Positions 1 to 64,000 of a DNA stretch of 64,000 nt are shown here, piece by piece. Each line of letters opens with the position of its first letter. Position 1 is the first letter of the stretch. The translations under genes were made by a program, and so were the position numbers. The stretch comes from an uncultured delta proteobacterium (GTDB lineage Bacteria > Myxococcota > Myxococcia > Myxococcales > Myxococcaceae): positions 1 through 64,000 of the forward strand of contig CAVYSY010000036.1 in NCBI GenBank assembly GCA_963771175.1. Reading direction: 5' to 3'. The notes below the pieces were generated by a model that searched no databases, was not told where the DNA came from, and saw nothing but the letters and a program-made list of their open reading frames with translations.

Positions 1-71
1 CGGGAATCGAACCTGCCGCTCCCCAGGTGGACGCGGGGCCCTCGCGTGTGCGATCTCCCCCGCCCCTCGCC

Positions 72-794
72 ATGAGATACGTCGTCACCGCCTGGTTCTG
101 GCTCGTCTTCCTCCTCACCGCCCCGGTGCTCTTCACGCTCGGGCTGGTGCTGTTCCTCGTCGCGTACCCGTTGGACCCGGACCGGCGGTGGCTGCACGCC
201 CTGGTCTGCCGCTGGTGCTTCGGGCTGTGGCTGCACCTGTCCCCGGGCTGGCGCACTCGAGTGGAGGGGCGGGAACTGCTGCCTCGCGGCCCCTGCGTGC
301 TGGTGGCCAACCACCAGTCCGTCGCGGACATCCTCGCCGCCATGGGCCTGTTCCACCCCTACAAGTTCGTCGCCAAGTCGTCCCTGTTCTCCATCCCCAT
401 CGTGGGGTGGATGATGAGCCTGCTGGGCTACGTGGCCGTCACCCGCGGCCAGTCCTCCTCCATGCTCCAAATGTTCGAGCCGTGCCGCCGCTGGCTGCGC
501 CGGGGCATGCCGGTCCTCATCTTCCCCGAGGGCACCTACTCGCAGGGGGAGCTGCTGCGCTTCAAGCGCGGCGCATTCCAGCTCGCACTGGAGGAGCATG
601 TGCCCGTGGTGCCAGTGGTCATCGAGGGCACCCCGCAGCTCGTGGAGGGCGATGGTCCGTGGATGAGCCCTCGCGCCTCCATCCGCGTGCGCGTGCTGCC
701 GCCCCTACCACCCGAATCGTTCGGTCCGGATCCGGTGGCGCTCGCCGACCAGGTGAGGGCGCTGTACGTGGACGTGCTCTCCACCGCCCGCTGA
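72..794 (+). CDS. 1-acyl-sn-glycerol-3-phosphate / lysophospholipid acyltransferase (PlsC family)
   Basis: NHQSxxD, FPEGT and FKRGAF motifs; N-terminal hydrophobic helix; ATG at 72. Confidence 0.9.
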   Translation: MRYVVTAWFWLVFLLTAPVLFTLGLVLFLVAYPLDPDRRWLHALVCRWCFGLWLHLSPGWRTRVEGRELLPRGPCVLVANHQSVADILAAMGLFHPYKFVAKSSLFSIPIVGWMMSLLGYVAVTRGQSSSMLQMFEPCRRWLRRGMPVLIFPEGTYSQGELLRFKRGAFQLALEEHVPVVPVVIEGTPQLVEGDGPWMSPRASIRVRVLPPLPPESFGPDPVALADQVRALYVDVLSTAR

Positions 795-842
795 AGCAGG
801 GTCGGCGTCATGAGGGGAGGCGCGTCACCACTTCCGCCTCGT

Positions 843-1478
843 TCATGTCCCCGGCGGCTTGCGCGGCAGGTCCACGCTGAGCACGGCCTGCATCAGGTCC
901 ATCAGGCCCGGCCAGGCCTCGGCCGACAGCCACACGCCCTCCGGAACGTGCTCGGCGTTCACCATCAGCGAGGTGGACTCGAAGAGACGTGCCGATACCA
1001 CGCCCTCCTTCGGCAGGGCCCCGGCCACCGTGAAGCGCTGCCCGTCCCAGCCCAGCCCTTCCGGCAGCACCTGCTCCAGCATCGTGCGCAGCGCCGCCCT
1101 GCCCCCGCCCACCCGCAGCACGCCCTGCATCAGCGCGGAGGCCATCTTCGACTCCTCCAGGTCCACCCGGCCCGGGGTGCGCAGCGTCAGGTGGTAGCGG
1201 CCCGAGGCGAGCTCCAGCCGCTCGAGGGACACCTCCACGCGCAGCTTCCAGCCGGAGACCGCCAGCCGCACGTCGTAGGCCTGCGGCAGGTTGGCCCAGT
1301 CCCCCACCGTGAGCGCCTTCACGTCCCGCAGTGCCCGCCGGGTGAGCGCCTCCACCCGCGCATGCGACAGGCGCAGCCGCTTGCGCGCCACGTCCACCGA
1401 GACCTCACTGGAGAGCCCCGAAGGCAACTTCCCCACCCACTCCTTCGCACTCTCCCACCACCGCGAAGCACCGGACAT
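843..1478 (-). CDS. hypothetical protein
   Basis: Open frame with protein-like composition (MSGASRWWESAKEW...); AGGAGG upstream of ATG. Confidence 0.65.
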   Translation of the reverse strand: MSGASRWWESAKEWVGKLPSGLSSEVSVDVARKRLRLSHARVEALTRRALRDVKALTVGDWANLPQAYDVRLAVSGWKLRVEVSLERLELASGRYHLTLRTPGRVDLEESKMASALMQGVLRVGGGRAALRTMLEQVLPEGLGWDGQRFTVAGALPKEGVVSARLFESTSLMVNAEHVPEGVWLSAEAWPGLMDLMQAVLSVDLPRKPPGT

Positions 1479-1722
1479 TTCGACACCCTCCTGACACTCC
1501 CTCCCCCTATCTGGCCCCGAGCCCTCCCCGGTTTCAAGTGAAGCCGTACGCCCAAGGCATGATCCGGTCGCGCCCATGAGCCATTCCCGCCCCCGCTCGC
1601 GGCCCCGCTCGTCCCCTGGCTCTGCTGGCCCAAGGCGCTCTCATCGGAGCCTTCACGCTGACACGCTGAACACATGGACGGGGTGTGTGCCCCGGCCCTG
1701 TGTGATTAGATGCCCCCCAGGC

Positions 1723-2370
1723 ATGACGATCGGCTCCCCAGAAGGTCCCCCCTCCCAGTGGCTCGAGGTGCACCGGGCGGTGCTCTCCACACTCGATGCG
1801 CTGGCCTCGTCCACCGGGTGGATCGCCACCGCGGCCAACGTTGGCATCGAGCCGATCTTCGAGCGTGTGCTCCAGCAGGTTTGCGAGCCCCGGGGCGTGA
1901 CTCCCGAGGCCTATATCGAGTTCATCAACCAGGACGCCGCGCTCCGCCGGGAGATCCAGACCCGCCTCTCGCGCCTGCTGGAGAACCCGGCGCTGATGGG
2001 CATGCGCCGCGAGGCCCAGCGCCGCGAGGCCGAGTACCAGCTCCACACCCTGCGCTACGTCATGTCCGGCGAGGAGCCGCCCGAGTGGGTGTGGAGCTCG
2101 CTCGACGAGGAGCAACAGCTCCAGCTCCGGGACGCGGCGGAATCAGGCGAGGAGCGCGACCCCGTGCTCCTCCCCCGGGTGGACCGGGCCCTGGCGAAGC
2201 TGGCCGCGGGCGGCGCCACCTATGGCCAGTGCGAAGACTGTGGCACCCCCATCCTCCTGGAGCGCCTGCAGATCGTTCCCTGGGCGGAGTGCTGCGCCTC
2301 CTGCCAGCGCAAGCGCGAGGGCACCCCGGACGTGGAGCCGGAGCCCCAGGTCCCCGTCGTCTATTTCTGA
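1723..2370 (+). CDS. TraR/DksA C4-type zinc-finger protein
   Basis: C-terminal YGQCEDCGTPILLERLQIVPWAECCASCQ. Confidence 0.8.
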   Translation: MTIGSPEGPPSQWLEVHRAVLSTLDALASSTGWIATAANVGIEPIFERVLQQVCEPRGVTPEAYIEFINQDAALRREIQTRLSRLLENPALMGMRREAQRREAEYQLHTLRYVMSGEEPPEWVWSSLDEEQQLQLRDAAESGEERDPVLLPRVDRALAKLAAGGATYGQCEDCGTPILLERLQIVPWAECCASCQRKREGTPDVEPEPQVPVVYF

Positions 2371-3317
2371 GCGGGCCACGTGCCCGCCTCCACCACTCGC
2401 CGGGCGATGGCTCGGCTGATGGGGTGTCCCAGCTTCAGCTCGACATCCAGGTAGATGGGCGAGCTGTTGAGCTCCAGGAACACCCAGTCGTCCCCCTCGT
2501 GCTTGATGTCGATGCCCGCGAAGGTGAGGCCGCACGCGCGCGCCGCCTCCCGGCAGAAGCGCTGCACGGGCTCGGGGAGTCGGACCTCCCGATAGGTGGC
2601 CTCGCCCCCGCTGTAGACGGGGTCCGCCCGGAAGTCGAGATGCCGCGCCGGTGTCTCGATGGCCACCGACGACACGAGCTCCTCCCCCACCAGCATGATG
2701 CGCAGGTCCTCTCCCCCCACGCGCTCCTGGAAGATGACGGGCGAGGCGGTGACGTCCTCGAGCCGCCCGAGCGCCTCGTCATCCAGCGTCCGGGTGATGG
2801 CACCGCCCATGATGGGCTTGAAGATGACGTCCTTCACCTCGGCATGGAAGGCGCGGATGGCGGCGGGGTCGTTGGAGATGAGCGTGCGAGGCACCCGCGC
2901 CCCGAGGCCGCGCAGCACGTGAAGCTGGAAGGGCTTGTACTGCATGACGCTCGCCGCATGCGGGCCGTTGACCAGCGTGGCGCCCCGGTGGGCGAGCTGG
3001 AGCAACCACGCGATGAAGTACGTCGCCCGCTCGCGCGAGTGCATGAAGGTGGTGAACCAGTCCTCATACAGGACGAGCTCGCCGTCGCGCTCCACGCTCG
3101 GGGCGTAGGGCGCGGGGATGTGGCGGAGGTAGAAGCCCCGGAGGTCGTCCACCTGCTCGCCCCGGTAGAAGGTCCGGCCATCGAGCATGGACAGCGGAAG
3201 ACCCCGGTCGAGCGCGTTGGGCTCGAGGAACAGGGTGTCCGCGCCAAGCGCCGCGGCCTCGCGGGCCACCGCCGCGCACTGCACATCCGTCGCTTCGCCG
3301 AAGATACCGATTCGCAA
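2361..3317 (-). CDS. RimK-like ATP-grasp ligase, probable graspetide synthetase
   Basis: KPFQL, PRTLISNDP, VIFKPIMGG, PVIFQERV, DFR, FAGIDIK and FLELNSSP motifs; probable TTG start. Confidence 0.85.
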   Translation of the reverse strand: MRIGIFGEATDVQCAAVAREAAALGADTLFLEPNALDRGLPLSMLDGRTFYRGEQVDDLRGFYLRHIPAPYAPSVERDGELVLYEDWFTTFMHSRERATYFIAWLLQLAHRGATLVNGPHAASVMQYKPFQLHVLRGLGARVPRTLISNDPAAIRAFHAEVKDVIFKPIMGGAITRTLDDEALGRLEDVTASPVIFQERVGGEDLRIMLVGEELVSSVAIETPARHLDFRADPVYSGGEATYREVRLPEPVQRFCREAARACGLTFAGIDIKHEGDDWVFLELNSSPIYLDVELKLGHPISRAIARRVVEAGTWPAQK

Positions 3318-3429
3318 GGCTCGTCCCCCCGGACAGACAACACCCGAGCATGGTCCAGACCTTGCCGATTCCTCTCCGCATCCGAATAACGAACCGGAGA
3401 GGGCTGAACACTCGCGGGGGGGAGCTGTC

Positions 3430-3588
3430 GTGACGAAGACGCGAAAGGGCACGCCATTCATCAAGTTCGAGCTTCCGAAGCTCCGGAAGCCCGGGAGCAA
3501 GCCACCAGGCAAGCCCGAGAAGCCCAAGCCCACCGACAGGCTGACGACCCTGATGGTGGGCGAGGAAGGCGGAAAGAGCGAACCGTAG
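3430..3588 (+). CDS. graspetide (omega-ester peptide) precursor, 52 aa, TTxxxxEE core
   Basis: GGAG RBS plus GTG; MTKTRKGTPFIKFELPKLRKPGSKPPGKPEKPKPTDRLTTLMVGEEGGKSEP; adjacent to ATP-grasp ligase. Confidence 0.75.
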   Translation: MTKTRKGTPFIKFELPKLRKPGSKPPGKPEKPKPTDRLTTLMVGEEGGKSEP

Positions 3589-3606
3589 CCCTCGGCGGCA
3601 TCCGCC

Positions 3607-4218
3607 TCAGGGGCTGGTGCGCAGCATCTTGAGGGCCTCGCGGAACAGGGCCTGGAAGGCGGCCTCGTCGCCGAGCCGCTCGCTGGCGGACTCCGCGGCC
3701 TTCTCCGCCTGCGGCTGCTTGTAGCCGAGGTTGATGAGCGCCGAGACCAGGTCCGCCGTGCTCCCCGAGGTGGGCGACACCGGCTTCGCCTGCGCGGCCA
3801 CCTGCTCCAGGTGCAGCGTCTTCACCTTGTCCTTGAGCTCCAGCACCAGCCGCTCGGCGGTCTTCTTCCCCACCCCGTGAATCTTGGTGAGGCGCGCCAC
3901 CTCGCCCCGGCCCAGCGCCGCCACCAGCTCCGGCAGCTCCATGCCGGAGAGCACCGCCAGCGCGAGCCTCGGCCCCACGTGGCTCACCGAGTTGAGCAGC
4001 AGGAAGAGCTCCTCCTCCGCGCGCGAGAGGAAGCCGAACAGCTCGAAGGCATCCTCGCGCACCACGGTGCGCACCCGCACCTGCACGGGCTCGCCCTCGG
4101 GGGGCAGCCGCCCCAGCGTCAGGGAGGAGAAGAACACCCGGTACCCCACTCCCCCCACGTCGATGATGGCCTCGTCCAGGCTCTTCTCCTGCACGGTGCC
4201 ACGCAGTGCCGCGATCAT
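3607..4218 (-). CDS. ruvA: Holliday junction DNA-binding subunit RuvA
   Basis: MIAALRG...DVGGVGY, VREDAFELFGF, GVGKKTAERL, ALINLGY. Confidence 0.95.
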   Translation of the reverse strand: MIAALRGTVQEKSLDEAIIDVGGVGYRVFFSSLTLGRLPPEGEPVQVRVRTVVREDAFELFGFLSRAEEELFLLLNSVSHVGPRLALAVLSGMELPELVAALGRGEVARLTKIHGVGKKTAERLVLELKDKVKTLHLEQVAAQAKPVSPTSGSTADLVSALINLGYKQPQAEKAAESASERLGDEAAFQALFREALKMLRTSP

Positions 4219-4789
4219 CCCGCCTCCGGTCGCCGGTAGGACGGCGTCAGCCTGTCCGTGAGCTGTGACTGCGCCGACTTGCGGCGCGACTTCGAGACCT
4301 TGCCCGCCGCCACCGGCACGGCGGCCCGGCCATGGTTGAGGTGGCACAGGGCCACCGCGAGCGCATCGCTGGCGTCGGCGCGCTCGACCTCCTCGAGTTG
4401 AGGAAGGTGCACACCATGCGCGCCACCGCGTCCTTGCCGGCCGCGCCGCCAGCACCCACCGCGCGCTTCACCCGGGCCGGCGGGTACTCGTGCACGGTGA
4501 GCCCCACCTGGGCCGCGGCCAGCAGCGCCACCCCGCGCGCGTGCCCGAGGATGAGCGCGCTGCGCGCGTTGCGGAAGGTGAAGACGCCCTCCACCGCCAC
4601 CGCCTGGGGCTTGTAGAGCCGCAGGGCCGTCAGCAGCGAGTCGTGCAGCTCCTTGAGCCGCAGCTCCAGCGGGTCGTCCGGGTCCACCTTGATGACGCCA
4701 TGCCCCACATGGACCAGCCGGCCGCGCCGCTCCTCCACCACGCCATACCCCATGAAGCGACTGCCGGGGTCGATGCCTAGGACGCGCAA
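4215..4789 (-). CDS. ruvC: Holliday junction resolvase RuvC (one frameshift near 4400)
   Basis: VLGIDPG...GYG, LGHARGV; C-terminal DASDALAVALCH lies in a second frame. Confidence 0.9.
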
Positions 4790-4875
4790 GTGCCTCTCCG
4801 GGAACAACGGAACGGGGGTTCAGCCCGCCCTATAACGCGCACGCCGCCCCCGTGTCGATGTGCCTGAACGCCCCA

Positions 4876-5625
4876 CTACGCCGAGAGCGACTCCATCAGC
4901 TCGTCGTCCATCTCGAAGTTGGCGTGGACGTTCTGCACGTCGTCGTTGTCCTCCAGCAGGTTCATCAGCTTGAGCATCTTCTTGGCGTTGTCGCCCTCGA
5001 GCCGGACGGTGTTCTGCGGGACGTACGTCCACTTCTGCTCGCCCAGCTTCAGGCCGGCCGCCTCCAGGCTGGCGGCCACGGCGTGCAGGTCGACCGGGGC
5101 GGTGCGCACCTCGAAGCCGTCCTCCCCTTGATTGAGGACGTCCTCGGCGCCGGCTTCGATGGCCTTCTCCATCACCTGGTCCTCCGAGGGACCCGGCTTG
5201 ACGGTGATGACGCCCTTCTTGTGGAACATCCAGTTCACCGAGCCTTCGGCGCCCAGGTTGCCCCCCTCCTTGGAGAACATGGAGCGCACGTCGGCCGCGC
5301 TGCGGTTGCGGTTGTCCGTGAGGCACTCCACCAGCACCGCCACGCCCCCGGGGCCATAGCCCTCGTAGACAATCTCCTCGTAGGTCTCCCCCTCCAACTC
5401 ACCGGTGCCCTTCTTGATGGCACGCTGGATGTTGTCGTTGGGCATGTTCGCCTCGCGCGCCGCGGCGATGGCCACGCGCAACCGGGCGTTGGCGTCGGGG
5501 TTGCCTCCCCCCAGCCTGGCCGCGACCGTGAGCTCCTTGATGAGCTTGGAGTAGAGCTTGCCCTTGCTCGCGCCCATCACGGCCTTGTACCGCTTGAGCT
5601 TCGACCATCGGTTGTGACCGGACAT
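4876..5625 (-). CDS. yebC: YebC/PmpR family protein
   Basis: MSGHNRWSK, YEGYGPGG, TDNRNRS, DDVQNVHAN; typical position before ruvC. Confidence 0.95.
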   Translation of the reverse strand: MSGHNRWSKLKRYKAVMGASKGKLYSKLIKELTVAARLGGGNPDANARLRVAIAAAREANMPNDNIQRAIKKGTGELEGETYEEIVYEGYGPGGVAVLVECLTDNRNRSAADVRSMFSKEGGNLGAEGSVNWMFHKKGVITVKPGPSEDQVMEKAIEAGAEDVLNQGEDGFEVRTAPVDLHAVAASLEAAGLKLGEQKWTYVPQNTVRLEGDNAKKMLKLMNLLEDNDDVQNVHANFEMDDELMESLSA

Positions 5626-5738
5626 GGGAAGTGACGCTCCTGGAGGATGCTCCCTGGGGAATGCGACGCCGCGCCTTCTCCCTCAGAGGAGCCGGCCGAG
5701 TCAAACAAACACCGAGAGCCGCCCCCTCCCCGCCCGAC

Positions 5739-6875
5739 TCAAGCCGCCTGGGAGGGACTCGTCCCGTCGAAGGCCTCGGAGAAGGGCTCCTCCTCCTCCT
5801 CGGAGGAGAGCACCGGCTCGAAGAAGGGTGGGATGACCTGCGGCGGCGGCTCGCGCTCGGCGATGAGGTTGGCCGGCACCAGCACGCCCTGCGCGTACAG
5901 ACACGTCACCGCCTCCAGCGTCGTCACCTCGGACAGGGTGCACTCCAGGAGCGCGGTATGCACCGTGCGCTGGCCGTCGAAGAGGCGGATGACACGACTC
6001 ACGTCGTCGGGCAGGGACTTGAGCACGTCCGCCAGCCGCTTGAAGTCCACCGTGAGGCGGGCGGACAGGGGAATGCCCCGGGCGCACAGGGCCGAGAAGC
6101 GCTCGGCGGCCGGCAGGAGCGTCGCGGCGTAGAGCTTCTGGTCGAGGAGGGGATTGCCCTCGACGAGCACCTCCCCGAAGGAGACGGCGTAGGCGCCCGA
6201 GCCGAAGAAGAGGATGCGGCGCACGGCGGTGAGGCCGCGCTCGCCCTCGAAGGAGGCGTCCACCACGTGGCCCTGGCGGAAGGAGAGCCAGCCCTCGTTG
6301 TCGCGCAGCTCGACGCGGCCTTCCCGGGTGCCGCACACCATCGCGTGGACAATCTGCGCGAGGGGCAGCCGGGCGGAGTGGGCCTCGTAGGCGGGAGCGG
6401 AGGAGCTGCGGCCGGCCTTCAGCCGGGCGAGCGACACCACCACCTCCGGCGGCACGGGCTGCGGGAGGTAGTCGTCGGCGTGGACAGCCTCGGCGCGCTG
6501 GCGGTGGTCGGGCTGCTCGTGGCGCGCCAGCAGGTAGACGGGGAGGTGCTCGGTACGGGCGTCGGCGCGGAGCTGCTCGCAGAAGGTGAAGCCATCCAGG
6601 CCGTCGCCAGCGGGCTCGACGTTGGCGATGACGAGGTGGGGCAGCGGGCGCCCCGGGGCGAGCTCCCCGAACACGTCCTCGATGGAGGGGGCGGCGAGCA
6701 CCTCGAAGCCGGCGCTGACGAGCTCCATGGCCAGCGAGGAGCGCACGTCCTTGTCGGCCTCGACGAGCAGCACGCGGGGGCGGAACCGGGTGGAGCGCCG
6801 CCGGGGGCTGACATCAGCCGAGGCGGACGACGCGGCAGGCGCGAGGACAGTGGCGCGGGGCAGGCTGTCGGCCAT
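5739..6875 (-). CDS. receiver-domain plus DUF4388-like protein (atypical receiver)
   Basis: VLLVEAD...LDGFTFCEQLRAD...ADDYLPQP, then GRVEL...FRQGHVVDASF. Confidence 0.75.
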   Translation of the reverse strand: MADSLPRATVLAPAASSASADVSPRRRSTRFRPRVLLVEADKDVRSSLAMELVSAGFEVLAAPSIEDVFGELAPGRPLPHLVIANVEPAGDGLDGFTFCEQLRADARTEHLPVYLLARHEQPDHRQRAEAVHADDYLPQPVPPEVVVSLARLKAGRSSSAPAYEAHSARLPLAQIVHAMVCGTREGRVELRDNEGWLSFRQGHVVDASFEGERGLTAVRRILFFGSGAYAVSFGEVLVEGNPLLDQKLYAATLLPAAERFSALCARGIPLSARLTVDFKRLADVLKSLPDDVSRVIRLFDGQRTVHTALLECTLSEVTTLEAVTCLYAQGVLVPANLIAEREPPPQVIPPFFEPVLSSEEEEEPFSEAFDGTSPSQAA

Positions 6876-7103
6876 GGCGAGACTCCTAGAGCGGCGGGTC
6901 GGAGAGACCAGGAACTCTACTTCCGGTGAAAAACTACAACAGCCTGAGAAAGAAGACTACCTCGAAGCAAGGGAGACCCAGGCTATACCGGAGAGGAGTG
7001 TAGCAATAGAACCCAAGGGCTTGAAATTGTTGGATACGCGTCAACCGGGAAGGACATGAAACGCTCGACGGCTCGGGGGGCGAGGCGGCAGAGTGGGCGG
7101 CCT

Positions 7104-7784
7104 ATGACGCGACTGATGCTGGTGTGGGTGCTCGCGCCGCTGGTGGCGGTGGCGCAGGAGACGGAGACGCAGGCCGGGGCGACGGAAGCGGCGAGGCTGG
7201 AGACGAAGCAGGAGAACTTCGGAGCGGTGGTGGCGCCCGCGGCGTTGCCGGACGGGGCGATGGCGGTGTCCGGGTGGGTGGGGGTGCCGGAGCTGGGCGT
7301 GGCGTATCGCCAGGGGGTGGGCGGCTGGGAGGTGGGGGCGCGGGCCCGGTTCGACTACTTGCGGCTGGCGGTGACGGGCGAGGCGGTGGGCCGGCGGCAG
7401 GTGTGGACGAACGGGACGTGGGCGGTGGCACCGGAGCTGTCGCTCGGAGTGACGGGGAACACGGGGAGCCGGTACTTCGACGAGCAGAACCTGGAGGGGT
7501 GGTTCCTCCGGGTGAACCCGGGAGTGGTGGCGAGCTGGAAGGTGGCGGAGACGGTGACGGCGCTGGGCGTGCTGGAGGTGCCGTACGACCTGGGGCTGAG
7601 CCCGAGCGGGACGTGGCGCGTCAAGCCGCTGGCCGGAGGCGGCGCGGAAATCTACCTGGGCGAGGACCTGTCGGTGTCCGCGGTGGGCGAGCTCGGGGTG
7701 GACGTGTTCAAGGAGCTGCGCGGGGTGACGCAGACGCGGCTGGGCTACGGGGTCCGCCTGGGCCTGGGCGTGCGCCTGTTCTGA
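7104..7784 (+). CDS. secreted / outer-membrane beta-barrel hypothetical protein
   Basis: Signal peptide, amphipathic beta-strands, C-terminal Phe. Confidence 0.65.
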   Translation: MTRLMLVWVLAPLVAVAQETETQAGATEAARLETKQENFGAVVAPAALPDGAMAVSGWVGVPELGVAYRQGVGGWEVGARARFDYLRLAVTGEAVGRRQVWTNGTWAVAPELSLGVTGNTGSRYFDEQNLEGWFLRVNPGVVASWKVAETVTALGVLEVPYDLGLSPSGTWRVKPLAGGGAEIYLGEDLSVSAVGELGVDVFKELRGVTQTRLGYGVRLGLGVRLF

Positions 7785-7806
7785 CGGAGATTCCCTACTC
7801 CCCGGC

Positions 7807-8319
7807 CTATGGGGAGTACGGGTAGCGCGCCAGCACCTTCCCGTCCGGAGTGACTGCGTACAATTCGAACCAGTCGGGCGTCAGGATGAATCCGGGAGCG
7901 AACCTCCCGCATTTCTCCACGCGCTGGTTGATCTGGACGAAATACAATCCCCCCTGTTCGCCAACGACGACCTCCATGGCCTTGGCCGAGTGGGAACAGG
8001 TCTTCGCATATTCTTTTGGAAAGCTCGCCAGCAGGTGTTGCAGCGCGGCATGAGCCGCGAGGACAGCAGGACCGTCCAGGGTGGCCAGCGGGCGCAGTTC
8101 ATCGGGCCATTGAATGCCCTCCGCGACGATGGGCGGGCGCGCGGCAGTTCCTCCATCCGCCTCGGGTGTAGCGACAACTCCTCCATCCGTCTCCAGGGCG
8201 CCGGGGAGAGGGGCAGCCGTTCCCCCATCCGCCCCCGCGATGCTCAGTTGGGGGACAACAACCGCCCCTCCGTCCACCAGGAGCGACAGGAGAAGGATGA
8301 AACGATGAGGCCTCATCAT
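7807..8319 (-). CDS. secreted hypothetical protein
   Basis: Hydrophobic N-terminus, DGG repeats, C-terminal ELYAVTPDGKVLARYPY. Confidence 0.6.
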   Translation of the reverse strand: MMRPHRFILLLSLLVDGGAVVVPQLSIAGADGGTAAPLPGALETDGGVVATPEADGGTAARPPIVAEGIQWPDELRPLATLDGPAVLAAHAALQHLLASFPKEYAKTCSHSAKAMEVVVGEQGGLYFVQINQRVEKCGRFAPGFILTPDWFELYAVTPDGKVLARYPYSP

Positions 8320-8398
8320 GGAATCAGGCTCCTGGGCTCTCTACCACTTCAGGGAGGGTGAGCACTGCGCTTGAAGTCACTTTATTCTTTTCCATCGC

Positions 8399-9736
8399 CT
8401 AACGATGCCGCTCTGCCACGCGATAGAGCCGGGTGAGGGAGTAATCCAGGAGAGCTTGGCGCGACCGCATGTAGTGGCGGGCCCGGACAAAGGGAAACCA
8501 GACGCGCCCGCCCACGAGCACCTGGACCTCCTCGAGCTTCCTGCGCGGTATCCACCGGCCTCCGAGGTTGCGCACCAGCACCTGGCCCACGTACGCGCCA
8601 ATAGCGGGCACCGCGCGCTCGTCAATGGCTTCACGCAGGCGGCTCGTCGGGAACTCCTCACGCCAGAAGTAGAAGTCAGCATCCGTGAGGGACTCGGGCG
8701 TCTCCTCGAAGACGGAGGGCACCTCGGTGTGCAGCAGGGCCACGAGGAGCTCGGCGAGGTAGCTGTAGTGCTCGAGGGCGCGCTCCGGGTCATCCACGTC
8801 CGGAGGAAGGGCGGCGTCCGCGGGGCGCCACTCCTCGGGCTCGGGCGGCTGCCACGCGTTGAGCTCGGCAATCCTGCGCTGGCGCTCGTGAATGGCGGCG
8901 CGCTCCACGACACGCGAGAGGAGCGGGGCCACGTCCGGGTGGAAGCGGGGCTCCACGGGAGCGAGCGTGGCGCTGCGCTCGCGCAGGGCGCGCAACACGG
9001 TGTCAGGGTCCAGGTCCGGCCGGAGGTGGCAGTGGGCACGTGCCTGGGCCTCACGCGCTTCCTCGCTGGCGAAGTCCGCGGCCGTGGGCCACGTCACCAG
9101 AAGGACACTCCCGTTGGGCAGTTCCTCCACCCGCCAGGCCGGCGTGGACAGCATGCGCTCGCGGCCGACGGTCTCCACCAGCTTCGGGCCGAAGACGTTG
9201 AGCCAGTACACCTCGTAGATTTTGTCGAAGCCATTCCTGGACTCAGTCTCATCATCGCGGCCGAAATTGGGAGCGCCGGACAATGCCCTGTCAGCCATGC
9301 TGTGGGCCATGGCATAAGTGACCGGGTAGCGCGAGGCCCACGCGCGCACCATCTCCACGAACTCGCGGCAGCGCTCCGCCTCGGAAAAAAAGGAGAGTGG
9401 CGTCACCTTGAGCAAGAGGTCCAGCCTGGGCGGAAGAGGCGGCAGGTAGAGCCCGAGTGACATGTCCATCGCTGGCCACTTCGTGCAATAGAGCCCACAA
9501 TGTGTGTATCTTTCACTGCCCCGCTCCTCCAGGGCCTTCCAAACGGCGGCGCGGGCGTATTTCCGTTGCCGCTTGCCTCCCACAATGTTTGGCATCCACT
9601 CGCCCGCGTGCTCCTCAAGCACTTCGAGAAAGGGCTCCAGTACGCTCTCCCGTGCCGCCCGCGAGTCGTAGGCACCGTCGAAAGTGAGTCGGAGACTGTC
9701 CTCCGACTTCAAATCGTGCACGCTCAGCCGCTTCAT
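8399..9736 (-). CDS. putative immunity-like protein
   Basis: Intact 445-aa frame; YWLNVFGPKLVETVGRERMLSTPAWRVEELPNGSVLLV resembles toxin-immunity proteins; ATGA overlap with upstream ORF. Confidence 0.6.
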   Translation of the reverse strand: MKRLSVHDLKSEDSLRLTFDGAYDSRAARESVLEPFLEVLEEHAGEWMPNIVGGKRQRKYARAAVWKALEERGSERYTHCGLYCTKWPAMDMSLGLYLPPLPPRLDLLLKVTPLSFFSEAERCREFVEMVRAWASRYPVTYAMAHSMADRALSGAPNFGRDDETESRNGFDKIYEVYWLNVFGPKLVETVGRERMLSTPAWRVEELPNGSVLLVTWPTAADFASEEAREAQARAHCHLRPDLDPDTVLRALRERSATLAPVEPRFHPDVAPLLSRVVERAAIHERQRRIAELNAWQPPEPEEWRPADAALPPDVDDPERALEHYSYLAELLVALLHTEVPSVFEETPESLTDADFYFWREEFPTSRLREAIDERAVPAIGAYVGQVLVRNLGGRWIPRRKLEEVQVLVGGRVWFPFVRARHYMRSRQALLDYSLTRLYRVAERHR

Positions 9737-10100
9737 TGGAACAGCACCTCCACGTCCGGAACCTCGCTCTTGGTTGCGTTCACGGCCCTCTTCAATTCAC
9801 TGACGGCCTTGGACATCTGCTCGTCGGGCGCCCAGCGCAGAGGCGCCTTGGTGGCCTTGCCCTGCTGGAGCTCCCCCAGGCGCTTCTCGTAGTAGGCGAC
9901 GTACTCACCCCAACGCGGGTTGCCCTCGGCTCCGGGCGGCGGAGTGTCGGGAGAGGGTCGCTGCTTCTCCAGCACCGCCACGTCCCGGGGCAGACGCGGG
10001 CCCGGCGCCTCCAGAGCCACCAGCGCCAGCCGGGCCTCCACCACCTCCCGGGTGAGGCCCACCCCCTCATCCACCAGGGAGGCCAGCACCCCGGGGCCCT
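9733..10100 (-). pseudogene. remnant of a myxobacterial toxin-like gene
   Basis: GVLASLVDEGVGLTREVVEARL...WGEYVAYYEKRL...PLRW joined to ...EVPDVEVLFQ; no credible start. Confidence 0.5.
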
Positions 10101-10186
10101 TCCGCGCCCCGCTCCTCGCCGCCGAGGCGCCCGTGGCCCCGGGACTGGCCCTGGACAAGAGCGCCTGCGCGATGGATCGCCCGTGC

Positions 10187-10444
10187 TCACCACTCCTGGA
10201 TGGGCGTGACGCGAGGCGTCCCGAGAATCTCCAGGGTGCGCAGCGCCACCTGGATGAGCGTCTGCGCGCACGGCTCACAGCCCCCGGCGCAGCACCTGGG
10301 CCAGTGTCCCTCGGGGTTGCGCAGCAGGGGCCGGACACAGGCCTCGTAGTAGGAGGGGAAGGACAGCTCCTCGCTGGCGCGGCGGAGCGCGGAATTCATC
10401 TGCTCTTCGGTGAGGTCAGCCACGGGCCCATTTAAACCACGCAT
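10187..10444 (-). CDS. small Cys-motif protein (CCxxGCxxC, oxidoreductase-like domain)
   Basis: PRCCAGGCEPC; start codon uncertain. Confidence 0.6.
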   Translation of the reverse strand: MRGLNGPVADLTEEQMNSALRRASEELSFPSYYEACVRPLLRNPEGHWPRCCAGGCEPCAQTLIQVALRTLEILGTPRVTPIQEW

Positions 10445-10736
10445 TGGGCGAACGAGCGCGCCCCATGAATGGCGAAGTGGATGGCCAGGGGACGGCCCCG
10501 GTGGTGGGGTTCGGGTTCGGGCGGTGACGCCCAGGCTCCGAGCGAGAGGCAGAACCGCCCATCGTCCTCATTGTCTCCGAGGACATCAAGGACGCCATGG
10601 ATCGCGCGAGCACCTCTGGCGCGATGTACACGGAGATCTAATCAAGCCTGACCCGTGGCCTGTGTCCCACTAGTCGCAAAGGAGAGGCCGGACCCAGAGG
10701 TCTCGTTAGGTGATGAGGCAGGACAAGTTCCCCAGT

Positions 10737-11651
10737 TCACAAACGAGCTGCGGCATGAAGCACGGCAACAGCCGTATCTCGCAGGAGCAAGAGATCGAGT
10801 TCGAGCCTCTCAGGGGAGAGAACCAGTCGTTCGCCCAAATTTCCTTCTTTGGCAAGACGCACGTATTCGCGATCGATCAAGCCGCGACGATGAACAATCA
10901 GATGTCGCCGCTGATTCAGGAGCAACAGGTCACGATTATCGAGCATCGAGCGAACTCGCTCGTTCTCCGCACCCGGGAACAGCGCCCCGAAAACAACCTT
11001 CATCGCAGGAACGGTGTTAACAGGATGATTCTCAAGCAGAATAGTCCCCATGTGATTCGAGGTATTGAATCCATACTCAGCAAGCGTCTCCATGGAGAGA
11101 TGCTTGAGACCAAACAACTTCCTTGCAGCTTCGTCCTCCATAATCCTGCCAACAAGAACCGACTTCCTATTAACTACCGTCTCCAGCAAATCGCGAGCAA
11201 GAACCTCAAAAGCCCCCCACGCAAGCACCACTCCCTGTCGGAGTATTTCCTGACAAGCATCTGCCAGATCAGCATCCCCTAGAAAAGCGCTCAATTCATT
11301 AAGAATCTGCCCAGAAAAATCAAAAGACCCATCACCCATCCGAACTTCGGCTTTTCTTCGAGCACTGTCTTCAAGCTCGGGCGTCAGAGGCTGGCTTGGA
11401 GCCACATGCTTGAGGGCGCGAATGCGTTCCGCCATGTGGAGCTGCATGAATCTTCTTTTGTGCACACTAGCGGTCGCCATGAAAAAGGGTACCGAAACGG
11501 TTGTTTCGACCGCCACCAAATTCTGGCGAAACGAATCCGCCAACACCTGCAGCGCAGAATCCAGACAACAACCCTCGAAATGAAGATCGAGTTCTCCCCG
11601 CTCAAGCGGAATGAAAAATCGCACCCTCGGCTCAGCCAGTTTTTCACCCAT
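10737..11651 (-). CDS. low-GC hypothetical protein with HEPN-like RxxxxH motif
   Basis: Predominantly helical-looking; AWGAFE upstream and C-terminal RHLIVH; atypical codon usage. Confidence 0.65.
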   Translation of the reverse strand: MGEKLAEPRVRFFIPLERGELDLHFEGCCLDSALQVLADSFRQNLVAVETTVSVPFFMATASVHKRRFMQLHMAERIRALKHVAPSQPLTPELEDSARRKAEVRMGDGSFDFSGQILNELSAFLGDADLADACQEILRQGVVLAWGAFEVLARDLLETVVNRKSVLVGRIMEDEAARKLFGLKHLSMETLAEYGFNTSNHMGTILLENHPVNTVPAMKVVFGALFPGAENERVRSMLDNRDLLLLNQRRHLIVHRRGLIDREYVRLAKEGNLGERLVLSPERLELDLLLLRDTAVAVLHAAARL

Positions 11652-11701
11652 ACAAGTCAAACCCCAGAAACTCTCAACTCAACCTTCCAAGCCCCCTGCA
11701 A

Positions 11702-12872
11702 TCACTCAAGATCGCTCCAGCGATTAATACCATCTTCAATACGCCCTCCAGAAAAAGAGGCAGCCACCATCCTTTTGAACAACAATGGACTGACGGCAAT
11801 AGTCCCAGCGACCAATGGAGAGTATTCTCCTGGTTGAAATCCGCGAAACATGGAGCATCGGGGAGCAGACACCTCTTTCCACTGCTCAAGCGGCTGAACA
11901 AGAATCTCTGGGGCTGCACGACGTTGGCGCCAGACGCCGATCAGCACTTCGCATGTCCCAGCAATCACCTTGAGTGTACTGCTCAAAATACCAGCAAGAG
12001 TCACTTCTGCGGACTCCTCAAGGACAGAAACCTCCAACATATCGCGCAGGACTTCTACTTCTGCACGACCTGGGTCACGGGGGAGCAGCATCACATTAGC
12101 GGGTAGGCGAAAAGGAAGCCAACGCCTAGGGCTTACGCCGATATTTCCGCTCTCAACAGTCAGATTTCTTTCAACGTGCCGGCCACGATGGACCAGCATA
12201 TTTCGATAATCAAGAAGCCATTCCATCCATCCCAAAGGCCCTGACTGGTCGACTACACGGACTATCGCTTCCGCCAACTCGAACTGAAGCCGCTCACCAT
12301 CGGTTGTAGGCGGCTTCATTTTGCGGAATACATTCCTCTGGACTTCATTAAAATCGGCACGAAGAATGCTCTTCTTCAACGCGCCAACACCGATCACAAC
12401 ACCCGCCAAACAATCGAGAGCAGAAGCCACGGCACGCACAACGCCGATGGTGTGCATGCGAGCAAGTTCGCCCGCCAAGTGGTCAGCTGCCGTTCCAAGC
12501 GGCCTAGCATGGAAGCTTGGCCCATCCAGCAAATCAAATCCAAGTGTGGCCACTAGCTCTCGCGACTTCTCGTCGAAAAGCCGCCCAGCTTCCAGAAAGT
12601 GAATTTTGGCCTCACGCAGGTTCATCTCTGATACTGGCCAAACACAATATCATCTGATCGGCAATGAGAATCCGTCGTTGTGTTCCCAAGCCATATCCTG
12701 ACCACCAACCAATACCATAAGCAGAAGGATCTAGATCTCTCTGGAGTTCCTCTGCCAATGCACGCACTTCAGGCACACTGACACCCAGAGCATCAGACAG
12801 CTGCTCATTCGGGCCACGTGGATCATCCTTCGGGAAGGGCTGCTGCAACCGACCTAATTCACTCTGCCGCAT
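11702..12872 (-). CDS. low-GC hypothetical protein with HEPN-like RNxxxH motif (frameshift near 12620)
   Basis: ORFs 12612-12917 and 11702-12625 overlap and join; SALDCLA and DYRNMLVH motifs. Confidence 0.6.
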
Positions 12873-12906
12873 CGTAAAGCCCCAGAAATTTCGTAATAAT
12901 TTAGTT

Positions 12907-13924
12907 TTAACCCACAACCCGCACCTCGCGCACCTGAGGCGAGACCTCCCTGACGGAAATCCTCACGTCGAGGAAGTGCGCGAACGTCTCAATCTGCGTC
13001 TGCGCATGCCCATCGAGCGGCAGGGTTCGGAACGAGCCTCCACGGGCCAACGCCAGCAGCAGCATGAGCTGATCACACAGGTGCTCCCCCACAGGTACAC
13101 CGGCCTCCAGGTAGACCCGCGCCTCCTCCGCCGCGGCAGCCGCCACGTCCTCCGCTCGCACGCCCCGCTCCCCGAACGCGGTGAACACCTCGGTGACGTG
13201 CTCGCTCTCGACTTCCAGTGCCAGCGCGTTCCCCGGCCCCACCGAGCGCTTCAGTTCCTCCACCCGTCGCTCCTCCGCGCCCCACCCGAGCACCCGCCCC
13301 ACCGTCTCCAGCTCCCGCTGGGCCACGACATACGGCACCTGGGCAATCAGCGCCGTGGCCTGCTTCCGCACCACGTTTCCCCGCTCCAGCAAGTGCAAGC
13401 GGCTTCAGGGGCGCGGGCTGCACGCTCACCCGGAACTTCCCTCCCCCCGCCGGGAAGAAGCCGGGCCGCTCCAGCGTGGCCTCCACGCTCGGCCCCATCC
13501 GCCGCACCAGCGGCAGGTACGCCTTCGCCAGGAAGTCGAACGGCGGCGCCGCCGGGTTGTGCGTCCCCCCCTCGAGCACCAGCGTCGACGGCCCGCTCGC
13601 GCTCAGCAGCGCCGGCAGCACCGTCTGCAGCACCAGCGTCGCGCTCCCCGCCGTCCCCACCGCGAAGTGGTAGTCCCCGGACTTCAGGCTCCGCGGCCGG
13701 AACGTCAGCTCCTTCGAGTGCAGCTCCGCCCCTTCCAGCTCCGCGTCGCCCACCGCCGCCGCCGCCTTCACCGCCGTCAGGTGCTGGCGCAGCAGCCCCG
13801 GCTTCGAGCGCCCCGCTCGGATATTCACCATCTGGAACGGCGTCCCCGTCACCAGCGACAGCGCCAGCGACGTGCGCAGCACCTGCCCGCCTCCCTCTCC
13901 CTTTGAACCATCGATGCGAATCAT
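12907..13924 (-). CDS. rtcA: RNA 3'-terminal phosphate cyclase (frameshift near 13395)
   Basis: MIRIDGSKGEGGGQVLRTSLALS, GGTHNP, GFFPAGGG, HLCDQL. Confidence 0.95.
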
Positions 13925-14055
13925 CTCGAAACCCTCCCAATCAACCTCGTGCCCGCACGTAGCGACGCCCGCTCCCTCATCCTAGCGGCCGAAGCCTCGG
14001 AGAGAGCGGGCATCTCGATGTCTCTATCCCCTCATGTCTTTCCTCCCATGCCGGG

Positions 14056-15293
<1,238 letters not shown>

Positions 15294-15349
15294 GACCTGC
15301 TCCTTCGCAATCCGTCCGCCCGGTCCGTGCCGGGCACGCGAGGGGGTAA

Positions 15350-15365
15350 AGCAGCCCGCGTGCCA
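15350..15365 (-). promoter_or_regulatory. sigma54 (-24/-12) promoter of rtcBA
   Basis: TGGCACGCGGGCTGCT, GG-N10-GC spacing, between rtcR and rtcB. Confidence 0.8.
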
Positions 15366-15434
15366 GCCCCGTCCCGAGGGGAGGCACGATTCCCCTGCCC
15401 GTTTCCTTATCTCCCCGGCTAAATTCGTATCCGC

Positions 15435-17085
<1,651 letters not shown>

Positions 17086-17220
17086 GCGGAGTCCCATCGC
17101 TCGGTTGCCTCCAGGCCTGTCCGGCAACCGGGCGCCAGCCCGCCAGCTCCGTTCTGGCGTCTGGCGAGCTCCAGGGTCCTTCCCCACCTTGGATGGAAGG
17201 CATACGTCCTGGAGGCGAAC

Positions 17221-17503
17221 ATGCCCGTCCTGTTCGCGATCTTCTCGCTCATCATCCCGCGCGCTGGTGGTGCTGGTGCTGTGGTTCCTCACCGACTGGT
17301 TCCGGGGCATGTTCGACACGCTGCTCTGGCCCATCCTCGGCTTCATCTTCCTGCCCACCACGCTGCTCTGGTACTCGGCCGTGCAGCACTGGTTCGACGG
17401 GCAATGGACGCTCTGGCCCATCGTGGGGCTGGTCGTCTCCTTGATGATCGACGTGTGGTCGAGAGGCGGACGCGGCGGCAAATCCGAGCCCCCCGTCATG
17501 TGA
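17221..17503 (+). CDS. small membrane protein (frameshift near 17262)
   Basis: GGAGG RBS; MPVLFAIFSLIIPR continues as LVVLVLWFLTDW...WPILGFIFLPTTLLWY. Confidence 0.65.
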
Positions 17504-17585
17504 AGGCCTCCCGCCGAACCGTTCCCGCATAGGGTACTCTCCGCGCCCGCTCGGGGCCGCGTGCCCCGGCCTGCCGGGAGTCCAC

Positions 17586-18455
17586 GTGAGGTACTTCGTC
17601 ATGGTCGCCGTGGGGGCCACCCTCTGGGGGTGCTGGTCCCTCTTCCTGCGACCCGCCGGGCTCTCCGGCCCCCAGAGCGCCCTGCTCGTCATGGGCGTCA
17701 TGTCCCTGCCCGCCCCCTTCGTCCTGCGCCGCGAGTCCCTCCGCGACCGCCGTGCCACGCTCGCGCTCGCCCTCGTCGGGCTCTCCGACGCCGCCAACGC
17801 CGCCCTCTACTTCGCCGCCGTCCAGCGCGGGCCCCTCGCCGTCGCCGTCCTCACCCACTACCTCGCCCCCCTCCTCATCGCCCTCGCCGCCCCCTGGGTG
17901 CTGCGCGAGCCCCGCTCCGCCCGCGCCCTCATCGGGGCCCCCCTCACCCTCGCCGGCCTCGCGCTCCTCCTGGGCACTCCCCAGGGTGGACTCACCGACT
18001 CCTGGACCGCCCTCCTCGGCGGCGCCAGCGCCCTCTTCTACATGGCCAACGTCCTGGCCTCGAAGGTGGCCGCCCGCGCCTACTCGCCCCTCGCCGTCAC
18101 CGCCCTCCACGCCCCCATCTCGGCCCTCGCGCTGCTGCTCGTCTTCGGACGCAGCGCCCTGCCTCCCGCGCTCGACGCCCACCTCCTCCTCGCCATCGGT
18201 GGTGGCGCCCTGTGCGGCCTCTTCGCCAACCTGCTGTTCATTGTCGGACTCCGCCGCATCCCCACCGCCGCCGCCGGGGCCCTCACCTACCTGGAGCCCC
18301 TCACCGCCGCCCTCCTCGGGCAGCTCGTCTTCGGCGAGGCCCTCGGGTCGCTGGGACTCCTGGGCGGCCTCGTCGTCCTCATCTCCGGCGCCTGGGTCGC
18401 CAGCGAGTCCCGTGCTCCCGCGGAGGCGCGCCCCGCCCCCACGGGTACGGGGTGA
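17586..18455 (+). CDS. DMT/EamA family transporter
   Basis: About 10 hydrophobic helices; YLAPLL and YLEPLTA repeats. Confidence 0.85.
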   Translation: MRYFVMVAVGATLWGCWSLFLRPAGLSGPQSALLVMGVMSLPAPFVLRRESLRDRRATLALALVGLSDAANAALYFAAVQRGPLAVAVLTHYLAPLLIALAAPWVLREPRSARALIGAPLTLAGLALLLGTPQGGLTDSWTALLGGASALFYMANVLASKVAARAYSPLAVTALHAPISALALLLVFGRSALPPALDAHLLLAIGGGALCGLFANLLFIVGLRRIPTAAAGALTYLEPLTAALLGQLVFGEALGSLGLLGGLVVLISGAWVASESRAPAEARPAPTGTG

Positions 18456-18467
18456 CCCATCGGGGGC

Positions 18468-18806
18468 TCAGCCCAGTTGCTTCTCCAGGGCGGCCCTCAC
18501 GTCCGCGGTGAAGCCCGCCAGGAGCTGACTCCCCGTGTCGATGAGCGGCCTGCGGACGTGGTTGGGGTTCGCGGCGAGGTGCCGCACCAGCTCCTCCTCC
18601 CCCAGCGTCCCCAGCTCCGCCTTCCTCTTGGGGGCGATGAGCTCCCGCACGCCTCCCAACCTCGCCGCCAGGGCCCGGACCTCGGCCTCGCTCAGCGGTT
18701 TCTTCACCAGCTCCCGTACTTCCGCCTGCACCGACTTGTGCGCGAGAAACTCCCGCGCTGACTTACAACCCGTTCAACCGTTCTTGATATAGAGCGTGAT
18801 GGACAT
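18468..18806 (-). CDS. ArsC/Spx-like thioredoxin-fold protein with in-frame UGA (UxxC), putative selenoprotein
   Basis: GGGAGG RBS; MSITLYIKNG-UGA-TGCKSAREFL...KPLSEAEV...NPNHVRRPLI...GF. Confidence 0.8.
18736..18768 (-). promoter_or_regulatory. candidate bacterial SECIS hairpin
   Basis: UUGU-AAGUCA-GCGCGGGA-[GUU]-UCUCGCGC-ACAA; loop begins with G, 23 nt after UGA. Confidence 0.6.
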
Positions 18807-18915
18807 GCCTCCCGTGTAGCAGTCCGTCCGCCCTCCCTCAATTACCCGCTTGCGCTCCGGGCCCGGGGAGTGCTCCTCTTTTCATCCCGACCGCGCCCAC
18901 GGGAGCAGTACCCGA

Positions 18916-19461
18916 ATGGAACCCTCCGTCGACAGCCGTGAGTACCGCGTCGTCTTCTTCTGCCCGACCTCGAGCGCGCAGCTGGAGCACATCGAGGCCC
19001 CCGTACGCCGCGTCCTCACGCGCATCTCCGCCCCTCCCGCCGAGCTCGCTCCGCTCGAGGCCGCCGGGACGCTCGGGGAGGCCGGCTGGCGCGTGTACCT
19101 GGTGCGCTCCATGACCGAGCGCTCCGCCGCGCACGCCCTGGCCGCCCACGTCACCGAGGCCGCCTCGGCCATCGCCAGCGAGCTGGACACCGAGGTGCTC
19201 GGCCTCTACGTGGACGTGGCCAGCGACTCGGCCCGCATCTGCCGCTGCATCCCGGACGAGAACCCCGAGATCTTCGCCGGCCGCCGCCGCAACGTGCTCG
19301 ACCGCACCGCCGAGTGGCTGGACATCAACCCGGCCAGCCTGTCGGCCCTCTTCCAGCTCGCCCTGGAGCCGGATGAGGAGGCGGACGCGGAAGATCGCTT
19401 CGTCGAGGCCAAGTTGCGCGAGGCGCGCGAGCTGATGCAGCGCTATCGTCAGGGCAAATGA
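18916..19461 (+). CDS. hypothetical protein
   Basis: Open frame with host-like codon bias; overlaps the next start (ATGA). Confidence 0.65.
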   Translation: MEPSVDSREYRVVFFCPTSSAQLEHIEAPVRRVLTRISAPPAELAPLEAAGTLGEAGWRVYLVRSMTERSAAHALAAHVTEAASAIASELDTEVLGLYVDVASDSARICRCIPDENPEIFAGRRRNVLDRTAEWLDINPASLSALFQLALEPDEEADAEDRFVEAKLREARELMQRYRQGK

Positions 19462-20072
19462 GGTCCCGTACCCCGGAGGATCTCTCCGGCCGCTGTCCCG
19501 ACTGCTATCTGCCCTCGGCACTGTGCCTGTGCGCCGAGGTTGCCCGGGTGGACACCCGCACCGACTTCCTCGTCGTCCGCCACAACAAGGAAGCCAACAA
19601 GTCCACCAACACGGCGCGCCTGGCGGCGCTCGCCCTGCACCGCTGCCACATCCTCACCTATGGCGCCCCGGGCCAGCCCTTCGATGTGTCGGTGCTCTCG
19701 GCGCCGGGCACCTGGCTGCTCTTCCCGGATGCCCAGCCCCCACCCCCCGGGACGCCTCCACCCGAGCGGCTGGTGGTGCTGGACGGCAACTGGACGCAGG
19801 CCCGGCGCATGTACCAGCGCCTCCCCGAGCTGCGTCGGCTGCCGGGACTCGCCCTGCCGCCCCCCGCCCCGGACTCCCGGCGCCTGCGCCGCTCGCCCCA
19901 CCCCTACGGCATGTCCACCGTGGAGGCCATCGCCGGGGCCATCGCCGTGCTCGAGGGCCCGGAGCTGGCCCGTCCGCTCTATGAGCTCCACGAGCTGATG
20001 ATCGATCGCGTCCTGGCCAGCCGGGGCCGGAGCAGCGACGACGAGCAGGGGTTGGTGCATGACCTGGACTGA
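19458..20072 (+). CDS. DTW-domain tRNA-uridine aminocarboxypropyltransferase-like protein
   Basis: CPDC...CLC, HNKE...STNTARL, LLFP, VVLDGNW, MSTVEAIA. Confidence 0.85.
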   Translation: MRSRTPEDLSGRCPDCYLPSALCLCAEVARVDTRTDFLVVRHNKEANKSTNTARLAALALHRCHILTYGAPGQPFDVSVLSAPGTWLLFPDAQPPPPGTPPPERLVVLDGNWTQARRMYQRLPELRRLPGLALPPPAPDSRRLRRSPHPYGMSTVEAIAGAIAVLEGPELARPLYELHELMIDRVLASRGRSSDDEQGLVHDLD

Positions 20073-20137
20073 GGAGGTCCTGGCCTTTTCCCTCCCCCTC
20101 GGAGGAAAGTTCCCGACGACCAAGGGGGGTCATCGCA

Positions 20138-22117
20138 ATGACGATGGGGCGTCCTTCCACACCAGACCGCGAGTTCTCGCGCCTGCTCGGCTCGGGCATC
20201 ACCTACCTGAAGCAGCGCCAGGCGCCTGACGCCCTCTGGCACAGTCCATCCCTCGGTGGACCGATACACACCAGCATGGGGCTCCTCTCGACGAACCTCC
20301 TCGGTGAGGAGGACCCCCTCCGCTTCACGCGGGAGCGGACGCTCGTCGAGAACCTGCTGGCGGACCAGGCCGTGGATGGCGGCTTCATCGCCTACCCCGG
20401 CGGCCCCTCCACCCGGCCCAGCACCCGCATCGTCCTGCTCTCGCTCCAGGTCTTCGGCCAGCACCACCGGGAGGCCCTGGAGCGCGCTCCGGAGCTGCGT
20501 GTGCGCATGGAGCAGGCGGAGCGCCGCGCGCGGGGATTCCTCACCTCTGGCAAGCGCACGGAAGAGCCAGGGGGCGGGTTCTTCAAGGCCGTCGCGGACA
20601 TCCTGTACGACTCCATCAACCCGGAGCACTCGCGGACGCTCCCCGCGCTCCCTGGGATACCCGGGGTGACTCGCCTGCTGCTCGAGCTGAAGCTGCTGGA
20701 GCGCCCCCGGCACCGCATCTCGATGTTCTTCGTGCAGGTCCTGCCGGCCTTCACCGTCCTGTTCCACAAGGCCGCCGAGCGCTCGTCGTGGGTTCGCGCC
20801 ACCCATGCCTTCACGCGGAAGCTCGGTCGTGGCTCCCAGGCATTGAACGCACTGGAGGACCGCATCCTCGCGCTCCAGGAGCCCGGCGGAGCCTGGATGT
20901 GGACCGTCATGGGGACCACGCTCAACCTGCTCGCGCTCCGGGCCCTGGGCCATGGGCCCTCCCATCCGGCGATCCGCCGGGGCATCGCGTACATCGAGCG
21001 GCTGCGGATGCCCACCACCGAGGGACGCCTCGTCCAGGCGTGGTGCCACTCCGAGATCTGGGACACCGTCTGGGCCTGCGACACCCTGCTCGTCGCGGGC
21101 GAGCAGCCCGAGCTGCTCCGCAGCGCCGAGGTGGTCGAGCGCGTCCTGGAGCAGCAGCGCAGCGGCTACTGGGCATACGGCAACGCCTCCAGCCAGGGGG
21201 AGAACGACTCCACCTCGCTCGTCGTCGCCAGCCTCGCGAAGCTCGCGCGGGGGCTCGAGGGAAGGACGCGGAACGCCCTCGTCGTGTCGGTGCGGCAGGC
21301 GGTGACCGAGTTCCTGCGCGCCCAGCAGCGGGATGGGGGCTGGGGCTACTCGCCCGCTCCCCACCTGGCACCCTACTCGTACGGCTCCCGGGTACCCTCC
21401 GGCTCCGAGGCCAACCTGATCGACGCCTCAACGGCGGACGTCACCGCGCGCGTCCTGCTCGCGCTCCAGGCCGTGGAGGCCACGGACCTGCTGGAGGCGG
21501 GGATGGCCGCCCAGGCCCGCGACGCCATGAAGCGGGGGATGGAGTTCCTGAGGCACTCGCAGACCCGGACGGGAAGCTGGTGGGGACGCTGGCGCGCCGG
21601 CTACCTGTCGGCGTTGCCGTTCATCACCCCGGCCCTCCGGGTGGGAGGCGAGCCCGAGGGCTCGGCCTGCTTCACCGCCGTGCGCGACTTCCTATTCACC
21701 CACCAGCACCCGGATGGGGGCTGGGGCGATGGAACCGAGGCCGACCGTGATGCCTCGAAGGCCGGCTGCGGCGCGAGCACGCCCCTGCAGACCGCGGGCG
21801 CCCTCATCGCGCTGGTCGCGACGACTCCGGGGAAGGACCTCGGAGACAGCGTGCCCCTCCAGCGGGGAGTCGACTACCTCGCCCGAACCCAGCGCGCCGG
21901 CACCTGGAGCAACGGCCGGGCCCTCTACACCGCTGCGTTCCAGGCCGACTACTACGACTCCCCCATGGGGACGCACACGATGGTCACCCGGGCGCTCACC
22001 TATATCTCGCTCGCGAGAGACCTCGGCGTCGACGCGGCCACCCGGCGGATGGTGTGCGGGAAGGGTCTCGGAGAGCCGCTGGCGCGCGGGCGCGAGCTGA
22101 CAGGGAACCCGGCTTGA
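20138..22117 (+). CDS. squalene-hopene-cyclase-fold (class II terpene cyclase) protein
   Basis: QW repeats (QQRDGGWG, QTRTGSWWGRW, QHPDGGWG), IWDT, TADVTARVL, STPLQTA. Confidence 0.85.
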   Translation: MTMGRPSTPDREFSRLLGSGITYLKQRQAPDALWHSPSLGGPIHTSMGLLSTNLLGEEDPLRFTRERTLVENLLADQAVDGGFIAYPGGPSTRPSTRIVLLSLQVFGQHHREALERAPELRVRMEQAERRARGFLTSGKRTEEPGGGFFKAVADILYDSINPEHSRTLPALPGIPGVTRLLLELKLLERPRHRISMFFVQVLPAFTVLFHKAAERSSWVRATHAFTRKLGRGSQALNALEDRILALQEPGGAWMWTVMGTTLNLLALRALGHGPSHPAIRRGIAYIERLRMPTTEGRLVQAWCHSEIWDTVWACDTLLVAGEQPELLRSAEVVERVLEQQRSGYWAYGNASSQGENDSTSLVVASLAKLARGLEGRTRNALVVSVRQAVTEFLRAQQRDGGWGYSPAPHLAPYSYGSRVPSGSEANLIDASTADVTARVLLALQAVEATDLLEAGMAAQARDAMKRGMEFLRHSQTRTGSWWGRWRAGYLSALPFITPALRVGGEPEGSACFTAVRDFLFTHQHPDGGWGDGTEADRDASKAGCGASTPLQTAGALIALVATTPGKDLGDSVPLQRGVDYLARTQRAGTWSNGRALYTAAFQADYYDSPMGTHTMVTRALTYISLARDLGVDAATRRMVCGKGLGEPLARGRELTGNPA

Positions 22118-22619
22118 GCGCAGGCCCGAGGCTGAGCGGGCAGACCGGGAGCCAGGGGCCCGCCAGCCGTGAAGTCATGAGGTAGAATGGGCGCGAAAAA
22201 GAACGCGGCCCGCTCCCTGGAGCCCCCCGGCGCCAAGAAGCGGGCCTCGTAGCCTCGCGGGCCCCCCCGGACCTCACGAGAATGGGAGGCGCCTTCCCCC
22301 CTTTGACAGCAAGGCGCCTCCCAGGGTGACCGGTCCGCAGTGCAAGCCCCCTCGCTCGACGAACCGTTCCCGATTTCTGAAAGCACCCTCTCATGACCTC
22401 CGCCTCCGGCGCTGTGAGCCGGCTCACTCCGACGGTGTGAAATGAATCACACCCCCGCGGGCGCCAGCGGGCCGGTCTTTCCGCCGTCCACACCCAAGGT
22501 GCTGGTACGATTGCAGCCAGAGTGGCACGCCCACCCGGAGCCACACTCCCCTCTCGGCGGAGCGCAGGGGGTGCGATACCGTTCCGCTCCCCGGACGCTC
22601 TTCTTCCCCAGGAAGGCAC

Positions 22620-24899
22620 ATGCCGCTGCGTAACCTTCTCACGAGCCTCGCCCTGGCCCTCGGCCTCGTCGCCGCGACCGCATCGGCGGCGCAGACCCCC
22701 GCCGCGCCCCTCCCCTCCCGGGAGGAGCGACTGGCCCACCTCGGCCGGCTCTGGGGTCAGGTGCGCTACCGCCACCCGTACCTCGCCTACAAGGGCATCG
22801 ACTGGGATGCCGCGCTCGTCGCCGCCATCCCCAAGGTGGAGGCCGCCAAGGACCGCACCGCCTACGCCGAGGCCGTGCAGGACATGTTGGACACGCTCCG
22901 TGACTCCGCCACCCACGTCGAGCGTGCCGAGGAACAGAAGGAGGATGCGGGGAAGGCTCCGGCCAACCCCGTCCGCGAGCTGCGAAGCTGGGCGGGCAAG
23001 GACGTGCTCGTGTTGGACTTGCGCGCCGTCCAGGACCGGAGCGTCCTGAACCGCCTGCGCTACCAGCCCGAGGAGGTGCGCCCGGATATCTCCCGCTCCA
23101 AGGCCATCATCATCGACCTGCGCGCCCGCGGGCTAGGGCCCGACGCCGCCTGGAAGATGTCCCAGGTGCTCGGCAACCTCCTCCCCTTCCTCCTCCACCA
23201 GGAGCTCCAGGTTCCGGGGGAGCGCTCGGTGCTCCACTCGGGCTACCGCCCGCAGACGATTCCCACCAGTGGCGGGTACACCACCTCGTTCCTCACCACC
23301 GCAGGCGAGCAGCTCTCCCCCAAGGGCGATGGCAAGGCCCGCCCCGTCGTCTTCCTGCTGGATGACAAGTCGTACCTGGATCCCCGCGCCCTCACGATGA
23401 AGGCCCTGGGACTGGCGCAGCTCGTCACCGAGGGGCGGCTGGACGACGGAGCCGTGGTGCAACAGACGCGCGTGGAGCTGGGCGCCGGGCTGACGGCGAC
23501 GGTGCGGGTGAGCGAGCTGGGCATCCCCCTGCGCGCGGACGCGGTGCTGCCCAAACGCACCCGCACCGAGGGCAAGGACGAGACGCTCCAGAAGGCACTC
23601 GACCTGGCGCGCAAGCCGGCGAAGAAGGCGAAGGCGCGCGAGTTCGACTCGCTGCCCCCGGCCCGGTGGCAGGCCGACCGCAAGTACGAGGACATGCTCT
23701 ACCCGAGCCGCGAGTACCGCCTGCTCGCCCTCTTCCGGCTCTGGAACGTCATCCAGCTCTTCTACCCGTACAAGCACCTGCTGGATCGGGACTGGGACGA
23801 GGCGCTGACCACCTTCCTGCCGAAGTTCGAGAAGGCGAAGGACGCCACGGAGTACGCGCTCGCGGTGGCGGAGCTGAGCACGCGCGTGCAGGACGGGCAC
23901 ACCACCCTGCGAGGCCACCCCGAGCTGGAGAAGCGGGGCATCTCCGGCATGAACGCGCCCTTCGAGCTGATGGAGGTGGACGGCAAGCCGGTGGTCATGG
24001 AGGTGAGGGACGCGGAGGCGGCTCCGGGACTCGCGCGGGGTCAGGTCGTCGAGACGCTCGACGGCAAGCCCTTCGCCGAGCGCGTCAAGGCGCTGGAGCC
24101 CTATGTGACGGCCTCGCACCCCGTGCACCTGCGCCACCGCCTGCTGGCCACGGCGCTGGCCGGGCCCGAGGGCTCCCAGGCGACGGTGGGCGTGCGCGAC
24201 GTCTCCGGGCAGGTGAAGCAGGTTCGCTTCACCCGGAGCATGAAGTCCTTCCAGAAGCCCCAGCAGGGCGAGGCCTGGCGCCTGCTCGCGGACAACATCG
24301 GCTACGTGGACCTGACGCGCCTGCAGACGCCCGAGGTGCCAACCGTGTTCGAGAAGCTGAAGAACACGAAGGCCATCGTCTTCGACATGCGTGGCTATCC
24401 GAATGGGACGGCCTGGGCCATCGCCCCGTACCTCAACACGCGCAAGGCGCGCTACGCGGCGGTGTTCGAGCGGAACCTCGTCTCGGCGGACGACACGAGC
24501 GGCCGGTACAAGTTCTTCCAGGAGCTGCCCAAGGGCGATGTGCCCCTGTACCGCGGCCGGACCGTGATGCTCATCGACGAGCGGGCCATCAGCCAGTCCG
24601 AGCACTCGGGCCTCTTCTTCGAGGCGGCCAACGGCACCACCTTCATCGGCAGCCCCAGCGCGGGCGCCAACGGCGACATCACGGATCTGGTGCTGCCCGG
24701 CGGCATCACCCTGGTCTTCACGGGTCACGACGTGCGGTACCCGGACGGCCGCCAGCTCCAGCGGGTGGGCCTCAGGCCCCAGGTCCTCGTGCGGCCGACG
24801 CTCCCGGGCCTCCAGTCCGGCAAGGACGAGGTGCTGGACCGGGCGCTTGCGCTCCTCAAGGGCACGAGCAAGGTGATGGCCGGCGACTCCGTCCGGTAG
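22620..24899 (+). CDS. secreted S41 family peptidase
   Basis: Signal peptide, IGYVDL, FDMRGYPNG, AISQSEH, SAGANG, QRVGLRP. Confidence 0.9.
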   Translation: MPLRNLLTSLALALGLVAATASAAQTPAAPLPSREERLAHLGRLWGQVRYRHPYLAYKGIDWDAALVAAIPKVEAAKDRTAYAEAVQDMLDTLRDSATHVERAEEQKEDAGKAPANPVRELRSWAGKDVLVLDLRAVQDRSVLNRLRYQPEEVRPDISRSKAIIIDLRARGLGPDAAWKMSQVLGNLLPFLLHQELQVPGERSVLHSGYRPQTIPTSGGYTTSFLTTAGEQLSPKGDGKARPVVFLLDDKSYLDPRALTMKALGLAQLVTEGRLDDGAVVQQTRVELGAGLTATVRVSELGIPLRADAVLPKRTRTEGKDETLQKALDLARKPAKKAKAREFDSLPPARWQADRKYEDMLYPSREYRLLALFRLWNVIQLFYPYKHLLDRDWDEALTTFLPKFEKAKDATEYALAVAELSTRVQDGHTTLRGHPELEKRGISGMNAPFELMEVDGKPVVMEVRDAEAAPGLARGQVVETLDGKPFAERVKALEPYVTASHPVHLRHRLLATALAGPEGSQATVGVRDVSGQVKQVRFTRSMKSFQKPQQGEAWRLLADNIGYVDLTRLQTPEVPTVFEKLKNTKAIVFDMRGYPNGTAWAIAPYLNTRKARYAAVFERNLVSADDTSGRYKFFQELPKGDVPLYRGRTVMLIDERAISQSEHSGLFFEAANGTTFIGSPSAGANGDITDLVLPGGITLVFTGHDVRYPDGRQLQRVGLRPQVLVRPTLPGLQSGKDEVLDRALALLKGTSKVMAGDSVR

Positions 24900-24939
24900 C
24901 GGGTAGCTTCCCGGCGCGACACCGCCGCGGGCCCCGGCG

Positions 24940-26363
24940 CTAGTCGACCTTCTTCATCTCGACGACGAAGGAGCGCGGCTCGAGGAAGCCCGTCACCCTC
25001 GGGTCGCGGAGCAGCTCCCCGTTGGACGAGACGAACGCCACCGTGGGCAGGCCCTCCACCCCGAAGCGCTCCATCAGCGCGTCCAGCGCGTCGTCGCTCT
25101 GGGTGGCGTCCACCTTCACGTTGATGAAGCGCCCCGACTCCTCGATGACCTCCAGCGCCGGGTAGGTCTCGCGGTCCAGCTCCTTGCAGGCCGCGCACCA
25201 CTCCGCGAAGAAGTCGATCATCACCGGCCGGCCCTCGTTCTTCGCGCGGGCCAGCACCTGCTCGAAGGACTCGGACGAGAAGCCACTGCCCTTCTCCGGC
25301 AACACCGCGTGCCACGCGAAAGTGGGCGCCTTCGGCCTCTCCACCAGGCCGAGCGACACCCACAGCATGCCCGCCGTCTTCGCGTCCATGGCGCCGCCGC
25401 GCAGCACCAGCGCCACCACCACCAGCGCCACGCCAAAGCCCTTGAGGCTGAAGTCCCGCGCGCCCTCCTTGAAGGACAGGTGGATGGCGCCCAGCAGCAC
25501 GCCCGCCGTCGCCAGCACCGCGGCGATCGCCGTGCCCGGCGTGCGGCCCGAGCTGCTCGGCCGCGCCGCTTCAGCCGCCCCGCCGACCGCGGGGAAGCCG
25601 TCCTTCAGGTACGAGATGGCGAGCGCCACCAGCACGATGCCCAGCACGCTCTTCACCCACTCCATCCACACCCCGCCCCGAGGCAGGCGCACGGTGAAGA
25701 CGCCAATGAGGAAGAAGGGCACGCCGATGCCCAGCGCGTAGACGAAGAGCAGCGCCGCGCCGAGCACCGTGCTCTGCGACTTCGCCACGAAGGCCAGCAG
25801 GCCCGTCAGCACCGGCCCGGTGCACGGCGCCGCGAGGAAGCCGGACACGCTGCCCATGAGGAAGGCGCCCGTGACGACCCGAGCCGCCCACCGAGTTGAG
25901 CCGCTGCTGCAGCACCTGGGGCAGCGCCAGCTCGAAGGCGCCGAACATGGACGTGGCCAGCAGCAGCAGGAACACCGCCAGCCCCGTCACCACTACCGGA
26001 CTGCCGAGCATCGAGCCGAAGGCCTGCCCCGTCTTCGCCGCCAGCACGCCCAGCGCGCTGAACACCACGCCCATGCCGATGATGTAGGAGGGACGTCAGC
26101 ACGAGCGCCTTGCCTCGGCCCTCGGCCCTGCGCGCCCCGAAGACGGACACGGTGATGGGGATGAGCGGGTAGACGCAGGGCGTCATCGCGGTGAGCAGGC
26201 CCCCGGCGAACACCACCGCCGCGCCCAGGGCGAAGCTACCGGCCTCGAGGAAACGCGCCGCATCCAACCCCGTGCTGGGACCTGTCGGGAGGAGCCAGGG
26301 CACGACCGCCACGGCCAGCCCAATGACCGCCGCAACGACTCCCACCTTCTTCTTCGCGTCCAT
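24940..26363 (-). CDS. dsbD: protein-disulfide reductase DsbD-like (frameshifted)
   Basis: TPCVYPLIPIT, AAPCTGP, C-terminal thioredoxin FAEWCAACKE. Confidence 0.85.
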
Positions 26364-26528
26364 GTCACTCCTCTTGCCCACCGCGGCCCCTTTTATACGC
26401 ACCAGGGCCCGGTGGTTACACCCGAGGTCGAACCGGGCCGCCAGCAGGTAACGCGCCCCGACCCAGCCCGCCAGCCCCCCTGCGCTTCCACCCCCGACGG
26501 CCGGGCAGGCGCACCCGGAACGACTCCC

Positions 26529-27779
26529 TCACACCTGGGGGGAGACGGACGGCGGCACTGACACCCGCTGGCGCAGGGGCAGCAGGAGCACCACGAAGGC
26601 CACCGAGAGCACCGTGCCGAGCAGGAACACGTCCGCATAGCTCCAACCGGCCCGGGTGGCCAGCAGACCAGCCATGGGCCCACCTGGAAACTTGCCCAGC
26701 ACCTCCACGCTCGCCAGCAGCGTGTAGTGCGTGGCGCCAATGCGCCGGTCCACCCGCGACATCATGAAGGCGAACAGCGTCGTGGCGAGCACTCCCCCGA
26801 AGAAGTGCTCCGCCATGGTGACGGCGATGACGCCCGCCTCCGTGGGCCCGTGGAGCGCCAGCCACCACTCGCCCCCAAGCGGGAAGACGCGCAGGCACGA
26901 GGCCAGGGCGAGCGCCCCCAGCAGCGACATCCGGCTCGCGAGAAGTCCCCCCGCCGCGGAGCCGAGCAACGAGGCCACCGTGCCCCACGTCCCCACCCAC
27001 TGGCCGATCTGCCCAGGAGTGAAGCCCACGTCGATGAGGAAGGGCTTGAAGAGCACGTCCGCCATCGACTCGCCCAGCTTGTACGTGCCGATGAAGAGCA
27101 ACATCCAACCCGTACCGGGCAGGCGCAACGTCGCGAGGAGCCGCTCCCGGATCTCGTACCAGGAGAGCCGCTCCTCCCCTCCTCCCTCCACCGCCCCCCG
27201 GGGCTCGCGCGCCACGGCCGCCACCGCCAGCACCAGCAGCAACAGGAACGACATCGCCAGGAAGAGCCCACGCCAGCCGATGACGTCGCTCGCCCAGACG
27301 AGCAGCCCTCCTCCGGTGAGCAGCCCCAGCTTGTAGCCCACCACCTGGGCCGAGTTGCCCCAGCCGAGCTCCCTCGGCTCCAGCAGGTCCACCGCCAGGC
27401 CATCCACCGCGATGTCCTGCGTGGCCGCGAAGAGGTTCATCAGGAAGACGAGCCCGAGCAGCAACGGCAGGGCCCCCTGCACCGGCACGAAGGCCGCCGC
27501 CGCGCAGGTGGCCGCCAGCCCCGCCTGCATGGGCAAGATCCACGACTTGCGCCGGCCGATGCGCTCCGAGCCATGGCGGTCCACCAGCGGCGCCCACAGC
27601 GCCTTGAGCACCCACGGAGCCGACAGCAACCCGAGCACGCTGATGGTCATCAGTGAGACGCCCTGGGTGCGCAGGTACACGGGCAACGCGGTCGTCTGGA
27701 AGCCGAACGGCAGCCCCTGCACGAAGTACAGCGCGCCCAACAGCCCTATCTTCCGGGGCGAGATCCTCACCGTCTTCAC
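26529..27779 (-). CDS. MFS transporter, AmpG/RhtX-like
   Basis: LYFVQGLPFG, PWVLKALWAPLVD, ATQDIAVDG. Confidence 0.88.
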   Translation of the reverse strand: MKTVRISPRKIGLLGALYFVQGLPFGFQTTALPVYLRTQGVSLMTISVLGLLSAPWVLKALWAPLVDRHGSERIGRRKSWILPMQAGLAATCAAAAFVPVQGALPLLLGLVFLMNLFAATQDIAVDGLAVDLLEPRELGWGNSAQVVGYKLGLLTGGGLLVWASDVIGWRGLFLAMSFLLLLVLAVAAVAREPRGAVEGGGEERLSWYEIRERLLATLRLPGTGWMLLFIGTYKLGESMADVLFKPFLIDVGFTPGQIGQWVGTWGTVASLLGSAAGGLLASRMSLLGALALASCLRVFPLGGEWWLALHGPTEAGVIAVTMAEHFFGGVLATTLFAFMMSRVDRRIGATHYTLLASVEVLGKFPGGPMAGLLATRAGWSYADVFLLGTVLSVAFVVLLLPLRQRVSVPPSVSPQV

Positions 27780-27890
27780 ACCTCGAACCCTAGCGGAGAA
27801 CCGCCCCGGGCACGATTTCGCGCATTGACCCGGCTCGGGCCCGGGGAGAACCTCCCCGCTACGCCATCCTGTTCGAGGCGCTGTTCATCC

Positions 27891-28958
27891 TCACGGTGCG
27901 CCCACGGCGTCCAACCCGGCCACCAGGGCGGGCACGTCGCCGCGCGGCACCCTCCGGCACGGCAGGAAGCCCGAGGCCCGATCCGTGGCGAGGACCGGGA
28001 GACCTCGTGCGACCGCGTGCGCCAGTTCCACCGGGTAGCTCTCGCACCACGACAGGGCCAGCACGACGTCCACTCCCTGGAGACTCCGCTGCGCCTCCGC
28101 CGACACACGCTTCACCCGGGGGTGGCTCAGGTGTGTCGCGTCCGTGCCTTCCGTGGGCCGCACCCACAAGCTCCACCCGGGCCGTGCGTCCAGCGCCGCC
28201 AGCGCCTCCCGGAGTCCGCCGCGGGCCAGCGCGGGCCCGGCGAGCAGCGCCACCCGGTGGGCAGGTGTCTCGGACTTCCGCTGTGGGGATGGCGCCTGCC
28301 GGGGTGCGCCCTCCAGGGAGGGGTGCAGCTCGCGGAGCCGCTCCGGTGCACACCCGGCCGCCAGCAGCCGCTCGCGGAGGAACTCGCCGCGCACCCAGAT
28401 TTCGTCCGCCAGCAGCCGCTCCGCCTCCTGTCGCGCCACGTCCTCCGCGGAGGCGCGGTGGTTGCGCAGGAAGGACTCCTCGGGGTGGCGCAGCGCCGCG
28501 TCATCCAGGTCCTCGTGCAGGGCCCGCAGCGAGGGAAGATCCTCCACCAGCACGCAGCGCGCTCCCCGGCGGCGGGCCAGCGCGAACACCTCGCGCGCGC
28601 ACAGAGAGGGCGCGAGCACCGTCTCCACTCCCGCCGGGAGCAGGGGCGCGCCCAGTCGCGCCAGCGTCCGCCGGAGCGCGAAGCGGGCCCGGAAGCCCGA
28701 CGCAGCCGAGCGCCCCACCCACCGCATTCCCGCCTCCACCGCCTGCCACCCCGGGAGCCCCCAGACGTGGAAGCCCTCGGGCACCGGGAGCGTGCGCCGG
28801 CTCCACGCCCCACGCACCCGCGAGGGCACGGCGCTCCACCGCTCGGGCAGCACCGGTAGCGCCCAGGGCGCCAGCACCTCTCCCCGCACTCCAGGCCCGA
28901 GCAGGGACCCGAGCTGCCGCAGCCACGGCGCGGGCTCCGGCGCGATGACGAGGTTCAT
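27891..28958 (-). CDS. glycosyltransferase (GT-B/GT4-like)
   Basis: C-terminal DVVLALSWCESYPVELAHAVARGLPVLAT. Confidence 0.65.
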   Translation of the reverse strand: MNLVIAPEPAPWLRQLGSLLGPGVRGEVLAPWALPVLPERWSAVPSRVRGAWSRRTLPVPEGFHVWGLPGWQAVEAGMRWVGRSAASGFRARFALRRTLARLGAPLLPAGVETVLAPSLCAREVFALARRRGARCVLVEDLPSLRALHEDLDDAALRHPEESFLRNHRASAEDVARQEAERLLADEIWVRGEFLRERLLAAGCAPERLRELHPSLEGAPRQAPSPQRKSETPAHRVALLAGPALARGGLREALAALDARPGWSLWVRPTEGTDATHLSHPRVKRVSAEAQRSLQGVDVVLALSWCESYPVELAHAVARGLPVLATDRASGFLPCRRVPRGDVPALVAGLDAVGAP

Positions 28959-29854
28959 GGTCGCACCTCCGGGGCCCCGGGCACCTCGACGCGCACGTGG
29001 CACTCCGTCTCACCACAGGTGAGGCAGGTCCGCTTCCGGGCTTCGGGGCTCAGCAGCCGCCGGCGGTTCTCCGCGATGGTGCGCTCCTCCACGAGCGCCC
29101 CGGTGGCGACGTCCTCCACACGGCGGAGAATCCGATTGGTGCGCACCTGTCCCTCCGGCGTCTCCAGCACGGCCTCGTCCTCGGACCAGAGCCGGGAGCG
29201 TGTCCGAAGCGCCGCATCCCCGTGCAGGGTGAGCCGCAGCCGCCCTCCCGTCACGCGGGCCCCGAGCCGCACCGGCCCCTCGCGCGGCGCCACCACCAGG
29301 TCCACGTAAGGCCAGGCCACCGTGGCATCCATGCCCCACAGCACCCCCTCCGGGGGAGGCACCGCCTCCATCGTGTGCCCGAAGCGCTCCAGGATGTGCC
29401 AGCCCTGGCGCGCGGTCAGCTCGAAGAGGGCATTGGCCAGCAGGCAGATGCCGCCCCCAATGGACGGGGTGAGGCACCCGCCGCTCAGTGCCAGCCCGTG
29501 CCGGTAACCCGCGTGCTCCGTCAACCGCCCCAGCGTGCGCCAGAAGGAGAGCGGCCGGTCGGGCGTGAGGAGCAGGCCATCGAAGGCGGGGGCCGCGAGG
29601 CGCAGGTTGTGCTGCTTGCCCACCTCCAGCAGGGGATCCGCCTCCGCGTCCGTGCGCGCCATGTCCACGGTGTGCGAGGCCAGCAACACCCCCAGCTCCC
29701 GCGTGGACGCGAGGAGGGGGCGCGGCCATCGCTCGGGGGTGGCGACCCACCGCACCAGCCGGTTCGCCTGAAGGGCGACTTGCTTGCTCCGCCGCCACAG
29801 CAGGGCCGGAGCGGAGAGATCCACGAGACGGGAGGCAGCGGGAGGTGTGGCCAT
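28955..29854 (-). CDS. VanW family protein
   Basis: FDGLLL...SFWRTLG, GGGICLLAN, ERFGH, GMDATV; C-terminal CLTCGETECH. Confidence 0.8.
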   Translation of the reverse strand: MATPPAASRLVDLSAPALLWRRSKQVALQANRLVRWVATPERWPRPLLASTRELGVLLASHTVDMARTDAEADPLLEVGKQHNLRLAAPAFDGLLLTPDRPLSFWRTLGRLTEHAGYRHGLALSGGCLTPSIGGGICLLANALFELTARQGWHILERFGHTMEAVPPPEGVLWGMDATVAWPYVDLVVAPREGPVRLGARVTGGRLRLTLHGDAALRTRSRLWSEDEAVLETPEGQVRTNRILRRVEDVATGALVEERTIAENRRRLLSPEARKRTCLTCGETECHVRVEVPGAPEVRP

Positions 29855-30005
29855 GTGCACCCCGGATGATGCAACAGACCTGCCAGGGAGGACGAGCACC
29901 CGGGAGGAAAGCGTCCGCCGAGGGCCTCGTCACAAAGCCCACGGGGAACCTCCATCCATCTGGAGGTCTCCCCTTTCCGGGGGGCCCCAGCCCAGGAGGA
30001 ACGCC

Positions 30006-30308
30006 ATGAATGCAGAAACCATCATTCGTGCGTGGAAGGATCCGGAGTTCCGCGCGAGCCTCACCTCGGAGCAGCTCGCCGCGCTCCCCGAGAGCCCGTC
30101 CGGCAAGTCCATGACCGAGCTCGGAGAAGAACGACCTGGATGATGTCGTGGGCGGCGTCCCACTACCCCACCATCCGCATCACCAACACCCGTGGGAGCG
30201 CGATCGACGCGTGCCCCAGCGCCCTGGGCTGCACGTTCAACACCACCATCCGCTTCACCGTCACCGAGACCATCAAGCCCGTGGGTACCGTCGGTGGTGC
30301 AGTTCTGA
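30006..30308 (+). CDS. mersacidin/lichenicidin-type class II lanthipeptide precursor (frameshifted)
   Basis: AGGAGG RBS; MNAETIIRAWKDPEFRASL...LPESPSG...ELGEE / DLDDVVGG leader; Thr/Cys-rich core in a shifted frame; 3' end approximate. Confidence 0.75.
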
Positions 30309-30380
30309 CCGCTCCCTTCCCCAGGACCATCGACCGGAGGACGCCGTCATCCCGCGCTTGTGAAACAATGGCGGCTCCCC

Positions 30381-31448
30381 GTGAAGACACTCCGCTACAG
30401 CCTGCTCGCCTCGCTCCTGTTCATCCCCACCGCCCCGAGCCTCGCGGAGGAGGAGCATCCCGCCCGGACGGAAACCACGGCACCGGCTCCCGCCGTGACC
30501 GATGCCACCGTCTCGCTGCTCGAACCCGCTGGTGACGGCTGTGAGTGGGCTCAGCTCGAACCCCTCTCCCAGTCGCGCCGGGTCATCGCGCGGCTCGCGG
30601 TGGACTGCCAGGGTGGAGGGACCGCGTTGAGCCGGGATGGCAAGCGCGGCGCGGCGCGATTCTGGCGGGGCGGCGTCAGTGCACCCGTGGTGGGCAAGCC
30701 CACCTTCCCCGAGCGCTTCCCCCTCCCCACGTTCCGCGACCGCCTGTTCCTCGTGGATGTCACGACAGGCGGTGTCGAGGAGATCCCCCTGCCCCGCCTG
30801 GGCGAGCTCATCGAGTTCGGATTCGATGCCGGGGGCCGGCTGCTCGGGCTCTCCCTCCAGAAAGTCACCCCGGCACAGGCGCGGGCTGGCGCGGTGGAAA
30901 TCGAGGGGAGCCGAGTCCCACTCGAATTCGGGCGCCCGGGGCACCCGCTGCTGGCCCACGCCTTCGTCTACGAGGGCGGAACGTGGACGCGGCTGGACTC
31001 GAAGTCCACCACCGAGCTCTCCGGCACCCGCGTCCTGGCGCTCCGAAAGGAGCTCGGCGAGCGCGCGAGCCTTTCGCTCGATCCGCGCTTCGTCCCCGAG
31101 GAGATCGAGGACGACACGCTGCTCGACCAGTTGTATGCGCTCACACCGGAGCAGCCCGACGGAGAGTGGGCCTCGCTCAGGCGCGGCGGCTATACCCTGG
31201 CCCTCTGGGGCACGCCCTTCGGCGACGAGTTGCTGGCGACCGGCCTGCTCCGGCGGGTGGAGAAGGGGAAGGCCGTCCCCCTCCCCGGCCACGCCTACCG
31301 CGAGAACGACCTGGTCAGCCTCCAGGCCCGCGGGCCGTTCCTGCTCGTCTCACTCGCTGACTCCGGCGGACATCCGCGCATGTATCGGGGCAGGAAACTC
31401 GTCTGGAGCTCCGAGAGCGCGCGGGCCGTCACGTTCTGGCCCAGGTGA
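30381..31448 (+). CDS. secreted hypothetical protein
   Basis: Signal peptide followed by an open frame of about 355 aa. Confidence 0.65.
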   Translation: MKTLRYSLLASLLFIPTAPSLAEEEHPARTETTAPAPAVTDATVSLLEPAGDGCEWAQLEPLSQSRRVIARLAVDCQGGGTALSRDGKRGAARFWRGGVSAPVVGKPTFPERFPLPTFRDRLFLVDVTTGGVEEIPLPRLGELIEFGFDAGGRLLGLSLQKVTPAQARAGAVEIEGSRVPLEFGRPGHPLLAHAFVYEGGTWTRLDSKSTTELSGTRVLALRKELGERASLSLDPRFVPEEIEDDTLLDQLYALTPEQPDGEWASLRRGGYTLALWGTPFGDELLATGLLRRVEKGKAVPLPGHAYRENDLVSLQARGPFLLVSLADSGGHPRMYRGRKLVWSSESARAVTFWPR

Positions 31449-32764
31449 GCCCGAGGGCTCCTCCAGAGGGAGAATCCACCGCTTGGGAAGGAAACCGTCC
31501 GACTCGGCGGCGAGGTTCACGCTCGGGTCGATGAGCGGGCGCGGCGGCCGTCCATTGAGCGACACCCGCACGTCCGCGCGAACCTCGACCCCGGGGATGC
31601 CCGTGCGCGCGGCGAGCACGTGCGCGAAGGCGAGGATGAGATCGGGCTGCGTCATCATCCGTCCCGCCTGCTTGTCGGAGAGCAGCTCGTCACCGCGCAG
31701 CTCCCACCGCGCGCCCGTCCTCGGGTCCGTGGCGTAGAAGCGCGCCTGGCCCCGCTTCTCCATGATCTTCAGGTGCCAGCTGAAGCGAAACCCCTCCTCG
31801 TTCCACAGCGACGTCGCCCGGATACAGCCAGTGCCGGAGCGGCAGGACGAGCTGCACGAGGAAGTGCACCGCCAGCACGGGCAGCACCCACCGCGCCGTC
31901 GCGAGTGGAGCCGGGCTCGATGGGACTCGCCGCACGCCACCGGAGCCAGCGCCGCGGCCAGTCGGGCTCGAAGAAGACGAGCAGCGCCAGCACCATGAGC
32001 CAGGGAAAGACCCCGATGGTCAGCAGGGAGCCCGACATCACGTGGAAGCCCACGAGCGCCGCATAGGCATACGGCCGCACCGGGCGCAGCAGCAGCAACG
32101 GCGGGCAGCACAGCACCACGGCGGCACCGCCCCAGCTACTCAGCGCCGCCAGGACATCCAGGGGAACCAGGGCCGCCAGGGCCCGCGCGCCGGCACTCGT
32201 CTCCAGCCACAGGCGCATCGGCTGGTTCCGCACGAGCCAATCCGGCTGCAACTTCGCGAGCCCCGAGAACAGGTACACCCCCAGCAACTGGGTCCGCAGC
32301 GTGTACAGCGTCCAGGCCGGGACGGTGTCGCGAGCGAGCTCCGGGCGCCTGCGCGCATCGAGCGATGCCACGCCGGAGAGCGGCATGAGCGCCAGCAGGC
32401 CGCACAGCATGCACACCAGGTAGTAGTGGTTGAGGTAGTGCGTACGGTCGAGGAGCTGCACGTAGGCGAAGAGCCCCCCGAAGAGCGCCGCACACGTGCG
32501 CGGCCACGCGCCCACCATCAGCCCGAAGGCGAGCACGCCCAGCAACAGGAAGAGCGCGTACATGCCCGCGGGAGGGAGAGGCCGAAGCCACTCGAACCCG
32601 TGGAACGGAAAGTACACGCGCGGAGCGACGTAGTAGGCGCCAATCCATCCGTGGAGGAAGTAGCGCGCGATGGCCACCACGAGCACCGCGCCCAAGGCCC
32701 AACGGAACACGGCCAGGAAGGCCGCGTCCACCGGCTCGCGCAACCGTCGGCCCAGGGAGCTCAC
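31350..32764 (-). CDS. HTTM-domain / vitamin K-dependent gamma-carboxylase-like membrane protein (frameshifts near 31820-31920)
   Basis: LAVFRW, YLNHYYL, YLFSGLAKLQPDW, IGVFPW, WNEEGFRFSWH, SLNGRP, IDPSVNL. Confidence 0.85.
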
Positions 32765-32787
32765 GCGCGCATCATCCCTTCACGCGC

Positions 32788-33431
32788 TCAATCGAAGTCC
32801 GAGCTACCGCCGCCGGACGAGGGCGGCGGCTCTCCAACGTCCAGGCTGTCCTCGTGGTACGCGTTGAAGCGGATGGTCACCTTGGAACCATCGGCGAACT
32901 CCATCGTCACCGTGCCGTCGATGCTCGTGTCGAGCTTCAGGATGGCCTCGAGGACGCCCGCCACGAGCTTGGGGTGCACCTCCGAGAGCACTTCCCACTC
33001 CCGTACCGAGGTGTCGCTGCTCCCGTGCTGGGCGTGCAGCCGGCCGTCCCCGCATCCGAGGTTCCACCATCCGAGGTCCCCGCGTCCGGGACTCCGCCAT
33101 CGCTCGTCCCCGGAGGACAGGTGGACGAGCTCCCCTCCACTGGCAGCGAATGGGGCTCCGAGAACAGGGCGTTGACCCGCCCCATCGTGCCTCGCAGCTT
33201 GAGCTTGCCCTTCGCGCAGCTCAGGTTGAGCACGGTCAGCGACTCGCCGGTCCCTGGCGGGTACACCGTGTGATGCTCGCTCTCGGGGTCGAGCTCCCCG
33301 GAGACATCCACGCCTCCAACCGTTCCCTCGCACGTACCGGTCGAGGTGGTCGCGGTGAGACACGAGCACCGTGCGGTCGTGACGAGCAGGAGGAGACATA
33401 GGGGCAAGAGGTGGCGCGCCTGAAATTTCAT
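32788..33431 (-). CDS. putative lipoprotein (frameshift near 33030)
   Basis: MKFQARHLLPLCLLLLVTTARCSC; DGG/DAG repeats; C-terminus in a second frame. Confidence 0.6.
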
Positions 33432-33545
33432 GGCGAGGGATGATACCAGCGTTCCCCTGAATCCCCCCATGGACTTGTCCCCGCCGGGGGGAGTGGGCAT
33501 GTGTCTTTCATGGCGACATCAGCGACTGCTTCATGCCCTGAAAAG

Positions 33546-34670
33546 ATGTCGCTCTCCGAGTTCTCCGGAGCCCGGAAGTGGAAGAGCCGCATGTCCGCCA
33601 CCCAGCTCCTCTGGGGCAAGCTGGAGGGCGATGCGGCCCAGATCGCGATGAGCGCCAACCGCCCCGACCTGACGGAGCAGGATCGCTTCATCCTCGACCA
33701 GTGCTGTCAGAAGCTGAAGTTGGCCAGGGACTGCATCGACCGGACGGTCAAGCGGCCCTTCTCCTTCTGGGAGTTCATCCACGACGTCGACGCGCTGCTG
33801 TTGCTCGTCCTGCCCGTGCCGCTCCTGGCCACCCGGTCGCTGGAGGTGCAGCAACGCTTCGAGCAGAAGGTCACCAACCCCGTCCTGCGCGAGCTCTGGC
33901 TGGGGACGGAGCAGACCCCGGGTCCCTTGCGCGAGGCGGTCCAACTCCTCCAGCTCCAGTTGAAGCCCACGGAAGACCCCGGCGACCCCCAGGAGCTCAC
34001 GAGCGAGCGCCTCTCTCGCTGCAGGTACGTCCTCCAGAGCGCGCTGAGCCTCGTGGACGAGCAGCTCGACAAGAGCTTCTGGCAGCTGTCCCTCAACGTC
34101 TCCATCCAGGTCCTGAGCGCCGTGCTACTGCTGGCGCTCTTCTGCCTGACGTTGCTCGCCTTCGACCACACGCTGATCTCCGACAACCTGAAGAAGAAAC
34201 AGCCCGACGCTCTCGTCTTCTTCGCCCTGTGCGGGATGGGAGGCGCCGTCCTCTCCAACATGCTCTCGAAGGAGCGCTTCGTCGTCGCGACGGGGGCGAC
34301 GCTCCGGTACTACGTCTATTACCTCTTCGTGAAGCCGCTGATCGGCGGCTTCGCGGCCCTGTTCCTCATCCTCCTGGAACAGTCCGGGCTGCTGTTGGCG
34401 GTGGTGGTCAGCCAGGGCACCACCGCCCCCAACCCCTCCCAGTCCCTCGTCCAGATCGTCGTGAGCTCCGAATCGGCCGCCTTCTTCGCCCGCGCGGTGC
34501 TGTCGGTGGCGGTCGGCTTCTCCGCGGACCGGATGCTGAGCTCCATGATGGACAGCGTGCTCGGAAGACTCCTCCGGGAGTCCGAGAAGGGCACGCCCTC
34601 CACCGCCGCTTCCCCAGGGGACCTGCCGCGCTCCCCGCGGGCTCCCAACTCGGAGCAGGCGTCGCCCTGA
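33546..34670 (+). CDS. membrane protein with soluble N-terminus and about 4 C-terminal TM helices
   Basis: GMGGAVLS, KPLIGGFAA, VGFSADR; strong codon bias; start uncertain (33501 or 33546). Confidence 0.75.
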   Translation: MSLSEFSGARKWKSRMSATQLLWGKLEGDAAQIAMSANRPDLTEQDRFILDQCCQKLKLARDCIDRTVKRPFSFWEFIHDVDALLLLVLPVPLLATRSLEVQQRFEQKVTNPVLRELWLGTEQTPGPLREAVQLLQLQLKPTEDPGDPQELTSERLSRCRYVLQSALSLVDEQLDKSFWQLSLNVSIQVLSAVLLLALFCLTLLAFDHTLISDNLKKKQPDALVFFALCGMGGAVLSNMLSKERFVVATGATLRYYVYYLFVKPLIGGFAALFLILLEQSGLLLAVVVSQGTTAPNPSQSLVQIVVSSESAAFFARAVLSVAVGFSADRMLSSMMDSVLGRLLRESEKGTPSTAASPGDLPRSPRAPNSEQASP

Positions 34671-37428
34671 GTCCCGTGGACGGTTTCATCAGGTAGGCCG
34701 CCAGCTCCTCCAGCAACTCCTCCGTCATGCCCAGGGCAGTGGGCCTCCAGGGCGCGGTGAAGCGCGCGTCCATGCTCGTCTGGCGGATGGTGGCCAGCCA
34801 CTCGTGCACCACCCGCTCCGGGTAGCCCGCGCTCATCGCCGCATCGTGCAGCAGCGAGTACTCCCGCAGCAGGAAGGTGCTGAAGGTGATGGGATCGTCC
34901 GCCCCCACCGCGATCGGCACCGGCGGAGGCGCTCCCTCCTGGGCCTGGGGTGGAAACAGCCGCAGGATGGGGTGGTTGCGCAGGTCCAACAGGTTGCCGA
35001 TGAGCAGGTTGCTGGAGGGATTCACCTCCACGACGATGCCTCGGGCCGCCACGCACCGGCGCACCCCATCCTGCACGGCCCGGAGCGCCGCCACCTCCGA
35101 GCCATCCAGCGCGATGTCCACCAGTGTCTGCCCCCGCTGGTAGACGCCCTCGCTCTCGCGGTACTGGGACAGGATCCTCCAGACGTCCCGGTGGCTCTGC
35201 ACCTGGAGCCAGTCCACCCGCTGGAACGCCCGCGAGAAGGCATCCAGCCCCACCTCGGCGCCCTCCCGCGCCAGGGGCGGACACCACAGGTTGTGCAGCA
35301 CGTGGTGGGCCTCGGCCAGCACGAGTGGCTGGAAGTCCCTGCCGAAGACGAGCTCGGACAGCTCGCGGATGGCGTTCTGCACCTGCTGCGGCCTCCCGGG
35401 CGGAGCCACCACCCACAGCTCCGGGGGCAGCCGGAAGCGACTGTACAGCCGCCACTCGAAGACCAGGTCCCACAGACGATCCTCGGCCGGCATCATCACC
35501 GCGCCCACCGACTCGGCCCACATCCGGGGCTCCTCGCCCAGCGCGATGGCGTGCCCCAGCCGTCCCCCGGTGCGATCCAACTGGTAGTGGACGCACTCGT
35601 AGATGCGGCGCAGCCCCTCCATGAGGTGGCGGAAGTCCTCGCCCACGTGGGCCGTCATCCGCAACGGCGGAGGACTCCGGGCCGAGCTCACCGCCGCGGC
35701 GCGGGCCGCCTCCCTCCGCACGAAGCGGTACAGCGGCACCAGCACCCAGTTCGGCACGCCCAGCTCGTCCGAGGCCACGTCCAGCCCGCGCACCAGCCAC
35801 AGCGCCAGGGGCACGGCCCGCAGCAGATCCACCAGGGCCTGGACCTTGACGGACTGCGTGGCGTGGTAGTCCGCGAAGCGACCTCCCAGCCGCAGCTCGC
35901 CCCGAGGCCGTGGCTCGGCGTAGGTGCCCCCGACCAAAGGCCGGTGGGGAGCCCGCGAGCCAGCGGAACCTCGGATCCCGATTCTTGGTGAGGTGCAGCA
36001 CCACGCCGAACTCGGGCGCCTGCCCCCCGATGCTGCCCGTCTGTCGCAGCACGTGCCGCCAGGAGCGTGTCATCCGCCACAGCTCCTCGGCCAGCTTCAT
36101 GGGATCCGCCGCGGGGCTGGTCCGAACTTCCAGCGAGGCAATGGGCTGGCTTCCTCCCGCCACGTAGTAGGACACCTCGGCGCGAGCGGCGCGCAGCGGG
36201 CCGCGGAGCGCGCGCAGGCGCTCGTAGAAGCGGAGGAACCACTGCAGGCCGGCCGTCATCGGCCGCTGCACGATAGGTGCGGTAACACAGGCAGCGGATC
36301 CGCAGCGCCTGCCAGAAGACGCGGCAGAAGGACTCGTCCGGCGCCTGGAGCCGCTCCTGGAGATCCATCCGGGACAGGGCGTTGCGCACCAGCCAGCGCT
36401 CCCCGGCGTTGGGCTTGTTCAGCCGGAGGCGGAGGGCGAGGGGATCGCACCGCCTCCACACCTCGTCGAGCGTCTCGGGAGGCTCCGAGGCGTTGCGGCA
36501 GGCCAGGGGGTGGAGCTCCGCGTAGAGGTCTCGCAGCTCGTCGAACTCCGGCAGCAGCTCCTCCTGGCCCCATGCCAGCGCGCGCAAGGTCCGCTCCAGC
36601 ACCCGCCACCGCTGGGGCATCCAGGAGGGCGAGCGCCTCAACTCCCAGACGAAGTCCCACAGTGACCCCTCGCCGCCGCGCAGGAGGAACTCGGCGAGCA
36701 CGCAGCGCGCCACCGCGGCGGCCAGCAACCAATCCAGCAACGAGCCCTCTTCTCCGAAAGGCAGGCCCGGTCCCCGCATGGCGTCCCGCTCCAGGCCCGG
36801 TTCGCCCAGGGCCGACAGCAGCGAGGCCCACATGAGGGGGAAGTCCATCCCCGCGCCGATGTGGTGGTGGATCTCCGTCACTCCCCGGTCCAGCAGGTGC
36901 CGCACCAGCAGGGGCGGCTCGATGTTCACCCGCGTGGCCGGAGGCGACACCGCCAGCGCGGACAGCAGCAGATCCTCCGGCAGCGCGAAGGTGAGCCAGC
37001 GGTAGTGCGGAGATGGCCTCCACCGTCTCGGCTTTCGTGCTCTGGATGACTTCGGTGACGCCGGGGCGGAGCTCCAGATGCGCCTCGGCCAGGTGCCGCA
37101 GGTATTGGCTCAGGCTCACCCCCCGCCCCGTGTTCCCGGCCCCGAGGCCACCGGGATGAATGAACCAGAAGAAGTCGCGCACCGCGATGAGCCGGTCGAG
37201 CGACCAGCCGCTGGCGTGCTCCGACAGGCTCTTCTCGCACTCGCGCCACAGCTCCCGGGTGGGCTGGCCGGCTCTGCCCGCCAGCCCGGGCTCCAACACC
37301 ATCACCGAGCGCCGGAAGGCATCCAGATGGGTGAGCGGGTAGCTGGCCACCTCGGCCCGGACGTAGGCCTCGGGAACGCGCCGCGGCGTCAGGACGCCCA
37401 TGGCCTGGCCCGAGCCCTCCTCGCTCAT
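34408..37428 (-). CDS. large adenosine-deaminase-family protein, RdrB-like (about 3 frameshifts)
   Basis: EIHHHIGAG, GLDVASDE, TAHVGEDF, RLGHAIALG, EVNPSSN, GADDP; true 3' end may be near 34680. Confidence 0.8.
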
Positions 37429-40082
37429 GGATGTCGCTCCTCCGGGTTCAGACCCTGGAGCACCTCCAGCTCACGATTCTGGTAGTCCTCATCCACGGCC
37501 AGGAACCAGGCCTGGGTCACCCGAGCGAGCCATTGCTGGGAAACCGGCGCCACCCCGTGCCCGTCGGCACCGTGGGCCTCGCGGAGGTGCGCGTAGCCGC
37601 TGGAGCGCAGCACCACGGCACGCACCCAGCGCTGCCGGTTGCGCTTCAGCCGGTGCACGTGGAGCTTCCAGTGATTCATCAGCTCGTCCCAGTCCGACCT
37701 GTCCTGATCGTCCCCCTTCGGCCAGTTCAACAGATGGGAGAGCCGGGGGGCTGGCGAGAACTCCGGCAGCGCGAGCAGGGGCAGGGACTGCTCCAACCAG
37801 ACACGCGCCATCCACAGCCTGTCATAACCCCGGCTCTTCTCCCGGATGGAGCCCAGCAATCTGTTGATGGCGGTCCGCACCGTCCGCTCGTAGTCCTCCA
37901 GCTCGCTCTCGTCCCCCCTCTTGGGCCGGGCCCCCGCCACGGGGCTGTCCGAGGGAGTCTTGGCGCTCTCGCCGCGGCTCAGCGCCGCGAGCACCGAAGA
38001 GATCCCCGACGACAAGTTCCAATGGCCACGCTTGAGCCCGGCCACCGAGCAGACGTTGTCGACCCAGGCAGCCAGGAGGAATCGGAAGAGGAGCTCGACG
38101 CGCTCCGGCTCGGGGTGGAACGTGAAGAGGGCTCTCGACTCGTGGAGGAAGGCCCTCCACTGCACGGTGAAGAGGGCGAAGTCGATGAAGGTGTCCCAGG
38201 TGGGCAGACTCCACAGGAATTCGAGCTGGACGAAGGGCTCGACCTCGGAGCGCTCCACGAACAGCTCGTGCAGCGTCACCACGATCTCCGGGCTCATCTC
38301 GAAGGGAGTCACCTCCACGTTGAGCACCCGGGGCTCCTGGAAGAGCATCAGCAGATCATGCAGCAGCATGAACCAGCCGGCGACGCTGCCTGGCATGGTC
38401 ACGCGGTTGCCCGGCGTGTCGAGGTCGTTCTGCACCAGGATGACGTCGTGGAAGCGCCGCAGGTGCAGCTCGCTGGTGAGGACGCCGTGGCCGTCCGGAT
38501 GGGACTTCCAGCGCGGCCACTCCATCACATCCGACAGGGAGGTGCGCTTGGCGCGGCTCACCGGCTTGCCGGTCAGGTCCAGGATGATCCGGCCCTGGGG
38601 ATCCTGCCGGATGATGCGGTTGTGGAGCTGCTGGCTCGCCCAGGCGGGCAGCTCGCTCTCGTCGATGGCGTTGCGCAGCATCTCGGTGGCGACCCGGACG
38701 GCCTTCTCCCCATCATCCACCTCGGGGCTCTTCCACTCGCGATAGGCGGCATGCCAGAGATCCTGCAGGGTGCGCGCGGGCAGGGTGAGGGCCTGCCGGG
38801 CTGCATCGGTGAGGAGGGGGAGAGGCGCTTCGGCGGCCTTGGACCGGTGGAGTGCCTTGCAGGCCCTCTTCACGGACGGGGAGAGCCGGGGGCTGAGCTC
38901 GAAGAGGTCAGAGAAACACTCCAGCTTGTGCCCCCGGGCCTCCGAGCGCGGCAACCGGAGCTTCTCGAGGAGTTGGTGCAGGAGCAGATCCTCCGTGGAG
39001 GCGCCGTGCTTCCGCTCACCGAGCTGGTAGGGATACGTCCAGGCCAGCTCCGGCGAAACCGCTCCGATGTTGAGGCGGTAGTTGGGAGGCAGCGTGCGGC
39101 GCAGGGTGGTGGCGGCCTGGCGGCGCGCGATGGCGAGCGTCTCGTCGCGGCTGGGTCCGATGAAGGGCTGGCCGGAGCCCATCAACTCCTTCTGGAAGGA
39201 GCGCTCCATGAAGAGCTGGAACTCCTGGTGGCCGGCGGCGAGGACGAACCAGATCCGGCGGCTGGTGACCATACGGGTCAGCTTCACGATGTTGTAGAGG
39301 TGGTCGATGCTGCGATCGACGTTGTCGATGGGCAGCACGAGGAGCACCTGCCCCCGATCGGAAGAGCCGAATTTGGGGATGGCCAGCGTCCGGGCGACCT
39401 GCTCCATGGCCTCGCCAAAGCGGCTCTGGAAGTTGGAGTAGATCTCCGAGGCCTTGATCTGCTGCTCGGCGCGCACGCGGGCGTCGGTGGCGGAGGGAAA
39501 GTCCTCCCACATGAAGGACGCATCCCGGATGAGCTGATCCAGCTTTCCCCAGGTGTCCTCGGCGCTCTCCTCGAGAAGGGAGGAGGGAGCCCAGGAGCCG
39601 TGCCGGCGAGTGGGGCCGGCGTACCGGGTCCCGTCGATGGCAGCGCGCACTCGGACCAGGAGGGTGGCCAGCAGGTTGGCCCTCGCGGGGAGGGGCTCCA
39701 GATCGAGAGGCTCCAGCCAGGCGACGCGGCTGGAGAGATACTTGAGCATCTCGGACAGGTCCCTGTGGAGTTTGTCGACCTCCCTCGGAGGCTGATCGCC
39801 CTCCCAGCCGAGGAAGTGAATCCAGTCCCGGAGGGCCAGGGCCGCGCTGAGCAGGACGGTCGTCTTGCCGGAGCCCCGAGCGCCGGAGATGAGGAGGCTG
39901 GTGGAGAGGTGCTCGTCCCTGAACGTACGGTCGCTCGTATCGCAAGCGGCCGTCAGCCATGTGAACAGCTCCCGCAGGGCGCTCTGGGTGGGTATCAGGA
40001 GGTCGTCCCACCGGAAGGCCTGGGACTCGGGGATGGGGGTAGGAATGAAGAGAGAGGTGGTGCCCACCATGTTCGAGTCCAT
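37425..40082 (-). CDS. large P-loop ATPase, RdrA-like
   Basis: ISGARGSGKTT Walker A; LVLPIDNVD Walker B; about 885 aa; ATGA overlap with the deaminase gene. Confidence 0.8.
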   Translation of the reverse strand: MDSNMVGTTSLFIPTPIPESQAFRWDDLLIPTQSALRELFTWLTAACDTSDRTFRDEHLSTSLLISGARGSGKTTVLLSAALALRDWIHFLGWEGDQPPREVDKLHRDLSEMLKYLSSRVAWLEPLDLEPLPARANLLATLLVRVRAAIDGTRYAGPTRRHGSWAPSSLLEESAEDTWGKLDQLIRDASFMWEDFPSATDARVRAEQQIKASEIYSNFQSRFGEAMEQVARTLAIPKFGSSDRGQVLLVLPIDNVDRSIDHLYNIVKLTRMVTSRRIWFVLAAGHQEFQLFMERSFQKELMGSGQPFIGPSRDETLAIARRQAATTLRRTLPPNYRLNIGAVSPELAWTYPYQLGERKHGASTEDLLLHQLLEKLRLPRSEARGHKLECFSDLFELSPRLSPSVKRACKALHRSKAAEAPLPLLTDAARQALTLPARTLQDLWHAAYREWKSPEVDDGEKAVRVATEMLRNAIDESELPAWASQQLHNRIIRQDPQGRIILDLTGKPVSRAKRTSLSDVMEWPRWKSHPDGHGVLTSELHLRRFHDVILVQNDLDTPGNRVTMPGSVAGWFMLLHDLLMLFQEPRVLNVEVTPFEMSPEIVVTLHELFVERSEVEPFVQLEFLWSLPTWDTFIDFALFTVQWRAFLHESRALFTFHPEPERVELLFRFLLAAWVDNVCSVAGLKRGHWNLSSGISSVLAALSRGESAKTPSDSPVAGARPKRGDESELEDYERTVRTAINRLLGSIREKSRGYDRLWMARVWLEQSLPLLALPEFSPAPRLSHLLNWPKGDDQDRSDWDELMNHWKLHVHRLKRNRQRWVRAVVLRSSGYAHLREAHGADGHGVAPVSQQWLARVTQAWFLAVDEDYQNRELEVLQGLNPEERHP

Positions 40083-40254
40083 GCCCGGCTCCTCTTTCCT
40101 GGACGCAAGTCCCCAGGAAGAACATGGAGAGCCGGAACGCCTCGCGAACCGGACGAGGAGACAGTCGGGCTGTTGGATGACCGGGGAGCTCACCCCACCG
40201 TGCGCACGAGCCGGGGCTGGAGGCCGTCCAGGAGGGCCTCCGCGGGCAAATCAC

Positions 40255-41268
40255 TCACTCCACCCGGATGACGACCTTGCCGAAGTGCGCTCCGCTCTTG
40301 AGGTGCTCGAAGGCGGCGCGGGCCTCGGTGAAGGGGAAGACACGGTCCACCACCGGGCGGACGCCGTGCAGGGTCAGCGCGCGGTTGAGTGCCTCGAAGG
40401 ACTGGCGATGGCCCACGAAGATGCCCTGCACGCGCAAGTTCCCCATGAGGATGGGCGTGACGGGCACCGCCCCCGCCCCACCGCTGAGCACGCCGATGAT
40501 GGATACCGTCCCCCCGAGTCGCACGGAACGCAGGGACTTCTCCAGGGTGCCGGAGCCGCCCACCTCCACCACGTGGTCCACACCGGTGCCGCCGGTGAGA
40601 GCACGCGCCGCCTTGTCCCAGTCCGGGGTCGTCACGTAGTTGATGCCCTCGTGGGCGCCCAGCGCACGGGCGCGCTCCAGCTTGTCGTCACGGCTGGAGG
40701 TGAGGATGACACGCGCGCCCATCATCCGGGCGATCTGCAGCGCGAAGATGGAGACGCCCCCGGTCCCCTGCACCAGCACGGTGTCGCCCGCCTTGAGCGC
40801 CCCATGGGTGACGAGCGCGCTCCACGCCGTAACGGCCGCGCACGGCAGCGTGGCGGCCTCCTCGTCCGACAGGTGCGGGGGCGTGGGCACCACGCCGTCC
40901 TCGTGAAGGAGCATCGTGTCGCCGAGCGCGCCATCCAGGGGCCCGCCCAGCGTGGTGGCCTGCGTGGCGCGCGTGGGCTCTCCCGCGAGCCACGCCTGCG
41001 CGAAGAGGCTCATCACCCGGTCCCCAGGCTTGACGCGGGTGACGCCCGGCCCCACCGCATCCACCACGCCCGCTCCGTCCGAGTTGGGGACGAGGGGCAG
41101 TTTCTGCCGCGGGTTGTAGCGCCCCTCCACCATCATCAGGTCGCGGTAGTTGAGGCTCGTGGCCTTCACCCGCACCCGCACCTGGAAGGGGCCGGGCTGG
41201 GGGTCCGGCCGCTCACAGGGCACCAGCTTGTCCAGCCCGAATCCGTCGCGAATCTCGTAGACTTTCAT
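40255..41268 (-). CDS. NAD(P)-dependent medium-chain alcohol dehydrogenase family protein
   Basis: SLNYRD, SDGAG, LPCAAVTAW, GTGGVS, HFGKVVI. Confidence 0.92.
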   Translation of the reverse strand: MKVYEIRDGFGLDKLVPCERPDPQPGPFQVRVRVKATSLNYRDLMMVEGRYNPRQKLPLVPNSDGAGVVDAVGPGVTRVKPGDRVMSLFAQAWLAGEPTRATQATTLGGPLDGALGDTMLLHEDGVVPTPPHLSDEEAATLPCAAVTAWSALVTHGALKAGDTVLVQGTGGVSIFALQIARMMGARVILTSSRDDKLERARALGAHEGINYVTTPDWDKAARALTGGTGVDHVVEVGGSGTLEKSLRSVRLGGTVSIIGVLSGGAGAVPVTPILMGNLRVQGIFVGHRQSFEALNRALTLHGVRPVVDRVFPFTEARAAFEHLKSGAHFGKVVIRVE

Positions 41269-41400
41269 GACCCTGACTTCTAGCGCGCCGCACACCGAGT
41301 GGGGAGTCGCACTTCTCCCGCGAGGCACCCGCGCTTCGAATCCGGGCCTCGGTCCGAAATGATTCGCGTAACGTGGAAACCTCTGTCCACGGAGGTTTCC

Positions 41401-42222
41401 ATGTCTGTGTCCAACCGTCTGTTCGAGAAGAGGCGCCCGGTACATTCCCTGCTCGCGGTGCTCGTGGTCCTGGGGGCCGCGGTCGCGCATGCCGATGGCA
41501 TGAGCCTGGCCGAGGCCTACAAGGTCATCTCCACCCGCCGGTTCGTCGACCTCACCCACAGCTTCAGCCCCAGCACTCCAGTGTGGCAGGGCTTCGGTCA
41601 GGCCAGCTTCACCACCGCGTCGGACCCGAAGACCTACCGGCCCTACAACCTGGCGCAGGATGGTTTCCGGACGACCTACTATTCCATGGTGGGCCAGTAC
41701 GGCACCCACGTGGATCCGCCCGCGCACTTCCACGAGAACGCTCTCACCATGGACCGGATCCCGCTCCGGGAGATGATCCTGCCGCTGGTGGTCTTCGACA
41801 TCACCCCGATGCTCGGCAAGGACCCCAATTACGCGATCACCGTGCAGGACATCCTGGCCTGGGAGAAGAAGCACGGCCGCGTGCCGGCGGGGGCCTTCGC
41901 CGCGCTGCGGACGGACATGTACAAGGACTGGAACAACCACGAGCGCTTCAAGCGCTACCCGTTCCCCGCCTGGTCCCTGGCGGCCGTCCAGTTCCTCTTC
42001 CAGCAGCGAAACATCACCGCCATCGGCCATGAGTCGCTCGACACCGACATCACGACGACGATGGACTCGGAGACGTGGGTGCTGGGCCAGGGTCACTATC
42101 AGATCGAGGTCATGGCCCACCTGGACGAGGTGCCGCCCACCGGCGCCCTCATCGTGGTGACGTGGCCCAAGGTGGAGAACGGACTCGGGTTCCCGGCTCG
42201 CGCCTTCGCCATCCTCCCGTGA
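41401..42222 (+). CDS. secreted cyclase-family (kynurenine formamidase-like) metallohydrolase
   Basis: VDLTH, GTHVDPPAHF, ALRTD, GHESLDTD, GFPARAFAI. Confidence 0.88.
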   Translation: MSVSNRLFEKRRPVHSLLAVLVVLGAAVAHADGMSLAEAYKVISTRRFVDLTHSFSPSTPVWQGFGQASFTTASDPKTYRPYNLAQDGFRTTYYSMVGQYGTHVDPPAHFHENALTMDRIPLREMILPLVVFDITPMLGKDPNYAITVQDILAWEKKHGRVPAGAFAALRTDMYKDWNNHERFKRYPFPAWSLAAVQFLFQQRNITAIGHESLDTDITTTMDSETWVLGQGHYQIEVMAHLDEVPPTGALIVVTWPKVENGLGFPARAFAILP

Positions 42223-42312
42223 GGCCGTGCGCGGTCCCCCACGGCCCGCACGCCGTTTCCCCATGAGAAGCGAGCGGGAGACCCCTGGACGCACAGGGGT
42301 CTCCTGGACTCA

Positions 42313-44070
42313 CTACGACGCGGGCTGGTCCTTCTTCGACGCCGGCACCTGAAGGCCCGCCGAGCGCGCCAGGCCCATGACGCCCTCCACCGCCGCCGCG
42401 ATGTAGCCGAACGGGTTGGCCCCATCCACCGCCGTCACGTGCACCTCGCCCATCTTCTGCTGGAACGCCGCCGCTACCTGCGGCAACTGCTGCGCCAGCA
42501 CGAGCTGGATGGACTCCGGCGACAGCGTGTTGTCGATCTCCTTGAGCGCACGCACTCGCGCCAGCTCCGGATCCTGCGTGATGCGGGCCTTGCGCGCCTC
42601 CATCTCCGCCATGGCCAGCTCCGCCTCGGCGATCGCGCACCGCGCCTCGGCCACCTTCGCCTGCGCCCGGGTCCGCTCCGCCTCCTGATGTAGCACCGCC
42701 ATCATCGCCCCGTGCCGCGCCGTCTGCGCCTGCTGCTCCTGGTGCAGCTTCTCCAGCTCCGCCTCCGCGCGCACCGCCGCCATCTGCCGCTCGTGCGCCA
42801 GCCGCGCCGCCTCCTGCTCCTGCTCCAGTTTCAGCCGCTCCAGCTCCGCCTGCGCCATCGCCGTCGCCAGCGCGCGCTCATTCGTCAGCTTCGCCGCCTG
42901 CGCCTGCTGCTCCAGCTTCAGCTTCTCCAGCTCCGCCTGCGAACGCGACGTCGCCAGGCCCCGCTCCTGGGCCAGCTTCGCCTCCGCCATCCGCCGCTCG
43001 GCTTCCAGCGCCGCCAGCTTCTGCGCCTCCTCGGCCTTCCCCTTCTGCTCCCGCACCTCCAGCTCGGCGTTCAGCTTCGCCAGCGCCGTCTCGCGCTCCA
43101 GCGACACCTGCGCCTGCCGCGTGCTCCGCTCCTTCGCGACGCGCGCCTCCTCCACGCGCGACTCGACCGCCAGCGACTCCAGCTTCGCCTGCTCCTCCGC
43201 CTCCTGCCGCTTGTGCCGGACCTCCTCCTCCGTCGCCAGCCGCGTCAGGGAAATCTGCCGCTCGGCCTCCGCCTCCTCCTTTCGGATGAAGCGCTCCTTC
43301 GCCAGCTCCGCCTCGCGCGCCACCCGCTCCTGCTCCTGCCGGAAGCGCGCCTGCATGTTCGCGAACACCGTGTCCGAGAGCACCCGCACGTCCTGGATTT
43401 CAATCGTGTCCAGGACCACGCCCCAGCCCGAGTCCGACCGGTCCTCCAGCCGCCCCTTGCCCGACACCACCGGGGCAATCTCGCGCATCAGCTCCGTGGC
43501 GATGCCCTCCTTGCGCTTGGAGAGGCACTCCTCCACCGAGAGGTTGGCCACCAGCCGCCGCACCGCGCCCACGAACATCTCGCGCAGCAGCTCCGCCAGC
43601 TTCTGCTGCGCCCGCTCCGGGAAGGAGAAGTTCAGCATCCGGAAGGCCACCAGCGGGTCGACAATCCGGTACACCGCCAGACCCGTCACCTGCACGCCGA
43701 CCTTCTCGCTCGTCACCTGGTCCGCGGTGAACTGCAGCCGCTGCACGCTGGTGGGGACGATGGCCACCGCGTCGCCCGGCAGCTTGAAGCACGAGGCGCC
43801 CTGCCCGCTCACCTCGCGCACGCGGCCCCGGCGCATGTGGATGAGGAACTCGCTCGGCCGCGCGGTGACGAGGCCCCACTTCTTCATCTTCTCCGGGTCC
43901 TCCTCCGGCTTGCCCGCCCGCCACCCCTCCCGGTACTGACGCGGGTCATGGCCTCCCCCATGCGACGGCTCACCCCCGCCACTCCGCATCAGGTCGGACC
44001 GGCCGCCCACCGACAGCTCCATGGCCCCCGCCGCGTTCAGCTTGACGGCCCGCTTCTCGTTCGTACTCAT
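42313..44070 (-). CDS. SPFH/flotillin-domain protein with long coiled coil
   Basis: SPFH core (AVYRIVDP, WGVVLDTIEIQDV) followed by an A/E/Q/K-rich coiled coil. Confidence 0.85.
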   Translation of the reverse strand: MSTNEKRAVKLNAAGAMELSVGGRSDLMRSGGGEPSHGGGHDPRQYREGWRAGKPEEDPEKMKKWGLVTARPSEFLIHMRRGRVREVSGQGASCFKLPGDAVAIVPTSVQRLQFTADQVTSEKVGVQVTGLAVYRIVDPLVAFRMLNFSFPERAQQKLAELLREMFVGAVRRLVANLSVEECLSKRKEGIATELMREIAPVVSGKGRLEDRSDSGWGVVLDTIEIQDVRVLSDTVFANMQARFRQEQERVAREAELAKERFIRKEEAEAERQISLTRLATEEEVRHKRQEAEEQAKLESLAVESRVEEARVAKERSTRQAQVSLERETALAKLNAELEVREQKGKAEEAQKLAALEAERRMAEAKLAQERGLATSRSQAELEKLKLEQQAQAAKLTNERALATAMAQAELERLKLEQEQEAARLAHERQMAAVRAEAELEKLHQEQQAQTARHGAMMAVLHQEAERTRAQAKVAEARCAIAEAELAMAEMEARKARITQDPELARVRALKEIDNTLSPESIQLVLAQQLPQVAAAFQQKMGEVHVTAVDGANPFGYIAAAVEGVMGLARSAGLQVPASKKDQPAS

Positions 44071-44285
44071 CGGCGCATCCCTCCGGAAGTCACGGACTCC
44101 TGGGATTGCAGCCTGTCGGCCAAGGCGCCGCTGCCCTGAAATCGCGCACTTGGCGGAAAGGGGTGCTCCAGGGTGGCGCGGGTGCCCCAAGGTGGAGCGC
44201 CCCGGACCGGCCCAGTCGTGATAGAGGACTGGTTCGGTCCTGTAGGTGGTTATTAGAGACCCGGACGCCCCCTCCTTATGTCGGC

Positions 44286-44313
44286 TTGACCGGGGGGGTC
44301 CCGATTTTATAAT
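44286..44313 (+). promoter_or_regulatory. sigma70-type promoter of the isc operon
   Basis: TTGACC-16 nt-TATAAT; spacer includes a G7 run. Confidence 0.75.
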
Positions 44314-44333
44314 TGACCGGTCCAGTCCACATT
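44309..44333. promoter_or_regulatory. IscR/Rrf2-type operator
   Basis: ATAATTGACCGGTCCAGTCCACATT resembles the IscR type-1 site and overlaps the -10 box. Confidence 0.65.
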
Positions 44334-44425
44334 AGGTGCGCCGATGTAGGAGCACTCAAGGGACTCGCGGGGTTACCCCGACCCACCGGCGAGGGGACGG
44401 ACAATCGCCCGGAAGGTTTACCGAG

Positions 44426-45864
<1,439 letters not shown>

Positions 45865-45888
45865 TGACAAGGCTTCATAAGGGAGCCC

Positions 45889-46291
45889 ATGGCTTACAGC
45901 GACAAGGTCATCGACCACTACGAGAACCCCCGCAACGTCGGCACGCTCGACAAGGACGGACCCCAACGTGGGCACCGGCCTGGTCGGCGCGCCGGCCTGC
46001 GGCGACGTGATGCGCCTGCAGCTGAAGATCACCGACGAGGGCGTCATCGAGGACGCCAAGTTCAAGACCTTCGGCTGCGGCTCGGCCATCGCCTCCAGCT
46101 CGCTGGTCACCGAGTGGGTGAAGGGCAAGACGGTGGACCAGGCGATGGACGATCACCAACAAGGACATCGCGCGGGAGCTGTCGCTGCCGCCGGTGAAGA
46201 TCCACTGCTCGGTGCTCGCCGAGGACGCCATCAAGGCGGCCATCGCCGACTTCAAGAAGAAGCGCGAGGCCGCGCGCAGCAGAAGGCGTAG
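45889..46291 (+). CDS. iscU: Fe-S scaffold IscU (frameshifted)
   Basis: [53 protein letters not shown]. Confidence 0.95.
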
Positions 46292-46316
46292 CGGCCCGAG
46301 TGCAAGGAGACGCGTG

Positions 46317-46719
46317 ATGAACGAGCAGGCGACCAATCAGACGAGCCAGACGCCGCACCCGACGCCTGCCGCCCCGGCCGCGAAGCCGGCGCGCGGCATC
46401 ACGCTGGCCGACAGCGCGGTGGCGCGGCTCCAGAAGCTGCTCGCCGAGCGCAACACGCCCGAGGCCGGGCCTGCGCGTCGCGGTGAAGGGCGGCGGCTGC
46501 TCGGGGCTGGCCTACGTCATGGAGTGGGCCGAGAAGCCGCGCGAGAAGGACAAGATCTTCGAGCGCGACGGCGTGCGCGTCTTCGTCGACCCGAAGAGCT
46601 ACCTGTACCTGCATCGGCACGGAGCTCGTGTACGAGAAGACGCTGATGGCCTCGGGCTTCAAGCTGAAGAACCCCAACGTGAAGGCCCCTGCGGCTGCGG
46701 CGAGAGCTTCACGGTCTGA
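46317..46719 (+). CDS. iscA: A-type Fe-S carrier IscA (frameshifted)
   Basis: GGGCSGLAY, VFVDPKS, CGCGESF. Confidence 0.9.
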
Positions 46720-46808
46720 CGCCGCCCCTCTCCCATGAGGGAGTCATCCTGGGGCTCGGCCGCGGCAAGCCGGGCCCTTTGGTCTTTCCCCCGGAAAGGG
46801 GACGTGAA

Positions 46809-47443
46809 GTGAACTGCTGGAACTGCCAGACGGACACGGCGGGGCGCCCGTTCTGCCCGGCCTGCGGCAAGATCGCCGCCCGGCCGCCCGGCGCCACCCA
46901 CTTCGACGTCTTCGGGCTGCCGCAGCGCGTACGACGTGGACGTGCCGGCGCTGGAGCAGCAGCTACCGGGAGCTGTCGCTGCAGCTGCACCCGGACCGGT
47001 TCGCCCAGGCGGAGGCGCGCGAGCGCCGGCTGTCGCTGGAGCAGACCACGGCGCTCAACGAGGCCTACAAGACGCTCAAGGACCCGCACGAGCGCGCCTT
47101 CTACCTGCTGAAGCTGCACGGCGTGGACCTGGAGCGCGAGGACGCCGGCAGCGCAGAAGGACATGCCCCTCGAGTTCCTCGAGGAGGTGATGGAGCTGCG
47201 CGAGGCGCTGGACGAGGCCATGGCAGCCGAAGAACCTGGAGCGCGGCCCAGAAGATGGCCGCGGACGTGGCGGGCCGGCCGGAAGGCCGCCCTCGCGGAG
47301 GCCGTGGCCGCGCTGCGCACCCTGGAGCGGCGGCGGGCCGGCGACGTGCATCGGTGCACAAGGCATCGCACGCGCTGGGACGGGTGCGGTACTTCACGCG
47401 CTTCCTCGAGGAGGTGGACGCCTTCGAGGAGGAGACTGCTGTC

Positions 47444-47447
<4 letters not shown>
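46809..47447 (+). CDS. hscB: co-chaperone HscB (frameshifted)
   Basis: CWNC...[41 protein letters not shown]. Confidence 0.9.
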
Positions 47448-49307
<1,860 letters not shown>

Positions 49308-49312
49308 AAGCC

Positions 49313-49693
49313 GTGCCCAAGGTCACCTTCAGGAGCCCCCTGGACGACGTCACCGTGGAGGTGCCGACGGGGACCACCCTCCTCGAGGCCGCCGAGCAGT
49401 GCGGCGCCCAGGTGGGCCACTCCTGCGGCGGGCGTCTGCGCCTGCTCCACCTGCCACGTGTGGGTGCAGCAAGGGCCTGGAGTCGCTCTCCGAGCAGAGG
49501 ACGCAGGAGATGGACCGGCTGGACCAGGCCTTCGACGTGCGCCCCTACTCCCGCCTGGCCTGCCAGACCGAGGTGGGGAACGAGGATCTCGTGGTGGAGA
49601 TCACCGAGGAGTCCCTCACGGCCTTCATGGACGAGAACCCGGCCATCCGGCGCCGGCTCGGAGGCCGAGGGGAAGTGGCCGCTGAAGAAGTGA
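49313..49693 (+). CDS. fdx: ISC-type 2Fe-2S ferredoxin (frameshifted)
   Basis: [20 protein letters not shown]. Confidence 0.9.
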
Positions 49694-49708
49694 CGTTGCA
49701 CAACGTGC

Positions 49709-49737
49709 TTGACGGGGCCGACTGAGGCATCTATACA
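49709..49737 (+). promoter_or_regulatory. sigma70-type promoter of tRNA-Leu
   Basis: TTGACG-17 nt-TATACA followed by a GC-rich discriminator. Confidence 0.65.
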
Positions 49738-49778
49738 CCGCCCCGTCAACGCGCGCACCGCCGAGACGCCGCACCGCC

Positions 49779-49862
49779 GCCCAGGTGGTGGAATTGGTAG
49801 ACACACTAGATTCAGGGTCTAGCGCCTGCAAGGGCATGGAGGTTCGAGTCCTCTCCTGGGCA
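49779..49862 (+). tRNA. tRNA-Leu(CAG), CCA not encoded
   Basis: Acceptor GCCCAGG/CCTGGGC; D-loop GGAATTGGTAGAC; anticodon arm CTAGA-TTCAGGG-TCTAG; long variable arm; GGTTCGAGTCC. Confidence 0.97.
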
Positions 49863-49868
49863 CTGAAG

Positions 49869-49899
49869 AAGGCCCCGACTGAAAAGTCGGGGCCTTTTT
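49869..49899 (+). terminator. intrinsic terminator, possibly bidirectional
   Basis: AAGGCCCCGACT-GAAA-AGTCGGGGCCTTTTT. Confidence 0.9.
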
Positions 49900-49919
49900 C
49901 ATTTTCAGCCCTGTCCCCC

Positions 49920-51001
49920 TCAGCTCGGGGCGTGGACGGGCTGCACGGCCTCGTGGGCCACATGGCTGGTGGCCTCGCGCGCCAGACTGCCGCCCTTGCG
50001 CAGGTCCCGGAGGCGGATGCCGCGCATGCGCACGGAGAGGGCCCCCACCGTCACCTGGCTCAGCACGGTGCCCAGGTGGGTGAGGATGGAGAAGGCCGCC
50101 GCGTCCTCCGGCGTGGCGCCCAGGCTCCGCGCGGCCCAGCTGGTGACGAAGTAGTAGATGCCCATGCCCGCCGGCACCCCGGGGAGCGACTGGCCGAGCG
50201 CGATGGCGCCCAGGACGACGGCGCCGGCGAAGAGGCCCCCGCGCACGCCGATGCCCCGCAGGGCCAGCCCGTAGGCCAGGGCGGGCGCCAGCACCGGCCC
50301 GATGGAGAAGAACAGCGCCACCGCCATGCCCCGGAAGCTGCGCGCGGTGCCCAGGCCCTCGGACACGTGCCCCAGCAGGTGCCGCACCCGTGGCAGCGGT
50401 GCTTGCGCTCCAACGCTCGGGCGAGCGGCAGCGCGTAGTGGGCCAGCAGCACCACCAGCACCACCAGTCCCACGCACAGCCCCACCGCTATCCGCAGCGG
50501 GCCGGCGAAGTGGGCCATCGTCTCGCCGAAGGGTCCGACGAAGGACAGCGCCACCAGCAGCATCAGCGCGGCGAACTCCAGCAGCTTGCACACCACCACC
50601 GAGCCCAGCGACTGCAGGAACGGAATCCGCTGGGAGCGCGCCATCAGGAAGGAGCGGATGAAGTCCCCCAGCTTCCCGGGCAGCGCGTTGTGGGTGAAGG
50701 CACCGATAGCCACCAGGTGGTAGCGCTCGAGGAAGGGCACGGGCTTGCTCAGCGTCCTCTGCCACTGCGCCGCCCGCAGCGGGAGGATGGAGGCCGACAG
50801 CAGCATGAAGGGGATGAGCCAGGGCAGGTGCCCGGGCAGGTCGTGCACGAACTTCCCCAGCGGGAAGCGCGGGATGAGCAGCGGCCCGTCCCCGCCCAGG
50901 TTCCACCGGAAGAAGGCGCTGGAGATGAGGATGACGGAGAGCACCACCCCCACCAGCACCGCCAGCACCTTGAGGAACGTCCGGCCCGCTGGCCGATTCA
51001 T
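49920..51001 (-). CDS. lysylphosphatidylglycerol-synthase TM / flippase-like membrane protein (frameshift near 50395)
   Basis: LRAAQW, NALPGKLGDFIR, PGVPAGMGIY. Confidence 0.8.
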
Positions 51002-52599
51002 GTCGCCCCCGCCATCCTCTCCGCCGAGTACACCGTCGGCCGGCGCTCCTCGCGGTACACGTCCGAGAGCCGCTCATTGAGCTGCACGCAGTGGCTCAGC
51101 CCGGACAGGTCCACCGGCGCGTCGCGCGGCCAGCAGATGAGGCTGGACGTCTCCGTGCGGGTGAGGCCGCCATGCGAGCCGAACTCCCAGGCGAAGCCCA
51201 CCGTGCCGCCTCGCGACACCGCCTGACCGAAGAGCACCAGGTCTCCCGCGGTGGACATGTGCGGCAGCTCGCGCAGGAAGTCCGCCACCGCGCGGCGCGA
51301 GAACTCCGCCGACAGCGGCGCGCTGTCGAGCTCCTCCGGCCCGTACACCCGGCCCTGGACGACGGCCACCGCCGAGGCGCCCCGGCGCATCGTCACGATG
51401 CCGATGTCCGGGTGGCGCACGGCCCGCGCGAGCACCTCCGGGTGGCGCGCCACGAGCTGCGCGGCCTCGAGCGGCTTCTGCTCTCGCGTCAGGTAGACGT
51501 GGGAGAAGTTGCCGGACTCGACGACGACCGGCTCCGACGGGACGTACTCCCCGGCATCCACCGGGTGCGGGCGGCCGTCGAGCAGACCCCGCGCCACGTC
51601 CTCGGAGAGCGGCAGGGGCTCGCCGCGCAGGAGGATGTCCTCGAGGCGCTGCCCCGAGCGCTGCTCGAGCGGGTGGCTGTCCACGTGGCCGTGGTCCGTG
51701 ACGAAGATGATGTCGTAGCCGGGCTCCACGGCCTTGGCCACGGCGTAGAGCTCGGCGAGGTAGGCGTCCACGCGGCGCAGCTCCGCGAGCGCCTGCTGCG
51801 ACCGCGGGCCCCGGCGGTGGGCCACCTCGTCATAGTTGCCGAAGACGAGGTAGACGACGGGCACGCCGCGCACCATGTCCACCAGGGCCTTGGTATGGGC
51901 GAAGCTCCACCCGAGCCGCTGGAGGAAGACGCGGCTGACGAGGAAGCCACGCTCGTGGCGCCAGTCCCGGAGCGCGCGGCCCCAGCGGTACACCTCGGTG
52001 AAGGCCTTCCACACATCGCCGCCGAGTGAGCGGAGGTACGAGAGCGGCGTCTGCGTGCGCGCCACGAGGATGCCTTCCATCTCGCTCGTGTAGTTGCGCG
52101 CCATCAGCTTGAGGCTCGCCAGCGTGCTCATGCACAGGCGGTTGTCGGCCTCGGCCTGGAAGAGCGAGAAGTAGGTGTGTCCGCCGCCGGCCAGCAGGCT
52201 CGTCCCGGTGCGGCGGCCCAGCCGCTCCTCGATGGCGAGCGTGTCCCGCGGGGTGCTCATCATCACCTTGCGACCGAGCTGCCGATCGAACCAGCTATAG
52301 GCCGGCAGGTTGGGATGGCGCAGGCCGTAGAGCAGGCCCGCCTGGAAGAAGGGCGTTGAGGCAGGCGAGCCCCAGAACGCATCGTCCATGAAGTAGGCAC
52401 CCGAGCGAACGAGCTTCGCGAAGAAGGGCATCCACCCCGTCCGGACGGACTCTTCCAGGTGCACCTTGGGCACACCGTCCAGGTGGACGACGAACAGCCC
52501 ACGTCGCCGGGTGTTCGCCACGGGGCCAACCCTGGCCCCCACACGCCGCACGTACTCTCGGGCCCACGACCGAAGCTGCGGGTTGATGACTTCGTTCAC
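50998..52599 (-). CDS. alkaline phosphatase / nucleotide pyrophosphatase superfamily protein
   Basis: VHLDGV, PASTP, YDEVAHRRGP, TDHGH, GSHGGL; GGAGG RBS plus GTG. Confidence 0.85.
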   Translation of the reverse strand: MNEVINPQLRSWAREYVRRVGARVGPVANTRRRGLFVVHLDGVPKVHLEESVRTGWMPFFAKLVRSGAYFMDDAFWGSPASTPFFQAGLLYGLRHPNLPAYSWFDRQLGRKVMMSTPRDTLAIEERLGRRTGTSLLAGGGHTYFSLFQAEADNRLCMSTLASLKLMARNYTSEMEGILVARTQTPLSYLRSLGGDVWKAFTEVYRWGRALRDWRHERGFLVSRVFLQRLGWSFAHTKALVDMVRGVPVVYLVFGNYDEVAHRRGPRSQQALAELRRVDAYLAELYAVAKAVEPGYDIIFVTDHGHVDSHPLEQRSGQRLEDILLRGEPLPLSEDVARGLLDGRPHPVDAGEYVPSEPVVVESGNFSHVYLTREQKPLEAAQLVARHPEVLARAVRHPDIGIVTMRRGASAVAVVQGRVYGPEELDSAPLSAEFSRRAVADFLRELPHMSTAGDLVLFGQAVSRGGTVGFAWEFGSHGGLTRTETSSLICWPRDAPVDLSGLSHCVQLNERLSDVYREERRPTVYSAERMAGAT

Positions 52600-52753
52600 G
52601 TTGTGGCCTCCCCTCCCCCCGTGGCCATGATGCGCACCGAGGTGGCCACCAGCCGTGCGAGCCGGGAGGCCCCGTCGGAGGGCAGCCAGACGGGCACGCG
52701 CCTCGAACGTCGAGATGGTCGCACCCCTTGTGCACATGTCACCTTGGGGCGTG

Positions 52754-53941
52754 ATGCTGACGACCGCGCTGCTGTTGACCACCCTGGCCACCGCCACGGC
52801 CGCCGCCCCGAGTGCCCCGCCTTCCGCGACCACCGCCCCGGTGGAAGAGCCGCCGAAGAAGGAGCGGGGCGTGGACGCCATCGTGCTGCCACTGCTGAGC
52901 TACAACTCGGACCAGGGCTTCACGTATGGCGGCGTGGCCGGAGCGTACCTGTACGCGCCCGGACACACCCCGTACCAGCACGGCATCGCGCTCCAGGCGA
53001 TGTTCACCAGCCGCGGGCAGCAGAGCCACTACCTGCGCTACGACGGGCCGCAGCTCATCGGGCCCATGCGGCTGGAGCTGCGCCTGGAGTACCGGCGCGA
53101 GCTGCGCAGCCCCTTCTACGGTCCGGGCAACGTGTCCGCGCAGGACTTCACGGGGGACGAGAACCAGGAGCGCTTCAACTACAAGAAGGGCTCGCCCGGC
53201 GCGTGGGTGCGCCTGCGCGGCCGGCCCTTCGGGGAGACGCACCCCTTCCAGTCCTACGTGGGCTACTCCTGGCGGTACACGGAGGTGGATCCGTTCGACG
53301 CCTCGGTGCTGCAGGAGCTCAAGCCGGTGGGGATTGAAGGCGGACCCACGGGGCAGATCAGCGCGGGCGTGCTCTGGGACACGCGCGACAACGAGACGGA
53401 CCCGAGCCGCGGGGGCGTGGAGGAGCTGGCGCTGCGCGTGTCGGGGAGCGCCACGGGGAGCCGCTACCAGTACGCGGGCGTGACGCTGAGCGAGCGGCGC
53501 TACTGGAAGCTGAACTCGCGCTTCCTCGTGGCGCAGCGGCTGACGCTGGACGTGCTGTTCGGCGAGGTGCCCTTCTTCGAGTGGGTGAACACCGGCGGCG
53601 TGAGCACCTCCGAGGGCATCGGCGGCATGAGCAGCGTGCGCGGCATCGAGCGCAACCGGTTCGCGGGCAACATCAAGGCCTTCACGAACACGGAGCTGCG
53701 CTTCCGCGCCTTCGACTTCAATCTGTTCAAGGCGCCGGTGACGGTGGGCGGCGTGGCCTTCGTGGACCTGGGGCGCGTGTGGCACCCGGGCGTGACGGAC
53801 GGCCCGTGGTGGAAGTGGCACCCGGGCGTGGGCGGCGGCCTGCGGCTCACCCGGCGCGCGGCGGTGGTGCGCTTCGACTTCGCCATCTCCCCCGAGACGG
53901 GCCGAAGCCGCATGTACCTGAACTTCGGGCACATGTTCTGA
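52754..53941 (+). CDS. Omp85/BamA-TamA family outer-membrane barrel
   Basis: WDTRDN, VRGIERNRF, FVDLGRVW, GVGGGLR, C-terminal GHMF. Confidence 0.85.
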   Translation: MLTTALLLTTLATATAAAPSAPPSATTAPVEEPPKKERGVDAIVLPLLSYNSDQGFTYGGVAGAYLYAPGHTPYQHGIALQAMFTSRGQQSHYLRYDGPQLIGPMRLELRLEYRRELRSPFYGPGNVSAQDFTGDENQERFNYKKGSPGAWVRLRGRPFGETHPFQSYVGYSWRYTEVDPFDASVLQELKPVGIEGGPTGQISAGVLWDTRDNETDPSRGGVEELALRVSGSATGSRYQYAGVTLSERRYWKLNSRFLVAQRLTLDVLFGEVPFFEWVNTGGVSTSEGIGGMSSVRGIERNRFAGNIKAFTNTELRFRAFDFNLFKAPVTVGGVAFVDLGRVWHPGVTDGPWWKWHPGVGGGLRLTRRAAVVRFDFAISPETGRSRMYLNFGHMF

Positions 53942-53951
53942 GCGGCTCGCC

Positions 53952-54863
53952 TCACCTGGGCCGAGCGGGCTCCTGGAATCGGCGCAGCGAGGACCAGGGG
54001 AAGGGCTTCCAGAAGGGCGTCGCCACTTCCTCCCCGTCCAGCGAGAACCAGGGGCCGTCCTCGCCCGGCGAGAGGACGTGGAAGTCCTGCGCCGGGATGA
54101 AGCCCTGGCCGAGCAGTGCCACCCGCTCGCCCTGGGCGTTGCGCGCCACGTCCAGCACGAGCACCGCGTGCCCCGGGCTGCCGCCCAGCACGAAGAAGTC
54201 CCCCGGCCGCACGTCCTCGCGCTTGGGGCGCTGCGCCTCGGCGGCCAGCGACAGCGTCCCCGCGTAGGTGAAGACCAGGTCCAGGTACGCGCGGAACGAG
54301 GCGCGCGAGCCATCCACCGGCCCGCTCTTCACCCACGTCACCTTGGAGCCGGACACGCGGGCCCGGTCGCCGGCCGAGTAGCGCGTCCAGGACGCCAGGT
54401 GCCCGCTGGTGAAGCGGTAGGCGACGCGCTCCTTCTGGCCCCGCGACCACAGCCACTCGGCATGGAGGCGGATGATGGAGTCCGCGCACTGCTGGAGGTT
54501 GGCCGAGCCCACGTCCAGCTCGGCCACCGCCGCGAGGGAGGAGTCGTCCCCGGCGAGAATCTCCTGCGCCCGGAAGTCCCGCACCGGAGTGCCCTCCGGA
54601 CGCAGCGGCAGGCCGCGCAGCCACTCCCCGAAGGAGCCCGCCTCGACCGACACCCGCGTGTAGCCGGACGGAGGCGGAAGGGCCTCGGCGAGCGGGCGGA
54701 TGGGACGCTCCGCGGAGAGCCAGGGGTAGCGGGCCCGCTCCTCGCGCGTGGGCACGCGGGGTTCAGCGGAGCCCGCCGCCGCGCCTCCCGGCAGTCCCAG
54801 CAGGAAGACGAACGACACGAGCAGCAACAGGCGGTGGGGTGTCTGGCACATGAGCAGCCTCAT
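53952..54863 (-). CDS. DUF4846-like secreted protein
   Basis: FGEWLRGLPL, LQQCADSIIRL, YAGTLSL, GGSPGHAV, QGFIPAQ. Confidence 0.75.
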   Translation of the reverse strand: MRLLMCQTPHRLLLLVSFVFLLGLPGGAAAGSAEPRVPTREERARYPWLSAERPIRPLAEALPPPSGYTRVSVEAGSFGEWLRGLPLRPEGTPVRDFRAQEILAGDDSSLAAVAELDVGSANLQQCADSIIRLHAEWLWSRGQKERVAYRFTSGHLASWTRYSAGDRARVSGSKVTWVKSGPVDGSRASFRAYLDLVFTYAGTLSLAAEAQRPKREDVRPGDFFVLGGSPGHAVLVLDVARNAQGERVALLGQGFIPAQDFHVLSPGEDGPWFSLDGEEVATPFWKPFPWSSLRRFQEPARPR

Positions 54864-56867
54864 GCTCCGACACCCCGCCCGCTCGCGCCAGGGTCAGGGG
54901 CAAGAAATGGGTGCGAAGTTCCCGTCGTAGAGACCGACGCAGGTGTACTGGCCGGTGGTGGTCCTCGAACTGCGCGATACGTCCCGCCAAGCTGCGACTG
55001 GCCAATCCGTACATTGAAATACGGCGTGCGAGTGACGCTGGCGGAGGCGCCCGTGATGATGGCGTTCTGGACGGTGATGGTGCGGAGCGTGGTGCCAGAG
55101 TTGTAGGAGGAGATGCCCTCGTTGGTCGACGCCGCGCCGCTCGCGGTCATGACGCTGTTGCGCACGGTGGCGTTGGCATCGTGCACGAAGAAGCCGTTGG
55201 AGTCAGTGCCACCGATGCCGACAGCCTCCACATTGACCAGCACCACGTCGCCCTGGGCGTATATCGCCCAGTTGGAGTCGGCACCGCTGGCCTTGGAACT
55301 CACGTTGCGCAGGTAGACGGTACCGCGACGCGTGTAGATACCCACGGTCTGGTACGGGTCCGTGCTCGGGCTCGGGCTCACGCTGGTGACCGTTGCCTCG
55401 ACAGCGGACTCCAGCAGGTTCACCGTGCAATCAAAGCAGCGGAAGCCGCTGGAGTAGCCGGAGTCGCTGATCGCGAAGGCGCGCAGATTCTTGAAGGTGC
55501 CCTGCGCGTTCCTGAGGACGATTCCAAAAGTGACGGAAGTGCCACCGCGAGAGGTGGCGATGATGTCGTGGACGTTGAAGCTCGCGGCCTCGCTGTACAC
55601 GGCGATGGCTTCAGCGATCCCACCTGTGTTCTCCACGGTAAGGGAGCTCAACACGGCGCCTGCTGCCCCCACCACGGTGCCGGCGTTGATCGCGTCGACG
55701 GAGGAACGCAGGGTGGTGGCATTCTCGCCGGAGCCCTGGAGGTGCATGCCCGGCTTGAGGCGGAGCGGAGTGGTCCCGAGGTCATAGACACCCGGCTCCA
55801 CCTGGACCAACCACGTCTGGCCATCGGGGATGCCCTCGACGGCGGCGCGCAGCGCATTGCCGCTCTCCACGTCCGTGGCCCCCGGGCTGACCACCTTCGT
55901 GCGCACGTACACCACGCCGCCCGGAGGCCCCATGGGGCCAGTGTCGCCCTTGTCGCCCTTCGCACCTGGAGCGCCCGGAGCACCCACATCGCCTTTGTCG
56001 CCCTTGGCCCCCGTGTCGCCCTTCAGACCGTTGCAGATGAAGCGGGTGAGCGAGACATTGAACTCGCCCGGCATCGAGCATGCCGTTGCGATTGGTGTCG
56101 AGTCCGACATCCATCCGGCTGCCACCCGCGGAGCAGTTGGAGCCCGCCGGCTCGTCCGAGTTCACCACCAGCGTGCTCAGTCCATTCTCCCCAGCCGCAC
56201 CCGTGTCACCCTTGGCGCCCGTCAGACCCGTGTCGCCCTTGGCTCCCGTCAGACCCGTGTCGCCCTTGGCCCCCGTGTCGCCCTTCAATCCCTGCACGCC
56301 ATTGCAGACGTAGCGGGTGAGCGAGGCGTCCACCTCGTCCGTACCGAGCGTGCCATCGCGGTTGGTATCGAGACCCACCTGCATCCGGCTGCCCCCGGAC
56401 GGGCAGTTGACGCCCGCCGGCTCGACCGAGGTGGCCACCAGCGCGCTCAGGCCATCCGCACCACCGGCGGGCCCGGGCAGGCCCCTGTCGCCCTTGGGGC
56501 CCTGGGCGCCGTTGCAGACATAGCGGGTGAGCATGGAGTCGATCTCCGCGTCATCGAGGGAGCCATCGCGATTGGCATCCGCGCCGACCACGAGCCGCAC
56601 GCCGCCCGTGGGGCAGGCAACGCCTGGCTGCTCGGCCGAGGTCAGGACCAACGTCTTGAGGCCCTCGGGGCCCTGGGCGCCCGGGGCTCCCGCCGCCCCT
56701 GATTGTCCGGGCTGACCCGCGGGACCCCGAGGCCCCAGGTCTCCCTGGGGACCGGGCTGACTGCCGCATGCGGTGACGAGGACGAGGACTGCGGCACGAA
56801 GAGAGAGGGTTCTCAAGCCCAAGGTGGAACTCCGAGAGGCGAGGGGGTGCCGCTCGCTCTTACTCAA
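54860..56867 (-). CDS. collagen-like repeat lipoprotein with C-terminal beta-helix-like domain (frameshift near 56070)
   Basis: VTAC lipobox; GXY runs alternating with three EPAGxNCxxGG...DxNxDGxLD...YVCNG modules; start uncertain. Confidence 0.75.
56200..56274. repeat. 27-bp tandem repeat encoding collagen triplets
   Basis: CCCGTGTC(A/G)CCCTTGGC(G/T)CCCGTCAGA, about 2.7 copies. Confidence 0.8.
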
Positions 56868-57087
56868 AGCCGCATGGCGGAAGATAGCCCCCTGGGAACG
56901 GCTCCAGGCGCATCACGGTCGACCGACCAGGAGGGGAATCCCTCGTCGTGCGGGTCCCTGACGGAGCGACCTGCCACGGGCCCTCCTGCCCTCTGCTCGT
57001 GCCACATCCGCCTCGAGCCCAGGGCCACACTTGCGGGCCCCCGGGAGCACACCGCACCTTCAGGAGGACATTGCCTCGGAGGCCATC

Positions 57088-57423
57088 ATGTGGGCTCGCT
57101 GGTCGAATCTCGTCCTGTCCGTTTGGCTCGTCCTCTCGCCGTTCGTCCTCGGCTTTGATTCGCCAGCGGCACGCGCCAACACCGTCACCGTGGGCCTGGG
57201 CCTCTTCCTCTTCGCCCTGGTGGCCGAGGCCATCCCGGCCTTCCGCTTCGTCGACACGGCGCTCGGCTTGTGGCTCATCGCCTCGCCATTCCTGCTCGGG
57301 TACCGCAACGAGCTGGCGCCCACCGCGAACAGCATCCTCGTGGGCCTGCTGGTGACGGCCCTATCGCTCGTGCGCTCGCCCGGGAGGCTGTACCTGCGCC
57401 CGCGGCGCGCAGCCCATCCGTGA
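57088..57423 (+). CDS. SPW-repeat membrane protein
   Basis: Two WLxxSPFxLG repeats. Confidence 0.8.
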   Translation: MWARWSNLVLSVWLVLSPFVLGFDSPAARANTVTVGLGLFLFALVAEAIPAFRFVDTALGLWLIASPFLLGYRNELAPTANSILVGLLVTALSLVRSPGRLYLRPRRAAHP

Positions 57424-57454
57424 CGGGGGAACGGGCGGGCCCTCGCCCCCCGCC

Positions 57455-58534
57455 CTATCGCGCGGCGTCGAGCCAGGGGCGGAGCCGTGCATCCGGCTGC
57501 GCCTCACCGCGCACGCCCGGCTCCACCGAGAGCTCCAGCGTGTGGAAGCCCCGCGCCTGGATGCCCTCCAGCAGCGCGGCCCGCTTCTCCTCGTCCGGGG
57601 CGAACAGGATGCACCCGTCCCCGCCACCGGCGCCGGACTGCTTGCCCACGCACCCGTACGCCGCGGCCATGCCCAGCACCCGGCGCATCGGCTCGGTCTC
57701 CAGCGGGCCCAGCTCCTGGAGCAGCACGTGCTGCTCGCGCACGGCCTCGGAGAAGGCGCGGAAGTCCCCGCCCCCGAGCCCCACTTCAATCTCGTGCCCC
57801 AGCGCGTCCGAGCGCTCCACGAAGGCCCGGCGCCCGGACTCGCCCATCCGGGCCTCCACCTGCGAGATGAGCACCCGCGTCGAGGCGCTCTCCCCGGTGA
57901 AGGCATACCCCAGGGACAGCTTGGGGTTCGGCAGGCGCCACACGTCCACCGCGGGGGCCGCGTCCAGCGCCGCGCGGTAGCCTCCGGCGCTCGACGCCTC
58001 GATGAGCCCCGCCACCTCGTAGCGCCGGTAGCGCGCGATGCCGCCCGCGTAGCTCGCGGCCACGTCGCCGCCGCTGCCCTTCCCGCCCTGGGCCGCCGCG
58101 TGCGACACCAGCGCCACCTTCAGCGCGTCGAACTTCTCCTCCAGCACGAAGCGCACCGCGTCCGCCGCCAGCACCGTGGCGCACGCGCTGCCGCCCATGC
58201 CCAGCTTCTTCCCGTTGGGCCCCACCGCCGACGGCGCCACCGCCAGGTCGAAACCCACGGACTCGCGCCCGTGCAGCCGCAGCGCCTCGTCGAGCGTGCG
58301 CGCCACGAAGGAGAAGCCCGCGGGCACCTCGCGCTCCCACCGCACGCCCCGAGGCGTCGTCCGCCCCGACAGCGTCCCCTCCTCCAGGCAGAGGTGCACC
58401 TGGCTGTCCGCGCGCCGACGCACCAGCGCCGCCGTCCGCGGGCCCACCGCCGCCACGCGCGACACGCCGCCCCACAGCACGGCGTACTCGCCAGACACGA
58501 ACAGCTTCCCCGGGGCCGAGAGGGCGCGCTCCAT
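57455..58534 (-). CDS. phosphomevalonate kinase
   Basis: APGKLFVSGEYAVL, KLGMGGSA, GSGGDVAAS, KQSGAGGGDG; operon context. Confidence 0.88.
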   Translation of the reverse strand: MERALSAPGKLFVSGEYAVLWGGVSRVAAVGPRTAALVRRRADSQVHLCLEEGTLSGRTTPRGVRWEREVPAGFSFVARTLDEALRLHGRESVGFDLAVAPSAVGPNGKKLGMGGSACATVLAADAVRFVLEEKFDALKVALVSHAAAQGGKGSGGDVAASYAGGIARYRRYEVAGLIEASSAGGYRAALDAAPAVDVWRLPNPKLSLGYAFTGESASTRVLISQVEARMGESGRRAFVERSDALGHEIEVGLGGGDFRAFSEAVREQHVLLQELGPLETEPMRRVLGMAAAYGCVGKQSGAGGGDGCILFAPDEEKRAALLEGIQARGFHTLELSVEPGVRGEAQPDARLRPWLDAAR

Positions 58535-59527
58535 CAGAAGAGGTGCTCCGCCAGCAGCGCCGCGTCACCGCCCGGCACGCACCGCACCACCTCGGTGGCT
58601 CCGCACGCCCGCGCCACCGCCTCCGCCGCCACCTCGTTCGCCGCGTCCGTGAGGATGCACGGGTTCGGTCCCGCGTCGAGCGTGAACCACACCGGCACGC
58701 CCTTCCTCCGCTGCTCGCGCAGGGAGTGGATGAGCTCGAGCGTCCTGGGCATCAGGTAGCAGAGCGGCGGATCCGCCGCGAGCGACGTGGCATGCATCCG
58801 CCACGCGTTGCGCTCGCACATCTCGCCCAGCGCCTGCAGGTCCTTCCGGGCGAGGAAGTCGCGGGCGTGCACCACCTCGGCCTCGGCGTCCTTCACCCAG
58901 GCCGGGTAGTAGGGGCTGGTCTCCACGGCGTTCTTCATGCCGTCGCGCGACTTCACTTCCTTCTCGTCGCGGCTGACGATGGCCACCACCATGCGCAGCT
59001 CCGGCCAGTGCTTCTCGTCGAAGCGCTGCACCGCGTAGCTGTCCGTGCCGTCCGGGCGCTCGCCGCGCATCCACTCGCAGAAGCCGCCCTGCACGCTGCG
59101 GCACGCCGAGCCGCTGCCGAGCCGGGCCAGCAGGCTCGCCGCCCTGGGGTCCGCCGGCAGCCCCGCCGCCGCGCGCGCCGCCACCGCCAGCGCCGCGAAG
59201 CCCGCCGCGCTGCTCGCCAGGCCCGCGGAGGCCGGGAAGTCCCCGCGCGACACCATCCGCGCCGGGCCGAGCTTCGCGTCCTTCGCCTCGGCGCGCACCG
59301 CGTCCAGCACGCGCAGCACGCGGTCGCGCTCGCTGCCCTTGGCCACGTAGCCGTTGAGCTCCACCTCGTCGGCGGAGCCCACCCCGAAGGCCACCGTCGT
59401 CCGCACCGACAGCGGCGACAAGCGTCATCGAGAGGCTCGACTGGTGCGGGAGGATGAGGGCGTCGTCGCGCTTGCCCCAGTACTTCACCAGGGCGAGGTT
59501 GGGGTGCGCCTGGGCGGTCGCCTTCAT
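58534..59527 (-). CDS. mvaD: diphosphomevalonate decarboxylase (frameshift near 59420)
   Basis: AHPNLALVKYWGK, AGLASSA, GSGSACRS, FTLDAGPN. Confidence 0.93.
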
Positions 59528-59537
59528 GCCGCCCCCC

Positions 59538-60480
59538 TTACGCCCTCGGCGCCCGGACCCGCGAGCTGGCTGTCGAAGCAGCGGATGCCCAGCCGCGTGA
59601 GCTCGTGCACCACCGGCTCCGTGCTCCTGGAAGAGGCCGATGACGGCACCACCGTCGCCGCCGGCCCCGGTCAGCTTGGCGCCCAGCGCGCCCATGTTGC
59701 GCAGCCGATGCACCATGTCGTCCAACCCCGGCGAGGACAGGCCCAGCGCCGCGAGCAGGCCGTGGTTGACGTTCATCACGTCCCCGAGCGCCTCCAGGTC
59801 GCCCTCCTCCACCGCCTCCGCGCCCTCCGAGGCCAGCAGGCCGATCTCCCGGAAGAGGCGCTGGTAGCGATCCGGCCAGCGCTTCTGGCGCTCGCGCAGC
59901 GCGCCCACCGTCAACTTCGTCGGGCTGCGCGCGCCCACCATCACCACCACCAGCTTCACCGGCTTGGGGCTCTCCACCACCTTCGCCCGCCCCTGCTCGG
60001 CGCCCGGCTTGCGGCGGTAGAGGATGAGCTGCTCCATGGCGCTCGTCGTGTGGTCCACCCCCGACGGCGTGCCGTGGAACTCCTGCTCCATCTCCCAGGC
60101 CACGCGCCGCCACCTCGGTCGCCGTCGCCTTGCGCCCGGCCGCCTGCAGCAGCACCCGCGCGCACGCCACCGACAGCGCGCCCGAGCTGCCCAGGCCCAT
60201 GGACAGCGGCAGGTCGCGTGTCGAACGACACCTTCACCCCGGGCTCATCACAGGCCGCCGTGGCCCGCGCGAAGGCCGCCTTGAGCACCTTGCGCTGCTC
60301 GGCCGTCAGGGCTTCGGGGATGACGAGCTGGCACTTGCTCGCGGGCTCACCCCGAGCCCTCACGCCGCGCGACAGCGGTCCGGCCAGGGCCGGGTAGCCG
60401 TACACCACGCTGTGCTCACCGAGCAGGATGACCTTGCCGGAGCCGAAGCCCGCCAGGGAGGAAGTGTTGTCCGTGTCCAT
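59538..60480 (-). CDS. mvk: mevalonate kinase (frameshifted)
   Basis: GKVILLGEHSVVYG, GLGSSGA, HGTPSGVD, GAKLTGAGG. Confidence 0.9.
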
Positions 60481-60551
60481 TGCGTGTCCCGTCTTCGGTG
60501 GGAACACGGGAAGCTCCCGCCCCAACCCTCTCCCCTCGGGAGAGAAAGGTT

Positions 60552-61885
60552 TCAACCTTCGGTGCCCGTGGCCGCGCGGAAATCCTCCGCCGACAGCGAG
60601 GCGAGGATCTCCCGCGCCTTCTCCACCTTCACCTGGCCGGCCGTCACCAGCAGCTCGGCGATCTTCTCCACCCAGTCGCCGCGCGCGCCCGCCGTCACCG
60701 CCACGCAGCGCGCGTGCAGCGCCATGTGGCCCTTCTGGATGCCGACCGAGCCCAGCGCGCGCACCGCCGCGAAGTTCTGCGCCAGGCCCACCGCGGCCAT
60801 CACCATCGACAGCTCGCGCGCCGACTCGCACGCGCAGCAGCTTCAGCGCCGCCTGCACGCCCGGGTGCACCTTGATGGGGCCACCCACCGTGCCCAGCGC
60901 CAGCGGCAGCTCGATGCGGCCCACCAGGTGTCCGTCCTCCAGCGTGCCAGGTCGACAGCGGCCGGTACTGCCCGTCCCGGCAGGCGAAGGCGTGCGCGCC
61001 CGCCTCGATGGCGCGCCAGTCCTGGCCCGTGGCGATCGCCACCGCGTCGATGCCGTTCATGATGCCCTTGTTGTGCGTGGCCGCCCGGTAGGGATCCGCC
61101 AGGGCGAAGCGGCTCGCCTGGTACGATGCCCTCGGCGATGGCCTCGCCCGGCATGTCGAAGTCCGCCAGCAGCGCCACGGGAATCCGGCACGTGGCGCGC
61201 GCCAGCCGCCGGTCCGCCAGGTTGGAGAGGATGCGCAGGAACACCTTGCCGCCGGTGAGCTGCTCCAGCAGCGGGCGCCACGCCCTCGGCCATGGTGTTG
61301 ATGAGGTTGGCCCCCATCGCCTCCTGCGTGTCGATGATGAGGTGGACCACCAGCAGCGGCTCGCCGCGCGGACCCTCGGGGGCCGGCAGCACGCGCACCT
61401 CGATGTCCTTGCAGCCCCCGCCGCGCTTCACCATCGACGGGTGGAAGCTGTTGGCCAGCGCGAGGAGCTGCCTCCTTGGACGCGAGGATCTTCTTCGTCG
61501 CCTCGGTGGGGTCCCCGTAGCCGGTGAGCTGCACCTGGCCGATCATGATGGGGTCATCGGCCTCGGCGGTGAAGCCGCCCGCCTCGCGGACGATCTTCGC
61601 CGCGAAGGACACCGCGGCCACCACCGACGGCTCCTCCACCGCCATCGGCACCAGGTAGTCCCGGCCGTTGACCTGCAGGTTCAGCCCCAGCCCCAGCGGC
61701 AGCGAGAACGTGCCCACGGCGTTCTCGATCATCTGGTTCGCCAGGCCCGGCTGCAGCGCGCTGAGGCCCTGGAGCTGCGCGAGGTCCATCTCGTCCAGGC
61801 CCAGCATCTGCGACAGCTTCTCGTGCCGCTCGACCATCGACAGCTTGTGGAAACCGGACAACCGGGACGTCAGAATTTCAGACAT
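60552..61885 (-). CDS. mvaA: class II HMG-CoA reductase (frameshifted)
   Basis: SRLSGFHKL, MIEN, VPMAVEEPSVVAA, EAMGAN, ATHNKGIMNG, GIQKGHMALH. Confidence 0.93.
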
Positions 61886-61933
61886 GTCTTCTGTTCTCCA
61901 CCGCGGAGGCACTTCGCCGTGCGGGAATAATCC

Positions 61934-63019
61934 CTACAGTGCCGCGAGCCAGTCCTTCAACTGCCCCATGATGACCCGGGGTTTCTGCCGCAGTTCACCG
62001 CTGTTCTTGCTGCCGGTGAGCACGAGCGCCTGACGAAGGCCGGAGAGGATGGTCTCGAGCGCCTGCTCGGCCCCTCGCAGGCCCCCTTGCTGCTGGGCCC
62101 GGAAGAGGGGCAGCGCCGTGCCGGCGATATCCGCGCCCAGGGCGAGCACCTTCGCCGCGTCCAGCCCGGTGCGCAGCCCGCCCGAGGCGATCAGCCGGGC
62201 ATCCGGGCCCACGGCCTTGCGCACGGAGGCGATAGCGGCCGCGGTGGGGATGCCCCAGCTCGAGAACTCGGCGCCCACCTGGGCCTGCACGCCGGTGGCG
62301 CGAAGCTGCTCCACCCGCACCCACGAGGTGCCGCCCAGCCCCGACACGTCCAGGTTGCGCACGCCCAGCTCCACCAGCCGGCGCGCCACGTCGGGGCCGA
62401 TGCCGCAGCCCGTCTCCTTCACCAGCAGGCGCACACCAAATTCGCGCACCAGCCCCTTCACCACCTTGTAGCCACCGCGGAAGTCGCGGTCTCCCTCGGG
62501 CTGGGTGAGCTCCTGCCCGGCGTTGAGGTGCAGCGCCATGCCATCGGCGCCAATGACGTCCGCCAGCCGGCGCACCCCGTCCACGCCCATCCGCACCGCC
62601 TGGTACAGGCCGATGTTGCCCAGCAGCGGCACCGTGGGGGCGATCTGCCGCACCTGGAAGGTCTCCGTGAGCTGCGGGTTCTCCGCCATGGCCCGCTGGC
62701 TGCCCACGCCGAAGGCCAGCCCATACTGCTCGGCCAGCGTCGCCAGGTCCCGATTCACCACCCCGGCCCGCTCGGTGCCCCCCGTCATTCCGGTAATCAG
62801 CAGCGGGTAGCGCAGCCGCTTGCCCAGGAACTCGGTGGAGAGGTCCACCTCGTCCACGGACAGTTCCGGCATCGCGCAATGCACCAGCCGCACGCACTCG
62901 AGCAGAGTGCTGTTCTCCACCGGCTCGACATCGCCGGTGGCACACAGGTCGAGGTGGGCGTCCTTCCGCTTCGCCGTCACCTCCTCACCCGTGAGTTCCG
63001 CCTGACTCTTGGAAGGCAT
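61934..63019 (-). CDS. fni: type 2 isopentenyl-diphosphate isomerase
   Basis: RKDAHL, GMTGG, GSQR, HLNAGQE, VKETGCG, GGTSW, ASGGLR. Confidence 0.95.
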   Translation of the reverse strand: MPSKSQAELTGEEVTAKRKDAHLDLCATGDVEPVENSTLLECVRLVHCAMPELSVDEVDLSTEFLGKRLRYPLLITGMTGGTERAGVVNRDLATLAEQYGLAFGVGSQRAMAENPQLTETFQVRQIAPTVPLLGNIGLYQAVRMGVDGVRRLADVIGADGMALHLNAGQELTQPEGDRDFRGGYKVVKGLVREFGVRLLVKETGCGIGPDVARRLVELGVRNLDVSGLGGTSWVRVEQLRATGVQAQVGAEFSSWGIPTAAAIASVRKAVGPDARLIASGGLRTGLDAAKVLALGADIAGTALPLFRAQQQGGLRGAEQALETILSGLRQALVLTGSKNSGELRQKPRVIMGQLKDWLAAL

Positions 63020-63168
63020 GTGTCTGGAAAATTCCAAAAAGATTAAGAGTGTCCGCGATCCGGGAATCCCTAGCAAGCGGGGCAAGCAGGCGCAAGCTGC
63101 GCCTGTGCGACAGGCACCCCCACCGAGCGTGCATGGACGGGGTGGGAGCCGGACGGTATGAGGGCGCC

Positions 63169-63579
63169 GTGAGCACTCCCGCGCCCAAGGTGGTCGTCTT
63201 CCTCCACAGTGGGGACTACGATCGGGTCCATCAGGGCCTGTCCATCGCCGCGGCGGCGGTGGCGTCCGGCCGGCGCGCCGAGGTGTACCTCTTCTGGTGG
63301 GCCCTGGAGCGCTTCCTCCAGGGTCGCCTGGACGAGCCGGACTTCACTCCCCCCCGCGAGGACGTGGCGGATCGCTTCGAGACGCGCCGCATCCCCACGC
63401 TGCGCCTGCTCCTGGAACACCTGCGCGAGTCGGGACTGTGCACGGTGCAGGGCTGCACGGGCTCGCTGGGAGCGCTGGGGGCCGAGTCCCAGGCCGACAA
63501 GGGGCCGATCGACGGCTGGGTCGGCTGGAGCGCCATCCTCCAGAGGACGGCGGGCGTGGTGGACCGCTTCTACCTCTAG
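63169..63579 (+). CDS. DsrE/DsrF-like small protein
   Basis: VVFLHSGDYDRV...AAAAVASG...YLFWWAL; Cys in QGCTGS. Confidence 0.7.
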   Translation: MSTPAPKVVVFLHSGDYDRVHQGLSIAAAAVASGRRAEVYLFWWALERFLQGRLDEPDFTPPREDVADRFETRRIPTLRLLLEHLRESGLCTVQGCTGSLGALGAESQADKGPIDGWVGWSAILQRTAGVVDRFYL

Positions 63580-63663
63580 TCCGGTTCGATTGACCCGCCT
63601 CGTCGCCTGCTTACGTTCTTTCAGTACCCGGGAACGGGGAAAGGAAAGGCAAGGCAACGTCTC

Positions 63664-64000
63664 ATGAGTGCTGGCGGAATGTATGGATCGTCGATGCCCC
63701 GGGAGGCCCCGGGCCCGCGCGGGAGCGGCTGGGGACACCGGCTGAGCAACGCGCTGAAGACGACGGTGCTGCTGGCCGGCCTCACGGCGCTCATGCTGCT
63801 CGTGGGCCAGCGCCTGGGAGGCGCTCAGGGGCTCGTCGTCGCGGGCTTTTTCGTCATCATCATGAACTTCGTCTCGTACTGGTTCAGCGATCGGATCGCC
63901 CTGGCCATGCACGGGGCCCAGCCGCTGGAGTACGCCGAGGCGCCGTGGCTGCACCAGATGGTGGAGCGGCTGGCCACGCGCGCGGGCATGCCCAAGCCGA
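63664..64000 (+). CDS. htpX: zinc metalloprotease HtpX, 5' part (runs off the window)
   Basis: NALKTTVLLAGLT, MNFVSYWFSDRIALAM, MVERLATRAGMPKP. Confidence 0.85.
   Translation, partial: MSAGGMYGSSMPREAPGPRGSGWGHRLSNALKTTVLLAGLTALMLLVGQRLGGAQGLVVAGFFVIIMNFVSYWFSDRIALAMHGAQPLEYAEAPWLHQMVERLATRAGMPKP

Follow-up and report, generated by a model that had tools for sequence, protein, structure and literature searches.

Gene content of the locus

The window, i.e. the whole stretch of DNA that was analyzed, comprises 64,000 nucleotides (positions 1 to 64,000 of contig CAVYSY010000036.1). On its minus strand a frame of 112 codons runs from position 18806 to 18468 through an in-frame TGA at codon 11, and has one convergent and two divergent neighbors:

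18468-18806, minus strand: full predicted selenoprotein gene, 112 codons, from ATG at 18806 to GGC at 18471, with the terminal TGA at 18470-18468; translated with TGA read as U
18804-18806, minus strand: start codon ATG, from which the N-terminus (MSITLY, MATTLY or MIRYY) is kept in orthologues
18774-18776, minus strand: TGA within the frame at codon 11, interpreted as selenocysteine (Sec); shares its column with the first CxxC cysteine of Spx and of Cys homologues
18765-18767, minus strand: codon of Cys14, the putative resolving cysteine of UxxC; the Cys column is invariant (TGT in 18/26, TGC in 8/26)
18740-18758, minus strand: SECIS-like hairpin GCGCGGGA-GUU-UCUCGCGC, 8 bp, 19 nt, loop at 18750-18748, taken from the MFE structure
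18808-18813, minus strand: GGGAGG, Shine-Dalgarno-like, read off the sequence, of doubtful function, 1 nt from the ATG
18468-18731, minus strand: truncated 87-aa ORF starting with GTG at 18731, the version given by gene callers (ORF list) in place of the full gene
17586-18455, plus strand: EamA-family transporter, convergent neighbor (Pfam EamA, 80.7 bits), not part of the system
18850-19461, plus strand: conserved hypothetical protein, divergent neighbor
19458-20072, plus strand: DTW-domain protein, divergent neighbor (Pfam DTW, 118 bits)

Translated with TGA as U, the frame begins MSITLYIKNG-U-TGCKSAREFL... and contains the motif U11-T-G-C14. This gene had been proposed from the letters and an ORF list alone (the sequence-only reading), and its ATG at 18806, its in-frame TGA at 18776-18774 and its 112-codon extent to 18468 were all found in place. 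It was equally correct that the ORF list offers solely the 87-aa GTG ORF for the gene. The proposal of a ribosome-binding site together with the ATG held in part: the start codon is supported by the conserved N-terminus of the orthologues, but the spacing of 1 nt between GGGAGG and the ATG is unusually close for a functional site.

Public protein records of homologues are likewise short, since all 46 of 46 are 63-104 aa long and span no more than 88% of the query, and the six that were examined at their start all begin downstream of the TGA. The records label these fragments 'arsenate reductase', 'ArsC/Spx/MgsR family protein' or 'hypothetical'.

According to tblastn synteny, the EamA gene adjoins the predicted selenoprotein gene only within the genus Archangium, and the divergent neighbors (18850-20072) are kept in the genus and one sister genus. 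A cyclase was also found among the neighbors. The neighbors differ in loci L045-L051 and are unrelated in seven more distant genera. At eight more distant loci the neighbors varied and included no arsenic-resistance family match, and neither the genus synteny nor the more distant loci revealed a conserved operon partner that would give a clue to the substrate.

The promoter scan detected no sigma-70-like promoter. Two terminator-like sites lie on the other strand at 18852-18878 and are uninformative. In metatranscriptome run X15 a single contig of 227 nt covered 18711-18881 at a depth of 3.6; it may stem from DNA carry-over and is too thin to claim transcription. In run X16 coverage is confined to sequence upstream of the gene.

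Conservation of the in-frame TGA codon

The sequence-only reading had set against itself the case that relatives carry TGC or TGT at this codon. TGA was found instead, at the aligned codon (G-U-T-G-C), in 26/26 orthologues of 45-93% identity, i.e. the source genome (G000) and 25 of the 60 relatives, and also in 10/10 further loci and in 43/44 named public loci, including those of Archangium gephyra, A. violaceum, A. minus, A. lansingense and Vitiosangium. The sole exception among the 44 (L131) is without the UxxC N-terminus. Among 401 genomes of the phylum the match scores were bimodal, with matches of at least 142 bits carrying the TGA (34/34) and those of at most 59 bits being without it; the 34 include the unpublished genome G236, and leaving it out gives 33/33 among 400 genomes. 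Public contigs from two runs (X1 and X2) over 18300-19000 showed 9 and 20 differences, respectively, with none at 18774-18776 and no indels. The ten codons before the TGA are conserved in frame, and K8 and G10 are invariant.

In the alignment the Sec11 column corresponds to Cys10 of Spx, which bears out the proposal that the TGA occupies the first Cys of the CxxC motif of the family. Cys occurs in this column in the distant full-length homologues P0066, P0068, P0072, P0073, P0075 and P0081 and in the paralogues L052-L055. Alternation of TGA and Cys, which had been suggested as a check, thus takes the form of Cys confined to distant homologues and paralogues and TGA in all orthologues; no Cys form of the orthologous group was found in the orthologues examined or in the 401 genomes of the phylum. 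When 1.84 billion representatives were compared, the best 18 matches all began at profile position 13 or later, and the first matches to span position 11 (71 and 69 bits) were both CxxC.

The hairpin downstream of the TGA codon

The hairpin lies within the coding sequence, starts 15 nt after the TGA and codes for A17-R-E-F-L-A22. The 8-bp stem with a GUU loop that had been read by eye was recovered in the MFE structure, with the loop G 23 nt after the A of the TGA. The additional lower stem (UUGU at 18768-18765 with ACAA at 18739-18736) is present in this sequence but is not conserved: its ACAA half requires CAC at codon 23, which occurs in 8/26 sequences, and the lower stem was rejected as part of the element.

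Codons 17-22 are the same in 26/26 sequences except for one change of TTT to TTC. The fraction of sequence pairs with a synonymous difference was 0, 0, 0, 0.08, 0 and 0 at these six codons, as compared to 0-0.72 in 22 other invariant multi-codon columns (Mann-Whitney p = 0.0017, a generous value as the sequences are related to one another). The Phe20 codon is TTT in 25/26, while the other invariant Phe is encoded by TTC in 26/26. The few variants in the stem preserve pairing, with G-C changed to G-U in L080 and L128, and G-U changed to A-U in L126, L128 and L130. Because the stem is almost invariant, only such one-sided changes were seen and no double compensatory covariation. Taken from codon usage, these data show a hairpin that appears to be under constraint at the RNA level.

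The hairpin pattern occurs once in the 9.8-Mb genome. Its folding energy is weak evidence for a SECIS element: the 71-nt region has a z of -1.95, with 6/200 shuffles equally stable, and the 45 nt after the codon have a mean of -14.8 kcal/mol in the 26 Sec forms versus -11.1 to -13.9 kcal/mol in four Cys paralogues. The gene is nevertheless more than a chance arrangement because both the TGA and the hairpin are kept in the orthologues. An Rfam scan of 18300-19000 returned no SECIS family and one chance match to sR45 (E = 0.49). The 'KAREFLA' hairpin is identical across Myxococcota, is found again in a homologue from Dehalococcoidia with 34% identity, and may be a portable SECIS/helix-1 module, perhaps spread horizontally.

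Selenocysteine machinery and other candidate genes

A search for selA, selB, selC and selD had been named as a check of the proposal, and all four are present. The genome contains a tRNA-Sec (71.4 bits, anticodon UCA) and selD (380.8 bits), which has an in-frame TGA of its own followed by the hairpin GGCGCAG-GUU-CUGCGCC. Both selA and selB were also detected, but as frame-shifted pieces in this assembly. Among the relatives with the orthologue, selA is whole and above cut-off in 23/25, and selB is whole in all five complete genomes of the genus. Alignment to an intact orthologue revealed about 12 one-base gaps, and rpoA is split too; judged from these sequences, the breaks in selA and selB look like assembly indels rather than true decay in the strain. 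Errors in this assembly take the form of inserted single bases and not of substitutions. The sequence-only reading had taken the prevalence of indels as an argument against a chance substitution at the TGA; frequent indels were indeed seen, but their bearing on this codon is indirect only.

When the whole genome was scanned for a TGA with a GUU-triloop hairpin behind it, 20 matches emerged, three of which are credible: the ArsC/Spx-like gene, selD and a Redoxin-like ORF, which reads WVPR-U-HTC and continues with GCUCGGGA-GUU-UCCCGAGC. By translation, the other 17 look like non-coding or low-complexity frames. The gene for SelD and the Redoxin-like ORF carry the same type of signal as the ArsC/Spx-like gene, and the three candidate SECIS elements of the genome differ in the distance from UGA to loop (17, 23 and 33 nt). 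The conserved TGA, the conserved hairpin and the presence of Sec machinery in the genome together support the original proposal of selenocysteine insertion.

Protein family and fold

The translated protein scored above the Pfam cut-offs for Glutaredoxin (27.5 bits) and for ArsC (PF03960, 27.3 bits with a gathering score of 24). The AF2 model has a pLDDT of 94.9, with 92 for residues 1-10, and the residues upstream of Sec form strand beta-1 of the predicted fold. Foldseek matched Spx, YffB and ArsC at TM 0.70-0.81 with a probability of 1.00. The model thus shows, as a prediction, the ArsC/Spx/YffB fold.

None of the NCBIfam models reaches its own cut-off for this clade. The scores were 32.8 bits for NF041106 (cut-off 85, reached by 0/12 relatives tested), 43.3 bits for TIGR01617 (Spx/MgsR; cut-off 75.05), 40.4 bits for NF002459 (cut-off 123) and 27.9 bits for TIGR00014 (arsC; cut-off 106.05).

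Proposed product and its function

ORF 18468-18806 is very probably intact and functional as a gene, encoding a cytoplasmic selenoprotein of 112 residues with the thioredoxin-like fold of ArsC, Spx and YffB. To judge by how the gene is laid out and by the machinery present, the 19-nt hairpin, which begins 15 nt 3' of UGA-11, would recruit SelB with Sec-tRNA(Sec) during translation, and UGA-11 would hence be decoded as selenocysteine and not as a stop. Sec11 would then lie at the N-terminal end of helix 1, three residues ahead of Cys14, and the two residues would make up a UxxC redox center that may cycle between the selenol/thiol and the selenenylsulfide state. The product is most likely a small thiol/selenol oxidoreductase, a putative reductase for a disulfide or an oxyanion substrate.

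Two narrower functions can be considered for such a selenoprotein. One is that of an Spx-like redox-sensing regulator. Among proteins of solved structure, those closest in sequence were Spx proteins (E 1e-14 to 4e-11), which also top the Foldseek list. The motifs described for the Spx family, CXXC, G52 and RPI (PMC8501982, in excerpt), are all matched here by U11xxC14, G52 (24/25 sequences) and R86-P87-L/I88, and the DNA-contact residues R60, K62, R91 and R92 of Spx align with K60, K62, R85 and R86. The RP[IL] and CxxC motifs are, however, common to the whole ArsC superfamily and not specific to Spx, and TIGR01617 and NF002459 score under their cut-offs. Of the residues described for the polar contacts of Spx to alpha-CTD (R47, T53, D54, L76, Q77 and Y80; excerpt of PMC8501982), 0/6 are identical (A47, V53, R54, E70, E71 and V74 here), and in the alpha subunit itself the B. 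subtilis residues Y263, K267 and R268 are replaced by A, Q and Q (ungapped offset of 240). In addition, the last ~20 residues of Spx are absent (112 aa versus 131-132), and published abstracts describe Spx as a regulator of Gram-positive bacteria. A role as Spx-like regulator is therefore unlikely. A selenium-based equivalent of Spx, acting as a redox-sensing transcription factor of Myxococcota with a selenenylsulfide switch and an RNA polymerase interface unlike that of Firmicutes, is quite unlikely; if true, the protein would be the first transcription regulator among selenoproteins.

The other function is that of a glutaredoxin-coupled ArsC-type arsenate reductase with Sec in place of the catalytic Cys12, which seems very improbable. 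It would agree with the Pfam ArsC score (27.3 versus 24), with the name 'arsenate reductase' given to truncated forms in public records, with the match to E. coli R773 ArsC structures (TM 0.74-0.76) and with the Sec-containing ArsC forms (UxxS) on record (PMC2398784 and PMC9312934, in the parts consulted). The oxyanion triad of R773 ArsC consists of Arg60, Arg94 and Arg107, and R86 of the RRP motif would probably be the counterpart of Arg94. However, Spx and YffB were better matched in sequence and fold than ArsC proper, TIGR00014 remained at 27.9 bits against a cut-off of 106.05, and neither the flanks here nor those of the eight more distant loci showed ars genes. The motif found here, UxxC, also follows the pattern of Spx and YffB, whereas ArsC type 1 has CxxS/UxxS (PMC2398784).

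An alternative in which translation truly ends at the TGA, or in which this codon reflects a sequencing error or the decay of a pseudogene, with a true product of ~87 aa or none, is hardly credible: gene callers and public records annotate the truncated ORF alone, the assembly is error-prone and the hairpin energy is unremarkable, but in the orthologues examined the TGA is kept across several genera and independent assemblies, the ten upstream codons are conserved in frame and encode strand beta-1 in a fold predicted with high confidence, a truncated protein would be without this strand and without the redox motif, the assembly errors are insertions of single bases and not substitutions, and TGA is the terminal stop in 8/26 orthologues, so that there is no general reassignment of this codon.

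Comparison with known selenoproteins and relatives

ArsC/Spx-like UxxC selenoproteins have been catalogued since 2005-2008, and the predicted selenoprotein opens no new class. The myxobacterial member is new and unmodelled, while its kind is known (PMC2398784, PMC9312934, NF041106). A published description of this myxobacterial clade was not found in the literature on myxobacterial selenoproteins, subscription journals being outside the scope of that search. The finding corrects the annotation of public fragments (63-104 aa) that are without the active site, and adds a selenoprotein to large-genome soil myxobacteria; a 2016 survey lists only 1-3 known selenoproteins in members of the group (PMC5029168, supplementary table). 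It is also a clear case of a bacterial SECIS element freezing both codons and amino acids of the helix after the active site, as the orthologues go down to 45% protein identity, yet the 19-nt hairpin is almost unchanged.

The NCBIfam model NF041106, 'ArsC family (seleno)protein' (ArsC_rel_Se_1), belongs to the same superfamily and admits Sec, but the myxobacterial clade falls outside it (32.8 bits versus 85). This absence may explain the truncated database records.

Spx proteins of B. subtilis and streptococci (PDB 3l78, 1z3e, 3gfk, 6ghb and 7f75) align in the CxxC position, G52 and RP[IL]. The clade differs from them by Sec in place of Cys10, by the missing C-terminal extension and by alpha-CTD contacts that are unconserved on both partners. 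YffB (PA3664, PDB 1rw1), an ArsC-family reductase of 114 aa, is similar in size, shares the fold (TM 0.80) and has CxxC at the same position, and the CGTC paralogues in Myxococcota (L052-L055) have CxxC at the place of UxxC. Both share only 30-35% identity with the clade, and the paralogues have Cys and are without the conserved hairpin.

ArsC-like and 'distant ArsC homolog' selenoproteins were described in Desulfotalea psychrophila and Desulfuromonas acetoxidans (Zhang et al. 2006, PMC1794560, in excerpt). Like the clade, these are ArsC-like selenoproteins from what were then Deltaproteobacteria. They come from other organisms, and Myxococcales are not named with that family in the excerpted text of PMC1794560, a comparison made by description.

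The GOS selenoprotein family 'Arsenate reductase 2' (cd03032, UxxC; Zhang & Gladyshev 2008, PMC2398784, in excerpt) appears in a review as 'Arsenate reductase-like protein, COG1393, UxxC' (PMC9312934, in the part consulted). It stems from marine metagenome reads whereas the present clade is from soil Myxococcota, the two being compared by description, and the clade is shorter (108-115 aa), with no Cys form found among its orthologues. According to the same excerpts, the two agree in being ArsC/Spx-type thioredoxin-like proteins with Sec as the first residue of UxxC and with Cys homologues, and both were predicted from an in-frame TGA together with a bacterial SECIS element.

Reading frame and conservation of the in-frame TGA

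The ArsC/Spx-like gene on the minus strand of the window (18468..18806) is very probably a real selenoprotein gene, judging from its sequence and that of its relatives. The sequence-only reading had identified it as such, and was borne out by conservation of the TGA and of a hairpin and by the presence of the machinery for selenocysteine (Sec, U). The minus-strand sequence runs ...GGGAGGC ATG TCC ATC ACG CTC TAT ATC AAG AAC GGT TGA ACG GGT TGT AAG TCA GCG CGG GAG TTT CTC GCG CAC AAG..., and translation with TGA as U gives 112 residues (MSITLYIKNGUTGCKSAREFLAHK...):

18806-18804, minus strand: ATG start codon, read from the sequence
18776-18774, minus strand: in-frame TGA, taken as U, read from the sequence
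18470-18468, minus strand: terminal TGA, end of the frame translated with TGA as U

Start, in-frame TGA and frame length were all as first described, and the plain ORF list indeed showed only a short 87-aa GTG ORF (18468..18731) for this gene. The proposed ribosome binding site stood in part: a Shine-Dalgarno-like GGGAGG is present, but only 1 nt separates it from the ATG.

In a six-frame search of 60 relatives and the window's own genome, strong matches (E at most 3e-23) were obtained in that genome and in 25 relatives (each of the 17 other Archangium genomes and 8 from other genera), and every one contained an internal TGA. When 26 sequences were read, one per genome, G/A-U-T-G-C with TGA in the same column was found in 26/26, at 45–93% identity to the window's protein; the codon in close relatives, proposed earlier as a check, was TGA and not TGC or TGT. 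Seven matches were weaker (E 1e-7 to 1e-5) and represented a distinct YffB-like paralogue with C-G-T-C or C-S-T-C. Genome G002, of the same genus, had two gene copies (contigs C327 and C1055, 93% and 92% identity), each containing the internal TGA; the second may come from another strain, since this genome scored at 7% contamination.

When 401 genomes of the phylum were searched with a profile, the score distribution was cleanly bimodal, with 34 matches at 142–199 bits, all with the internal TGA (33 without the unpublished genome G236), and 35 at 59 bits or less, 34 of them without a stop. TGA and hairpin were present in 10/10 new loci read from this search. Named public genomes (Archangium gephyra, A. 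violaceum Cb vi76, A. minus, A. lansingense, Vitiosangium sp. and many Myxococcota MAGs) provided 44 loci, of which 43 had TGA at this codon; the locus sets share members and come from related genomes, so these counts are not independent events. The sole exception, L131 (Myxococcales MAG, contig DATFTN010000168.1), keeps the hairpin and residues 17-111 (the C-terminal 95), while its upstream frame lacks the beta-1 strand and UxxC; truncation of the gene or a fault of the assembly may explain this.

The span of divergence among TGA-bearing orthologues excludes both a sequencing error and a recent lesion. Independently assembled data agreed: Logan contigs from two public runs (X1 and X2) spanning 18300-19000 showed 9 and 20 differences, with none at 18774-18776 and no indels.

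The SECIS-like hairpin

Folding of the RNA from 18785 to 18715 gave the hairpin that had been recognized from the sequence (18758-18740), in which a GUU loop caps the 8-bp stem GCGCGGGA/UCUCGCGC. The energy of this fold (-23.3 kcal/mol, z = -1.95, with 6/200 shuffles folding equally well) is not remarkable when taken alone. The 19-nt hairpin, GCGCGGGAGUUUCUCGCGC, encodes A17-R-E-F-L-A22, and codons 17-22 were identical across the 26 orthologues, apart from one TTT>TTC. In 22 other invariant multi-codon amino-acid columns of the same orthologues, synonymous pair differences ranged from 0 to 0.72 (Mann-Whitney p = 0.0017 against the hairpin codons, a generous value given the relatedness of the sequences). 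Phe20 is encoded by the GC-poor TTT in 25/26 orthologues, and the invariant Phe99 by TTC in 26/26. Stem variants in wider locus sets kept the pairing: a G-C pair becomes G-U through GCG>GTG (L080) or CTC>CTT (L128), and the G-U pair becomes A-U through CGG>CGA (L126, L128 and L130). TTT>TTC, seen in L050, L081, L131 and L132, opens just the closing A-U pair. The hairpin pattern occurs once in the 9.8-Mb genome.

The UUGU/ACAA lower stem of the earlier reading does form in the fold of 18785-18715, but its 3' half, which needs CAC at codon 23, is missing from most orthologues (CAC in 8/26), and the lower stem was rejected as a conserved part of the element.

Locus L132 (Dehalococcoidia MAG, contig SHYA01000001.1) encodes a longer ArsC/Spx-like homologue from another phylum, 34% identical, in which TGA occupies the same codon (YSR-U-ATCKKAREFLA) and the hairpin is present in its TTC variant. 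The element therefore predates the myxobacterial clade or is more mobile than it, and this locus suggests that a module of SECIS and helix 1 is common to lineages well outside Myxococcota.

Sec machinery and other probable selenoprotein genes

The genome contains a tRNA-Sec (71.4 bits against a gathering score of 47; anticodon UCA) and matches to selD, selA and selB, as the proposal required. These matches, and a Redoxin-like ORF discussed below, lie as follows:

Contig C26, 42756-43685, minus strand: selD, 380.8 bits, one in-frame TGA (...HCAG-U-AAK...)
Contig C39, 363957-365112: selA matches, six pieces in three frames
Contig C31, 280302-282214: selB matches, also in pieces
Contig C9, 61048-61629 (L082, 149-730), minus strand: Redoxin/AhpC-TSA-like ORF at a contig end, 26.7 and 25.9 bits

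Compared with the intact gene of genome G004, the selA region (C39, 363800-365300) showed 87% identity and about 12 one-base gaps, nearly all of them extra bases in the window's genome. Likewise, rpoA (C22, 150777-151657) is split into two frames and an RtcR-like sigma-54 regulator gene (window 15277-17444) into two or more, and assembly completeness is scored at 81.66%. We therefore read the breaks in selA and selB as assembly indels. Given the many single-base insertions, gene calls of this genome call for caution. Among the 25 relatives with an orthologue, selA exceeded the cut-off in 23, the two exceptions being 73% and 89% complete, and selB was intact in 5/5 complete genomes of the genus.

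The selD gene encodes a selenoprotein of its own, with a GGCGCAG-GUU-CUGCGCC hairpin beginning 25 nt past its TGA and another hairpin directly after the TGA. A crude genome-wide scan for GUU-loop hairpins of at least 7 bp lying within 8-30 nt after an in-frame TGA gave 20 matches, including the ArsC/Spx-like gene, selD and the Redoxin-like ORF. The last, a candidate second unannotated selenoprotein gene, has its TGA in ...LWVPR-U-HTCAREFPE..., a hairpin (GCUCGGGA-GUU-UCCCGAGC) beginning 9 nt past it, and the CGGGAGUUUC core and encoded 'AREF' in common with the ArsC/Spx-like gene. The GUU-loop hairpin is thus common to three genes, at UGA distances of 17, 23 and 33 nt.

Cysteine forms and annotated fragments

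Neither a set of 1.84 billion representative proteins nor the related genomes yielded a Cys form of the orthologous group. The 18 best matches in the protein set start at profile position 13 or later, just past the TGA, and the first to reach position 11 scored only 71 and 69 bits, with C-T-A-C or C-T-G-C. The anticipated alternation of TGA and Cys therefore holds for more distant homologues, of which P0066, P0068, P0072, P0073, P0075 and P0081 supply the expected Cys counterpart of the Sec site, but not among orthologues. Three other predicted proteins of this set (P0055, P0058 and P0065; 126-144 aa) resemble the family only in their first 65-76 residues, beyond which they differ from it, P0058 running on into a sigma-70 region-4-like tail; these may be frameshifted contigs or fusions. 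A collection of 5.8 billion proteins gave 46 matches, all of 63-104 aa with query cover of at most 88%. The six that were read, from Archangium records, begin after the TGA and carry names such as 'arsenate reductase', 'ArsC/Spx/MgsR family protein' or 'hypothetical protein'.

Protein family, genomic context and predicted function

The protein matched Pfam Glutaredoxin (27.5 bits, cut-off 22.9) and ArsC (27.3, cut-off 24). No NCBIfam family reached its cut-off: TIGR01617 Spx/MgsR scored 43.3 bits (cut-off 75), NF002459 Spx 40.4 (123), NF041106 'ArsC family (seleno)protein' 32.8 (85) and TIGR00014 arsC 27.9 (106). With 25 orthologues as input, AlphaFold2 gave a confident model (mean pLDDT 94.9, with 92 for the first ten residues; pTM 0.85), and Foldseek matched it, at TM 0.70-0.81, to Spx, YffB (1rw1), E. 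coli ArsC and other members of the ArsC family. The closest solved structures by sequence were Spx proteins (E 1e-14 to 4e-11), U aligning with Cys10 of the Spx CxxC switch. Neighbouring genes were as follows:

Convergent neighbour: EamA transporter
18850-19461, plus strand: divergent conserved hypothetical protein, 203-aa ORF, no Pfam family
Divergent, after the 203-aa ORF: DTW-domain protein
20138-22117, plus strand: squalene-hopene-cyclase-like protein, 659 aa (SQHop_cyclase_C 137.6 bits, N-terminal domain 39.2 bits)

The 203-aa ORF shows 87-96% identity among genomes of the genus and 62% identity in a sister genus, and a DTW-domain gene always follows it. Conservation of the neighbours is limited to the genus and this one sister genus; seven more distant genera have unrelated neighbours (NADH dehydrogenase subunits, methylmalonyl-CoA mutase, phosphoesterase and others).

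The favoured predicted function is that of a small selenol/thiol oxidoreductase. A Spx-like regulator is a minority possibility: counterparts of the CXXC, G52 and RPI motifs named for the Spx family, and of the basic DNA-contact residues of Spx, are present (PMC8501982). However, the polar residues through which Spx contacts alpha-CTD are not kept, A, Q and Q stand in the alpha subunit of Archangium in place of B. subtilis Y263, K267 and R268, the Spx/MgsR cut-off was missed and the Spx C-terminal extension is absent, so that an oxidoreductase would be the better reading. The least likely of the three is an arsenate reductase; ars genes were found neither beside the gene in the window nor at the loci of the seven more distant genera.

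Relation to known selenoproteins

A literature search on myxobacterial selenoproteins found nothing relevant, and the Sec trait of Myxococcales is on record in the supplement of PMC5029168, whose table gives, unnamed, one known selenoprotein each for Cystobacter fuscus and Stigmatella aurantiaca and three each for Myxococcus fulvus and Corallococcus coralloides. ArsC-like selenoproteins were listed by Zhang et al. 2006 (PMC1794560) and in a 2022 review (PMC9312934), and NF041106 models one such family. The Sargasso Sea/GOS surveys distinguished 'Arsenate reductase (ArsC) 1', with UxxS, from 'Arsenate reductase 2' (cd03032, UxxC, 42 sequences and 238 Cys homologues; PMC2398784). The myxobacterial clade is unmodelled and systematically truncated in records, and belongs to a kind of selenoprotein that is already catalogued.
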